Assembly (NCBI GenBank): GCA_951406725.2
Contig: OX597814.1
Span: forward strand, 47,492,001 to 47,556,000
Length of the DNA stretch: 64,000 nt
DNA from: Octopus vulgaris
Taxonomy: Eukaryota
Direction: 5' to 3'
This document shows, piece by piece, positions 1-64,000 of the stretch. The translations under genes and the position numbers were made by a program. The notes under the pieces are model-generated. The model was not told the origin of the DNA, did not search any database, and was given only the letters and a program-made list of their open reading frames with translations. Every line of letters begins with the position of its first letter. Position 1 is the stretch's first letter.

Positions 1-960
1 AATCTCTCCATGACTCGCAATTCCTTTAACCTAACCTGCATCCAGTACTGCAGCTAAATTATTTTGATCTCTTGTTAAAAAAGCTCTAACAACTTTACAG
101 AAATCTCTTTTCCACCACTACCCAAACATGATGGGTCAATGAGCTGTACTGACCACGAAGAAAGCCTCGGCATTTACTGCCCACTTTTCATCCAATTCCA
201 TACCAGACACAGTAAATCTTCTCAAAACTATCTCCTACTCCATTAAGTTCACCGCCATGCAAACACACACACCAAATACACAAATACCCTCGGTCGTTTC
301 AAATTAGTGAGTCTACGGCCTTTAAAATGTCCCTTCCATTATCCGCAAACAGTACACCTCAGAGTAAGCCCAAATTGTCATCAAACTTTTCAGTCTCTAT
401 CTCTCTCTCCCTCCCTTCCCCCTCTCCCCAGTTACTTGCAGTTCCCACGAGATATAGCTATTTCTTTACTAACCACAAGGGGATAAACACAGAGGGGACA
501 AACAAGGACAGACAAACAGATTAAGTCGACCCCAGTGCGCAACTGGTACTTATTTAATCAACCCCGAAAGAATGAAAGGCAAAGTCAACCTCGGCGGAAT
601 TTGAACTCAGCGCGTAGCGGCAGACGAAATACCGCTTAGCATTTTGCCCGACGTGCTAACGTTTCTGCCAGCTCACCGCCTTACCCACGAGATATAGCAT
701 TGAACACATTCTGAAACGAAGGCACAACAACTTAATCTCTTCCAATTGCTCAAAGATACAATGTTTATGCATATCAGAGAAACAGTTCACCTCATCTTCT
801 CAAGTCTTGAACAACACATAACTAAAGCGCTCAAAATATCTACAAATGCTAGATGGTATTTCTGTAACAGACACGTAAATCCTACATTGCATCAAAACGT
901 TGACCATTCGCTTGATTAGCCACAGATACATGGTTTCCTCTCTTGCAAGATGGAGCAAAC
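1..960 (+). mobile_element. Decayed CR1/jockey-group LINE ORF2 fragment, interrupted by a SINE
   Basis: Broken translation of 90-210 resembles the LINE EN-RT linker (S.FPPL...DGS....D..KA..F...F.SNS); many stops and frameshifts. Confidence 0.35.
459..683 (-). mobile_element. tRNA-derived SINE family A with 15-bp TSD
   Basis: Minus strand GGCGGTGAGCTGGCAGAAACG...GAGTTCAAATTCC (A/B-box-like) followed by CTTTCATTCTTTCGGGGTTGATTAAATAAGTACC; flanked by CCCACGAGATATAGC at 444-458 and 684-698. Confidence 0.9.
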
Positions 961-1503
961 TTGTTCAATAATATCGTTAATACAGACTACAGCAATAGCA
1001 GTTTAATTTGTGCCAATCAGCGAGGTAGAACTACATATCATATAACATCCTTCTGCTAAGTGGAAGTCTATAAAAAATGTCTAAAAAACGAAAACCACAT
1101 GTTAACACAAACTTATTTCATTTATAAAATCCCATATTGTTTTGACATTAAAACTGAAAACTGAATTTGATGAGAACCACGATGGAATTTTTTTTTTTGT
1201 ATTCGAACATTGTCCATGACCCCTGATAAACGGTGAATCCACACGACTTGATAGGTGGGAATTCAAACCGATATTCGGTTATTGAAGATAAAATGCATTA
1301 CCATTCAGCTATCATTTGATATAAATAATTATAATATTACCATAGCGCTACTGTAACCTTGTTACAGGCCATTAACATCCAAGCCAGGCTTTATGAAATA
1401 AAATCATTGGTGCGTTATTTGCAACTTTTCCTCTAGCATTGTATGTGCGCATGTGTAACATGGATACATATGTGTGTGTATGTGTGCATGTGTGTGCGCA
1501 CGG

Positions 1504-1609
<106 letters not shown>

Positions 1610-2304
1610 GTGCGTGCGTAAAAATGAGAAAACAGTGTTTGAGCAGCCGCACACATGAGTCAATGATATATAGTTTTACATTTTTTTAAGCTTTCAAGTC
1701 GCCACAAAACATTATATATAAATGAAAGTTTTTAACATCTAACTGGAATTAAATTGAATTCCAGGCCATAACTACAGAGACATCTCGTTGACATTACTAA
1801 ACTCTAAATGTCGACTTCACCTTGGCTGATTTCTGAAAAGCTGTAAAAGAAATTTGATCAAAGTTTTATTTCTTTTTTATTTTCAGTTAATTTATCTGTG
1901 CATTGATGTTTGAAAGTTATTTTTATTTTTTATAGCAAAAGTTTTACAAGAAACTGTAAAAGCGAAGCGTAAATGTTATCGTATCATACAGCTGCGATCC
2001 GAGGTTTAATATATTACGTAAGCTCTTTGAAGTTAGTAAGCTCCTTGGCAAATGCTGTAGATTATAGAGGAAGAAGTTATTTTAGAAGTAGAAGCAGAAA
2101 TAAATTGTAATAAGGAGGAGGAAAAACAGATTTAAAAAAAAAAAAGCAGTTCGAAATTCTTCTTTTAAGTGAAACCAGCTGAATGGATTGTAGCTTTCAT
2201 GTTAAAAAAATCATCTTTCCATATTTTTACTCAAGCAAGTATTAAGGCGAATACACCCACATACACACATCACACACACACACATATATATATATATATC
2301 TACA

Positions 2305-2379
<75 letters not shown>

Positions 2380-3024
2380 ATGAATATATGCGTGTCTAAA
2401 ACAGAAAGAAGAAGAAAAAAACGTTCGAGTTGCGATAGACTATATTGATGGAAGTGTTATATATAATATTCTAAGGAAACTGTTTGATATCTCGAGCAAA
2501 TAAGGTCACATTTTCTTCTTAAATCTGAAGAGGAAACGCAGAAAGAGAAGCTACGGAAGCCAAATATAAACTATACACACACGCGCGCGTGCATACACAT
2601 ACATACCTGTATTCATGCACGCCTACATATATATACTCATATCTAATAGTCTAATATATTTTAATCCCAATAAATGAATGTATCCGATATTACTTTACAT
2701 CAAAAGAAAACTTGTACCGCCCAAAATATTGAAATGTTAGGTCATCATATACATATATATACACACACACACACACAATATTTCCTCCTTCTCCACTCCC
2801 CTTCCTCTCCCTCTAACGAACATTGCTAATCCAACGTCTGCATTTCAGAACGTCTATCCATTTAGAATCTACTATATTTTTCCTCGCTCTTTGAATATGA
2901 AAAGCGGATGCTTTTTCTTCTAGAAAGATGTAAGTCAAGTATGTTGTAAATCTCTTTTTCAATCTTGGAAACCTGAGTTCGTATTCCGTCTTTGAAATTA
3001 TATCGTTTGAACTTTACTCTAGAG

Positions 3025-3224
3025 CAGTGCTTTTCAACATTTTTGCTGGAGCGGAACCCCAGGAAACATTCCACTGGCTCGAGGAACCCCTGTGCAATAA
3101 TTTAATAGTCTTATGCACACATATCTGCACAGGAGAATTAAAAATTACTGCCGATTTTAGCAGTTTTGTAACTTCTTGCGGAACCCCTGGACTGTACTGG
3201 CGGAACCCTGGTTGAAAACCACTG
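3025..3224. mobile_element. hAT-type MITE (200 bp)
   Basis: TIRs CAGTGCTTTTCAAC / GTTGAAAACCACTG (13/14 match); 8-bp TSD CTCTAGAG at 3017-3024 and 3225-3232; internal CGGAACCC repeats. Confidence 0.92.
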
Positions 3225-3479
3225 CTCTAGAGAATCAGTCTACATACATATTTTTCCTGTGTGTCAGTGTGTGTATAAGTACGCGCGCGTGTGTGCACGC
3301 ACACGCACACACACACATAGTATTCCGCTCTTTGCTCGACGATACGATGACATCTGGAAAGAAACTTTGGTAACTATAGATTGAGAAGCTGCCGTGGGTC
3401 GCAGAAGAGAAGAAAAGACTAAAGAGATGAAACAGAGAGAAGGTCCGATATAAATCGGTGAGGGTGGTGTTCAAGAACA

Positions 3480-4790
3480 AAAGACAGGCTCACAGTGAGC
3501 AATCGTTTTAAATTAATCAGATACGCAAGTGTTCGACGAAGTACCACCACTGAAATTGCAAATACGCTAAATCTGATGAAGAAAGGATAAAACCCAGAAG
3601 GAGATGGTATAACAGCAGAAATATTATAGAGAAGAGCAGCTGTAGAAAATTCTCGTTCTACATTCTAAATTCGATATTTAAAAGAAGGAAAATACTCTGT
3701 GGAAGTTGTCACATAAAATGTTGCTTTATAAGAAAGGTGATTGGAAAAACCTGAGAGACTGTCGCCTCATATGTCACGTATCTCATCTCTGTATACTGTT
3801 TACAAAGATCATATTCACCAGGCTGTCGAAATATGCCGACCATTACCAGCCGAGAGAGGGAATAGGTTTTCGAAAGAATTACAGCTTCTAACTTCTCAAA
3901 TGAACAAAACTATATAGGCTGCCCCTTTGTAACACCTTCGCAGAGTTCAAGAGGAGCCTTCAACACGCCGCTGTGTATGCGGAGCTGAAGTTTCCTGGGA
4001 CTTTTCGGTGAGGCGAACTCAAGATGTACCATCGATTACAACCCGTAAAAGTCCCAGTCGGGAAGGGTGTCATCAGACAAGGAGATACTATCTTACCAAA
4101 ATTCTTCATCGTATGTCTCGAAATAGTCCATCAATAACACGGTGGCACCAAAATCAATGACATGCTACAAACACATTTCCAATTTGCGGACGACATCGTG
4201 TTCAGTGCAAAAACTTCAGATCAGCTGCAGATGATGCTGACAAAGCTAGATGCTCAGGGTTCAGCAGTAAGACTTAAAATAAACCGAATGTAAACAAAAT
4301 GCATGTGGTCCGAAACCGTAACACAAGGCCAGATAATTGTAGGAAGAGGTGAACGTGTACGTCTATTTAGGACAGACAGTAAATATATGCCGAAACATGA
4401 ACGATGAAATTTCGCGCAAAGCAAAATCAAGGTGGAAGGTGTTTGCCTCAATTGAAGATGTGCTCAATGCACAGCTGGATAAGACTCTGTGTATTAATCT
4501 CTTCAATAGCATTGTTCTACTTGAACTCTTATTCCGGACTGAGACGTGAGCTACTACGAGGAAGGAAGAACAACGACTGTCTGCAACACAAAGGGCCATG
4601 AAAAATATCTACGCTCGGAATATCCGAAATTAGCTAATTGGAGAACGGAGTGGGGTGAACGCTGTAATCACGGAATACCGAAAACAATTTCCGCTGGGCC
4701 GGACATGTCACAAGTTTCACAGACAACAGATGGACTTGTGTAGCTGTGTAATGGTATCCAAGAGACCGGAAGAGACCACGTTCAGAGATG
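3480..4790 (+). mobile_element. Decayed RTE-clade LINE reverse transcriptase
   Basis: Fragments GDGITAE, KKGD..NL...R.IC..SHL..LFTKII..RL, QPRE..GFRK, RQGDTI.PKFF, FADDIV, YVYLGQ across several frames. Confidence 0.85.
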
Positions 4791-5469
4791 TTACCGTACT
4801 AGCCAAAGATTAGATTATCGTTTCCCTCATTACATTATTTCTAATTCTAATGACATGGGAGCTCGTTACGTGAATCCATTATTTTATTTTGTCTTTGTTT
4901 TGTTGACTTAATCATTGTTCAGAAATGTTTACCTCACCTCGACAAAGGTACAATATTGAATCATGCTCGCCACATTAAATGTATAAGCACTGACTTCACC
5001 TTAGGAGTGGATGGCTATTCAAGAAGACCTTGTTTAACTAGCGGTGATCGGGAACATATACCGATTTTATGAGTCATCGTAACTTGACAAAAGGCAAAAT
5101 AGTGTTTTATTTATCCTTAAGCTTATAGCTGGAAATTATCCGACCAGCTTTACTTCTTTATCATCTACAACCATATTTTGTATATTTTATTACCGACCAA
5201 CGTGTTTGAATATTGCAGGAAATTATTAGAATTTTATGGGACATATTTGGTGTCAGTTTCCAGCTTGGTCACTGTAAAGATCTTGGTCACTGTAAAGATC
5301 AAGTAAAAGATCTTATTAAAACTGAATATAGCAAATTCCATTCAAACGTACTTTTTTATATTTAAAAAAAAAAGCATTATTTTAAAGTTGACTGGCAGCA
5401 AAAATGAAATGACTCTACTACAGTTTAAATTGAATTATTTTAAGTTCTTTGAAGATTTGGACAATTGGC

Positions 5470-5600
<131 letters not shown>

Positions 5601-5763
5601 TTACATATACATATGTATGTGACAAAACCTCGCATATATGTTACGTAATAAATTATAAATAAATGATGCTAGTAAGAAAGTATAGTATAATTAACATTTT
5701 TAACTATTTTAAGATGGTAATGTAAAATGATGAAACTAAGTACTGCTTGTTACTGATTCGATA

Positions 5764-5963
5764 AAGAAGAAGAAGAAGAAGAAGAAGAAGAAGAAGAAGA
5801 AGAAGAAGAAGAAGAAGAAGAAGAGGAGGAGGAGGAGGAGGAGGAAGAAGAAGAAGAAGAAGAAAAAGAAGAGGAGGAGGAAGAAGAAGAAGAAGAAGAA
5901 GAAAAAGAAGAAGAGGAGGAGGAGGAGCAAGAAGAAGAAGAAGAAGAAGAAGAAGAAGAAGAA
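5764..5963. repeat. (GAA/GAG)n polypurine microsatellite
   Basis: Direct reading. Confidence 0.97.
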
Positions 5964-6410
5964 ATCAAATCCTATCGGAGTCAACTTTACCTTTCACTTA
6001 TTCAGGGTTGATTAAGAAATACTCAGTTAATTTAATCGATGCTGCTATTCCTTGAGTACCACTACCAAAATACGCGGCTTGAGTCAGTGTTAGAAATCAA
6101 TATTTAATCGAAAGAGTCATTTGATGGACGCTGTACAATACGGCGAAACGAATTTCGATTTCCGGCGGAGACCAATTCATTTCGCTTGAAATAGAATGCT
6201 GTGTAGCACGCATGCCTTTTCTGGCGAGCATATTTAGGAAAAAGATGGAGTCTGGACAGTCAAATCTTTTCCTAAGGTATTTTATGGTGTTAAACTGGAA
6301 ATTGGAATTAACTCATGGTTCCATATCATTGAGAAGTTATCTCTTACTCTACGGTGCTTGTCTCTATGTTTTATAAATGGTTACTGCTTTCATAAATGAA
6401 AGAGGAGGCA

Positions 6411-6458
<48 letters not shown>

Positions 6459-6702
6459 TAAAATCGAGTTCAGCTAAGCTAGAAGAAAGAGCTTGTTATA
6501 ACATGAAATATGGAAATTTCACCGATTGGATGTATAGCCACAGTACAATGGCTGAGAGCATTCAAACAGTGAAAGAGTTTTGCTGTAAAAGCTCAAGTGA
6601 TATATCGTAATTTCTCGGCAGTGCAACGATGGTGTATCGAACTTATCGTAGTTTGTGAAGTCCTAATTTCAGTTTGCCTTTTAATAATATCAAGAAAAAG
6701 TT

Positions 6703-7320
6703 AGACAGTGAGCTGGCGGAATCATTAACATGCTGAGTAAAATGCTAAACGGCATTTCGTTGGTCTTTACGTTCTGAGTTCAAATTCCGCCGAGGTCGAC
6801 TTTACCTTTTCTTGCTAAAATAAGTGCCAGTTGAGCGCTGGTGTCAATGTAACCGACAATACTCCCACCTCCGAAATTGCTGGCTTTGTGCCAAAATTTG
6901 AAACCAATATTTCAGAAGAAAAAGTGGCAAGCTAGCAGAATCGTTACCACGTCGGATGAAATGCTTAGCGGTATTTCGTCTGCCGTTACGTTCTGAGTTC
7001 AAATTCCGCCGAGGTCGACTTTGCCTTTCATCTTTTCGGGGTCGATAAATTAAGTACCAGTTATGCACTGTAGTCGTTGTAATCGACTTAATCCGTTTGT
7101 CTGTCCTTGTTTGTCCCCTCTGTGTTTAGCCCCTAGTGGGTAGTAAAAAAATAGGTATTTCTTTCAAGTTCACTTTCTGAGTTCAAAGTCTACTAAGTCA
7201 CTTTGCTTTTCTTCCTTTCAGGGTCGATAAAATAAAGTATTCGTCAAGTACTGAGGTCAATGTAATCGACTTGTCCTCCCCCACCTTAAAATTGCTAGCC
7301 TTGTGCTAAAATTGAAAAGA
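6703..7320 (+). mobile_element. Cluster of three tandem family-A SINE units
   Basis: Repeated GTTCTGAGTTCAAATTCCGCCGAGGTCGACTTT core near 6770 and 6990, with a degenerate copy near 7175. Confidence 0.85.
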
Positions 7321-8457
7321 ATATTATATCAGAAGAATGGTATATTTAGAAAAAAATGATGGCCTTACGGAATTTAATTTTGCTTCTCTTCATTCTAAGA
7401 TCAGGTTCCTCGAGTCAATTAGTCACTCGACCTGCTAGAAATAGGAGCTAAATCTCTGATCTATCGGCTTAACAAGGAAAGTGAGCCTAAAATGTAGAAG
7501 GGGTAGTTGTAGCTGAAACGCTTTGCTTAATCAGTTTTGACATAGGCTAAAAAAAAAAACGCAAAACAATAACCAAAATCTGACATTCTAATATGATTTG
7601 AATGTCTTGGTTCTATGACGTAATGCTAGAACTACATAGCTACAATATCGTACATTTATTTATAAAGAGAAAAAATAGGTAACACATTCATACTGAACTT
7701 TTTTCTTCTCTCAACGTCAAATGTTTTTACTTAGTCGTTTATTAAGTCGTCCATTGACATCGTTAAATGGACGCTTTCATTCTTGCCGAATTCATAAATC
7801 TGTTAATTCTTGGGTTCGATGATGACATTTCTAGAATGTTCTAGTCAACTGAATAAACGATACGAATTCTTTTAATCGTCTGACCATGCCGACCGAAGTA
7901 AATATTTGTTGATGAAAAACCTCTGACTTCACTCCTGAATGTGTATCTTATTTAATTGGGCTCTGTTCATACGAAAGGTTGAAGCTGTTTATTTATTTGG
8001 CTTCTACTGTTATACTTTTGCCTCCTTCAAAGTTAAGACGTTGATGAGAGTAAATGTAAACATTGCATACATAGTCTAGATACTTTGTGAAGTGAGTGGC
8101 AGAGAACTAGTAAGCGTATCATGTTTTCCTTCTCGAGAATCTCTCACGAGACAAACACCCCGAAAATAATAAGACAGAGATATTTATATTAGACGTTTAG
8201 GGCGCCGCTATTAGCAGACGTTATTTGACCTGTTGGTCCTTTGAAACTGTGATTATTGTCGACATTTTTGCGTATTTTAAACGAACTTTACACGAAAGTT
8301 ATAAAACAAATATTTGCCCTTTGACTTAATAGCATTATACATATACATTCACATACACACACACACATCTATGTATGTACATTTGATTCTATGTAAGGAT
8401 GCATTTACGTATGTATATATGTATGTATGTGTATAAGTGTACGTCTAAATATATGTA

Positions 8458-8492
<35 letters not shown>

Positions 8493-8604
8493 TATGTAGC
8501 TATCTATCTATATGCGTATGACTGTGTGCATATATCGATAGGTAGATATGTATATATGTGCATATTTATAATATTAAGCATATACTTGCATTTATATATG
8601 TATA

Positions 8605-8638
<34 letters not shown>

Positions 8639-8843
8639 CACAGATGTGATCCAGAATTGAGCAGGTATAGAAGCTGTGCGCTTTACCATTAAGCTAAACG
8701 GCCTGCTGACAGTTTCAACCGCCGATTTAGACGTTTTCCACCTTGTAAAGATATTTATTCATTATTTCTGCTGTTCTAACGGCAATAGCGTTCGAAAAAT
8801 TATCAACTTCTTATTTGTATCGTACAATATACGTGTGTGTGTG

Positions 8844-8875
<32 letters not shown>

Positions 8876-8901
8876 TGTATGTATGTATGTATGTATGTAT
8901 G

Positions 8902-8954
<53 letters not shown>

Positions 8955-9546
8955 GGCGCAGGAGTGGCTGTGTGGTAAGTAGCTTGTCTACCAACCACAC
9001 GGTTGCGGGTTCAGTCCCACTGCGTGGCATCTTGGGCAAGTGTCTTCTGCTATAGCCCCGGGCCGACCAATGCCTTGTGAGTGGATTTGGTAGACGGAAA
9101 CTGAAAGAAGCCTGTCGTATATATGTATATATATGTATATGTGTGTGTGTTTGTGTGTCTGTGTTTGTCCCCCTAGCATTGCTTGACAACCGATGCTGGT
9201 GTGTTTACGTCCCCGTCACTTAGCGGTTCGGCAAAAAGAGACCGATAGAATAAGTACTAAAGGTGGTGCTCCAGCATGGCCGCAGTCAAATGACTGAAAC
9301 AAGTAAAAGAGTAAAAGAAAAGAGTATATATGTTTGTATGTCTGTGTTTGTCCCCCACCATCACTTGACAACCGTTGTTGGTGTGTTTACGTCCCCGTAA
9401 CTTACCGGTTCGACAAAAGAGACCTATAAAATAAATACTAGGCTTATGAAGAATAAGTCCTGGGGTCGACTTGTTCGGCTAAAAGGTGGTGCTCCAGCAT
9501 GGCCGCAATCAAATGACTGAAACAAAAGAGTAAAAGAATAAAAGAA
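8955..9546 (+). mobile_element. tRNA-derived SINE family B with duplicated 3' half
   Basis: GGAGTGGCTGTGTGGTAAG (A-box) and GGGTTCAGTCCCAC (B-box); CTTGGGCAAGTG core; tail GCTCCAGCATGGCCGCA..CAAATGACTGAAACAA present twice. Confidence 0.88.
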
Positions 9547-9568
9547 TCTATCTATCTATCTATATATA

Positions 9569-11057
<1,489 letters not shown>

Positions 11058-12675
11058 TATATATATAAAACTGAGAATGTGTGTCTGTCTGTCTGTCTGT
11101 CTGTGTGTTTCCCTAAAACTTGAGAACTACACAACCAATTTCATTCAAATTTTACACATGTCTTACTTAGGGTCCGGGGAGTGTCATCGGCAAAAGAATT
11201 TTAGCCTAGGGCGAGCCCACAGCAATATCATATCTTCTCCACTACGATTCCCTAAAACTTGAGAACAACACAACCAATTTCATTCAAATTTTACACATGC
11301 CTTACTTCGGGTCCATGTAGTTTTATGGGCAAAACAATGTTCAACTTCTTGCCTAGGGCGAGCCCATAGCAATATCATATCTTCTCCACTATTTCAGTAT
11401 TACGTGTTAAAAGTGAAACAAAAACATTTCTCTATTTTATGTCAGATACTTTCACTTTAACAATAAAAATTAGAGATAATGATAACTATTGAATTATATG
11501 TGGTAAGTAATAATTAAAATCAAACTAAAGTACAATATAATCGTAACATTACAAAAGTAAAAATAGCAATTGGTATAAAATTGCATCAATGACTTGAACA
11601 TGAATAAGTGGTTTCACATGAATAGAAATAAATTAAAAATAAAATTAGCGTGCAGAAATGGAATAGTCCAGATGGAGGTGTGCACATACCGTTTACTACG
11701 GCTTTTACATTAGATTATCTGCTAATTAGCTAGCATTAAGTATCTATATGAAGTTTAGCTGTATGTAATATCTGTTTTCTCGAATAGCCGCTTCTACTGA
11801 GTACTGCTGTTGGTTTATTTCCTATACATAAAGGACTACGTTGTTGTGTTGCATTTGTTAAATAATTGTAAAATGTAACCCTCCCCCTTTGGGAGAAGGA
11901 GCTTTGGTTATTGTTTAAAAATTAAATTGTGTCCCTGTTTGGGGAAATTGACAATATTTTCACCGTTTACACGGAAGTATTTTTGTTAGAATGCCTTCGA
12001 TAGAAGAAAGTCCAAAAATGAATTTCGCTGCAGCCGTCGGCGGGCGCGAACTCATTAAAATTAAAATGGAAGAAATACGATTGATCACCGACAAAGACGG
12101 TGAATCTAGGATAACACCACCAAACGAAATAAAAAATTAAATTAAAGAAAAGTCTATTGTCTATAAAGTATACAATGTAGAGAAAAAAAAAGATTTGAAC
12201 ACCTGGAGAAAAGCACCATCGAAAAGTGTCTTGGTGCGACTATGAAAGATATCTAACCAGAGGCGGTAAATTCTCCACAATAGAAGCAAGGTTCGAGTCA
12301 ACGGAGCGTGAAAGGGAGTACTCGACTCGAACCTTGCAAAGTGGAAATATTTTATTTTTACCTTTATATCTGGGACGTAGGACGTCCCGGATAAAAATTT
12401 AAAATGTCCCCCCAGAAGTAGTTGTAGGCTGGATTGTAGCCACACTTCTATACACGAGGGAGGACAAGATACAATTGATCGAAATTGCAAGAGACGGGCC
12501 TACAATTCCAGTCTGTTATATATTTTGAGTATTGTTATCACTAGCGATATCAAGATATAACTTTGTATTTTATGTGTAGATGTATATATATAGATGTACA
12601 TGTAATATGTACACATATATAAACATATATACATACACTAGCACTATGACCCGGCAACGACGGGTCATAATACTA

Positions 12676-12676
<1 letters not shown>
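11058..12676 (+). mobile_element. Non-autonomous Helitron, copy 2 (head-to-tail with copy 1)
   Basis: Highly similar to 9733-11057 with different internal indels; hairpin ACCCGGCAACGACGGGT then CTAG (12673-12676). Confidence 0.75.
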
Positions 12677-12721
<45 letters not shown>

Positions 12722-12724
<3 letters not shown>

Positions 12725-13330
12725 AGCAGAGACACCCGGCGTTGCTCGGGATTGAAATGGCATAGTTTGTATATGTATTACAGTTATGTTGAAATAGGTG
12801 ATATGGGAAAGTGCAGCATTGACAACAAAACATTTGTGGAGTAAATGATGGGCTAATTTGACTAAGCAACATGCTATGCGTCCGTTTGGAGTACTTCAGG
12901 CCCTAACCTGTGTAAGCCAACGAGGGAGACCTCTACATGGTAGCTAGACCTTGCAGAAATAGCAGCCAAATCTCCCTGAAAACACCTTACTGTCTTAATC
13001 CGACAATTCTGCCTATTATGTAGTTTTAATGAGAAACTGTAACTAAAGATTAAGATTATTAACTCCACAGAGAGAGAGAGAGATAGAAGAAGAGAGACAG
13101 CATAGCGATGGTTTTGGTTGACTGTCCTCCCCTTGTTGCTTGCGAAATGGTATGAGCCGGATGTCTGAGGAACTGGTTGTTTTAATGCCGGAACAAACAG
13201 GACATAAAGAATACAAAAATAGCGATTCCCACTTTAAAACTAACAATTTTGTATGTATAATATATCAGTTGAATAAAATATATTTTTTAAAAAACGTGCA
13301 AACCAGACCATGTTTCAACTTTCTTCAACT
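12722..13330 (-). mobile_element. Probable third Helitron of another family, opposite orientation
   Basis: Minus-strand 3' end CCCGAGCAACGCCGGG-TGTCTCTG-CTGG (hairpin plus CTRR) abutting (TA)n; 5' boundary uncertain. Confidence 0.5.
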
Positions 13331-13354
13331 GATATATGTGTGTGTGTATGTATG

Positions 13355-13431
<77 letters not shown>

Positions 13432-13711
13432 CAACAATTGAGGGTAAAATTAATTAATTAATCAATTTCACCAAGTATTCAGTATACAAAGGGACCATTT
13501 AAGGCGAATTCAAATTATTACATTATATAAAAGGGCTTAGTAAAATAAATTACTTTGTCGCATACTGAACTCATTAGAAATAGCAGCTAAAAAAACTTTT
13601 TTAAAACTATCTCCAATACTTAAAGAAAATCTCTCTCATATAGTGTTTGCTCAATTCAACTCACGAAAGTATGAGGGTAGAGACATTAAAAAATCAAATG
13701 CAAAGGTTATT

Positions 13712-13764
13712 TGAGAACGTACGTTTCAAGATTAGTCAAAATCGACACTTCTATCATCAGCTCA
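13712..13764 (-). ncRNA. Type I hammerhead ribozyme (left-arm copy)
   Basis: Reverse complement of the 14226-14278 motif. Confidence 0.75.
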
Positions 13765-14225
13765 GAACTCCCTGGTTTGGATTTGAAAACACTGAAAGCG
13801 GGAGCATACCCTTTCGGCCTGTTATCGCTTCTGAAGATCTGTTCAAAACTAACAGTGTTAGCAAATTCAAATATGCAAACGAAGAATTTCTGCTCTCCCC
13901 TTTCCACCAGCGTGGGTTAAAATCAGCAAACACTATGTTTTTTTCGGTAAAATCCGAGGCATTATATAGAGAGAGATGAATTATAATTTCAACAATTGAG
14001 GGTAAAATTAATTAATTAATCAATTTCACCAAGTATTCAGTATACAAAGGGACCATTTAAGGCGAATTCAAATTATTACATTATATAAAAGGGCTTAGTA
14101 AAATTCTTCGTTTGCATATTTGAATTTGCTAACACTGTTAGTTTTGAACAGATCTTCAGAAGCGATAACAGGCCGAAAGGGTATGCTCCCGCTTTCAGTG
14201 TTTTCAAATCCAAACCAGGTAGTTC

Positions 14226-14278
14226 TGAGCTGATGATAGAAGTGTCGATTTTGACTAATCTTGAAACGTACGTTCTCA
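14226..14278 (+). ncRNA. Type I hammerhead ribozyme
   Basis: TGAG-CTGATGA-T-AGA..GTCGA TT TTGAC..TCT-T-GAAA-CGTACG-TT-CTCA: stem I TGAG/CTCA, palindromic stem III, GUU cleavage triplet. Confidence 0.78.
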
Positions 14279-14460
14279 AATAACCTTTGCATTTGATTTT
14301 TTAATGTCTCTACCCTCATACTTTCGTGAGTTGAATTGAGCAAACACTATATGAGAGAGATTTTCTTTAAGTATTGGAGATAGTTTTAAAAAAGTTTTTT
14401 TAGCTGCTATTTCTAATGAGTTCAGTATGCGGCAAAGTAATTTATTTTACTAAGCCCTTT

Positions 14461-14629
<169 letters not shown>

Positions 14630-15112
14630 AGATAGATAGATACGTATGTGCCTACGTTCCTACCTACCTACCTACATACATACATACATACATACGTACA
14701 TACATACATCCATCCATACATACATACATTCTTACATACATACAATAATTAAATGAACTCAAATCGGGTAAATACATAAGTGGAAACCATTTTTTTTGTT
14801 CCATTAGACGCTGTATCAGAATTAGATTCTCATCAAACAATATTATACTCCAACTCATTATATTCTAGCAACACATGTTTCTATTTTAATTAAAATTTAC
14901 TTCTTTGATTAAAATTTAAAGCGAAAATTAATACCATAATGAAAACATGACTTTCAATTCCTTGTTACATGAAAAGAAATCAGATATTCGGCTCTAACAT
15001 GGCTCTCTGTAGTTTAAGCTGATTCTGTCGGTGAATATCCGTCATACGTTTGGGCATATATGCATATCTGCATTTACTACACGAGCTTTCACATATATGC
15101 GTATATCTCCCG

Positions 15113-15162
<50 letters not shown>

Positions 15163-15234
15163 TCTTTTACTTGTTTCAGTCAGTTGACTGTGGCCATGCT
15201 GGGGCACCGCCTTTTAATATATATATATGCTTAT

Positions 15235-15275
<41 letters not shown>

Positions 15276-15292
15276 ACACAATGTTGTTTTTT

Positions 15293-15460
15293 TTCCTACT
15301 ACTATAGCCGCCAGGTCATGGAATTTTGAGATAGGGGCTTGTCGATTACATCAGCGCCCAGTGCTCAATTGATGCTTAATTATCGACCTCGAAAAGGGGA
15401 AATGCAAAGTCGACCTCTGTGGAATTTGAACTCAGAATGTAAAGCCGAGAGAAACGCGGC
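15293..15460 (-). mobile_element. Family-A SINE fragment
   Basis: AAAGTCGACCTCTGTGGAATTTGAACTCAGAA core. Confidence 0.75.
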
Positions 15461-15557
15461 GTCAAGTTTCAAAGGAAACAATTTTACATTAAACCGAAGT
15501 ATTACTCAATAGTTTTATAGAGTACATATTTATTATTCTTTAACAAAAATAGTATTG

Positions 15558-15602
15558 ACAGTGAATTCGAAGTTTCGGCCTAATAAGCCATCATCAGACT
15601 AT
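15558..15602 (-). ncRNA. Type I hammerhead ribozyme, with an inverted remnant at 15603-15625
   Basis: Minus strand ATAGT-CTGATGA-T-GGCTTATTAGGCC-GAAA-CTTCGAAT-TC-ACTGT; stem I ATAGT/ACTGT; plus-strand remnant CCGATGATGGCTTAGCCGAAA. Confidence 0.65.
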
Positions 15603-17099
15603 CCGATGATGGCTTAGCCGAAATATTATTAACATGCGCGCCCGCATCTCTTATTTCTTACCTGTTTTAGTCATTAGACTGCGGCCATGCTAGGGCACAG
15701 GCTTAGAGAATTATCTTTTTGTCGAACGAATCGATTCAAATATTTATAATTTTCCGTTACTTATTCTATCGATCTTTTTTGCCGAACCGCTATTTGATAT
15801 ATATATATATATATATATACACAGATGTGTGTATTTTCCCCTTGTTTACAATTAACACGGAAAAAACTTCTTGTTTTAACATTATTGGTTTTGAAAATTT
15901 AGTGGGCTTTATGCGTAGTTGGGAAATAGGATTTTAATAAGTGGGTTTTAATAAGTGGAAATTTCACCGGTGAGTGTGTTAAATTATAAGGCACAAAAAG
16001 AAAATTACTCTCCCCAGAAATAACAGGATTTTAATAGTTTCCAAATTAGAAAGTGGTTTACTATCAGTCGGAAATCTCTAAGACTATAGACATAAAAGAA
16101 CGTATGTACACCCCACCTCACATATATGATATGATTTGATGTATGAAAAAGTTATGTATACAGTTATATGCATTGACTTATATATGTTACTGGTGCTTTA
16201 GTCCTCATCGACGACATCTATGTACATAGATAGGTTGTTTGAATTATGTGGTGCTGTGCACAGTTTCAGGGCTCCAGATGTGCTTTGCCACCGTCTAACT
16301 GACAGTTGCATTTTACTTACTGAGGGAGAAAGAAAGAAAGCGCTCTTAAGAGATAATGAATTCAGCAGCAAATTGCCAACTTACACCCTACATCTTAATT
16401 ACTTTATAAAATTTAATCATAGATATACAGAAGTACAAGATTAACAAGGTTTAGAACGCTTTTATACGCGCAAGTACATCAGCTGTTGCGATCGATACTA
16501 CGCGTACGCGAGAAAATGCATGTGCAATTTGCGCAAAAAAAGCCGGCTGGCTTGAAATAATGCCACAAAATGCAGTATATTTAAGAGACCAAAAATGTAA
16601 GATGCAAAAGAAATATTTTGTTCAAACTTGGCATGAAGGAAGGAAAGACTATTTGGTTTCTCAAGAAGTTTATTTTTTTTTTGCCTTAACTTCGTTTAAC
16701 AAAAATTTTATTGAAATAAAGGCATGCATAATTATTTTTTAATGAAAAGAAAACTGGTTGCTTTTTATTCAGCAGATATGATTCAGCACCGTCCATTGGA
16801 CGGGAGCGGGGGCGTTTTGCTCGTATTGTATACAAACACACATGCGCATGCGCATATATATATATATATATCACTGAAGCCATTCAAACTGTACTTTTGT
16901 CTCGCTACTCAAGTTTCACGGCACTGCAGTCTCAATCATTTGGCGAGAACTTCTGTTTCAATAAACTATATACTCTCTACATAATGTACCGAGCACTCCT
17001 CTCTTATTCGTTCGACACAATTCGCCGTTCATGTCCGTGAGTATGTATACACATACATACATACATACATACATACATACATACATACATACATACATA

Positions 17100-17168
<69 letters not shown>

Positions 17169-17193
17169 TTATTATTTATTATTTTTTATATAT

Positions 17194-17234
<41 letters not shown>

Positions 17235-17269
17235 CAAGAGAAAGTCGGACTGCTACAATCAGTAATGTA

Positions 17270-17314
<45 letters not shown>

Positions 17315-17379
17315 GTGTGTGTGTGTGTTGTTCCTAAATGCAATTTACATGGAAGATGAATTATATCTGAACGTTTTAC

Positions 17380-18000
17380 GTCTGGCTTATTTGCAATGTA
17401 TAATCTTTTGTGACATCTTACTGGAAAGATGATTCCTGTATGTACTGACTCTATTCGCGAAAACATTCCGTTGGTATGTTTAGAGTACATTTGCAATTCT
17501 TTATGATACATTATATCGATGTTTTGACTTGAAAATAGGTTTTTCTCAAGAACAGAATAAAAGCAAATATCGGTGAATGCTTTATCTCAACCCGATCCGT
17601 CTCGTTCTGAAAAGATCATGTTCTTTAGCAAATTGTCATAAGAAGAACTTTCTCCAATGTTCGAAAATATTTAACGAACAAAGAAATACTGCGAGATTAA
17701 TTGGTCTGTAGACTTAATGGCTGCACAATTTCAGATTAAGAATCAACCAATGAGTGTGAGGAATTCACTGATCGGTTACCTTTTAAAGCATTGTCGATTT
17801 TAAAGCTAACCTTCAAATACTTAAAAATCCTAAAATATGTTGGAATTTTTTCTCCTGAGTATGAGTGAACTTTCACTCTGATACACCTAATTTTCTTAAG
17901 TTTGTGTATTTATATTGGTCGTATCCATCGACATATGGTTTAATGTAAACCGTACATAAAAGGAAAGACCCATAAAAGGGTTAACTTAACAAGCTCTCTA
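17380..18000 (+). mobile_element. Possible highly decayed hAT transposase C-terminus
   Basis: Broken translation around 17880-17990 (PNFLKFVY....ST....F......KT..R.T) resembles the hAT dimerisation domain. Confidence 0.3.
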
Positions 18001-19619
18001 TTACCGCAGCTAAGATAAATTAATTATTAGAAAATACCACTACGGTTGATCAGCGGTGAGATATTTCTTTTTTCATGTGATATACATTTGAAATTTATTT
18101 CACTGGCTTAATGTTAGCAGCAGCTAACTATTTTTCCTGTTTTATTTATTTATGTATTTACTGTATTATTTACTTTTTGTCTGTGTTTTTTTGTTGGAAA
18201 AAGAGCTTTACTTTTATTCTTAAACAGATGTTTCTAGACGTTCCTAACTTTTCCCTCAGCTTTCCCATTAAAAAAAAAAAAAACATGGTCTAAATAACCT
18301 GATAACCTTTTCAGTATCTTCAAGAAAGGCCGTTTTCTCTTTTCGTCAACACATCTCATAACCTTTCCCCTTTTCCCAAATAAATAAACAAACAAACAAA
18401 CAAATAACTAACTAACTAAATAAATAAATAAAAGAAATCAGAATAAAGAAAGAGAAAAAGTTTTCCTTAAAAAAAAAGAAGAAATATCGTAGCTTGCTTA
18501 CAAAAAAAAAATCAAAATAAGAAAATCAAATTCACACTTTTTAATATAAACAAGAAAGATTGAACCAAATAAATAAATAAATAAACTAATTGGAAAACTA
18601 GAAAGAAGAAAGAGAGAAAGAAAGAAAGGATGAAAGAAAGGAAGAAGGAAATAAATAAAGAAAGGCTACGAGGATAGTAGAAAGAGGGGTATAGGGATGG
18701 GGTCAGTTTTCTTTCATTCTAAAGATTAACTTTCTTATGTCCGCGAACTAATATTTTCATTCCGACCAGGATTTGACATTGCTTTTATTATTTCATTCAG
18801 TACAACCACAGGGAAGCAATGGACGGTGGGCTGCTTTTAAAGAAATCATTTGATTTGAGTGGCGGTTTACAAATAGATGTGTGAAGGGGTTGTCACAAAG
18901 AATAAAAGGTCTCGGAAAAGGCACACACAAGGTGTAAAATGGATTAGGAAAGACAAATATATACAAATAGAATGAGATGGAGACGAGGAAGAAGAATAGT
19001 ATTGAGATATAGAGAGAAAGCCAAAGAAGAAAAGGAAAAAAATGGGAAGGAAATATGATAGAATTATCCTTTGATTTACTTTTACTGTATATAATTAAAT
19101 GGAGTAAGAGGAGAAGGAAAACCTAGAAGTGATGATGTATTAAGTAAAAACAACAAACATCAATAATAACCTCAACAATAGCGACTATGTTGACAATAAG
19201 TGAGCAGCAGAAACACAATACATTTATTGGTAGCTTTAGACGGAGGCCTTACAGTATTTAGTTATGTCCCTTTATGTTCTGCTATGAATTTTTACTGGAG
19301 TCGAATTTTTCTTTCATTTATCCTGGATTATTGACTATCGCTTACAGCCCTTTATTTTATCCACTCAGTTATAACTCAGTCTCTTTATTAAATGGGTTTT
19401 TCGCTAAATGAAAGTAAATAAATAAATAAATAAATAAATACTTTTTGCGCTTTTGGAAGTACTAGTTTTGGAAGGCGATCGGAACAGTATTGTGCTCAAA
19501 ATAATCTATGTAGCAACTCCTTGCATTTGCGCTGGTAGGTTTTATTACATATGTTTTTATTTGAATATACATAAATATATACAACAGCAACAATAATAAT
19601 AATCCCTTCAATAGTAGAC

Positions 19620-19811
19620 AGAAGGTCTGAAAATTTGAACTCAGAACGTAAAGACAGATGAAATACCAATTTCTTTATTACCCACAAGGGGCTAAACATA
19701 GAGGAAACAAACAAGGACAGACAAACGGATTAAGTCGAATACATCGACTCCAGTGCTTAACTGGTACTTAATTTATCGACCCCGAAAGGATGAAAGGCAA
19801 AGCCGACCTCG
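19620..19811 (-). mobile_element. Family-A SINE fragment
   Basis: ATCGACCCCGAAAGGATGAAAGGCAAAG core and GGACAGACAAACGGATTAAGTCG tail. Confidence 0.85.
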
Positions 19812-20058
19812 ATATAAAAACGAGTGAAAAACCTGCGTATGAAAGCGTATGAAGAAAATATGAATGTCCTGACTTGAATTCCTTCTGGCTCTTTATGATA
19901 TACATTATTCTGGATTCCTTTTACCTTTATTAGTTTAACTATCTTGTTTTAAATTTTTTTAGTTGCCTTGCTATATATATATTCATATTTTCTTCATGTA
20001 TTTTCTTCATACGCTTTCATATGCATCGTTCTTTACAGGTTTTTCACACGTTTTTATA
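19812..20058. repeat. Short foldback (inverted-repeat) element
   Basis: ATATAAAAACGAGTGAAAAACCTG..ATGAAAGCGTATGAAGAAAATA versus TATTTTCTTCATACGCTTTCAT..CAGGTTTTTCACACGTTTTTATAT. Confidence 0.7.
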
Positions 20059-20463
20059 TGTGTATATATGTATATTCTTATACCTTCGGGTTTTATGTAC
20101 TGAACGCCCAGGTATTTTAATATGTATGTATTTATGTTCAACGGTGTGAATATATGGAAATGAGATAAAGTTGTTTGTCCAATTTTGATGTTTATTTTTT
20201 AACCACTGAGTATATATATATATATATATATATAATAGAAATATTAAAATAACTAAGTCTCTCTAAAAGAGAACAGCGGCAGCGTTCCCGGAAAATAATA
20301 GTTATCGCCATACTAATATGGCATTCTTATAAAAATAAGAAAAAAGCTGTCCGCTTATTAGCTCCATGAGGCCATCGCCTTAAGTTAGCTATTTGATACA
20401 CAAACTGTATCCATATAACCTTCGAACAAGGGAGGTCAGTCGCTCCACACTACTTGACCGGCA

Positions 20464-20505
20464 GCTACAGACGCGTTTCAGGGTATTGCCCCTTTTCAAT
20501 GCAGC
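20464..20505 (-). ncRNA. Type I HHR, U3-A8 core variant (unit 1)
   Basis: Reverse complement of the 21301-21342 motif. Confidence 0.8.
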
Positions 20506-20825
20506 GTAGCCAGCCAGTAGGTGTCGCTTCCGACAATCTCTGTTCGATGGTTTTATTTACCTAGTTTCGGTGGAATACATCCACTTGTTTTCAATAATAG
20601 AAATATTAAAATAACTAAGTCTCTCTAAAAGAGAACAGCGGCAGCGTTCCCGGAAAATAATAGTTATCGCCATACTAATATGGCATTCTTATAAAAATAA
20701 GAAAAAAGCTGTCCGCTTATTAGCTCCATGAGGCCATCGCCTTAAGTTAGCTATTTGATACACAAACTGTATCCATATAACCTTCGAACAAGGGAGGTCA
20801 GTCGCTCCACACTACTTGACCGGCA

Positions 20826-20867
20826 GCTACAGACGCGTTTCAGGGTATTGCCCCTTTTCAATGCAGC
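20826..20867 (-). ncRNA. Type I HHR, U3-A8 core variant (unit 2)
   Basis: Same motif 362 bp downstream of unit 1. Confidence 0.8.
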
Positions 20868-21300
20868 GTAGCCAGCCAGTAGGTGTCGCTTCCGACAATC
20901 TCTGTTCGATGGTTTTATTTACCTAGTTTCGGTGGAATACATCCACTTGTTTTCAATAATAGAAATATTAAAATAACTAAGTCTCTCTAAAAGAGAACAG
21001 CGGCAGCGTTCCCGGAAAATAATAGTTATCGCCATACTAATATGGCATTCTTATGCTAATAAGCGGACAGCTAATAAGCGGAGCTAATAAGCGGACAGCT
21101 TTTTTCTTATTTTTATAAGAATGCCATATTAGTATGGCGATAACTATTATTTTCCGGGAACGCTGCCGCTGTTCTCTTTAGAGAGACTTAGTTATTTTAA
21201 TATTTCTATTATTGAAAACAAGTGGATGTATTCCACCGAAACTAGGTAAATAAAACCATCGAACAGAGATTGTCGGAAGCGACACCTACTGGCTGGCTAC

Positions 21301-21342
21301 GCTGCATTGAAAAGGGGCAATACCCTGAAACGCGTCTGTAGC
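21301..21342 (+). ncRNA. Type I HHR, U3-A8 core variant (inverted arm)
   Basis: GCTGCA-TTGAAAA-GGGG CAATA CCCT-GAAA-CGCG-TC-TGTAGC: 6-bp stem I (extendable with GGCTGGC/GCCGGTC and CTACT/AGTAG), 4-bp stem II, palindromic stem III, GUC site. Confidence 0.82.
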
Positions 21343-21662
21343 TGCCGGTCAAGTAGTGTGGAGCGACTGACCTCCCTTGTTCGAAGGTTATATGGATACA
21401 GTTTGTGTATCAAATAGCTAACTTAAGGCGATGGCCTCATGGAGCTAATAAGCGGACAGCTTTTTTCTTATTTTTATAAGAATGCCATATTAGTATGGCG
21501 ATAACTATTATTTTCCGGGAACGCTGCCGCTGTTCTCTTTTAGAGAGACTTAGTTATTTTAATATTTCTATTATTGAAAACAAGTGGATGTATTCCACCG
21601 AAACTAGGTAAATAAAACCATCGAACAGAGATTGTCGGAAGCGACACCTACTGGCTGGCTAC

Positions 21663-21704
21663 GCTGCATTGAAAAGGGGCAATACCCTGAAACGCGTCTG
21701 TAGC
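21663..21704 (+). ncRNA. Type I HHR, U3-A8 core variant (inverted arm, second unit)
   Basis: Identical motif 362 bp after 21301. Confidence 0.82.
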
Positions 21705-21865
21705 TGCCGGTCAAGTAGTATGGAGCGACTGACCTCCCTTGTTCGAAGGTTATATGGATACAGTTTGTGTATCAAATAGCTAACTTAAGGCGATGGCCTC
21801 ATGGAGCTAATAAGCGGACAGCTTTTTTCTTATTTTTATAAGAATGCCATATTAGTATGGCGATA

Positions 21866-22155
<290 letters not shown>

Positions 22156-22359
22156 ACGTGTGAGTGTGTGTGTGTTTTTGTGTATGTGTGTGTGTGTGTG
22201 TGAAAGACCTCAATTTTACTATACTGCATGTGATATAATAAACAGAGTAGTCTATAATATCATATATTATCGCATGTCCGTGGTGCCTTTCACCAGGATG
22301 CATCTGACCAACGCCTTCCCTTAGGTTTATTTAGAGGACAATCCTCTCTCTATATATAT

Positions 22360-22900
22360 AACCCAAGATTGGAATACCGTTACTGATGATGTACAGGCAC
22401 GCGCTGATGTTCAATATTTATAAAGGTTCCTTGTGATCGCCAAATGTGGAGCACGCTCTTCATTAGCTGCAGTCTTGGATCAAGCGTAGATTGGCTCGTG
22501 ATATTTGGAATATTGCAACGCGTTCACAATCCCCTACTGGTCGGAATATGCTATCGATGGAACATCTATACTAGCATTCTGTGCAAAGTTACTGCTGAGC
22601 ATGAGACGCGTCGACAATTACCAGCCAACAAGTGTGTTACTGAGAACTTTGCTACTAGGAGGCTTGGAAGTGTAATCGAGAAGCCTGACAGTGATATGGG
22701 GAGGCATTTCCGGTTCGAGATAAGTTCTGTAGATGTGGAATTACTGTCAATCGGGCTTGTTCCAGAAATGCAGAGAGTGATGAACTCATTCTTCATTCAT
22801 TTGTTCACGTCTGTTAATGTACATGAAATGAGCCCGGCTGGACCCTATTTCTCTGATGAAGTAGTTATCATTTTCAAGTTCTACTTGTATTAGAGATGGT
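22360..22900 (-). mobile_element. Possible decayed Ty3/Gypsy integrase fragment
   Basis: Minus-strand WLVIVDA and IEHQRVPVHHQ resemble the integrase motifs WL..VDAYSK and H...PYHP.SNG. Confidence 0.35.
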
Positions 22901-23992
22901 TGGGTGATGAAAAATGAGTGCAAGTGTATATGTGAAACTAGATCTAGAATTCTGCTTGGAGATTGCAGACAAGGGAGGGGACACGATGAATCAAAAGTTT
23001 TTCTTTGGTCCTTTTTCTCAACTTAAATTTTTGGAATATCTAAACATCCACCCCTGGATATAATTCAAGTATTAAGATTTTAATACTTGTATTGTAACTA
23101 CAATATCATTACTGCTGCAGTAACTCGGTTAAACTACTAACTCGCACACACTCAAATTTATATATTATGTAATCTGCGCACATTGCACGGACAGATCAGG
23201 AATTGAACCCGGAACTTTGAGTTTAGATATGGAATCGATTGGCTTATGGTTTCCAATGACTGGATGAGACGCACTTGTCCATTTCTTGTTAGCGAAAGTC
23301 CGCTGCGGCCTGTTTCCACGAATGAAGATTGTAAGTTGACATCTTTGAAATTATAGGAAATCCTAATTCCCTTTCATAATTCTAAGACAATCTAGATCAT
23401 TCTGTATGCAATGTGATATTTTTTGCTCCAAATCTGAAATATAAAATCTCGTTCTTTTAGCGATAGACACGGGCATTCAATAAGTTCCAGAAACGTTTGA
23501 CCTTCGAGACCTTCGAATCTAGCTCTTACCGAACACAGTGAGATGCTTAATGTGTTCTTCGGTACTTCTAAATGATAACATTTCAACGTGAACATTTCAC
23601 TGACTTTCGAACAATTATCAACGGCTGTCTTAGCTAAAAATGAATTGCAAATACACACTCTCCTTGCCTTACAATCTGTTTGTGTTATAGTTCTATGTAA
23701 CAAATTCTTTTTCATTTTTTGTTGTCCTTTCTACCTCATACATGCTTTCTCAGAAAAGCGTTATCTTTTCAGTTAGATAATATGAATAAAAATAAATGCT
23801 ATATAATCCTCCTCCTCCTTTCGTTATATGCTGTTTAATACTCATTGCTCAGATGCTCCAAACCCCTCACATTAGACACGTTTCTGCTATACTGAACGAC
23901 TCTCGGTTACTTTTAGTCTTCCGACGTGTGTGATGTTAGAAGTATGTGGTTTCACTGTGTGCGTCGTTTATTGGTTAAACCGTTACTGTTCT

Positions 23993-24608
23993 TTTCTACT
24001 CTAGACACAAGGCCCGAAATTTTAGGGAAGGGGCCAGTCGATTAGACCGACCCCAGTACGCAACTGGTACTTGATTTATCGACCCCGAAAGGATGAAGGC
24101 AAAGTCGACCTTGGTGGAATTTGAACTCAGAACGTCAAGACAGACGAAATACCTATTTCTATTTCTTTATTACCCACAAGGGGCTAAACACAAAGGGGAC
24201 AAACAAGGACAGACATAGTTATTAAGTCGATTATATCGACTCCAGTGCGTAACTGGTACTTATTTAATCGACCCCGAAAGGATGAAAGGCAAAGTCGACC
24301 TCGGCGGAATTTGAACTCAGAACGTAGCGGCAGACGAAATACCACTAAGCATTTCGCCCGGCGTGCTAACGTTTCTTATTTGTTTATTGCCCACAAGGGG
24401 GTAAATATAGAAGGGACAAACAAGGACAGACAAAGGGATTAAGTCGATTACATTGACCCCAGTGCGTAACTGGTACTTATTTAATCGACCCCGAAAGGAT
24501 GAAAGGCAAAGTCGACCTCGGCGGAATTTGAATTGGGAATGTAGAGGCAGACGAAATACTGCTAAGCATTTCCCTGGCGTGCTAACGTTTCTGCCAGCTC
24601 GCCGCCTT
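23993..24608 (-). mobile_element. Three tandem family-A SINE units
   Basis: Core ATCGACCCCGAAAGGATGAA(A)GGCAAAGTCGACC near 24080, 24270 and 24485; head GGCGGCGAGCTGGCAG at 24606. Confidence 0.9.
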
Positions 24609-24918
24609 AGAATAGCCATTTATTTAATCTTTAAAATGCTTTGAAGTTGATTGTAGATCATGTAATTGTATATTCTACATTGAATACGATAGGAAGTCTA
24701 ATATAAAGCGCTATATAGAAAATGTAAAGTACAAACGATGTATGCTGTCTCGGTCCCACGATTACAAAAATAACGACTTTCTTGAAGACAAAATAATAAC
24801 GATAGAAGCTACAATGGCTTTCAACACTTTTCTGGCCATGGGAATTTCTTTTTCTGTTCAAACGTGATGTCGTCGCGTTTCATTGAAGTATTTCATAGTT
24901 TAGAAGAAGTAACTTATT

Positions 24919-24989
<71 letters not shown>

Positions 24990-24996
<7 letters not shown>

Positions 24997-25600
24997 ATCG
25001 AAGGAAAATTTTACCCCTCTAAGTGGCTGTATAGAGCTTGTCTTAACAGTGGCAATATTACGTTGAGCAAAAAAAAAAAAATTAAATTCCAACTTGAAGT
25101 GGATAATTATTACAGCATTTGCTATGACTGTCTGTGAAATAGATTTTATCTCTTGAATTTGATGGTTTTACATGGCTGTTACTAAATATTCTTCCTACAT
25201 GAAAACAAGTGTAGTGTTAAATAAGAAGAGGATAAAAATTGACGATTTTTTTTTTCGGCTAGAGGCTGTAATTTGAACAAGAGATAGAATGTAAATCTGA
25301 AGATTGAAAAAAAAGTTATACCACGAAAAAAACAAGCATTCAGAATTAAAAGAACCATTTTTATTGCTGGGAATTTTATGCCAGTATTTGTGCTGAATAC
25401 GAGCTCCTAATGCTAATGCCGAGCGTGTTTTGCTAATGAATGTTCAATGGCTAAATGAATGAAATAGTTTGGATACAGCTACAATAGAAGCTATTAACAA
25501 CGAACTAGGACCTAGACCAACAGGGCAAGAGATTTTATAGTCAAATTCTACGAAACAAAGGCCTGCTAAGAAAAGCTAGGTTATCTACGAAATATAATTA
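24990..25600 (+). mobile_element. Decayed hAT transposase C-terminus
   Basis: CQYL..IRAPNANAERV..LMNVQWLNE.NSL matches the hAT dimerisation motif (P.SNA..ERVFS.M...W...RN.L). Confidence 0.55.
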
Positions 25601-25922
25601 AAAGTAGATACTCAAATGCTTATGTTTAATTAATCTTTTTACGTATTTTGGTAAAATAAATTATTTAATACTAATATCAACGTGTTTAAATACGCGTACA
25701 TATATTAGAATTCATTTGAATCTAAATGCAAAGATACTTTGTATTTGTGTTTACCAAATCTGGCAAACTTATATATAAATAACTAAATATATAAACGTAA
25801 GGGGGATCAGCCATCAGAATGTGGCTAGGGACAGGGCGGGGTGGTGGGGGTGTTACTGATGCTTTTAGCCCCAGGCGATCATCAACGTCACCAGAAGGAC
25901 TGACACCATATCGGTGTCCTCG

Positions 25923-26052
25923 TTTGCCTGTAAAGGGAGGTTATCCTCCCCGAAGATACGGATGCTACATACGGACCGGTTTCGAGGTCATTGCCTCTTA
26001 TCAACGTATGGTAAGCACCGTTCCCCGAAGAAGGATTCCCTCTACAGGCAAA
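25923..26052. repeat. Small inverted-repeat (MITE-like) hairpin inside a GC-richer repeat
   Basis: TTTGCCTGTAAAGGGA / TCCCTCTACAGGCAAA (15/16 complementary). Confidence 0.6.
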
Positions 26053-26569
26053 AGTATATAAGACTTTTCACAGTAACTACAGTCACTGATGTAGGAAAAC
26101 ATAAAAAAGGAAAGTTAACTGAAATAAAGAGGAAATAAAGTATTACTGATTTAGTTTAATGAAGTTGGCAGTTATATATAGAAGTGAAATGGAATGTTCT
26201 GAGTTTTTATCAACAATAGAGTAAACTTTTCGGACAGCATCTGGTTCGTTAGACTTAGAGGATCAGACTTCGAATTTCAATAGATTTACAAAATAGTGTC
26301 TAAGATAAAATGAAACCGCGATTAAATAAGCACAAGTTTGAGTGGGCACCAGTGAAGATAAGCTTATATATATATATTTTTTTTTTTTATTACAGTAGAT
26401 GTTATCGTAAATTAATTTAGAGTTAAGAAAACTTCTACAAAATGAAACCACTCGAGAATTTCCTAAAAGGCAAAAAATATATTATTGACAAAAGAATACG
26501 ACTTTTCATAGGAAATCTCGAAGGTAACGTTATCGCTGTACACACAAATATATTAAGTGTGTATATATA

Positions 26570-27000
<431 letters not shown>

Positions 27001-27849
27001 TCATGTTACATTATATTATGTATGTGTATGTATGTTCACTTGTTTCAATTCTGTGAAACAGAAATTTAGCTTTCTCCGGTGTACAACTGTCGACTTACAC
27101 CTAACTGTAATCAAACTCAATCTTTGGCGCCTCACTATCTTTTCTTTAGAGGTGTTACATTTTTTTATGTAGAAAACGTATAACATTTATGATACTTAGC
27201 AATTTATTAGCCACAGGGGCTTAAAAGACGCACCTCAGCTTCGACAGTCCTCTTCCTGACAAATATATACATATATATATAATAAAAAGAAGTTTTCTCC
27301 TGATATTTGTAGCTTTCACCTTTGTTAGGTTATTACTCCTCATTAATATAAAAAGTTTCGTAACGGGAATACACGATCAAAGACAAAAAACTTCTAGATT
27401 AATGAATTTGTCAGAAAGAGACCCAAGGAAGGAAAGCTAACATAATTTAGAATGCCAGCAACAACGGGATTTTGGAGGAATCTCAAGTATATCTATTAAA
27501 AGTAAAACAGAAGCCGATGTAGGTAATATGGAAGAGAAAAAGGAGGGTAAATTTTGACAGTGAATCAAAAACTAGAGAATATCAATGAAAAAATCATTAG
27601 AATGGCATACTTCTAGATATAGTCAAGGAATTTAACTTCACATAATCAATAAATCTTATATTATTATTTATAGGGAAATTTTGTTTTTGATAAATCCGGG
27701 ACAGTCGTCTTTTCTTAAAAAGCTTTATGGTTTTTACTTGCCTCTGTTTCTCAATTTAATTTGACATGTTTTGTCTTTCTCTAAATTCTAACATTGCCTG
27801 AAAATTTGAGAAAGGGCATAATTTCTCAAACCGATAGTTGCTCCCTCCA

Positions 27850-28320
27850 AATATTAGCAGAAGTTCTTAACGCTTCCTTTTTTTTTTATTAATGAAAATT
27901 CAAAGTAGTTTGCATCAATATAGTTCTTTCTTTGTTATGGTGTTGGAAAATTTAAGAAGTTTAACCATCCTTTTTTCAATCCTAACTGTCTCCTACTACA
28001 TAAAACACTGACATAGTCAATCAACACGACATCAATACTTAAAAACTAAACTACTGTTAGATATAGCATCCGAAATTTACAATTTATAGGTATGCTTTGA
28101 AAAATACTGGAAATTTCAACAGTTGGATCAAGGATATCATTTGCGCAAACTTGTTGCGAATCTTTTAAATAATTTGCTTAATCTGACTTTACTTCGATTG
28201 TTAAAAAGACCGAATAATTGGTAAAGAATCATTCATTGATTAAAAAGTTCTTGAAAGACGCTTTCCAATATCACAATTTCAAAACAACATCCAATTTCGC
28301 TCCAAACTTTACTCAGATAT
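27850..28320 (-). mobile_element. Possible decayed PLE C-terminus (GIY-YIG endonuclease region)
   Basis: Broken minus-strand translation LP......RLSKLFKRF ... SSLVFKY.C...C..FYV.GETVR..KR. Confidence 0.35.
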
Positions 28321-28344
28321 TAACGTCACTCAGAGATGCAGTGT

Positions 28345-28600
28345 GAAGATGCATGGTTTAGTGACTCGAGTATTATATTCACGAGCATAAAATCATGGTT
28401 TCGATTCCCGGAACAAGTAGCACGTTGTCTTCTGGATTAAAATACTTTATTTCATGTTGCTCCAGTTCATTCAGCTGTAAATGAGTTCCACCAATAGCTG
28501 AGAAGTTAACCAGTGGGTGAGGGAGTATTGTAATCTCAGTCATTTGTACGTGACAGAAACCGGGTTCAGCTTCGACCTTACGAGTTCTAGGGCTCATAAT
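28345..28600 (+). mobile_element. Degenerate tRNA-derived SINE family C
   Basis: GATGCATGGTTTAGTG...GGTTTCGATTCCCGG head; related to 52756-52925. Confidence 0.6.
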
Positions 28601-28731
28601 AGACTTAAGACCTAAGCAGAGACAGATTGTATGTTTGTGCTCTAAATTCTTTTGTATGCTTTTCCCATAGAGGGGAATCGGTTGGTCATACATACATACA
28701 TGTATGCGTGCGTGAGTGTGTGTGTGTGTGT

Positions 28732-28806
<75 letters not shown>

Positions 28807-29077
28807 CAGTTTTTTCAATTCTGTGAAACTAACACAGATTTAGCTTTCCCTGATATACTACTGTCGACTTATACTCTAGCTAATCAAACTCAGTCTTTGC
28901 CACCTCACTATTTCTTTTATTCTTTTACTTGTTTTAGTCATTTAACTGCGGCCATGCTGGAGCACCACCTTAGGGGTGCTACATCTTTCTATTTAGAAAA
29001 AGTTCATACTTAGCAACTCATTAGTCACAGGGACTTCAAAGACACACCTCAATTTAGGCAGTCCCCTTCTTATTCAA

Positions 29078-29230
29078 ATTAACAGAAAACAAAAAGACGA
29101 AGACAAGCGAGGGAACAACAAGCCGGTATATTGGTTTGACTCACGAGACAAATAGAAAAGTCTTTGACGTTTCGAGCCCACGCTCTTCGACATAAATAGT
29201 TGAGAATAAAAAAATTGGATATAGAAAAAA
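29078..29230 (-). mobile_element. Second copy of the minimal-HHR repeat (motif 29162-29197)
   Basis: Minus strand ATTT-ATGTCGAA-GAGC GTGG GCTC-GAAA-CG-TC-AAAG; downstream TGTCTTCGTCTTTTT shared with the 22000 copy. Confidence 0.5.
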
Positions 29231-29299
29231 AAAAAAAAACAAAAAAAAACGGAGAGAGGAAAATATATGTTGGGATTAACGATTCAACATGATGGAAAA

Positions 29300-29750
29300 A
29301 AATATATGCAATCACATCTGTATATCCCTGAACGTTCTCTTCTCTAGATATCGTTTCTCACTTTCTTTTCACTCATTCTCATCCCTCGTTCGTATTTCTC
29401 AAACACAGTTCGCGCTCATTTCCCTTCCTATATGTATAAATACACATGTCTGCATTCTCATTATAAGCCTAACTTTAACTTGGCAGTTGTATGTCTGTAC
29501 TATGATTTTCTAAAGTTTAATTTCCACAATTAAGACACTTAAATGACATCTCCTTAAAAGTCAAGCTAGAGTTAAGTTTATAATGAGAATGCAGACTTGT
29601 GTGTTTATGTATAAAAGAAAGGAAATAAGAGTAAGCAGTGTTAGAGATATACGTATAAAGGGATAGGAATGGGTAGAAAGAGTGAGGAACGTTGTCTGGA
29701 GTTAGAAGACGTTCAGAGAGATATACAAATATGCGATTGTATATATGCTG
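29300..29750. repeat. Old diverged foldback (about 185-bp arms)
   Basis: GTCTGCATTCTCATTATAAG / TTTATAATGAGAATGCAGAC and CTGAACGT / ACGTTCAG pair across a spacer of about 75 bp. Confidence 0.7.
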
Positions 29751-30276
29751 CGTGTGTTGAAAGAAACAGTGATTTGGGAATTGAAAAAAAAAGAAGGAAA
29801 AGAAAAAAGGCGGGTATGAAAAACTGATTGATGTTCTAAATCAATTGACCAGCCCATTCCCTTTTTATGGGAAAAGTAAATTAAAAACGAAACCAACAAC
29901 CAACCATAAATCCTATGGGACACACCGGATTCATGGCTGATTACTGAAGCAGTTTTGTTGCAAATGGACTACACTTCCGTCCACATCAATTCACACTTCA
30001 CACCTTTCAAAAAATACACTGTATTTTACTTTATTTCCTTTCCGCTTGCTTGAGATAGTCTTTTAGGGATTGGTTAAAAAAGTTTGCGGGTGACTCAATA
30101 TCTCTTACACAACACTGATAGTTACCACTGTTTTCATTTCACAGCAAATAACATTAACTGAAAAAAAAAAGATTTTATTTCAATAAGACAAAATTATTGC
30201 TACTAAAAACCCAGTCAGTATGATTTTTTTTTATTTTGGTCGCGGAGTTGTAAGTTTCAGCCAGGTAGTAATAGAT

Positions 30277-30490
30277 TGGTTTCAAATGTTGGCACAAGGC
30301 CAGCGACTTCGGGGGAGGAGGTAAATCGATTACATCAACTCTGGTGCTCAGCTGGTACTTATTTTATCGACCCCTAAAGGATGAAAGGCAAGTCGACTTT
30401 AGCAGAATTTGAACTTAAAACGTAAAGACGGACGAAATGCCGCTAAACATTTTGCCCGGCGTGTTAACGGTTCTGGCAGCTTACGGCCTT
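30277..30490 (-). mobile_element. Family-A SINE
   Basis: ATCGACCCCTAAAGGATGAAAGGCAAG core and CATTTTGCCCGGCGTGTTAACG head. Confidence 0.85.
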
Positions 30491-31089
30491 GCGGATGGTA
30501 ATATATTAAGGAGAACAAATGACAGCATTTCTAAAATAGTACCACACACTTCATCTTCTTATGGGCGATCATTGAATTGATAATTCATTCAATAATAGTC
30601 AACAATGTTTTTGTAGGTCGACGGGAATAAATGGATCTCCATCGGTTTCGGCGAGGAGGATTCAGTTGTTCGATCAACTGAACTACCTGCAAAGTAAATT
30701 AGTGTCTGACTGACTGAGCATTCCAAAGTCACGTGTAACCATTTACATAACTATCTGGCAGAATCAATGTGACACAGTACATGTCAAGTTTGCGTCTTCG
30801 AATTACAACAGGGTTTTTCACAGATTTCGTCGACCTAATTCGACTCATAAGGCATGGGTTGTTCTGGGTAAATAGCAAGGCTCTTGCTCAAAATACCGCG
30901 CACTTTAACCGAACACAGGAATGTCGCGATTAGGAGCGAAGTTCTTAACCAACTTAATAAAACAAAAACAAAACACTACTTCTTTTTGAAAACACCTTTC
31001 GTTGTTTTTCAAAAATAGAAGGCTCATAAGCAAAAAAGAGAAAGAAAACCTTTAAAATAAGTATACCTTAAAAAAAAAGGTAAAAATAA

Positions 31090-32628
31090 AACTTCAGTCT
31101 TGTGAGGAAATGCTGTTCGCAGAGAAATTGCCACTTGATTCAATAAGTGCAACTATTTTTCACACTCTCAAGTCTTTCCTTTTGAACAAAATATCCCACT
31201 CAGTAATATTCTTGCTTGTTCGTCTGATGACTCTCCTAAAGTGTGAAATTTCCCACCAGATACTAACTGTTCATTGCTTGGCACACCGGCAGCATTTAGT
31301 GGCACAAAATATGAACGGTAGGTTGAATGATGCACTACAGTTAGTTATCAAGACTGTGAACAAATTGAAGTCCAGTCCCTTGTCTGATCAAATTTTCCAC
31401 CAACTCTGAGAAATGATGAAGACCATACTAAACTTTTATACCATACCGAAGCGCGGTGGCTGTCAAAAGGAAACTGTGTTTTACGCTTTGTTGAACTGTT
31501 TCATATAATTATATCTTTCTTTGAAGATACTCCACTATCCGCTTCATTGATGGTTGCAAGGTGCGATATCTTTTTTCTTTGTGATACAGTCATAAAATTA
31601 AATGATTTGAATAAGTTATTGCAAGGAAACAGAAAAAACTCTCATTGATTGTAAATCATTTATCACTACCTTCATTTCGAAATTGGTGTTGTATAAGACT
31701 AACATTTCAAAACGTCAATTCCATCAATCTCCACAACTTGATTCTTTGAAAGATGATTTAGTTAATGAGGATTTAACTACATATCGCAGCTATTTACAAT
31801 CATTTCACGATATATGGTGGAGCGATTTCAAGATGTTATTGCGCTGAATATTCCAAATTGGTATAGCAATCCGTCTGAAGTCGATGCTGTCGATTGCGAG
31901 GATGATGTTCAGTAGGAATTGATAGAATTACAAAATGACAATGAACCCACAATGCGATATCGCCGTAATGGCAAAGAAGGTTCGTGGTACCACCAGAGTA
32001 TATTGAATTCCTACGCCAGTCTGTGAAAACATCTGAAATTATTTTTGCTTACCTTCCCTACCTCATACCTGGTTGAATCTGGTTTTAATCATGTTGGAAC
32101 TTTACTTTCCCATAAAAGAATTGGACTGGATGTGACAGAACGAGGAAACTTGCGGATAAAGTTGACAAGTTTGAAACCGAATGTATCTGCACTAGCTGCA
32201 TCGCACCAGATACATGGTTCTCATTAAAAAAATTTATTCTGTTCCTTTATAATACAATCATTAATTATTTTTGTATCGGTAGTTCTGATCAATGGTTCAT
32301 TTGTGAAAATCAAAATCAATGTAAAAGAAAGCGCAAGTTTCCAGAAGTTAATCTGTCTGAAAATTATAGAGTTAACGTTAGAATTTTATTAACACTAATG
32401 GCAAAACCAAACCCACAATAAGGGATTTGTAAACAACCGCATATTTAGTATAAACGGCACTAACAGAGCAACGAGTCTACGATAAAGTGTTTGTCAAATG
32501 ATACAGGGGGGGGGGGGTTGTGTTGGGGGGGTGTCAATTTTTTTTTACACAGGTGGGCGATAGAGCTTTTTATTTGGCTGATAGGTAGGCGATATTGTAA
32601 TTTGGCGCGAAAAGTTTGTGAAACACTG
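31090..32628 (+). mobile_element. 5'-truncated hAT (Buster/Charlie, ZBED5/SCAND3-like) transposon with disrupted transposase
   Basis: Motifs EEMLF, VHCLAHRQHLVA, LLYHTEARWLSKGN, LNKLLQG, FPTSYLVESGF; right end GTTTGTGAAACACTG is TIR-like. Confidence 0.88.
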
Positions 32629-32784
32629 GTCTATGGTAAGATATCAACTAGCTGACAGACCTCAGTACGAACAGAGAACAGAATAAAACAATAAGTTGGA
32701 ATCATATACATACCTACACACACGCGCGCGCGCGCACACAGACATATGCATATGTATAATATGGTGTATATACATAAATATATA

Positions 32785-32819
<35 letters not shown>

Positions 32820-32821
<2 letters not shown>

Positions 32822-32952
32822 AAAACTTATTTGGAGAAATAAGAAAGTGACGCGAGGCGTTCAATCATATAATAACAATTTAACAAATAAAACATATGCA
32901 TACATACATACATACATATATGTACATATCTACATCTATATGTATATATACA

Positions 32953-32990
<38 letters not shown>

Positions 32991-33405
32991 AGTACAGGAC
33001 ACCACAAATAAACGTAGAACACAACGAGAAACGAAAACATAAAAACAAACAAGGAAACGGACTTTTTTTAACAACGAAAAAACAGAGTATAAGACAAACA
33101 ATACAAGGAATATTCCCCTTCATCAGCTGCCCCTGGTTCGACTCAATGTATGTTTCGAAGGTAAGGGCAGAACACGATCCAGCCGAAGCAATCCTTCCTG
33201 CAAAATGAATTAAATAAAATTCTTTTGCAGAGGGGTCCTTCGAAACACGCATTGAGTCGAACCAGGGGCAGCTGATGAAGGGGAATATTCCTTGTATTGT
33301 TTGTCTTATACTCTGTATTTCGTTGTTAAAAAAGTCTGTTTCCTTGTTTCTTTTTATGTTTTCGTTTCTCGTTGTGTTCTACGTTTATTTGTGGTGTCCT
33401 GTACT

Positions 33406-33463
<58 letters not shown>

Positions 33464-33537
33464 TGTATATATATAGATGTAGATATGTACATATATGTAT
33501 GTATGCATATGTTTTATTTGTTAAATTGTTATTATAT
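32820..33537. mobile_element. Foldback element in (TA)n carrying a permuted HHR-like motif
   Basis: 32867-33161 is the reverse complement of 33237-33537; both arms carry GAAA...CTGATGA in non-canonical order. Confidence 0.88.
33115..33187 (-). ncRNA. Candidate pseudoknotted (reverse-order) hammerhead ribozyme
   Basis: Minus strand CGTG-TT-CTGCCCTT-A-CCTTC-GAAA-CATAC (CACGC in the other arm)-ATTGAGTCGAACC-AGGGGCAG-CTGATGA-AGGGG; 8-bp stem I; stem III ACACG/CGTGT. Confidence 0.5.
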
Positions 33538-33552
33538 ATATATATATATAAT

Positions 33553-33900
33553 TGTATATTGTTGTATTTAGGGATGGTCATGTTGCCAGTTAAGCCAATA
33601 AAAACACACGCACTATATATTTAGTGTTCATTTGCTTCAGCTTTATTTCATATTAATTGTATTTTGGCCAGAGTTCTTTCGTCACACTTCTGTGGCCTCA
33701 TCAGTGGTCCTTTGCTTTCTTCTTTCTTTTTTGTGTGTCTTTCCTTACTAATGATCAGCCATTTTGTATTACTAGGAATACTCTAGCCAAAATACAATTT
33801 ATATAAAATAAAGCTGAAGCAAATGAACACCAAATATATAGTGCGTGTGTTTTTATTGGCTAAACTGGCAACATGACCATCCCCAAATACAACAATATCT
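33553..33900. mobile_element. Second foldback element with a type I HHR
   Basis: 33555-33674 is complementary to 33780-33898; starts at (TA)n. Confidence 0.85.
33666..33710 (-). ncRNA. Type I hammerhead ribozyme (slightly decayed)
   Basis: Minus strand GGACCA-CTGATGA-GGCCAC AGAA GTGTGAC-GAAA-GAAC-TC-TGGCC; CUC site. Confidence 0.7.
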
Positions 33901-34022
33901 GTTTCAACACACGAATTCACATCAAGAATCTTGCAAAACGAATATATAAACGTAAATATATACATATATAAATATATATATATCTATATATATGTGTGTG
34001 TGTGTGTGTGGGTACATGTACA

Positions 34023-34066
<44 letters not shown>

Positions 34067-34619
34067 TATTCATTCATGTTTTCATGTTTTCCAGTTTCAA
34101 CTCTTTATATATATGTATATAATGTATATACATATATATTTGCGTATGTGTGAGGTATATGTATATGTGTGTGCATATGTGTGTGTGTGTGTAGTTGTGC
34201 AATATCTTTCAAGTGTAATTTATTATTCTCCTCTTTACTTTTGCTTTGCCTCATTAACTATCTGCCGTGTAATCTGCTTGTTTATCGAAATAAATGTCAC
34301 GATACACTTACTGGCGAGTTCGATGACTGAATGTGTCGATTTGCGAAAGACAACAAACAACTTGACATTTGATTGTTCGCAATGTAAGAGATCAATTAAT
34401 TTTGGCATAAGCTTGGAATGAAAATAGTGAAATGAAATGCATAGAAAATATTAACATTTAAAAAAAGAAAAATTGTCGCCAATATTAGTTCAAAAATTTT
34501 CATTAAAGTTGCTTTGGAAATCTCGGTGAGTCCATGATGAGTGTGTGTGTGTGTGTGTGTGTGAGTATTTGTGTGCGCGTACATGTGTGTGTATATGTAT
34601 GCACGTGCGCACGTGTATG

Positions 34620-34674
<55 letters not shown>

Positions 34675-34729
34675 GTGTAAATATGTGTGTGTGTGTATAT
34701 ATATGCATATGTGATTGTGTGTATATATA

Positions 34730-34977
34730 TCGTTGCTATTATGCAAAACTGTCTTAAGTCCAAAGCGTTGCTTTTTCAGAAAACGAAAAAATAATTTCAC
34801 TATTCCATAGCAAAACCATTGTATTATACCTTGACAATTTTGATATTTTGGCATCTGAAGCAGCTGGAAATATGATAGTTTGGCCACAAGAACCGGCTAT
34901 TGCAAACAAAAATAAATATTGAAAACAAAACGTATTTGGCCAAAGTTGGACATACGACAGTTTTATAATAGCAACGA
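34730..34977. mobile_element. TA-flanked MITE with TIRs of about 33 bp
   Basis: TCGTTGCTATTATGCAAAACTGTCTTAAGTCCAA / TTGGACATACGACAGTTTTATAATAGCAACGA. Confidence 0.75.
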
Positions 34978-35030
34978 TATACATCCATCCATCCACATAC
35001 ATACACACATACATACATACATACATACAT

Positions 35031-35240
35031 TTACTCTTTTACTTGTTTCAGTCATGTGACTGTGCCATGCTGGAGCACCACCTTTAGTCGAGCAAATCGA
35101 CCCCAGAGCTTATTCTTTGTAAGCCTAGTACTTATTCTATCGGGGTCTTTTACTGAACCGCTAAGTTACAGGGACGTAAACACATCAGGATCAGTCGTCA
35201 ATCAAGCGATGTTGGGGGGACAAACACGGACACACATACG

Positions 35241-35284
<44 letters not shown>

Positions 35285-35451
35285 TATATATACATACATA
35301 CACGACGGTCTTCCAGTTTCTGTCAATCCAAATCCACTCACAAGGCTTTGGTCGGCCCGAAGCTATTATAGAAGACACTTGCTCAAGGTGCCACGCAGTG
35401 GGACTGAACCTGGGACCATGTTGTTGGTAAGCAAGCTACTTAGCCACTCCT
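35031..35451 (-). mobile_element. Family-B SINE, full length
   Basis: Reverse complement of the 8955 family, including GTGCCACGCAGTGGGACTGAACC. Confidence 0.9.
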
Positions 35452-35496
35452 TTGTGTTCTGGTATTGTTTTATTTCCTTATTTTAGATTATTATTA

Positions 35497-35605
<109 letters not shown>

Positions 35606-36382
35606 GGACTAAAAGCCAATGTGATGAAAAATGGAGCTGACCCCAAATGCCGATTCTGTAACGAGGAGATTGAAACAATAGACCACCTAATCTCAGGGTG
35701 TAGAGTCTTAGCACCTGCAGAATATAAAGCAAGACATGACAGAGTCGGCCAGTATTTACACTGGACAATATGTCGGCATTATAAAATTAAAACCAGACAA
35801 ATGGTATAAACATCATCCTGAAGCTGTGACTGAGGGAGAAAATGTGTCGATTCTATGGGACTTCCCCGTGCAGACCGACAGGACTATAAAAGCCAATAAA
35901 CCGGATATCATTTTAAAAGATCAGACAAAAAGGATGTGTTTATTAATTAACATGAGTATTCCCTGTGATCACAATATAGCGGCGAAAGAATTTGACAAGA
36001 TTAGTAAATATAAAGACCTGCTAATGGAAATTGAAAAAATGTGGCATCTCAAGGCGACTACAGTACCAGTGATTGTAGGATATCTAGGAATGATAAAAAA
36101 AGGTACTGAAACCTATTTGAAAATGATTCCAGGCTTACCATCCCTACGGGAAGTGCAAAAAATCGTATTAACTGGAACGGCTCATGTACTGAGAAGAGCA
36201 CTATCGCTGTGAAAATAACATCCATCCATGAATTTATTTATTTATTAATTTTTAAATACATATTTTATCTGTGAATTTGCGCATGTAATCTGGAAATGCA
36301 TACAATGCCCTTCTCTGCCCTAGGTGTATAGAAAACACTCGGCGAGAAACGGAAGAAAATTTGAAGAAAGAAGGAAAAAACA
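35606..36382 (+). mobile_element. 5'-truncated R4/Dong-clade LINE 3' end (CCHC finger + REL endonuclease) in (TAA)n
   Basis: CRFC.EEIETIDHLISGC..LA..EYKARHD, frameshift, then ILWDFPVQTDRTIKANKPDII; stop at 36212; (TAA)n on both sides. Confidence 0.9.
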
Positions 36383-36384
36383 TA

Positions 36385-36456
<72 letters not shown>

Positions 36457-36459
36457 GTA

Positions 36460-37000
36460 AGTACTATATTGGAAACTGTGCGAAAAGAGGGGGCTAGAGA
36501 GAGGTATGAGAGCAAACCTCAGAGAGTGGCGGTGTCGGAGACTAGCAAAATCCTCTGTAATTTCCCAATCCAAACAGATCAAGTGCTAGAGCATAACAGA
36601 CTGGACTTGGTGGCGGTCGATAAGATGCACCACATGTACTATATAGTTGATATTGCATGCTCCTTTGAGTCACGAATAGTCAAGAAGGACAGCGAAAAAT
36701 TAGATAAATACGAAATAACCCGGCTATGGAAAATGAAGAAGGTCGAGATAGTGACAATTATTGTTATGTCCTTGAGGACAGTAAGGCATCAAGAGGAATA
36801 TAAAGGAAGTTGGAATAGAGTGTCCAATAGAACTGTTACAAAACGTTTGCATCCTTGGCACAGTCAAAATAATCAGTAAAATATTAGATGGCTGAAAAAA
36901 ACCGGATAGCATGGTACCGCAGGTTGCAGGCAGCAAACCCGCTACGCATGCAAGATTCTAGGAGTTCCAACAAAACCTGTGATAAAAAGAAATAATAAAA
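36460..37000 (+). mobile_element. Second, more decayed R4/Dong REL endonuclease fragment
   Basis: KILCNFPIQTDQVLEHNRLDLVAVDK...IVDIACSFE..I..K..EKLDKY. Confidence 0.8.
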
Positions 37001-37009
37001 ATTATTATT

Positions 37010-37180
37010 ATCCTTTCTACTGAAGGCACAAGGCATGAAATTCGGTGGGAGGGGACTAATCGATTACATCGACTCCAGTGTTTCACTTGTACTTATTATA
37101 GCGACCCCCAAAAGAATGAAAGCTAAAGTCGACCTCGGCGGTATTCGAACTCAGAACGTAAAGACGGACGAAATACCGGC
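37010..37180 (-). mobile_element. Family-A SINE fragment
   Basis: AAAGTCGACCTCGGCGGTATTCGAACTCAGAACG. Confidence 0.8.
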
Positions 37181-37402
37181 AAGCATAATAATAATACGTA
37201 TACTTTGTATACTATAAGCAATTTATCACGGTTCATCGTCCTGTCCGTTTCTTTCTCATCTTTTACGTAAATCCCACACAAATTGTTGACTGTCCTTGTG
37301 ATGCCCCCCACATCGATGCACATGTGGATAATAAAAAAAGTCATGATTATCGTCGTCGTCGTCGTCATCATCATCATCATCATCATCATCATCACCATCA
37401 CT

Positions 37403-37441
<39 letters not shown>

Positions 37442-38196
37442 TTTATCCAATGTGTGCCGTATATATATATATACACTCGTGTGCGTGTATGTATATATGT
37501 ATGTGTGTGTGTGTGTATTTATATATACATGCATACATACACACATACACATACACATACATACATACATACATACATACATACATACATACATACATAC
37601 ACACACACATACATACATACACACACGTATGTTTGTGTGTGTATTTGTATGTATGTATGTATGTATGTATACGCCATGTTAAATAACTGTCTTTGATCTG
37701 TTTATAAAGCACTGACGCACATCAGGCACCGTATGGTGACCAGATATCACGAATTTGATTTCCATCTGGAAACTAATCTCACTAACTATACCATTTTACG
37801 ATCATGTCAGTAACGAAGACGTTACACTCTGATGGGAGAACAGATTTGTTTTAATTCTAGAGCTGTAAATGGCTTCTCTACTATTGTCATCATAGATCAT
37901 AACCATCACAACCACCCACCATAACAACAAGGACAACGATTGCAGCAATGGTGTTTTTTGGTTTTTATCGTTGTTCTTGTTCTTGTTATCTCCGTCGTTG
38001 TTGGCGGTAGAAGGGCTGTGGTGAGGTAGCTGTTGCCATCATGGTCGTGGTGATGATGTGGGCTGATGATAATGATGGTGATGGTCGTCGTAGTGGTGGT
38101 GGTGGTGGTCGTAGTGGTCGTAGTGGTGATGATGTTGATGAGGAGGATTGCGATAGGGATGCTGAGTAGCGTTGACAACGACAGCAAAAAGTTGTC

Positions 38197-38228
<32 letters not shown>

Positions 38229-38589
38229 TAAATATGTATGTACATATTCGTGATATATTGTTTTGTGGGTTTTTTTTTTTATATCGTAGACGTCATGTAA
38301 TGTGTCGTGGGAGTTATTTACAAACTAGAAACAGTAAATTCTTATTCCTATGGTTACTAACGAGGTTGTGTTATGCTGTTCTATACAATATTTTCTTCCT
38401 TAATTTACAACTGTTCTCTAGAGGAATGAGTTTTTTTTATTGAAAAATGAAATATATTTCAATATATGGAATTTATTTGCTAATGCAATGGCTGGTTTGC
38501 ATTAGCTGAAAAGAATGGAAAGTGATTCTGTCTAAAAAGATTAAAATGATACCTATTGTCCACAAAGACAAACAGAATATTACAGTTCT

Positions 38590-39990
38590 ATATTATGTTC
38601 ATACTTGGACATAATAGCCCACTTTGAAGAGCTAGCCATAAAGATGCCAAAAGCTCAAGGAGATGAACTAAGGTGGAAAGTAAGACAAGTACTAGAAAAG
38701 CGAAACTTCCCAAACCAAACATCACTAAGGAAGAAAAGTTCGCTATCAAAAGACTACAGAGTGACAATTCCATCAATAATACTTCCAGTAGTCAAGGGAA
38801 ATGCTACGGTAGCGATGAGCAAGTCTGACTACTCGGAAAAACTGGCAAGTCTTATAAGTGATGGTAGCTACTGCAAAGTAAAGAAAGACCCCAACTCTGA
38901 ATACAGAGAGGAAGTTGTCACAGACCTTGATCAAGAACAAAGATCACTTTACATCAATGAAGTACAGACAACTGAATCAACACTACAGTAAACTACCACA
39001 CATGTACGGTCCCCCTAAGATTCACAAGGATGATATTCCATTAAGACCTATAGTGAGCTGTAGAGGTTCAGCATGTCATCAACTGAGCCGCTTCCTTGTG
39101 GATATAATCAGTCCATTAGCAGGAAAGTCAACATGGTACGTGAAGAATACCACCCACTTCACAGAATTGATCAAGGATACCCCCATTGAATCCAACCAGA
39201 TGGTGAGTCTAGATGTGATAAGTCTGTTGACGAAAGTCCAACTGGTGAAGCACTATCGGTGATTCAAGAAAAACTAGTGACAGAGACCCATCTAAAAGAA
39301 CGCACTAGTATACCAATAAGAAAGTCGATGGAAATGTTGACCTTCTGTGTAGAAACTACCTATTTCAGTATGGACACTGATATATATCGACAAGAAGAAA
39401 GTTTAGCAATGGGCTTGCCATTATCACCAATAATAGCCAATATATACATGGAATACTTTGAGAATTTGGCTTTAGGATCAACACCACTAAAACCAAGACT
39501 ATGGCTGCGCTATGTTGATGACACCTTTATACTTTGGCCGCACCAGGAAGATTTCCAAGTGCTGTTAGATCATGTGAACTCACTAAAGCCATCCATATAG
39601 TTCACAATGGAAAAGGAAAAAAGACAATCAGCTAGCATTCCTGGATGTATTAATAACACGCACCAAGTATGGATTCAGGATATCTGTATACCGTAAGCCG
39701 CCTTTCACTGGACGATACCTCAACTTCAATTCCCACCATCCATACAGTGTAAAGAGAAGGATTGTTCAGTGCCTAAAACATCGAGCAAAAAATATAAGTA
39801 GCGATCGTGATACCCGCCACGAAGAAATGATCAAGCTCAGTAACAATCTATTAAGCAACAACTACCCAAAAACATACAATCCACTCCAATTATGAAGAAA
39901 AGAGAGGATGAAACCAATAAACTGTCCACAGTCTGTCTACCTTATGTGAAAGGCCTTTCCGAAAAGATACAAAAGATATGCGGCCCCATG
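38590..39990 (+). mobile_element. Penelope-like element reverse transcriptase pseudogene
   Basis: KGNATVAM, YGPPKIHKDDIPLRPIVS, MVSLDV.SL.TKV, LAMGLPLSPIIANIYME, WLRYVDDTF, FTMEKE, LNFNSHHP, LPYVKGLSEKI; frameshifts and stops; cut off before the GIY-YIG domain. Confidence 0.92.
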
Positions 39991-40260
39991 TTTCCAGAGG
40001 TGAATTATCCAAACCCCAAATAATTCCTCACAACACATGGCTATGATACTCTCCCACTACTGTTCATGAGCAGAGATGCACATATCGTCAGCCACTAAAG
40101 GACATACTTAACCGGTTAAAGTCAAACAACTGAAAACAAATTTGTGATATTAAGCAGAATATTCGCTGTAGCCCATCTTTTATACCAAGACAAAACAATG
40201 TACTTGGTAACACTTCTAATCAGTTAAGATCAGAAGCCATGGGATCCACGTCCTGGTACT
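39986..40260. repeat. Fragment of a (TAA)n-associated interspersed repeat (family D)
   Basis: Matches 42695-42960 and the reverse complement of about 54965-55245. Confidence 0.85.
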
Positions 40261-40261
40261 T

Positions 40262-42335
40262 ATAGCCCGTCTCTTCTATCTGCTTTATAACCTCCCCCGA
40301 CGGTATCGTTAGCCCGTCGATAGATTTGATTTTGCCTCTCTTAAAGACTAACACACTTTCTCAGTCCGAACTCCATTCTGATATCAACATTGAAAGTATA
40401 CACCGTATCAACGGGGGAACTGACTTGGGATTCATCTTTACCATAAAGTTTTCGGTCATCCATGAATAACAAATGGTTGACTTTTTGTTGGCGGCTTTTG
40501 AATGCATACCCAGTTTTTGCTTTCCTCAGAATCAGTGTTAGCGGTATCAAGCACAGTACAAAGATCAGTGGGGACAGGCAGTCTCATTGGAAGATGCCCC
40601 TCCTGATTTCTACTGTCCCTAAACTTCCTCCGTATGCTGTCAGATCCGTCCTCCAGTTCGCCATACTGTTTCCAAGTAATCGCTCAACATTCGATGCAAT
40701 ACCAAATAGGTTCATACATTCCATAATCCAAGAATGTGGGATCATATCGTACACCTTACGATAATTGATCCATGACACGGCTAAGTTACTTTTCTTCCTC
40801 TTGCAGCTTCTAAGTACAGTTTTGTCTATCAGGAGTTGATCCTTGGTACCTCTGCACTTACGCTTGCAACCCTTCTGCTCATGTGGCAGGACTCCATTTT
40901 TTCCCCAGATGTTCGTACATTGACTCTACGAGTATTCCAGTCAATAATTTCCACATAAATGACAAACAGGATATCGGCCTGTAATTGTCTACTGTATTGC
41001 CTTTTCGATGTTTTTCAAACACAGCACTGTCCTACCCAATGTCAACCACTCTGGTGTTACTTGGTTGGCATTTAACAAGGTGTTGAGTTGTGCAGCTATT
41101 CGTGCATGACATTCACCAAATCTTTTGATCCAGTGGCCTTGAACTCCAACTGATCCAGGGGCCTTCCAGTTGCTCATTTTTTTGCTGATTTCCTTCACTT
41201 CCCTAATTGAAACTACTAGTTTTGCCTGTTTTGGACAGACTACTGTTTGTTTTAGTTCTTGCAACCATTCAGCATCCTTGTGCTCCTTGTTTTTGCTCCA
41301 GATGTCATTGTAAAACCTTTGACTTTCATTGTTATCTGGTATCAACTTTTCATCTGTACACTCTCCATTCATTTCTTTATAGAATCTCTTTTGATCTACT
41401 CTGAATAACCTTTTTTGCTGGTAACACTTCATTCTTTGGTCGTAGCTTACCATCTTTGCTTTCTTTGCAACTAGGCGCTGTTTCAGTTCCTCCATTACCA
41501 CTTTCAGGCCCTTTCTTTCAATATTATACTTCCATTTCAGTGTCCTGTATTTTTGTTCGCTTTTAAGCTCTCCTTTCTCTTTTCAGTCTAACACAGAAAT
41601 CTCCTTCTAGAGCATATCTAACCCTGCCTGTATTCTTCTTTTCCACCATGGGTCTTTTATTTTTTCACTCCCATTATATTTCTTTTTCTTGACATCAACA
41701 CCTACGTTTTCTGCTACAACAATACTTGCTGCCTTGATCAAATTATTTGTTTCTATGATGTTGTTTATTCTGATGTATTTCATAATTTCATTGACATTTT
41801 TCGTTTCTCCTGTATTCTGTCGTAGATTGCCTTTTGTTCATCTGTCATGTCGCCATTAGTTTTATTGTCTTCTTTCAGATCATCTATATGTCTCTCATCA
41901 TATAAGCTACCACTGCTCTTTTCCTGTGCTTTGAGATTACTTTTATTAGTAAGAACTATATTTTCATCATTATCTCTGCTGCTATTTTCCAATACCCGTC
42001 TTTTGATAGCTTCGAGCTCTACTTCTGTGAAGCAACGATTTTTTCTTATTGCTCTAGCTTGATCCCATTTCATTCCAATGATCATACATACGTTGTCGGT
42101 AACCCAATTTGAGCACCATTTTCATCTACAGGGTTGCTGAGGTAGTAACACTCCATGACCACAGCATTCATTTTTTTGTTCCATCTACGCCATGTGTGGC
42201 AATACCTTTCTGGATATCGACGGGCTGGAGCCGGACCAGAATCTCTAAGCCTGCCGGATGCAACACTGTCACCATCAATGGCTTCAGTTATTCATAATAT
42301 TTTGTTTTTTCAATGTCACTCATATTCCACCTGCT
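40262..42335 (-). mobile_element. Decayed R4/Dong-clade LINE (N-terminus and RT)
   Basis: [53 protein letters not shown]; starts next to the (TTA/TTG)n tract. Confidence 0.9.
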
Positions 42336-42451
42336 TCCTTTCGTTGTTGTTGTTGTTATTATTATTATTATTGTTGTTATTATTATTATTATTGTTGTTG
42401 TTGTTGTTGTTATTGTTGTTGTTGTTATTGTTGTTGTTGTTGTTGTTGTTG

Positions 42452-42965
42452 TGTAAGAGAGAAATGCATGCCATCAAAGTGATACTTGGGTATAAATATA
42501 CAAAGCCTAATATACCCATCATGACTACCCATCCGATAAAGATATACCAGGCACATCCATCACTTCCATATGTGCGCGACATAGTGATCTCATATCAAGA
42601 TAAACAGCGCATGATCTTGCCGGTGGGGTCGAGTAGCCCATCCTACTCAAAAGGTCCCTGAATAAGGTTTGTTTAAGGATGATAAACAAAACACTCATGT
42701 TTCCAGAGGTGAATTATTCAAACCCCAAAGAATTCTTCTCAACACATGGCTATGATACTCCCTCATTACTTCTGCTCGTGATCAGAGATGCACATATCGT
42801 CAGGCACCGAGAGACATACTCAACCGGTTAAGGTCAAGCAAATGGTATTGAGAAGAATATTTGTTGTAGTCCATCTTTTTTTACCAAGGCATAGGATGTA
42901 CATGATAACCCTTTCAATCAATTAAGATACGAAGCCATGAGAGCCACTGCCTGGTATTGCATCAA
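42452..42965. repeat. Family-D interspersed repeat, flanked by (TTG)n and (TTA)n
   Basis: Reverse complement of 54953-55500. Confidence 0.85.
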
Positions 42966-43383
42966 TATTATTATTAGTCGAGAAATTTGTTTGTGAAGAG
43001 ATAGAAACCCTCTATTTGGTAAATTTAATGTCGAATAGAACGTTATGTACAAGCCATGATAGGAAACTTGTAACCGGAATGTATGTAAAAAATCCGACAG
43101 CAAACCAAGCTGAACTGATAGGAATCCCCAGAAAAAGTTGAATCCCTTACAAGAAGCGAACGAATTGTCAACAATCCTGAAGTTGTGCTACTTTAAGAGT
43201 AAAAACTTATTGGAGTTGTCCTGAGAGTGAGCCGTCGCCGTGTCAAATGTCGAAACTACGGGAGTGGATAAATGAATGAATGAATCAGTAAATAAATGAA
43301 ACGTGAATATCACATCTTGGCTAATTCGATTCGTGCTTTCACACATGCATGCATTTATACATACATATATATATATATATATA

Positions 43384-43532
43384 TCACTTAGCGGTTAGGC
43401 AAAAAGAGACCGATAGAATAAGTACTGGGCTTACAAAGAATAAGTCCCGGGGTCGATTTGCTCGACTAAAGGCGGTGCTCCAGCATGGCCGCAGTCAAAT
43501 GACTGAAACAAGTAAAAGAGTAAGAGTAAAGA
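43384..43532 (+). mobile_element. Family-B SINE 3' fragment
   Basis: GGCGGTGCTCCAGCATGGCCGCAGTCAAATGACTGAAACAAGTAAAAGAG. Confidence 0.88.
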
Positions 43533-44130
43533 GATATACATGCACGCAAATACATACACACATATACATGCACATACACACACATACATACATACATATA
43601 AGCATGCACATACATACACACACATACATATGCAGACATGCATATATACGTAAATACGCATGTGCATGCAAACTTTCGTACATGTATACATGTATAAACC
43701 TATGCCTATATGCATATACATGTATATATACATGCATAAATGTATTCATATACACAAACATGCATACTTGCTTGCATATGTACATACATAAATATATATA
43801 CGTGCAAATATGCATACATGTATATGTTTATGCTTGCATACATACAAACATATGGTGGCATATTTGTATACATATATACATACAGTCATACGTACATACA
43901 TACATACGTGTGTGCTCATCTCGTACTTATCTAATCAACTCTGAAGGGATGAAAGGCAAAGTCGGCCTCTGCAGTTATGAGGATATAAACAAACCAACAC
44001 TGAATTTCAAACAGTGGGAAGAGAAGGGAGGAGGACATAAAAACCTGTAGATATATACACACATATATATATACGCGTGCACACGCACATATATACACAC
44101 ACATACACACATATATAATGTTTGTATGTA

Positions 44131-44176
<46 letters not shown>

Positions 44177-44177
<1 letters not shown>

Positions 44178-44227
44178 CAAAACTGTCCGACGAACGGGAA
44201 CGTGAAACTCCGAGTGACAGGTTTTGT
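44177..44227 (+). ncRNA. Decayed type I HHR in a TA-flanked insert of about 155 bp (44172-44326)
   Basis: ACAAAACTGT-CCGACGA-ACG GGAA CGT-GAAA-CTCCGAG-TG-ACAGGTTTTGT: all three stems intact, but U4C and G17 core changes. Confidence 0.65.
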
Positions 44228-44323
44228 TGAATTTCTGCAGCTTTTAAATAAAGCATATTACTCTAACCCTGGTATTTGAGTACTCTTTTTTCCACCTTGT
44301 TTCACATTTGTGTGTTTACTCCG

Positions 44324-44497
<174 letters not shown>

Positions 44498-44530
44498 TGA
44501 TCAAAATAAAAACATGATGCCAAGGATTCA

Positions 44531-44608
44531 GCGGTACATATGTTTAGGGCCTTTATTAGACAGATTTATAACAATGCATAATGTATGTCTGTGGCCTTCT
44601 TCAGCCGC
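44531..44608 (-). ncRNA. Type I HHR (left arm, GAAA changed to TAAA)
   Basis: Minus strand GCGG-CTGAAGA-AGGCC...GGCCC-TAAA-CATATG-TA-CCGC. Confidence 0.6.
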
Positions 44609-44865
44609 GCACAACGACTTCCGCAAGGACATGTGTTACATCAAAAATTCTTGGATGCAAATCCTCTCATTCGCGTACGACATAATGCGGCAACAGCATA
44701 GAATTTACTTCAACATCCAAATTTCCTCATTCTACATTGAGAGAAGAAAGAGATGGACGCTTCAATTCTATGCTGTTGCCGCATTATGTCGTACGCAATG
44801 AGAGGATTTGCATCCCCAACCAAGAATTTTTGATGTAACACATGTCCTTGCGGAAGTCGTTGTGC

Positions 44866-44943
44866 GCGGCTGAAGAAGGCCACAGACATACATTATGCAT
44901 TGTTATAAATCTGTCTAATAAAGGCCCGAAAAATATGTACCGC
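44866..44943 (+). ncRNA. Type I HHR with long stem II (right arm)
   Basis: GCGG-CTGAAGA-AGGCC ACAGA...TCTGT..GGCCC-GAAA-AATATG-TA-CCGC; the two-arm consensus restores GAAA-CATATG-TA. Confidence 0.68.
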
Positions 44944-45042
44944 TGAATCCTTGGCATCATGTTTTTATTTTGATCAATTTACTCCACCACCTACACCAAA
45001 CGGTATACATAGGTGCTTATAATTATCAAGTACTCACCCCGA

Positions 45043-45153
<111 letters not shown>

Positions 45154-45154
45154 T

Positions 45155-45315
45155 ACAACGGGCTTCCACATCATTACCGTTACGTAATTCACGTGCAAAG
45201 CATTGGTCGGCTTTGTGTCATAGTATCATAGAAAAGGCTCGCCCAAGGGGCCACGCAGTACGACTGAACCCGAAACCATATGGTTGCAAAGCGAGCTTCT
45301 TAATCACAGCCATTC
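45155..45315 (-). mobile_element. Degenerate family-B SINE 5' part
   Basis: GCCCAAGGGGCCACGCAGTACGACTGAACCCGAAACC. Confidence 0.7.
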
Positions 45316-45834
45316 CTAAAAAAAAGAAAAAAAAGAAGAAAATGAAAGAAAGAAAAAAAAACCCACACTACTTATCTGCAAAATATAACGCAGGTGAATA
45401 TTTAGACTTAGATTCTCTGAGTCGAAAACGTATTCGTTGAGTTAATGAGCTGTTCATATAATCGACTTTAATTTCCAATTTCCAATATGAAAAGGAATAA
45501 AAACAAAAATAAGACAAAATGAAACATCCGCCTAAGTATATATCTATGATTTTCAGAAATGAATAATTTTATATAATTACATGTTTCAGTTTCTCTCCAT
45601 TCTTTTTATAAAATGACACGATAATAAGAGATGTCTTGTGATCTTAGTGTTTGCTGTTGTAATATCTTTGTAGTTAGCATTAATTATTATTTGTACCACA
45701 GCATTGTTAATATATTACAGCTTACGTCCTCAAAGTAGCAGCAATAACTGGTATTTAATTTAATGACTTTTCTTTCACCTAATTAAGACGTTTGAATGGC
45801 CTGTTTTCGCTTTTATGAAAAGGGGAATAAACTA

Positions 45835-46144
45835 TATACATACATACATACATACATACATACATACATACATACAGACAAACATACATACATACATACA
45901 TACAAACATACCTACATACATATATGCATACATACATACATACATACATACATACATACATACATACATACATACAAACATACCTACATACATAAATACA
46001 TACAAACATACATACATACATGCAAACATACATACATACATACATACATACATACATACATACCTACATACATACATACATACAAACATACCTACATGCA
46101 TACATACATGCATACATACATACATACATACATACATACATACA

Positions 46145-46175
<31 letters not shown>

Positions 46176-46207
46176 CTACATACATACAAGCATACATATA
46201 CATATAT
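45835..46207. repeat. (TACA)n microsatellite
   Basis: Direct reading. Confidence 0.97.
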
Positions 46208-46435
46208 GAAGGTGAGGGTCTACACGAACATTTTTCACACAATACAGTAGCAAAAGAACAGATACATACACATGCACGTGCATACACATATGCACACATA
46301 TCTCTATAGCCTTAAAAGTAATGTGTGCGTGTGTGTGTGTGTATGTGTGTGTGTGTGAATTCTCATACATTATACGCAACATAAATAATATGGTTTAGTC
46401 ACAAAAGCTCAGAGACTTTTACCTTGTGAAACTTG

Positions 46436-47047
<612 letters not shown>

Positions 47048-47529
47048 ACTAATTAGTATATCGTTTTCATCTTAAGACCGCCAACGACAGCTTGGCAAAC
47101 ATTGCATTTTCTCTTGTTCAACAATTGCAAATTAAGGTGTAATATGGAAATAATTAAGAGTAGTAAATCTTGCTTCGAATCATAAAACTGATCTTAACTA
47201 ATAACCTTTTAGAAATTCAATAGCATGCTGCCTCCCGCGTAAAACATAAAATCCCAATTACTTAATGCATCACAAGAGCGTTTCGTAATTTATCTCTTTG
47301 TCGTTTTCTATTACAATTCCATGCACATCCAGGATGCTGTAAAAGAAATATTAAACCGGCACCAGTATAATGTTTTCTTCAGTAGAATAGTAGAATGGTA
47401 GAATGGTAGAATGGTAGAATCGTGGTGTTGTATAAAACGTTCATTGGAGTATTGTGAGAAAATTGTAATTAAAATTTAAATTAATACATTATTGCTAAAT
47501 ATTCTTTGATGTTGCTGCTCCTGTTGTGG

Positions 47530-47561
<32 letters not shown>

Positions 47562-47734
47562 AATAAAATGGGGGGAAATATTGGCGAAAATATCAGTAAA
47601 GCAAGACTTGTAATCTCTCTCTCTCTCTCTCTCTTTCTCTCTATTTCTTTCTCTCTCTCTCTCTCTCTCCCTCTTTCTCCACACACACACATACTTTTAA
47701 TCTTTTATCCTTTTATGCATTTAAGCTCAAAGGC

Positions 47735-48430
47735 TATAGCCATGAAGGAGTATCGCCAGTTTCACCACCTTTCAGTGGCCATTCGCATGTAGTTTGCTGT
47801 TTTGAAGCGGCAAGTTTGACCCTGCTGCCCTCTTCTGAGTTTTTTTTGCTGTGAATGTGTTCACTAGGATCTTGGACAGCAGAAAGTCAATGCGTTTCTT
47901 GAAAAATCAACCTCCACTTCAAGTAGATGTCTCAGGCTTTTTTTTTTTCACAAGATACTAAATAACTGTGGGCCTTTGAATTCCTAGCCATTAGAGTACC
48001 TATTCTTTACTCTAGCCGGGGTGGATGGGACCTTTGACATAGTGCAGTGGCATCCTGTTCGAGGATTGGTCTAGCTCCCTATGCTAAAGTTTGGTGCCAG
48101 CTCTTCTGAGATCTTCCATATGTATATCGCCGCAAAGCTCCCTCGTCTTCATTCCAGGAAGTAGAGCCGTAATTCTTTCAGTCTCTCCTAGTGGCTCACC
48201 TGTTTCATTGATGTAATCTTCTTAGTATAGCATCGCCGAACTGCCTCGAGTTCCGCTATTATTTGACTGTGAAGTGACCATAGTGAGAGTAGTAGAATAG
48301 ACGGCAGAGGATAAATATTCTCCATAGTTTCTTTGTCCTTGTTCTAAAAGATTTCAGAATCCATTCGGCCAGTTACCTGCACATTGCCATTATCTTGATG
48401 ATATGTACATGAAATGAAGCTTGGTTGTTC
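47735..48430 (-). mobile_element. Decayed CR1-group LINE 3' end
   Basis: Minus strand ERLKELRLY.LE.RRE....IYIWKISE.LAPNF. Confidence 0.7.
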
Positions 48431-48564
48431 AGCATCAATCTCCAGGTCACGAACTGTGTTTGACTCTGAGATTGCCGCTCCTTTTCGTCCAAAGTATCAT
48501 TGTTGCGACTTGTTATAATAAGCTGGCCGAGAGCGAGGGCTTGGAATTATCCTACTGCAATAAA

Positions 48565-48610
<46 letters not shown>

Positions 48611-48879
48611 CTATTAAACTGAAGTTACCATTTTAAAGCAAGTTTAAGAATAACAACGAAACACTTACTGATTAGGGAACTCGACACTGAATATAGAGTC
48701 AAATTTATTGTACAAATAATGTAAACAGGAATAAGTTTAGTCAACCAGTCTGGCCGAATAAGCTCTTAAGCAAAACTCAAAGTCCAAATCCAACATAAGT
48801 TTTGCAATATATATGTGTGTGTGCATATATGCAATAATATACGTGTGTGTGTATGTTTTTATATATATATATATATATA

Positions 48880-49262
48880 TAAGAAAGTTGGTTTGTGAAA
48901 GCACGTGGGTGAATATATAAAAAATAGTAAAGAGTGAAAAAACGACAGAAGGCTTAAATGTTAAAAAATATATATATTTGCGTCAATATGTCTGAAGAAT
49001 ATTAGAAAATTTTTTAAACAAATTTTTTTTCCTTTATAGGACTACCTTCCCTTATTTAGAACTCTCCGGAGCTTAAACACAAGGATAACTCTATTAAACA
49101 TAAACATAACGTCACAAGAAATTTGAAAAGCTAAATGCGAAACCGGTCTTTCTTTAAAAATTATGTCATTATTAAGGAAAAAAAATTTGTTTAAAAATTT
49201 TCTAATATTCTTCAGACATATGTCGTTTTTTCACTCTTTACTATTTTTCACTCTTTACTATA
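48880..49262. mobile_element. TA-flanked foldback element with an HHR in the spacer
   Basis: About 48920-49035 is complementary to about 49173-49248; (TA)n on both sides. Confidence 0.75.
49116..49154 (+). ncRNA. Type I HHR, U3-A8 variant (different family)
   Basis: AAGAAA-T-TTGAAAA-GC TAAAT GC-GAAA-CCGG-TC-TTTCTT; 6-bp stem I with one extra U; palindromic CCGG stem III. Confidence 0.6.
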
Positions 49263-49344
49263 TATATATATATACAGATACATACATACATACATACATA
49301 CATACATACATACATACATACATACATACATACACATTAAATTA

Positions 49345-49625
49345 CATTCGGTTGTCATTGTGTCTTGTGACACTTGAAGCGACAGCAAGATCATTCCACC
49401 TTCCAACACTGAAAGCGTCCTTGACAGCCTGTTCCATTGTTAACCCTCTGCTTTTTAAAGATCTGTTGTTATTGTTCTCCGCCACGTTTCCTTTGGTTGA
49501 CCACGTCTTCTTTTACCTCGTAGAATTCCATTGCAAAGCGATCCTGGCAAGTGAGTTCGGTTTATAGCGTCAAACTCAACCCAGTCATTTCCTTCTCCTT
49601 GCTTCAATAGTTTTTCTTATTGGTT
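49345..49625 (-). mobile_element. RTE-clade LINE 3' fragment
   Basis: Minus strand IEARRRK.LG...LARIALQWN..GKRRRGQPKETW. Confidence 0.75.
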
Positions 49626-49629
49626 TCAC

Positions 49630-49960
49630 GTATGTATGTATGTATGTATGTATGTATGTATGTATGTATGTATGTATGTATGTATGTATGTATGTATGTA
49701 TGTATGCATGCATGCATGTATGTATGTATGTATGTATGTATGTATGTATGTATGTATGTATGCATGCATGCATGTATGTATGTATGTATGTATGTATGTA
49801 TGTATGTATGTATGTATGCATGCATGCATGTGTGTGTGTGTGTGTACGTACGTACGTATGTATGCATGCATGCATGTATGTATGTATATATGTATGTATG
49901 TGTGTGTGTATGTATGTATGTATGTATGTATGTATGTATGTATGTATGTATGTATGTATG
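49630..49960. repeat. (TATG)n microsatellite
   Basis: Direct reading. Confidence 0.97.
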
Positions 49961-50781
49961 TTGGTGTAATCCTGGCTTATTAGATTAAGTCTTCTAATGT
50001 GGACAAAGTTGTTACTTTGTGCAGCTATGCAGACATCATGCCGTTTCTATTCCCGTAGACGTTATTACAACTTTATTCCGCCCTACATTTGTCAGTACAT
50101 ACAAAATTTCATCTCTGTGAACTAATCTATGGAATTCGAAATATCAAGGAAACATCTTTGTAGTGCCACCCTACTTAAATCGTATCTTAAGCTCTTTCAA
50201 AAATATGATACAGACAACATTTTTAAATGTTTTATTTATAACAAGTGCAGTGCTCCTGAACCTTTTCAGGGTCTATTGATAGGAAAGAAGGGACGAAGGG
50301 GAGAAGTTATCCCAACAAGATGATCCCTCATCCACCCACTAAAGACTCTCAATAACCAGTTGGTAGTGGCAATCCGTGCAACAAGTTATGTCTACCACTG
50401 GAAATCAGGAACAATCGCTCCTACGGGCTACTATACGGTTTTCGTTCACTAAATTTCACTGACAAATATTTGGTCGGTCTGAGGTTTTGTGTACCGTGCG
50501 GTGGAATCGAACCCGAAACTACGTAGAAGCGTAGCGAAATTCCTAAACACACACCTATGAAGTTATAGAACTCGAACGCCTTTTGTCATAAATCTACTGG
50601 CTCAAGGTAGATTTGCGATTAAACAGCTGTAACAATAACATTTGGGAATCAATACTGCCTAAATCGTAGAATCTCCGTAAATAAGTAGATTATCAAGCCA
50701 AATCGCAAAGGCTACTCTAGTCTGCACGCAATCTAGCTACGACACTGCTTCCGATGGTCATTTTCCTTGCCAAAATTTTGA

Positions 50782-50871
<90 letters not shown>

Positions 50872-51364
50872 GCGTGTGCGTGTGAAAAATGTTCCCATGA
50901 CTGTATTTCTCTTCTCGAAATATTCGATTCATAGCAGTTGTTAGCAGAGTGAAATTTTTCAAGAAACAATGTTTAATGTATATAAACCCTTCGTTTAGTA
51001 ATATATAATTTATAATGTGCAATTGTTAAACAATATCGTTTCATATTGTACTAGAGATCATGTCGATGATATTGCGAGAGAATTTGTAACTTATTTGCTT
51101 ATTGCTAGTATTCTCTTCGTTATACATTTAATGGGTCTATTGAAAATATTTTCCCCGATTCTACATCTCTAAAACCTAGGTAGCCAATAGAATCTCTATG
51201 TATGTTCTCGTCCATCGATGAAGACCATAATTTTTGGTTGCACGGTTGATTGAATTTTATGTGTCCCTATATTGCTGGTGAGGAACGATCATAAGTAAAG
51301 CATATGTGGTTTCATTTGTGGTACCGGTTGTCCGGTTTCTTGAAAACTTATTTATATTTTTTTA

Positions 51365-51546
51365 TTTCTTTACTACCCACAAGGGGCTAAACACAGAAGG
51401 GACAAACTGGTGCTTAATTTATCGACTCCGAAAGGATGAAAGGCAAAGTCGACCTCGGCGGAATTTGAACTCAAAACGTAGCGGCAGACGAAATATTGCG
51501 AAGCATTTCGCCGGCATGCTAACGTTTCTGCCAGCTCGCCGCCAGC
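51365..51546 (-). mobile_element. Family-A SINE (internally deleted)
   Basis: Core and head match the 459-683 copy. Confidence 0.88.
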
Positions 51547-51878
51547 TCATTTATATTTTCTGCTATCTGAATGCTGTCTTTCCTCTGGGTTTTGCACCTA
51601 TGCTGATGAAGCAAACTGTTCTATGGATTCTGAGCCAATGCTCATGGTTTTTTTCTGTTACTTTCAAGTCATCCTTGTTGCGCTTTTCCTGACCGCTCAT
51701 ATTCCCATCTCTGTAGCAAGTTCATCAAACAAGAGTTGTTTTGGTTTGTGTGTATTGTTCTTCCATTCAAGTTGTATGCACGCTTTATCTCTTTCCCAAC
51801 TCTCTAATTTGTTTTAGATTTTCTAAAGAAGCTATAATTTCAGATTGGAGGTGTGAAGTGTATCAAGATTAAAATTGA

Positions 51879-52293
51879 AGGCGGCGAGCTGGCAGAAACG
51901 TTAGCACGCCAGGCGAAATGCTTAGCGATATTTCGTCTGCCGCTACGTTCTGAGTTCAAATTCCGCCGAGGTCCACTTTGCCTTTCATCTTTTCGGGGTC
52001 GATTAAATAAGTACCAGTTACGCACTGGGGTCGATATAATCGACTTAATCTGTTTGTCTGTCCTTGTTTGTCCTCCCTGTGTTTGGCCCCTTGTGGGTAG
52101 TAAAGAAATATGTATTTCGTCTCTCTTTACGTTCTGAGTTCAAATTCTGCCGAGGTCGACTTTGCCTTTCATCCTTTCAGGGTCGATAAATTAAGTACCA
52201 GTTACGCACTGGGGTCAACGTAATCGACTTAATCCCTTTGTCTGTCCTTGTTTGTCCCCTCTATGTTTAGCCCCTTGTGGGCAATAAAGAAAT
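51879..52293 (+). mobile_element. Dimeric family-A SINE with a single 14-bp TSD
   Basis: AAGATTAAAATTGA (51865-51878) / AAGATTAAATTTGA (52294-52307); two cores inside; inserted into an old LINE fragment (about 51550-52470, minus strand). Confidence 0.88.
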
Positions 52294-52755
52294 AAGATTA
52301 AATTTGATTCTTCTACATCGAAGTCAGACAACTTAACCTGTCAACCTTATGACTATATCCATCAACGTAGTGACAACTGATCGTTTACTTAGCTTATTCG
52401 TTATGTATGCATGAACATATCCAAACGTTGTTGATATTGTTTTGAGCGCACGTATATTGTTAGATGCATTCTAAAAATACAGCAAACACCGAAGTCCACT
52501 TATTTTGAACTTGGTATTATATAAATTAGTATCGACATGGTTGCAAAACTAGGTGTTGTATATTCAATATACTCTAGACGTTCAATCTATCTAGAGCAAA
52601 GGTAAGCAACAGGTGGGCTGTGGCTCCTGTTTCGAGTCGCTACTGAGGTGTTCTCTGTGAAACTCGAAACTTTTCTAAAATATTTTTTCCCAGTTGAACA
52701 TATTTATGGGCCACCGAACAGTTGATGGCTCTTAGATTGTCCTTTGTGTCATAAG

Positions 52756-52925
52756 TGATGGCGTATAGCCTAGTGGTTAAGGTGTTGTACTCACGATCAC
52801 AAGATCTTGGTTTCGAAACCTGGACCGGACAGTGCGTTCTTGAACAAAACACCTCATTTCACGTTGATCCAATCCACTCAGTTGTAATAACCCTGCGACG
52901 GACTGGCATCCCGTTCGAGGGAAGT
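52756..52925 (+). mobile_element. tRNA-derived SINE family C
   Basis: TAGCCTAGTGGTTAAGG A-box; GGTTTCGAAACC B-box; ACCCTGCGACGGACTGGCATCCCG conserved-domain-like tail. Confidence 0.75.
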
Positions 52926-53543
52926 ATTCTGACCACTTATATTATAAGTGATCGAGATCAGAATACTTCCCTTGGAAAGTGAGTAACCAACCCTATAAGT
53001 CCGTGGATTCGAGACAGCGCGTGTTTTTCTTTTTACTTTTGTGACATATTGTTTTGTTTTGTTTAGTTTTTTTTTGCAATTAAAACATTGCTAGTAATAT
53101 AAATGGGGATACTCGGCGATATTTTTACATGTAAAATATGATATAATATAATATACATGTGGATCATGGATGAATGTGAAAAAACAAAAATCAAAGGTGG
53201 GTTATTACCAAATGAAGTTGGTGATCTGTAATCTAGAGTTAAAAGCCTGAGGGACATCACAACTGTTATGCATGTATATGATTTTAAGAAACAATTAAAA
53301 CCGGCTTCTGAGGAAAAAACGGAAGAGAGGAATGTGGAGCAGGAGTTGTTACCAACTAAGGCTCAGCAGATGGGATGTTCTTTCGATAATTAGTGCGTTT
53401 CAAAAACAGTTTGGGACTAGTCAACTTGGTCTCCTCTACCTGTTAAAAATATTATCTAAAGTACCCTTTAAACTCCACCCTGCCATCTAAAAAAGAAAAC
53501 AAGGCGGGAAGAATGCTGTGAATGATATAGACTGAGTATACTG

Positions 53544-54093
53544 TGTAGTGACGTTATACAACAGTGCGCGCGCAACGTCATTTTCAATGTGCGGGTGCGG
53601 AACATCCTTCTTCAGTGTGCGTGTGCGGGGTTGGAGCCTTCTGAAAAGGCAGAAGGGAAGTGCCCTCTCGGACATGCGCAAAGACTGAAGAAGGAATTGC
53701 TGATGTGGCATTAGCTGATAGGCGAGGGACAGCGTTCCCTTAACAAGGACACAGAGAGACACGCTTAGTATCCAGAACGCCTTGATACGAGATTGTTGCA
53801 GACCTATTTTCTCCGCTGTCTCTGGACGCTAAATTTTGACCTTGCTCTGTTTTGCTGCTGAACTTGTTGTAAGATTCTTACAAGTGTTAAAGTTCAGCCT
53901 TGCCACACCAGAACCAAGTGGATACCAATATACCACCTTACTTCTTTCTGTGAATAAGAAAATAAAGAATATATATATTTTTAAGGTTGCGTTCGTGATC
54001 CTTGACTGGTAGATTCTGGAAATTAAAGAACGGAAATTGTGTTGCACCTGAGTTGCACCCCAAAAGTGTAAGAAGCACCGAGTTCCCGTTACA
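53544..54093 (+). mobile_element. Solo LTR (550 bp), probably Ty3/Gypsy
   Basis: Termini TGTA...TACA; 4-bp TSD ACTG at 53540-53543 and 54094-54097; AATAAA near 53961; GC-richer than its flanks. Confidence 0.75.
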
Positions 54094-54813
54094 ACTGTGA
54101 GTAAATAAAAGATGGACTAACGATGGCTATAATACTTTTGATTTGTGGTTTCGATCGGGGCTGAGTTGAAGTGAAATCACAAAAATATCAATTTGCGTTT
54201 AGAAGTCTATCCTAAGTAATTGATATACGAGTATTATTTCTGTTTTCGTCTTTCTCAAGTCACATTTTCTCTTTTTAATATATATTTTTTTTAGCTATTT
54301 TCATAATAAAAATAAATAAATATATAAAAATTATATAACCGGGCCAGTTGCATAAGTGAGTGAAAGGAAGATCATCCTGATTTCGAAATGTCCTATTAAC
54401 CGGAATCGATATAGTCACCTTAATTTCATAGTGGATAGTTGCATATACCGGTTAACTGCATGTCATTTCGAAACTTCGAAAACGTTTTGCATTAAATTTA
54501 TGTAAAATTGATTGGTTAATTACATATGCAAATAGAGTCGATTTCAGTTAATTGCATTTTATTTATTGTTTTTCTCTGAGTTAAAAAAAAAAAGACATTG
54601 GCGAAATGTATAAAACTGTAAATTTAATTTCATTAAAGCGATACTGGAGGCGTCTGTTTCTACGAGTTAAAATAATAGTTGTCTGTAATTTATTTTTATA
54701 AACAACAGATGTAAAAGAATCACATGTATTCAAGTTAGTATTTCAATAATTATCATATTTTTAACTGTGTAATAAAATCCTCAATAAAAATTTATAGTAG
54801 AAGTAATTTATGA

Positions 54814-54890
<77 letters not shown>

Positions 54891-54893
54891 CAA

Positions 54894-54930
<37 letters not shown>

Positions 54931-54952
54931 AACAACAACAACAATAATAATA

Positions 54953-55521
54953 AAATGCCCTGATGCAGTACCAGACAGTGGCTCTCATGGTTTCTGATCT
55001 TAACTGATTGGAAGTGTTATCATGTGCATTGTTTAGTCTTGGAATAAAAGATGGGCTACAGCAAATATTCTGCTCAATACCACAGATTTGCTTGTCAGTT
55101 GTTTGACCTTAACCAGTTGAGCATGTCCCTTTGTGGCTGCCGATATGTGCATCTCTGATCACAGGCAGAAATAGTGGGGGAGCATCATAGCCATGTGTTG
55201 AGAGGGATTCTTTGGGATTTGAATAATTCACCTCTGGAAACATGGCTGTTTCGTTCAACATCCTTCAACAACCTTTATTCAGGGACCTTTTGAGCGGGAT
55301 GGGTTACTCGACCAGAAGAAAATTCTAACCGAGCCCCACCTGCAAGGTCATGCGCTGTTAATCTTGATATGAGATAACCATGTCGCGCACACATGGTTGT
55401 GGTGCATGTACCTGGTGTACCCTTATCAGATGGGTATACTGGGCTTCGTATATTTTACCCCAGTGTCACTTTGATGGCATGTATTGCCCTCTCACTCAAT
55501 GATGATAATAATAATAACAAT

Positions 55522-55592
<71 letters not shown>

Positions 55593-56040
55593 TTCTGCTC
55601 AATACCACAGATTTGCTTGTCAGTTGTTTGACCTTAACCAGTTGAGCATGTCCCTTAGTGGCTGACGATATGTGCATCTCTGATCACGAGCAGAAGTAGT
55701 GGAGGAGCATCATAGCCATGTGTTGAGAAGGATTCTTTGGGGTTTGAATAATTCACCTCTGGAAACATGGGTGTTTCGTTCAACGTCCTTAAACAACCCT
55801 TATTCAGGGACCTTTTGAGCGGAATGGGTTACTCGATCTGAAGAAAATTCTAACTGGGCTCCACCTGCAAGGTCATGTGCTGTTTATCTTGATATGAGAT
55901 CACCATGTCGCGCACATATGGTTGTGATGCATGTGCCTGGTGTACCCTTATCAGACGGGTAGTCATGATGGGTATACTGGGCTTCGTATATTTTACCCCA
56001 GTGTCACTTTGATGGCATGCTCTGCTCGCTCACTCAATAA
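54953..56040. repeat. Two tandem family-D repeat copies separated and flanked by (AAT/AAC)n
   Basis: 55063-55500 recurs at 55588-56040. Confidence 0.9.
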
Positions 56041-56365
56041 TAATAATAAAAACAGTTTTTAAACAAGCGTTGAATCGATGCTATTTTTGTTATCGACTAC
56101 ATTAGTCTCTGACTGTATGGAGCGATCTGTTGTCAGTGAATAAACCAAATTGTGTGAAAGTCATTGCTACGACATATAAATATGGCTATGCTTGGATAAC
56201 AAAACATAATCAGAGAACTGAAAACCCTTACAAGATATATAAGTCAATCTATTATCATACTGATGCATATCAACATAAATAGAGTGAAATATAAACTATC
56301 TAACCCTGTGTATGATAATATGATATAATATGTGTGTGCGTGTGTACGCATATGTATGCATGTAT

Positions 56366-56560
56366 ATTCTTTTATTCTTTTACTTGTTTCTGTCATTCGA
56401 CTGCGGCCATACTGGAGCACCGTCTTTAGTTGAACAAATGGATCCCAGTACTTATTTTTTGTAAGCTTAGTACTTATTCTTTGTAAGCTTAGTACTTATT
56501 CCATTAGGCTCTTTTGACGAACCGCTAAGTTGCGGGTGCGTAAACACACCAATATCGGTG
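56366..56560 (-). mobile_element. Family-B SINE 3' fragment
   Basis: CTTTTACTTGTTTC..GACTGCGGCCATACTGGAGCACC. Confidence 0.8.
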
Positions 56561-56924
56561 GCTAACGAGAGCGTCAGTTGCATTCCGGCTTTGTAGGACC
56601 TTGCCAACGACCTGTGCTCACAGTTAGCCAAGTTCCTAGACGAAATGTGTCGCTTCCGATATAGGAAACAATGAATAATACACTCACTGGTGTTGCGAAT
56701 AGCCGCCGGGCTGATTAAATAATCTGGTGCACGCATTTCCTCTGTTGGAATTAGGGCATCAGTGACGCCTGCTATTAGTTTCAGTGAGAAGGTAGCAGAA
56801 GGAACGACTCATACCACCAACAACCTTATTAGAGAACAGTACACATTCTCCCCTACGTTGTTCTAATACGACGACCACTCAGAGTGCATGAGAACCGCAA
56901 CAAGTAGCGAGTACATTAGAGAAA

Positions 56925-57410
56925 CAACAATCACCATCACCACTACCACCACCACCACCACCACCACCACCACCACCACCACAACAACAACAACAACAAC
57001 AACTACTACTACAACAACAACAACGACAACAACAACAACAGCAGCAGCTGCATAGTAACTGCAATGGTTAAGGTTTTTAACAAACAGAACACCAAAAACA
57101 ATTGCACCAACAATAAAAACTACAACAACAGCAGTAGCAGCAGCAATACTAAACAATAATAGCGACAGCAGCAACAGAAATAGCGACAGCTGCAATAACA
57201 ACAGCTTCAGCAACAACGAAATCAGTAGTAACAACAACATTAGTAGTGGCAGCAGCAGCAACAACAACGACAATGGAACCGGCAACAACGGAAACAACAG
57301 CAACAGTAGTAGTAACAAGAACACCAGCAGCAACGGCAACAGCAGTAATTGTATCAGTAGCAACAACAGCATTAACAGTAGCAACAGCAGTAACAAAAAG
57401 GACAATGACG
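56925..57410. repeat. Degenerate (CAC/CAA/CAG)n low-complexity tract
   Basis: Direct reading; source of the poly-L/V ORF. Confidence 0.9.
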
Positions 57411-57419
57411 ACAAATTAA

Positions 57420-60100
57420 GTGGTTGGGGTCGGTAATATTTTGCTGCCATGGCGGTAAAGTCAGCAAAATACTTCTCATTCTCCCTAAACAACAAGGAAA
57501 CACGCCTGAAATAGGCAACACAACCAGTGACAGTGAACGGGAACCAGCCGAAGTTTCGGCAGCCTGGAAAACAGTGCTATATCACAGTGTCCGGAAAGCC
57601 CCGACACTCAGAAGTAGCAACTCACACCCACATTTAAAGAGCTCTTAAAGTTATATGGACAGATATAGAGCATGTGATCAGGTGAAGGTAGCTCGGGAGA
57701 GTTGCGGGTCTTTTACCTAATCGAAGACCTTGTACTGAGGTACACCATAGTTCCCATATACGATAAACACACTTTATCCAACATATTTAAGAAAGAGTCC
57801 CACCAAGTTCAGATAGAGCGAGTCCCACCAAGTTCAGATATATGGTGGATGTTGCGTGTGTTGTCTTAGAAGGCAGCAATACCCTCTTCGACGTAAAATG
57901 AACCGAGAGGGAGAATTGATTTGAGACCACGTATCCTCCACCCGATCAAACCAGAGGAAGCGGAAAAGATTCCAAACATTATCAATTTGCTAAATGGAGT
58001 GAATATACGTGCCACAGTTGAAGGCCGAATGTCATTTACGTGGTTATGAAGTCCATGTAAAAGTTTTCTGCTCTCGTCAGGGGAGAAAAGGCAACAAAAT
58101 TTCATGACAGTATCACCAAAACCACACGTGCATGAAACAGACAAATTCACAACTCCACCAACAGCCACTTAAACAAAAAGAAAACACAGAAGAGCTACAC
58201 CAGCAGACAAACAAACATCGACTAAATACCCAACCCAAATTTCGTGTCGATAAGGAGACGAATGTCCTTCATCGCACAAAGGGGACATATCGAAACAAAG
58301 AGAACTGTTCAAGACCAGTACTTTCAAGGTGTGACAAAATTTGAAAATATTAAGACTGGACTTCGAAACGTACAAAGCAACTGGGGATAGTTTATGCAAT
58401 GACATTAGAAGTTCTACCGCAAGGGCCAGCAATATACTCCTAAAAAACTTCCCAAAGGAACCTAAAAATTTCATGATGACCAAATCACTCAGTCTTCGAG
58501 ACCACCAAATGAGTAAGTAACATTTTTCTAATTATCTTCCTTTTGTACCAACACGGCAGCTCTGAGGATGGGGTATATAAATTCATGTGGCCTGTGGTCA
58601 CCTTGTAAGCAGGTCACCTGCTCAATGATCTCAGATCACGAACGTTAGATGTAACAGCCATTACACTCGCCCTAATGTTTATCTTTGGCGAATTTGAGAT
58701 TTTCACATCTCTTACTTAGTCCTGATGGGGTGGATGGGATGGGATGGAAGTGCTGTTTCGGAAAGGCCTGAGTCTCTACATAGGTTGGTCTTTCAGGATC
58801 TGGACGATAAGTTGTGGTTCTCTCAGAGTCTATATGAGTAGAGTTGAAAAGGTTTAGTATGGATATAATAATAGAGAAGATTCAGCTAGAGAGACATCTC
58901 GTTAGGAACCTAGAAGGTATTGCGATAGATGGTCTTGCAGAGAGATTGACTTTTGATCAAGGTTGTGGTGTCAGAGCAAGGGCGCTTGCATTAAGGCATG
59001 AGAGAACGAAAACCATTTGATGGACCTGGACAGTGAATGCGGAACATTGCAACAAATCCACAATTTAGTTTTTGAGGGATCATGATGGATGCATGTTGAT
59101 CAAATCCAAGCAAACGCTTGCCAAATGTGCTTTTCAGCAGCTCATCTCTTTGACAGAGATGCTACCCTGGATGAAGCGTTGATCGAAACAAGGTAAAACT
59201 CTATAGGCATGGTAGCATCTACTCGAGATGTGCGCAGAGCAACTAAACTGTCCTGCACAAGTTCGTACAATGCCTGAGTATTGCTGAATTGTAGAGTTGT
59301 GTTGAACAGCTGTGGTCGCATGTAGGACGGATCCGGCTATCGGCCGACTTCATCGTAAAGGTCACCCACCTGCCTTTGTTTGGCCGGGAAGGACAAGCAG
59401 TTTTCCTCCGCCTGGTGGCTATGGCAAAGGAGATTGTGTGATGGATGAAACTCAAAAGACTGATGACAGACTCTTCTTCGGTCAAGCCATTTTTTTCCAA
59501 GTTACAATTGCGACATGACGGCAAGGATGAGGGTGAGGGGTTACCCCTCCCATCGAGTAAATTTGTTGGAAAATGAGTGAATGTGATGAGGGTGACCCGA
59601 GTGAGTAGGCACACTCTAAACTGGTACCTGTAGGATGGCGAAACGGATAAAAGAGGGTAGCAGTGCTATCAAAGAACGCTGCCAGTTCGAGATAAACTCT
59701 ACAAGTACGGAAGCGCTGCCACACAGGACTGTCTGAGATGCAACGAAACCGTTCTGCATTTACTCGTGTAGTGTCCGAGTACTACTGACTTGTCGAGTTA
59801 TGCCGAACAGTTGTTATCGCGTGTCGACTGAATCCACCATGAGGATCACCCCACCACCCGCCTTTAACCAGGCTAGGCAGCCGGCGTTCATGTCTAGTGG
59901 CGATGGTGAAAGAGGTTGTATGGTGGACGAGGTTGAAAGAATTAAGGAAAGGCATCTTCGGTTAAACCCTCATCGACTTTTTAAAGTTCCACTTGGAAAG
60001 GACAGTGAGGGTGGCGAGGGAAGTGCTACTCCCCAGTAAAGTTGTGAAAAGATGAGTGACTGTGACAGAAATCGTTAGAGTGAATGGCCCTCCTCTAATT
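57420..60100 (+). mobile_element. Heavily deleted L1/Tx1-clade LINE remnants
   Basis: APE-endonuclease-like start LRMGYINSCGL...HLLNDLRS..LDV at about 58560; ORF2 C-terminal REGQAVFLRLVAMAKEIV present at about 59390 and as a diverged copy at about 59880. Confidence 0.6.
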
Positions 60101-60550
60101 ATGCGCTTGAACATTGGGGAGCAACGGATGAGAGAGGGCTCGTGCCTTTGGTGATCAGGGTAATTTTGGATCTGTAGGCTTCCTTGATTGGTCCTAGCTG
60201 GAGTTTCTCCTGCATCAGGAGGACTGCATCATTCATGTTATCAAATACTTTGTATACTATGTATACACCGCAAATAATTGTTGTTGACAAAGATCCGGAA
60301 ATATTGTATTCACCTCAATAGACGTTATTGATTGGTTGAAATTGCCGAAATGCAAGAAATTAAACAACAAATAGCTTACAAACTACAGAATTTTCTCAAG
60401 AAAGCCAAGAGAAAAAAATGTTTTATAAACACATTCTACCAGTATACGAAGTTTAAAAGTGTTTAATTACAAAGAAATTATTTTAAAAATCTGCCGGTCA
60501 GAGCGAAAAGATCCTCAAGGCATTTTATTGTTATTATTATTATGATTATG

Positions 60551-60644
<94 letters not shown>

Positions 60645-60999
60645 CGGTTGTGGTGGTGGTGGCGGCTGCGGCTGCGGCGGCGGTGGCGGTGGTGGCGGCA
60701 GTAGTAATAGTAGTAGTAATTGTTGTTATGGTCGTATCAGCAGCAGCGGCAACAGTAGTAATAATAACAGAAGACATCGATGGCTCTTTTCCCCATCCTA
60801 GACTCTCTTACATCTTTCACGCTCACATACCCTGTGTCCTTATGTTTAATGAAGCGCACATCCTTGAAAATAAGAGGCTATTACAAAGTTGCTGTCCGTT
60901 ACCGCCAGAGTGCGATCGAGTGCAGAGCGGTCATGATGTGTTTGAGAGGAGCGTTATAATGCAACTACACACAAGAGAGTAATGTCGGCTGCCTGTGAT

Positions 61000-63094
61000 A
61001 AAAGGTTTTAAGTATTATAAAAAGTGGAGACGGAGAAAGCTCGGAATAGGAGGATGAGAAGGCAAAATGAATGAAAAGAAAACGCAAGATAATAGTACGC
61101 CGAGAAAATCGGAAGAAGACGGGGTGAAAGTACGTAAAGTTTATGTATACACTGGGAAACAAACATCCTGACCTACATTATTGTCAGTGGACAAGTACAG
61201 TCTTGTATATCAAGATAGATATATTTTGCAAAAATGTTACAGGTGTTCGAAGTTTGGTAATTTTCAGAATTTTCAGCCCATCAGAAAATAGTGCGTTCGC
61301 TGCCTCTTCCATCATGGTGGGGTCATCGGCATGTCAAAACACTAAACTAGCTCGCGAGCAAATTAGATATTTAAAAGCTACGGAATTGCTAGAAATAACA
61401 GTCAAAACATTGAATTATACACGAGCAAAGTTAACATCTAAAACATTCGCCCAGGAAATATTAACCAGTCGATCATACTGCCAGTAAGCCTTACAAGGAG
61501 GATCTCATGAGCTCAAACGAACTCAAAATGGACGGAAATCTCCGATTAACTTTTTTCACATAAAAAACCCGATGATCAATAATTATAATGTCATTGCTTG
61601 AGTCTTCCTAAAAATACAAATTAAACTTGTTTAGTCTGTGAATGACAGAAGAACCTTTTGTAAGTGTAGTGCCTTGATGATCACTATTGATTTCCAAAAA
61701 ACGTGATCTAATGCAAGGAGAAGATGAAACCAGATAAGATAGTTGATGTTATCAAGATCATTTCAGTTCACCTATCTAATAAACATGGCAACCCAGAGGT
61801 CTTTAAGACTATCAATACTTAGCTCTTCCACAGTCTATGTAGGGTCATCTACCCACCTTCATTCCGTATATAAAATTGAAAATGCACCAAAATTTATGCT
61901 ACAAGATTTCTTCGGGTAACTCAGATTGACAGTGATCACAGACGTTGACTAGAAGACGAAGGCAAGAGAAGAACACTAAAAGTTTACAGAAAGAGCTTAT
62001 AGACAATATATAGCTAGTTCAAGAAAAGTTGTGCAAGCTTCTAAAAGCGTACATCAATGTTGAGTACTGCAGCCTGGCTTAAGAAATTATCTCTCTCACA
62101 AAGTGTATCCAGAAGCAATGTTGTTTCTCCTGGATTTTGGAATGAAGAGGTTAAGTGAACAAGAAACTTTTGTAGTAATTCTTGCTGTGATTCTATTTTG
62201 TTAGTGAAATATTTTGTAATATATGCAAAGATTTGTACATTACGACTACATGAGATAACCATGTACCCCCTCTCCTCTCGGTCATGGTCGGGTCGTCGAC
62301 GACTAAACCGGCTCCCCTCTTGGTTCAGCTTGCTAGATCTTGGAGGAAAGTGTGAGGACACTCATCAGAATTAAAAATCAGGTTTGTCCAAACAAGGGCA
62401 CAGGAGCGCTATCCTTATCCCTCACCACACTAAACTAAAACCCCAACGGTGGATCAAGCGGAGGAAGCCAGATCTCCGAACTCAACGAGTGATCCTAGCG
62501 GATGAGGGTGATGCTAGATAAACTAATAATATTGGAGCTAGTGGCATTCCGTTGCAGTCCATCTTCCAGACCTCGTATGTCATTCTAGGAACTGCCGCAG
62601 TTGAAGGATTTTGAGCCCTAGTGCGTGTGGATCCCCTTTGCAAGATCTCTACCCTAAACAAACTCACACACACTATTGGCTGGTTTCTTTTTGATCCAAC
62701 TCTTCCTACCCTCTCCTTTTTTTCTCTACAAGAAAGAGACTAGGCTGCCTCGTCAAATTTTATATGGTGAACTTTCCACTGGAGGAAGACTCCGTGGCTG
62801 TCCCCCTCCGTCGATGCAAAGCCTAAAACTGATTGGAATTCATCCCAGAGTCTGAGACACTGAAGCTCAGGACAGGTCAAGAAAGAAGTGGAGAAACGAT
62901 AAGAAAGAAAATGGAGGCTGCAACACTCAACGCCTCCACCACGGATCCCGTGCAAACTTTGCAATAGATGCTTCCATGCAGGAATCGGCCTTAATAGTCA
63001 TCTGAGGCATAAAAACGGACAGAGAGGAAGAAGCTGTCAAGAAGAAGCCAAATAAATTATCGGACACATGATAAAACGCCGCCGACGACGACGA

Positions 63095-63098
<4 letters not shown>
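61000..63098 (+). mobile_element. Decayed RTE (BovB-like) LINE with C-terminal C2H2 finger
   Basis: 3' end [23 protein letters not shown] preceded by AQDRS; (GAC)n tail; upstream part very degenerate and 5' boundary approximate. Confidence 0.6.
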
Positions 63099-63174
<76 letters not shown>

Positions 63175-63194
63175 GTATATATATATAATAGTTA

Positions 63195-63410
<216 letters not shown>

Positions 63411-63450
63411 ATGTGTGTGCGTATATATAGATATATACATACATATATAC

Positions 63451-63493
<43 letters not shown>

Positions 63494-64000
63494 CAAAATG
63501 AGAAAATGGAGAAACATACCTAAATCAATCATCAACCATCAGATAATACCCAATCAATACTTTATTAAACCATTACACAACAGCAATGATATTATACATT
63601 AATATAGTACAAATATAACAAGACATAGAAATAGAAATAGAAAATAGAAAATACATTTACAATATATATATACTTAAGAATTGGGTATGTTCCCACTAGT
63701 AAGCACGTTCACTGCCCGTGGCTACCCTGACGCAATCCACAGTATTTACACATAAGTCGCTGGCTCTACTTCAGGAATTCTTCAGTGTACGTTGAGAATA
63801 TAACAAATGTTAGAGCCGGAAAATGGAATATACGAGAAACTTTATTGCTCACAATGATCGTTTTGATCTATCCTGCGTCAATCCCTCACGGGTGGGATAT
63901 TGTACAACTGTTTCGCTTAATGCAGCATGTTTTAACAAAACATGCTGTATTAAAACCGAGCGAAACAGGATGTATTTAACGAGATACCCCTTATAACATC

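Follow-up and report, generated by a model that had tools for sequence, protein, structure and literature searches.

A short segment of the window (the whole 64,000-nucleotide stretch of Octopus vulgaris DNA that was analyzed) raises the question of whether the three strands of a hammerhead, when they follow each other in reversed order, can form a ribozyme, and in which fold. A direct read-out of the minus strand agrees with the original prediction that all three strands are present in this order, at the positions given below, and the order is conserved in the family. The prediction also held that this order is none of the types I, II and III; it has already been described and validated in vitro as type SGC, i.e., cleavage site-GAAA-CUGAnGA, so far only in metatranscriptomes (HRIMA-1; Eckert et al. 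2023, PMC10085705; here and below, published work is cited from the accessible parts of the sources). The fold to which the present analysis leads is more unusual than the one first proposed. The window contains two truncated copies, inverted relative to each other, of a non-coding Penelope-like repeat, the RNA of which is predicted to adopt a four-strand hammerhead fold that likely cuts itself after GUU, between positions 33171 and 33170 (with a probability of roughly 0.78, judged from sequence comparison). This hammerhead is predicted to be opened between A9 and G10.1, inside block C of the Eckert scheme, and to be a circular permutation of the reverse-order (SGC or CSG) forms. The features, listed in the 5' to 3' order of the RNA after the two repeat copies, are as follows.

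32873..33235, minus strand: 5'-truncated non-coding copy of the Penelope-like repeat (family A1) in a TA-rich microsatellite; the left end is approximate
33237..33523, plus strand: inverted second copy, more truncated, which begins at the stem II 3' strand and is without the cleavage-site strand
33231..33235, minus strand: P5a, CCCCU, 5' strand of the closing helix, pairing with the strand right after A9
33198..33230, minus strand: hairpin P0, CUGCAAAA...UUUUGCAG, between P5a and the stem II strand (MFE -11.5 kcal/mol)
33193..33197, minus strand: stem II 5' strand GAAGG, its first G being G10.1; perfect complement of CCUUC
33182..33191, minus strand: P4a, 1 nt after the stem II 5' strand, in the place of the 'I' helix of type-SGC ribozymes
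33176-33171, minus strand: cleavage-site strand CGUGU-U, i.e., stem III strand CGUGU and H17 (U); predicted cut 33171/33170
33170-33163, minus strand: CUGCCCUU, directly after the predicted cut, followed by A and then CCUUC
33165..33170, minus strand: stem I strand CUGCCC; both-side changes in 5 of 6 pairs
33164-33162, minus strand: 3-nt linker UUA between the stem I strand and CCUUC
33157..33161, minus strand: stem II 3' strand CCUUC (C11.1 = 33157), from family alignments and covariation
33156-33153, minus strand: GAAA, which precedes CAUAC and then a linker
33149..33156, minus strand: G12-A13-A14, then the stem III strand ACAUA, a decayed form of the family allele ACACG
33133..33142, minus strand: P4b, GUCGAACCAG, directly 5' of the stem I strand
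33134-33127, minus strand: AGGGGCAG, immediately 5' of CUGAUGA
33120..33132, minus strand: stem I strand GGGCAG and core C3-A9, CUGAUGA (33126-33120)
33115..33119, minus strand: P5b, AGGGG, pairing with 33235-33231; the stem II strand of the original prediction

The two copies form an inverted repeat with the arms 33065-33161/33237-33333 and 32873-33068/33328-33523. The right arm, on the plus strand from 33237, opens with CCUUC-GAAA and has CACGC but is without the cleavage-site strand, so that the sequence agrees with the suggestion that this arm was truncated at the inversion point and lost the first strand. The left arm has CAUAC instead of CACGC, which leaves stem III with one G-U pair and one mismatch; this had been attributed to CpG decay, and indeed, ACACG is the allele in 27 of the 36 family copies. 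With stem III weakened, the window copy is probably a relic that is slow or dead. An Rfam search of the window detects no ribozyme family, and the published SGC descriptors would miss the family, as had been anticipated for standard descriptors. Folded in isolation, the 101-nt stretch has a minimum-energy structure that does not stand out (z -0.95), as would be expected of a pseudoknotted RNA. An unrelated second inverted pair adjoins the locus (window 33556-33674 / 33780-33898, with 119-nt arms that are 95% complementary and 105 nt apart), and a common short interspersed repeat, present in most fetched loci, occupies window positions 30877-30914, 35121-35158 and 35372-35409.

The repeat is young: the 146-nt stretch has 2005 first-look candidates, i.e., about 2000 candidate copies, in the 2.8-Gb genome; the 40 candidates that were scored are 96-98% identical, the window copy itself excepted. 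Copies of this family, A1, have about 300-450 nt in common downstream and variable lengths upstream, and occur both as direct tandems and with inverted partners. The sister family A2 is younger (1638 candidates, with 40 of 41 matches 100% identical), and its unit of 837 nt is non-coding, with only low-complexity open frames. In 30 of 30 A2 loci, the end falls 254-258 nt past the predicted cut; the 5' ends vary, reaching beyond 3 units. In terms of target-primed reverse transcription, a fixed 3' end together with ragged 5' ends implies that the CUGAUGA strand is the RNA strand. A non-coding tandem unit of less than about 1 kb with one ribozyme per unit is a retrozyme-like trait of A2; A1 forms partial tandems.

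Within this genome, no fewer than eight repeat families of distinct sequence carry the reversed strand order. Three genome-wide searches used site-GAAA-CUGAnGA descriptors with first stem I pairs that differ from those of the initial families. They yielded 2708, 55 and 846 matches, compared with 187, 12 and 75, respectively, for reversed-pattern controls. The first 30 loci of each of these searches, together with loci from other searches, yielded 11 family alignments of 3-36 copies each, namely A1 (the window family), A2 and A3, which constitute lineage A, and B, C, D, E, E2, E3, F and N (the latter with 1585 candidates, at about 85% identity). The core, the G16.2-C15.2 pair and the pair class at the first one or two positions of stem I were fixed by the search patterns, which left the remainder free. 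Matches without stems were set aside as chance occurrences or other forms (e.g., L127, L151, L152, L154, L157, L158, L163-L165, L168-L170, L173, L174, L177, L179 and L195, along with the C30 satellite L213), and family G (four decayed copies) and the single copy L216, which fit by eye, stand outside the scored set. The satellite (G000:C30:6322000-6326000) has a 103-bp unit with GAAAC and CUGAUGA in each and no stems discernible by eye. An Rfam search of eight family loci likewise gives no ribozyme match at E<=1, the hits of the two Rfam searches being microsatellite-driven miRNA matches and one 5S-like insertion; a 5S rRNA-like sequence (RF00001, 60 bits; L143:1633-1752, minus strand) directly follows a family C element. 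Family C (L121-L147, around 1440-1640) also has extra core-like pieces, i.e., an upstream CUGAAGA with GAAA and, downstream, a hairpin after which come GAAAC and CUGACGA; in most copies a G-run overwrites the stem II strand. A CUGAnGA-site-GAAA search gave 9666 matches vs 1232 for its control and brought up canonical type I hammerheads with a long loop 2 as well as family C; the CSG form is absent among the 25 loci scored from these matches. Several of these canonical type I hammerheads are abundant (L300-L322, G000:C1), with an unusually long loop 2 (40-55 nt), and are often found as inverted pairs.

Across the 11 families, U16.1-A15.1, CGAAAC and CUGAnGA are kept, in part imposed by the searches; H17 is C, A or U, never G, and stems I and III are flush with the core and take many pair types around it. 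The 36 copies of the window family have GUH at the predicted cut in every case, CGAAAC in 33 and CUGAnGA in 30, in line with the cut after GUU that had been proposed, and the proposed registers of stems I and III are borne out by compensatory changes between families. In stem III, U16.1-A15.1 and the G-C pair are invariant and the outer three pairs covary. Among 20 lineage A copies, 94.6% of cells pair, with 50 double changes vs 19 in shuffles, and none of 500 shuffles reaches this covariation; slid controls pair at 39-49%. Of the eight unpaired cells at the first stem I pair, seven belong to copies chosen by a pattern demanding a pyrimidine at this position. Because related sequences can beat such shuffles without any structure, the comparison across families carries more weight. 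The covariation, the 4.6- to 14-fold excess over controls and the lack of GAAA within 40 nt after CUGAnGA in all 36 copies (a check for a canonical-order partner that the original prediction had called for) together refute a chance arrangement within a decayed canonical Penelope hammerhead, an explanation that has next to no probability left even though the window copy is decayed, its local fold is ordinary and canonical type I hammerheads abound in this genome.

The remaining question is how the strands are joined, and it hinges on stem II. This stem had been drawn as GGGG/CUUC and regarded as weak. In the corrected fold, however, CCUUC pairs with GAAGG from upstream, and AGGGG has CCCCU at 33235-33231 as its partner, with stacking energies of -8.7 and -12.0 kcal/mol, respectively, vs -4.1 kcal/mol for CUUC/GGGG. 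The stem as first drawn is very likely wrong, and comparison of the families makes it very likely that stem II is formed by the upstream strand, not by the strand after CUGAnGA; the GAAGG/CCUUC pairing, first considered a competing fold, is stem II in the corrected fold. Stem I, proposed to have 8 bp with a 1-nt linker, more likely has 5-6 bp with a linker of 3-4 nt since the next helix includes the flank of the AGGGGCAG strand. That next helix, the 'extra helix' of the original prediction, does exist and corresponds to the conserved helix that connects stem I with stem II in type SGC; its proposed role as a switch is not its main one. In lineage A, an alternative is available in which G8-A9-A-G-G pairs with CCUUC, an inactive fold.

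An upstream stem II partner of 4-6 bp that begins with G and lies 20-27 nt 5' of the cut is found in 9 of the 11 families, and it was absent from the search patterns. The pairs are as follows.

A1-A3: GAAGG/CCUUC
B: GGCCGG/CCGGCC
D: GGGGCC/GGCCCC
E: GCACC/GGUGC
E2: GUGCU/GGCAC
F: GCCC/GGGC
N: GACACC/GGUGUC

The G10.1-C11.1 pair is G-C in all nine families with a clear upstream partner, and family B contains an internal compensatory change, from GGCCGG/CCGGCC to GGCUGG/UCAGCC. In a swap test over nine families, with C and E3 kept as misses, own partners form a mean of 4.6 Watson-Crick pairs vs 2.25 for swapped ones, and 6 of 200000 random re-pairings equal the own partners. Families C and E3 show no clean upstream partner at the column level (a G-run in C, a mismatch or bulge in E3); four natural family C copies keep a G-C-rich upstream strand. 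Descriptor scoring of single copies finds an upstream partner of at least 5 bp in 40/48 copies of lineage A, 9/9 of N, 5/7 of D, 2/11 of B and 0/13 of C; as such scoring is noisy in old families, the family alignments were used.

The other helices occupy equally regular places. P5 (4-12 bp) is present in all 11 families and starts 0-2 nt after A9 (for A2, the automatic pick is a competing register); in 20 lineage A copies, 98% of P5a cells are paired. Hairpin P0 ends at G10.1 and has an MFE of -3.9 to -11.7 in 8 of the 11 families, whereas the automatic pick gives a weak hairpin for A2, E2 and E3; in the window, P0 is flush at both ends, and a U-A to C-G change occurs in 7 of 20 lineage A copies. 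P4 is found at a fixed place in all 11 families, starting one nucleotide after the stem II strand, with its partner just 5' of stem I, and 51 of 52 lineage copies form 5-7 of its 7 pairs, compensatory variants included.

These observations bear on the possibility of an ordinary type-SGC ribozyme in which stem II is GGGG/CUUC, right after CUGAUGA and an extra A, while GAAGG from upstream competes and inhibits. SGC and Penelope hammerheads commonly have an additional nucleotide behind A9, and lineage A can form the contiguous stem (4 bp, two of them G-U); as the stem II and P5 strands hardly vary within this lineage, the window family by itself does not distinguish a split fold from a contiguous one. 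In the other eight families, however, the strand after A9 offers at most 2 bp, so that no stem II is found within 0-2 nt of CUGAnGA and block C is interrupted (lineage A taken alone being ambiguous in this respect), and the contiguous stem is likewise impossible in the published Naiad consensuses that were read (see below). Such a fold would also forgo about 16 kcal/mol of stacking relative to GAAGG/CCUUC with CCCCU/AGGGG and would leave P4 without its usual neighbour. All told, an ordinary SGC fold appears unlikely.

In the preferred four-strand fold, the RNA would run, from the 5' end, through P5a, hairpin P0, the stem II strand with G10.1, one nucleotide, P4a, the block of stem III, GUH with the cut, and stem I, the 3-nt linker, the block of stem II, GAAA and stem III, P4b, the block of stem I and CUGAnGA, and P5b at the 3' end. 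Helix P5 would clamp the two RNA ends, with hairpin P0 between P5 and helix II, so that P5 and P0 together would replace the A9-G10.1 bond; P4 and the 3-nt linker would hold stems I and II side by side. In hammerhead chemistry, G12 is the base and the 2'-OH of G8 the acid (PMC11300833), and the same chemistry would be expected to cut after H17. Both products would remain paired through helices II, III, P4 and P5, with the 5' product held by four helices, which would favour re-ligation; a unit-length RNA released from a tandem transcript could then re-form the ribozyme out of its two ends and circularise. A Penelope-like reverse transcriptase might copy the circle into (TA)n sites, starting at a fixed 3' point, and produce arrays that are anchored at their 3' ends and exceed one unit. 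In agreement with this, nine of 25 A2 insertions, chosen on their 3' sequence, pass the cut site twice, and the 44 nt after the cut show a 3.8-fold enrichment of A2 5' ends (7/25, P=0.007, with the 44-nt interval chosen after seeing the data and one locus-edge case dropped). These ends lie 7-35 nt past the cut, none exactly there, which was counted against the model; template jumping by a Penelope-type enzyme combined with stalling at the fold would account equally well for both the double passage and the enrichment. A unit-length 'goes back' joint appears in RNA-like and DNA-like contigs alike and is explained by tandem DNA; contigs from four sequencing runs, compared with L074:640-2250, show no pile-up of ends and are uninformative on expression or cleavage.

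Folding may be difficult given that the split form requires all three inter-block links at once, whereas the tested forms have two. The conserved fold might need a partner, like many hammerheads of Penelope elements, with cleavage confined to dimers, to pairs of tandem units or to RNA assisted by a protein. In favour of this, the metazoan Penelope hammerheads act as dimers and cleave slowly in vitro (PMC4209133), the units are tandem, and three links may strain a monomer. Yet all helices are 4-12 bp long, non-palindromic and complete inside one copy, and the HERO-like carriers described below have a single ribozyme copy after the ORF, which makes dependence on a partner improbable. Somewhat less probable still is a hammerhead-derived non-catalytic signal that binds the reverse transcriptase or protects the 3' end. 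As the elements extend 50-260 nt past the cut, a permanent cut would separate off the very 3' end that is copied first, but a signal with a purely structural role could do without the catalytic nucleotides and the exclusion of G at H17 that are kept across families otherwise sharing little (this conservation is partly imposed by the search patterns in the octopus families but not in the Naiad consensuses). Self-cleavage by the four-strand fold thus remains the preferred reading.

The carriers of the split fold belong to more than one kind of element. Naiads, including Naiad_Ovul, were reported to lack canonical hammerheads, some having a 'core' or 'half core' 35-50 nt apart, and the authors concluded that these elements spread without canonical hammerheads (Craig et al. 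2021, PMC8557442). In the supplement of that paper, a screen by short sequence terms among roughly 55 entries, read by eye, finds at least eight consensuses that end in the split fold: Naiad_Obim, Naiad_Ovul and Naiad_EuTe; three near-identical coral entries, Naiad_Aacu, Naiad_Anas and the entry before; an entry flanked by the box-jelly and nematode records; and the opening entry, which the file order assigns to a ctenophore and which is the weakest case with a stem I of only about 2 bp. At least eight entries of the nematode part have, by eye, the unsplit CSG order with a joining helix. The bivalve and hemichordate entries examined show neither form, so that neither is universal in Naiads. 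The hemichordate 3' ends in the same supplement have a different, G+C-rich common motif with GAAAC and no CUGAnGA, possibly another ribozyme.

In the octopus genome, family N matches by eye the 3' end of Naiad_Obim and Naiad_Ovul and has the fold and stem I of the window family; the N loci are short 3' remnants with no Naiad ORF. The window family has (TA)n targets, tandem and inverted insertions and no canonical hammerhead, traits that are common to other Penelope-like clades, and neither sequence homology to Naiad nor an ORF was detected, so that its membership in Naiad is not established. No ORF with an N-terminal GIY-YIG domain and a C-terminal RT is attached to the family A loci, and no autonomous partner of family A was found among two young Penelope-like ORF families near a split-ribozyme copy. 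Both candidates were rejected: the 1.5 kb that follow the stop are free of the split motif in either family, and sequence in common with family A is confined to nested insertions. The first of them (L211:7870-9378, L260-L279; ORFs to 842 aa, 19747 candidates) has a very long 3' UTR that carries a canonical type I hammerhead close to the end. Some 1.3 kb downstream of the stop, a further hammerhead-like patch, composed of a hairpin, GUC, GAAAC and CUGACAA, matches none of the forms tested. In 20 of 20 loci of the second family (L211:3479-5068, L280-L299; GIY-YIG E 9e-5, 8391 candidates), the sense strand is without CUGAnGA for 1.5 kb past the stop.

Upstream of families C, D, F and G lie ORF remnants that encode a C-terminal CCHC motif and an 'RPD..ELTV.WE' nuclease, and a family C RT piece scores against RVT_1 at 1e-9. 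From these motifs, we take the carriers of the four families to be HERO-like. In such elements (L255, G000:C1:7745500-7752500, as well as L131-L133, L126, L160, L183 and L214), the split hammerhead is in the 3' UTR, 50-100 nt before the element end, next to remnants of RT, CCHC and a restriction-like nuclease. An octopus repeat annotation lists Hero families, and ribozymes go unmentioned in its accessible text (PMC13282606).

Taken together, these data suggest with fair, although lesser, confidence than for the locus itself that the four-strand hammerhead split at A9/G10.1 is a seventh natural topology, active in self-cleavage and re-ligation and present in thousands of copies in animal genomes; that, along with the unsplit CSG form, it represents the ribozymes that many Naiads seemed to lack (the split form in cephalopods, corals and a crustacean and the CSG form in nematodes); and that it is common to the 3' UTRs of unrelated, HERO-like non-LTR retrotransposons. 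For the split form by itself, identity with the ribozyme that Naiads were reported to lack is likely, as far as the consensuses indicate. Hammerheads in Penelope-like elements and retrozymes, and the reverse-order hammerheads of Eckert et al., are already known. Searches of the text of openly available papers found no A9/G10.1 split, no reverse-order forms in animal genomes and no link to Naiad. A 2026 paper mentions hammerhead variants 'with additional helices' (PMC13725137), and the accessible part of one of its sources, PMC10162972, has no text on such variants; an earlier drawing of the split form may exist in print. If the RNA does cleave, the rule that CUGAnGA and stem II are an uninterruptible block, on which the count of six orders is based (PMC10085705), would be broken, and A9/G10.1 would offer a natural insertion point for helices. 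Reverse-order hammerheads would then move from anonymous metatranscriptome contigs to named animal retrotransposons with thousands of copies, and the open point of the Naiad paper on hammerhead 'cores' and 'half cores' (PMC8557442) would have a testable answer. The occurrence of split and CSG forms in one clade of tandem-forming elements suggests that permutations arise by re-opening the repeat elsewhere.

Comparison with known hammerheads places the split form close to the reversed-order types. In the Eckert scheme, the blocks S, G and C are assumed to be uninterruptible, from which six possible orders follow, with at most 1-2 nt inserted at A9/G10.1; the descriptors demand CUGAUGAG or CUGAUGAUG and then stem II, and would therefore miss split forms (PMC10085705). 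Among the forms compared (PK and the Eckert types, as described in the accessible sources), none is a validated hammerhead with A9 and G10.1 on different strands. With the type I hammerheads of Penelope-like elements and retrozymes (PMC4209133; bioRxiv 10.64898/2026.07.22.740005, where only type I is reported for these elements), the split form shares the location near the 3' end of Penelope-like repeats, the tandem non-coding units of less than 1 kb and the inverted truncated partners. The cyclic order, however, is the opposite: the type I succession of CUGAnGA, helix II, GAAA and cleavage site, also a hallmark of retrozymes, is not that of the family, type I descriptors do not find the split form, and stem III is complete and non-palindromic in one copy. 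In the PK hammerhead (Zhan et al. 2024, PMC11300833), a remote strand likewise builds most of helix II around an intact core, but there, G10.1-C11.1 directly follows A9 and the connectivity differs. Type CSG, represented by two metagenome sequences (PMC10085705), has the same reversed cycle and a joining helix followed by the cleavage-site block; it is open between the GAAA block and stem I, whereas the split form is closed there and open at A9/G10.1. Type SGC shares with the split form a 5-bp stem II that begins with G, followed by one purine and then the joining helix; in contrast to type SGC, the split form has its stem II and joining-helix strands at the 5' end, a CUGAnGA that is not followed by stem II, the additional helices P5 and P0, and chromosomal repeats of animals as its host.
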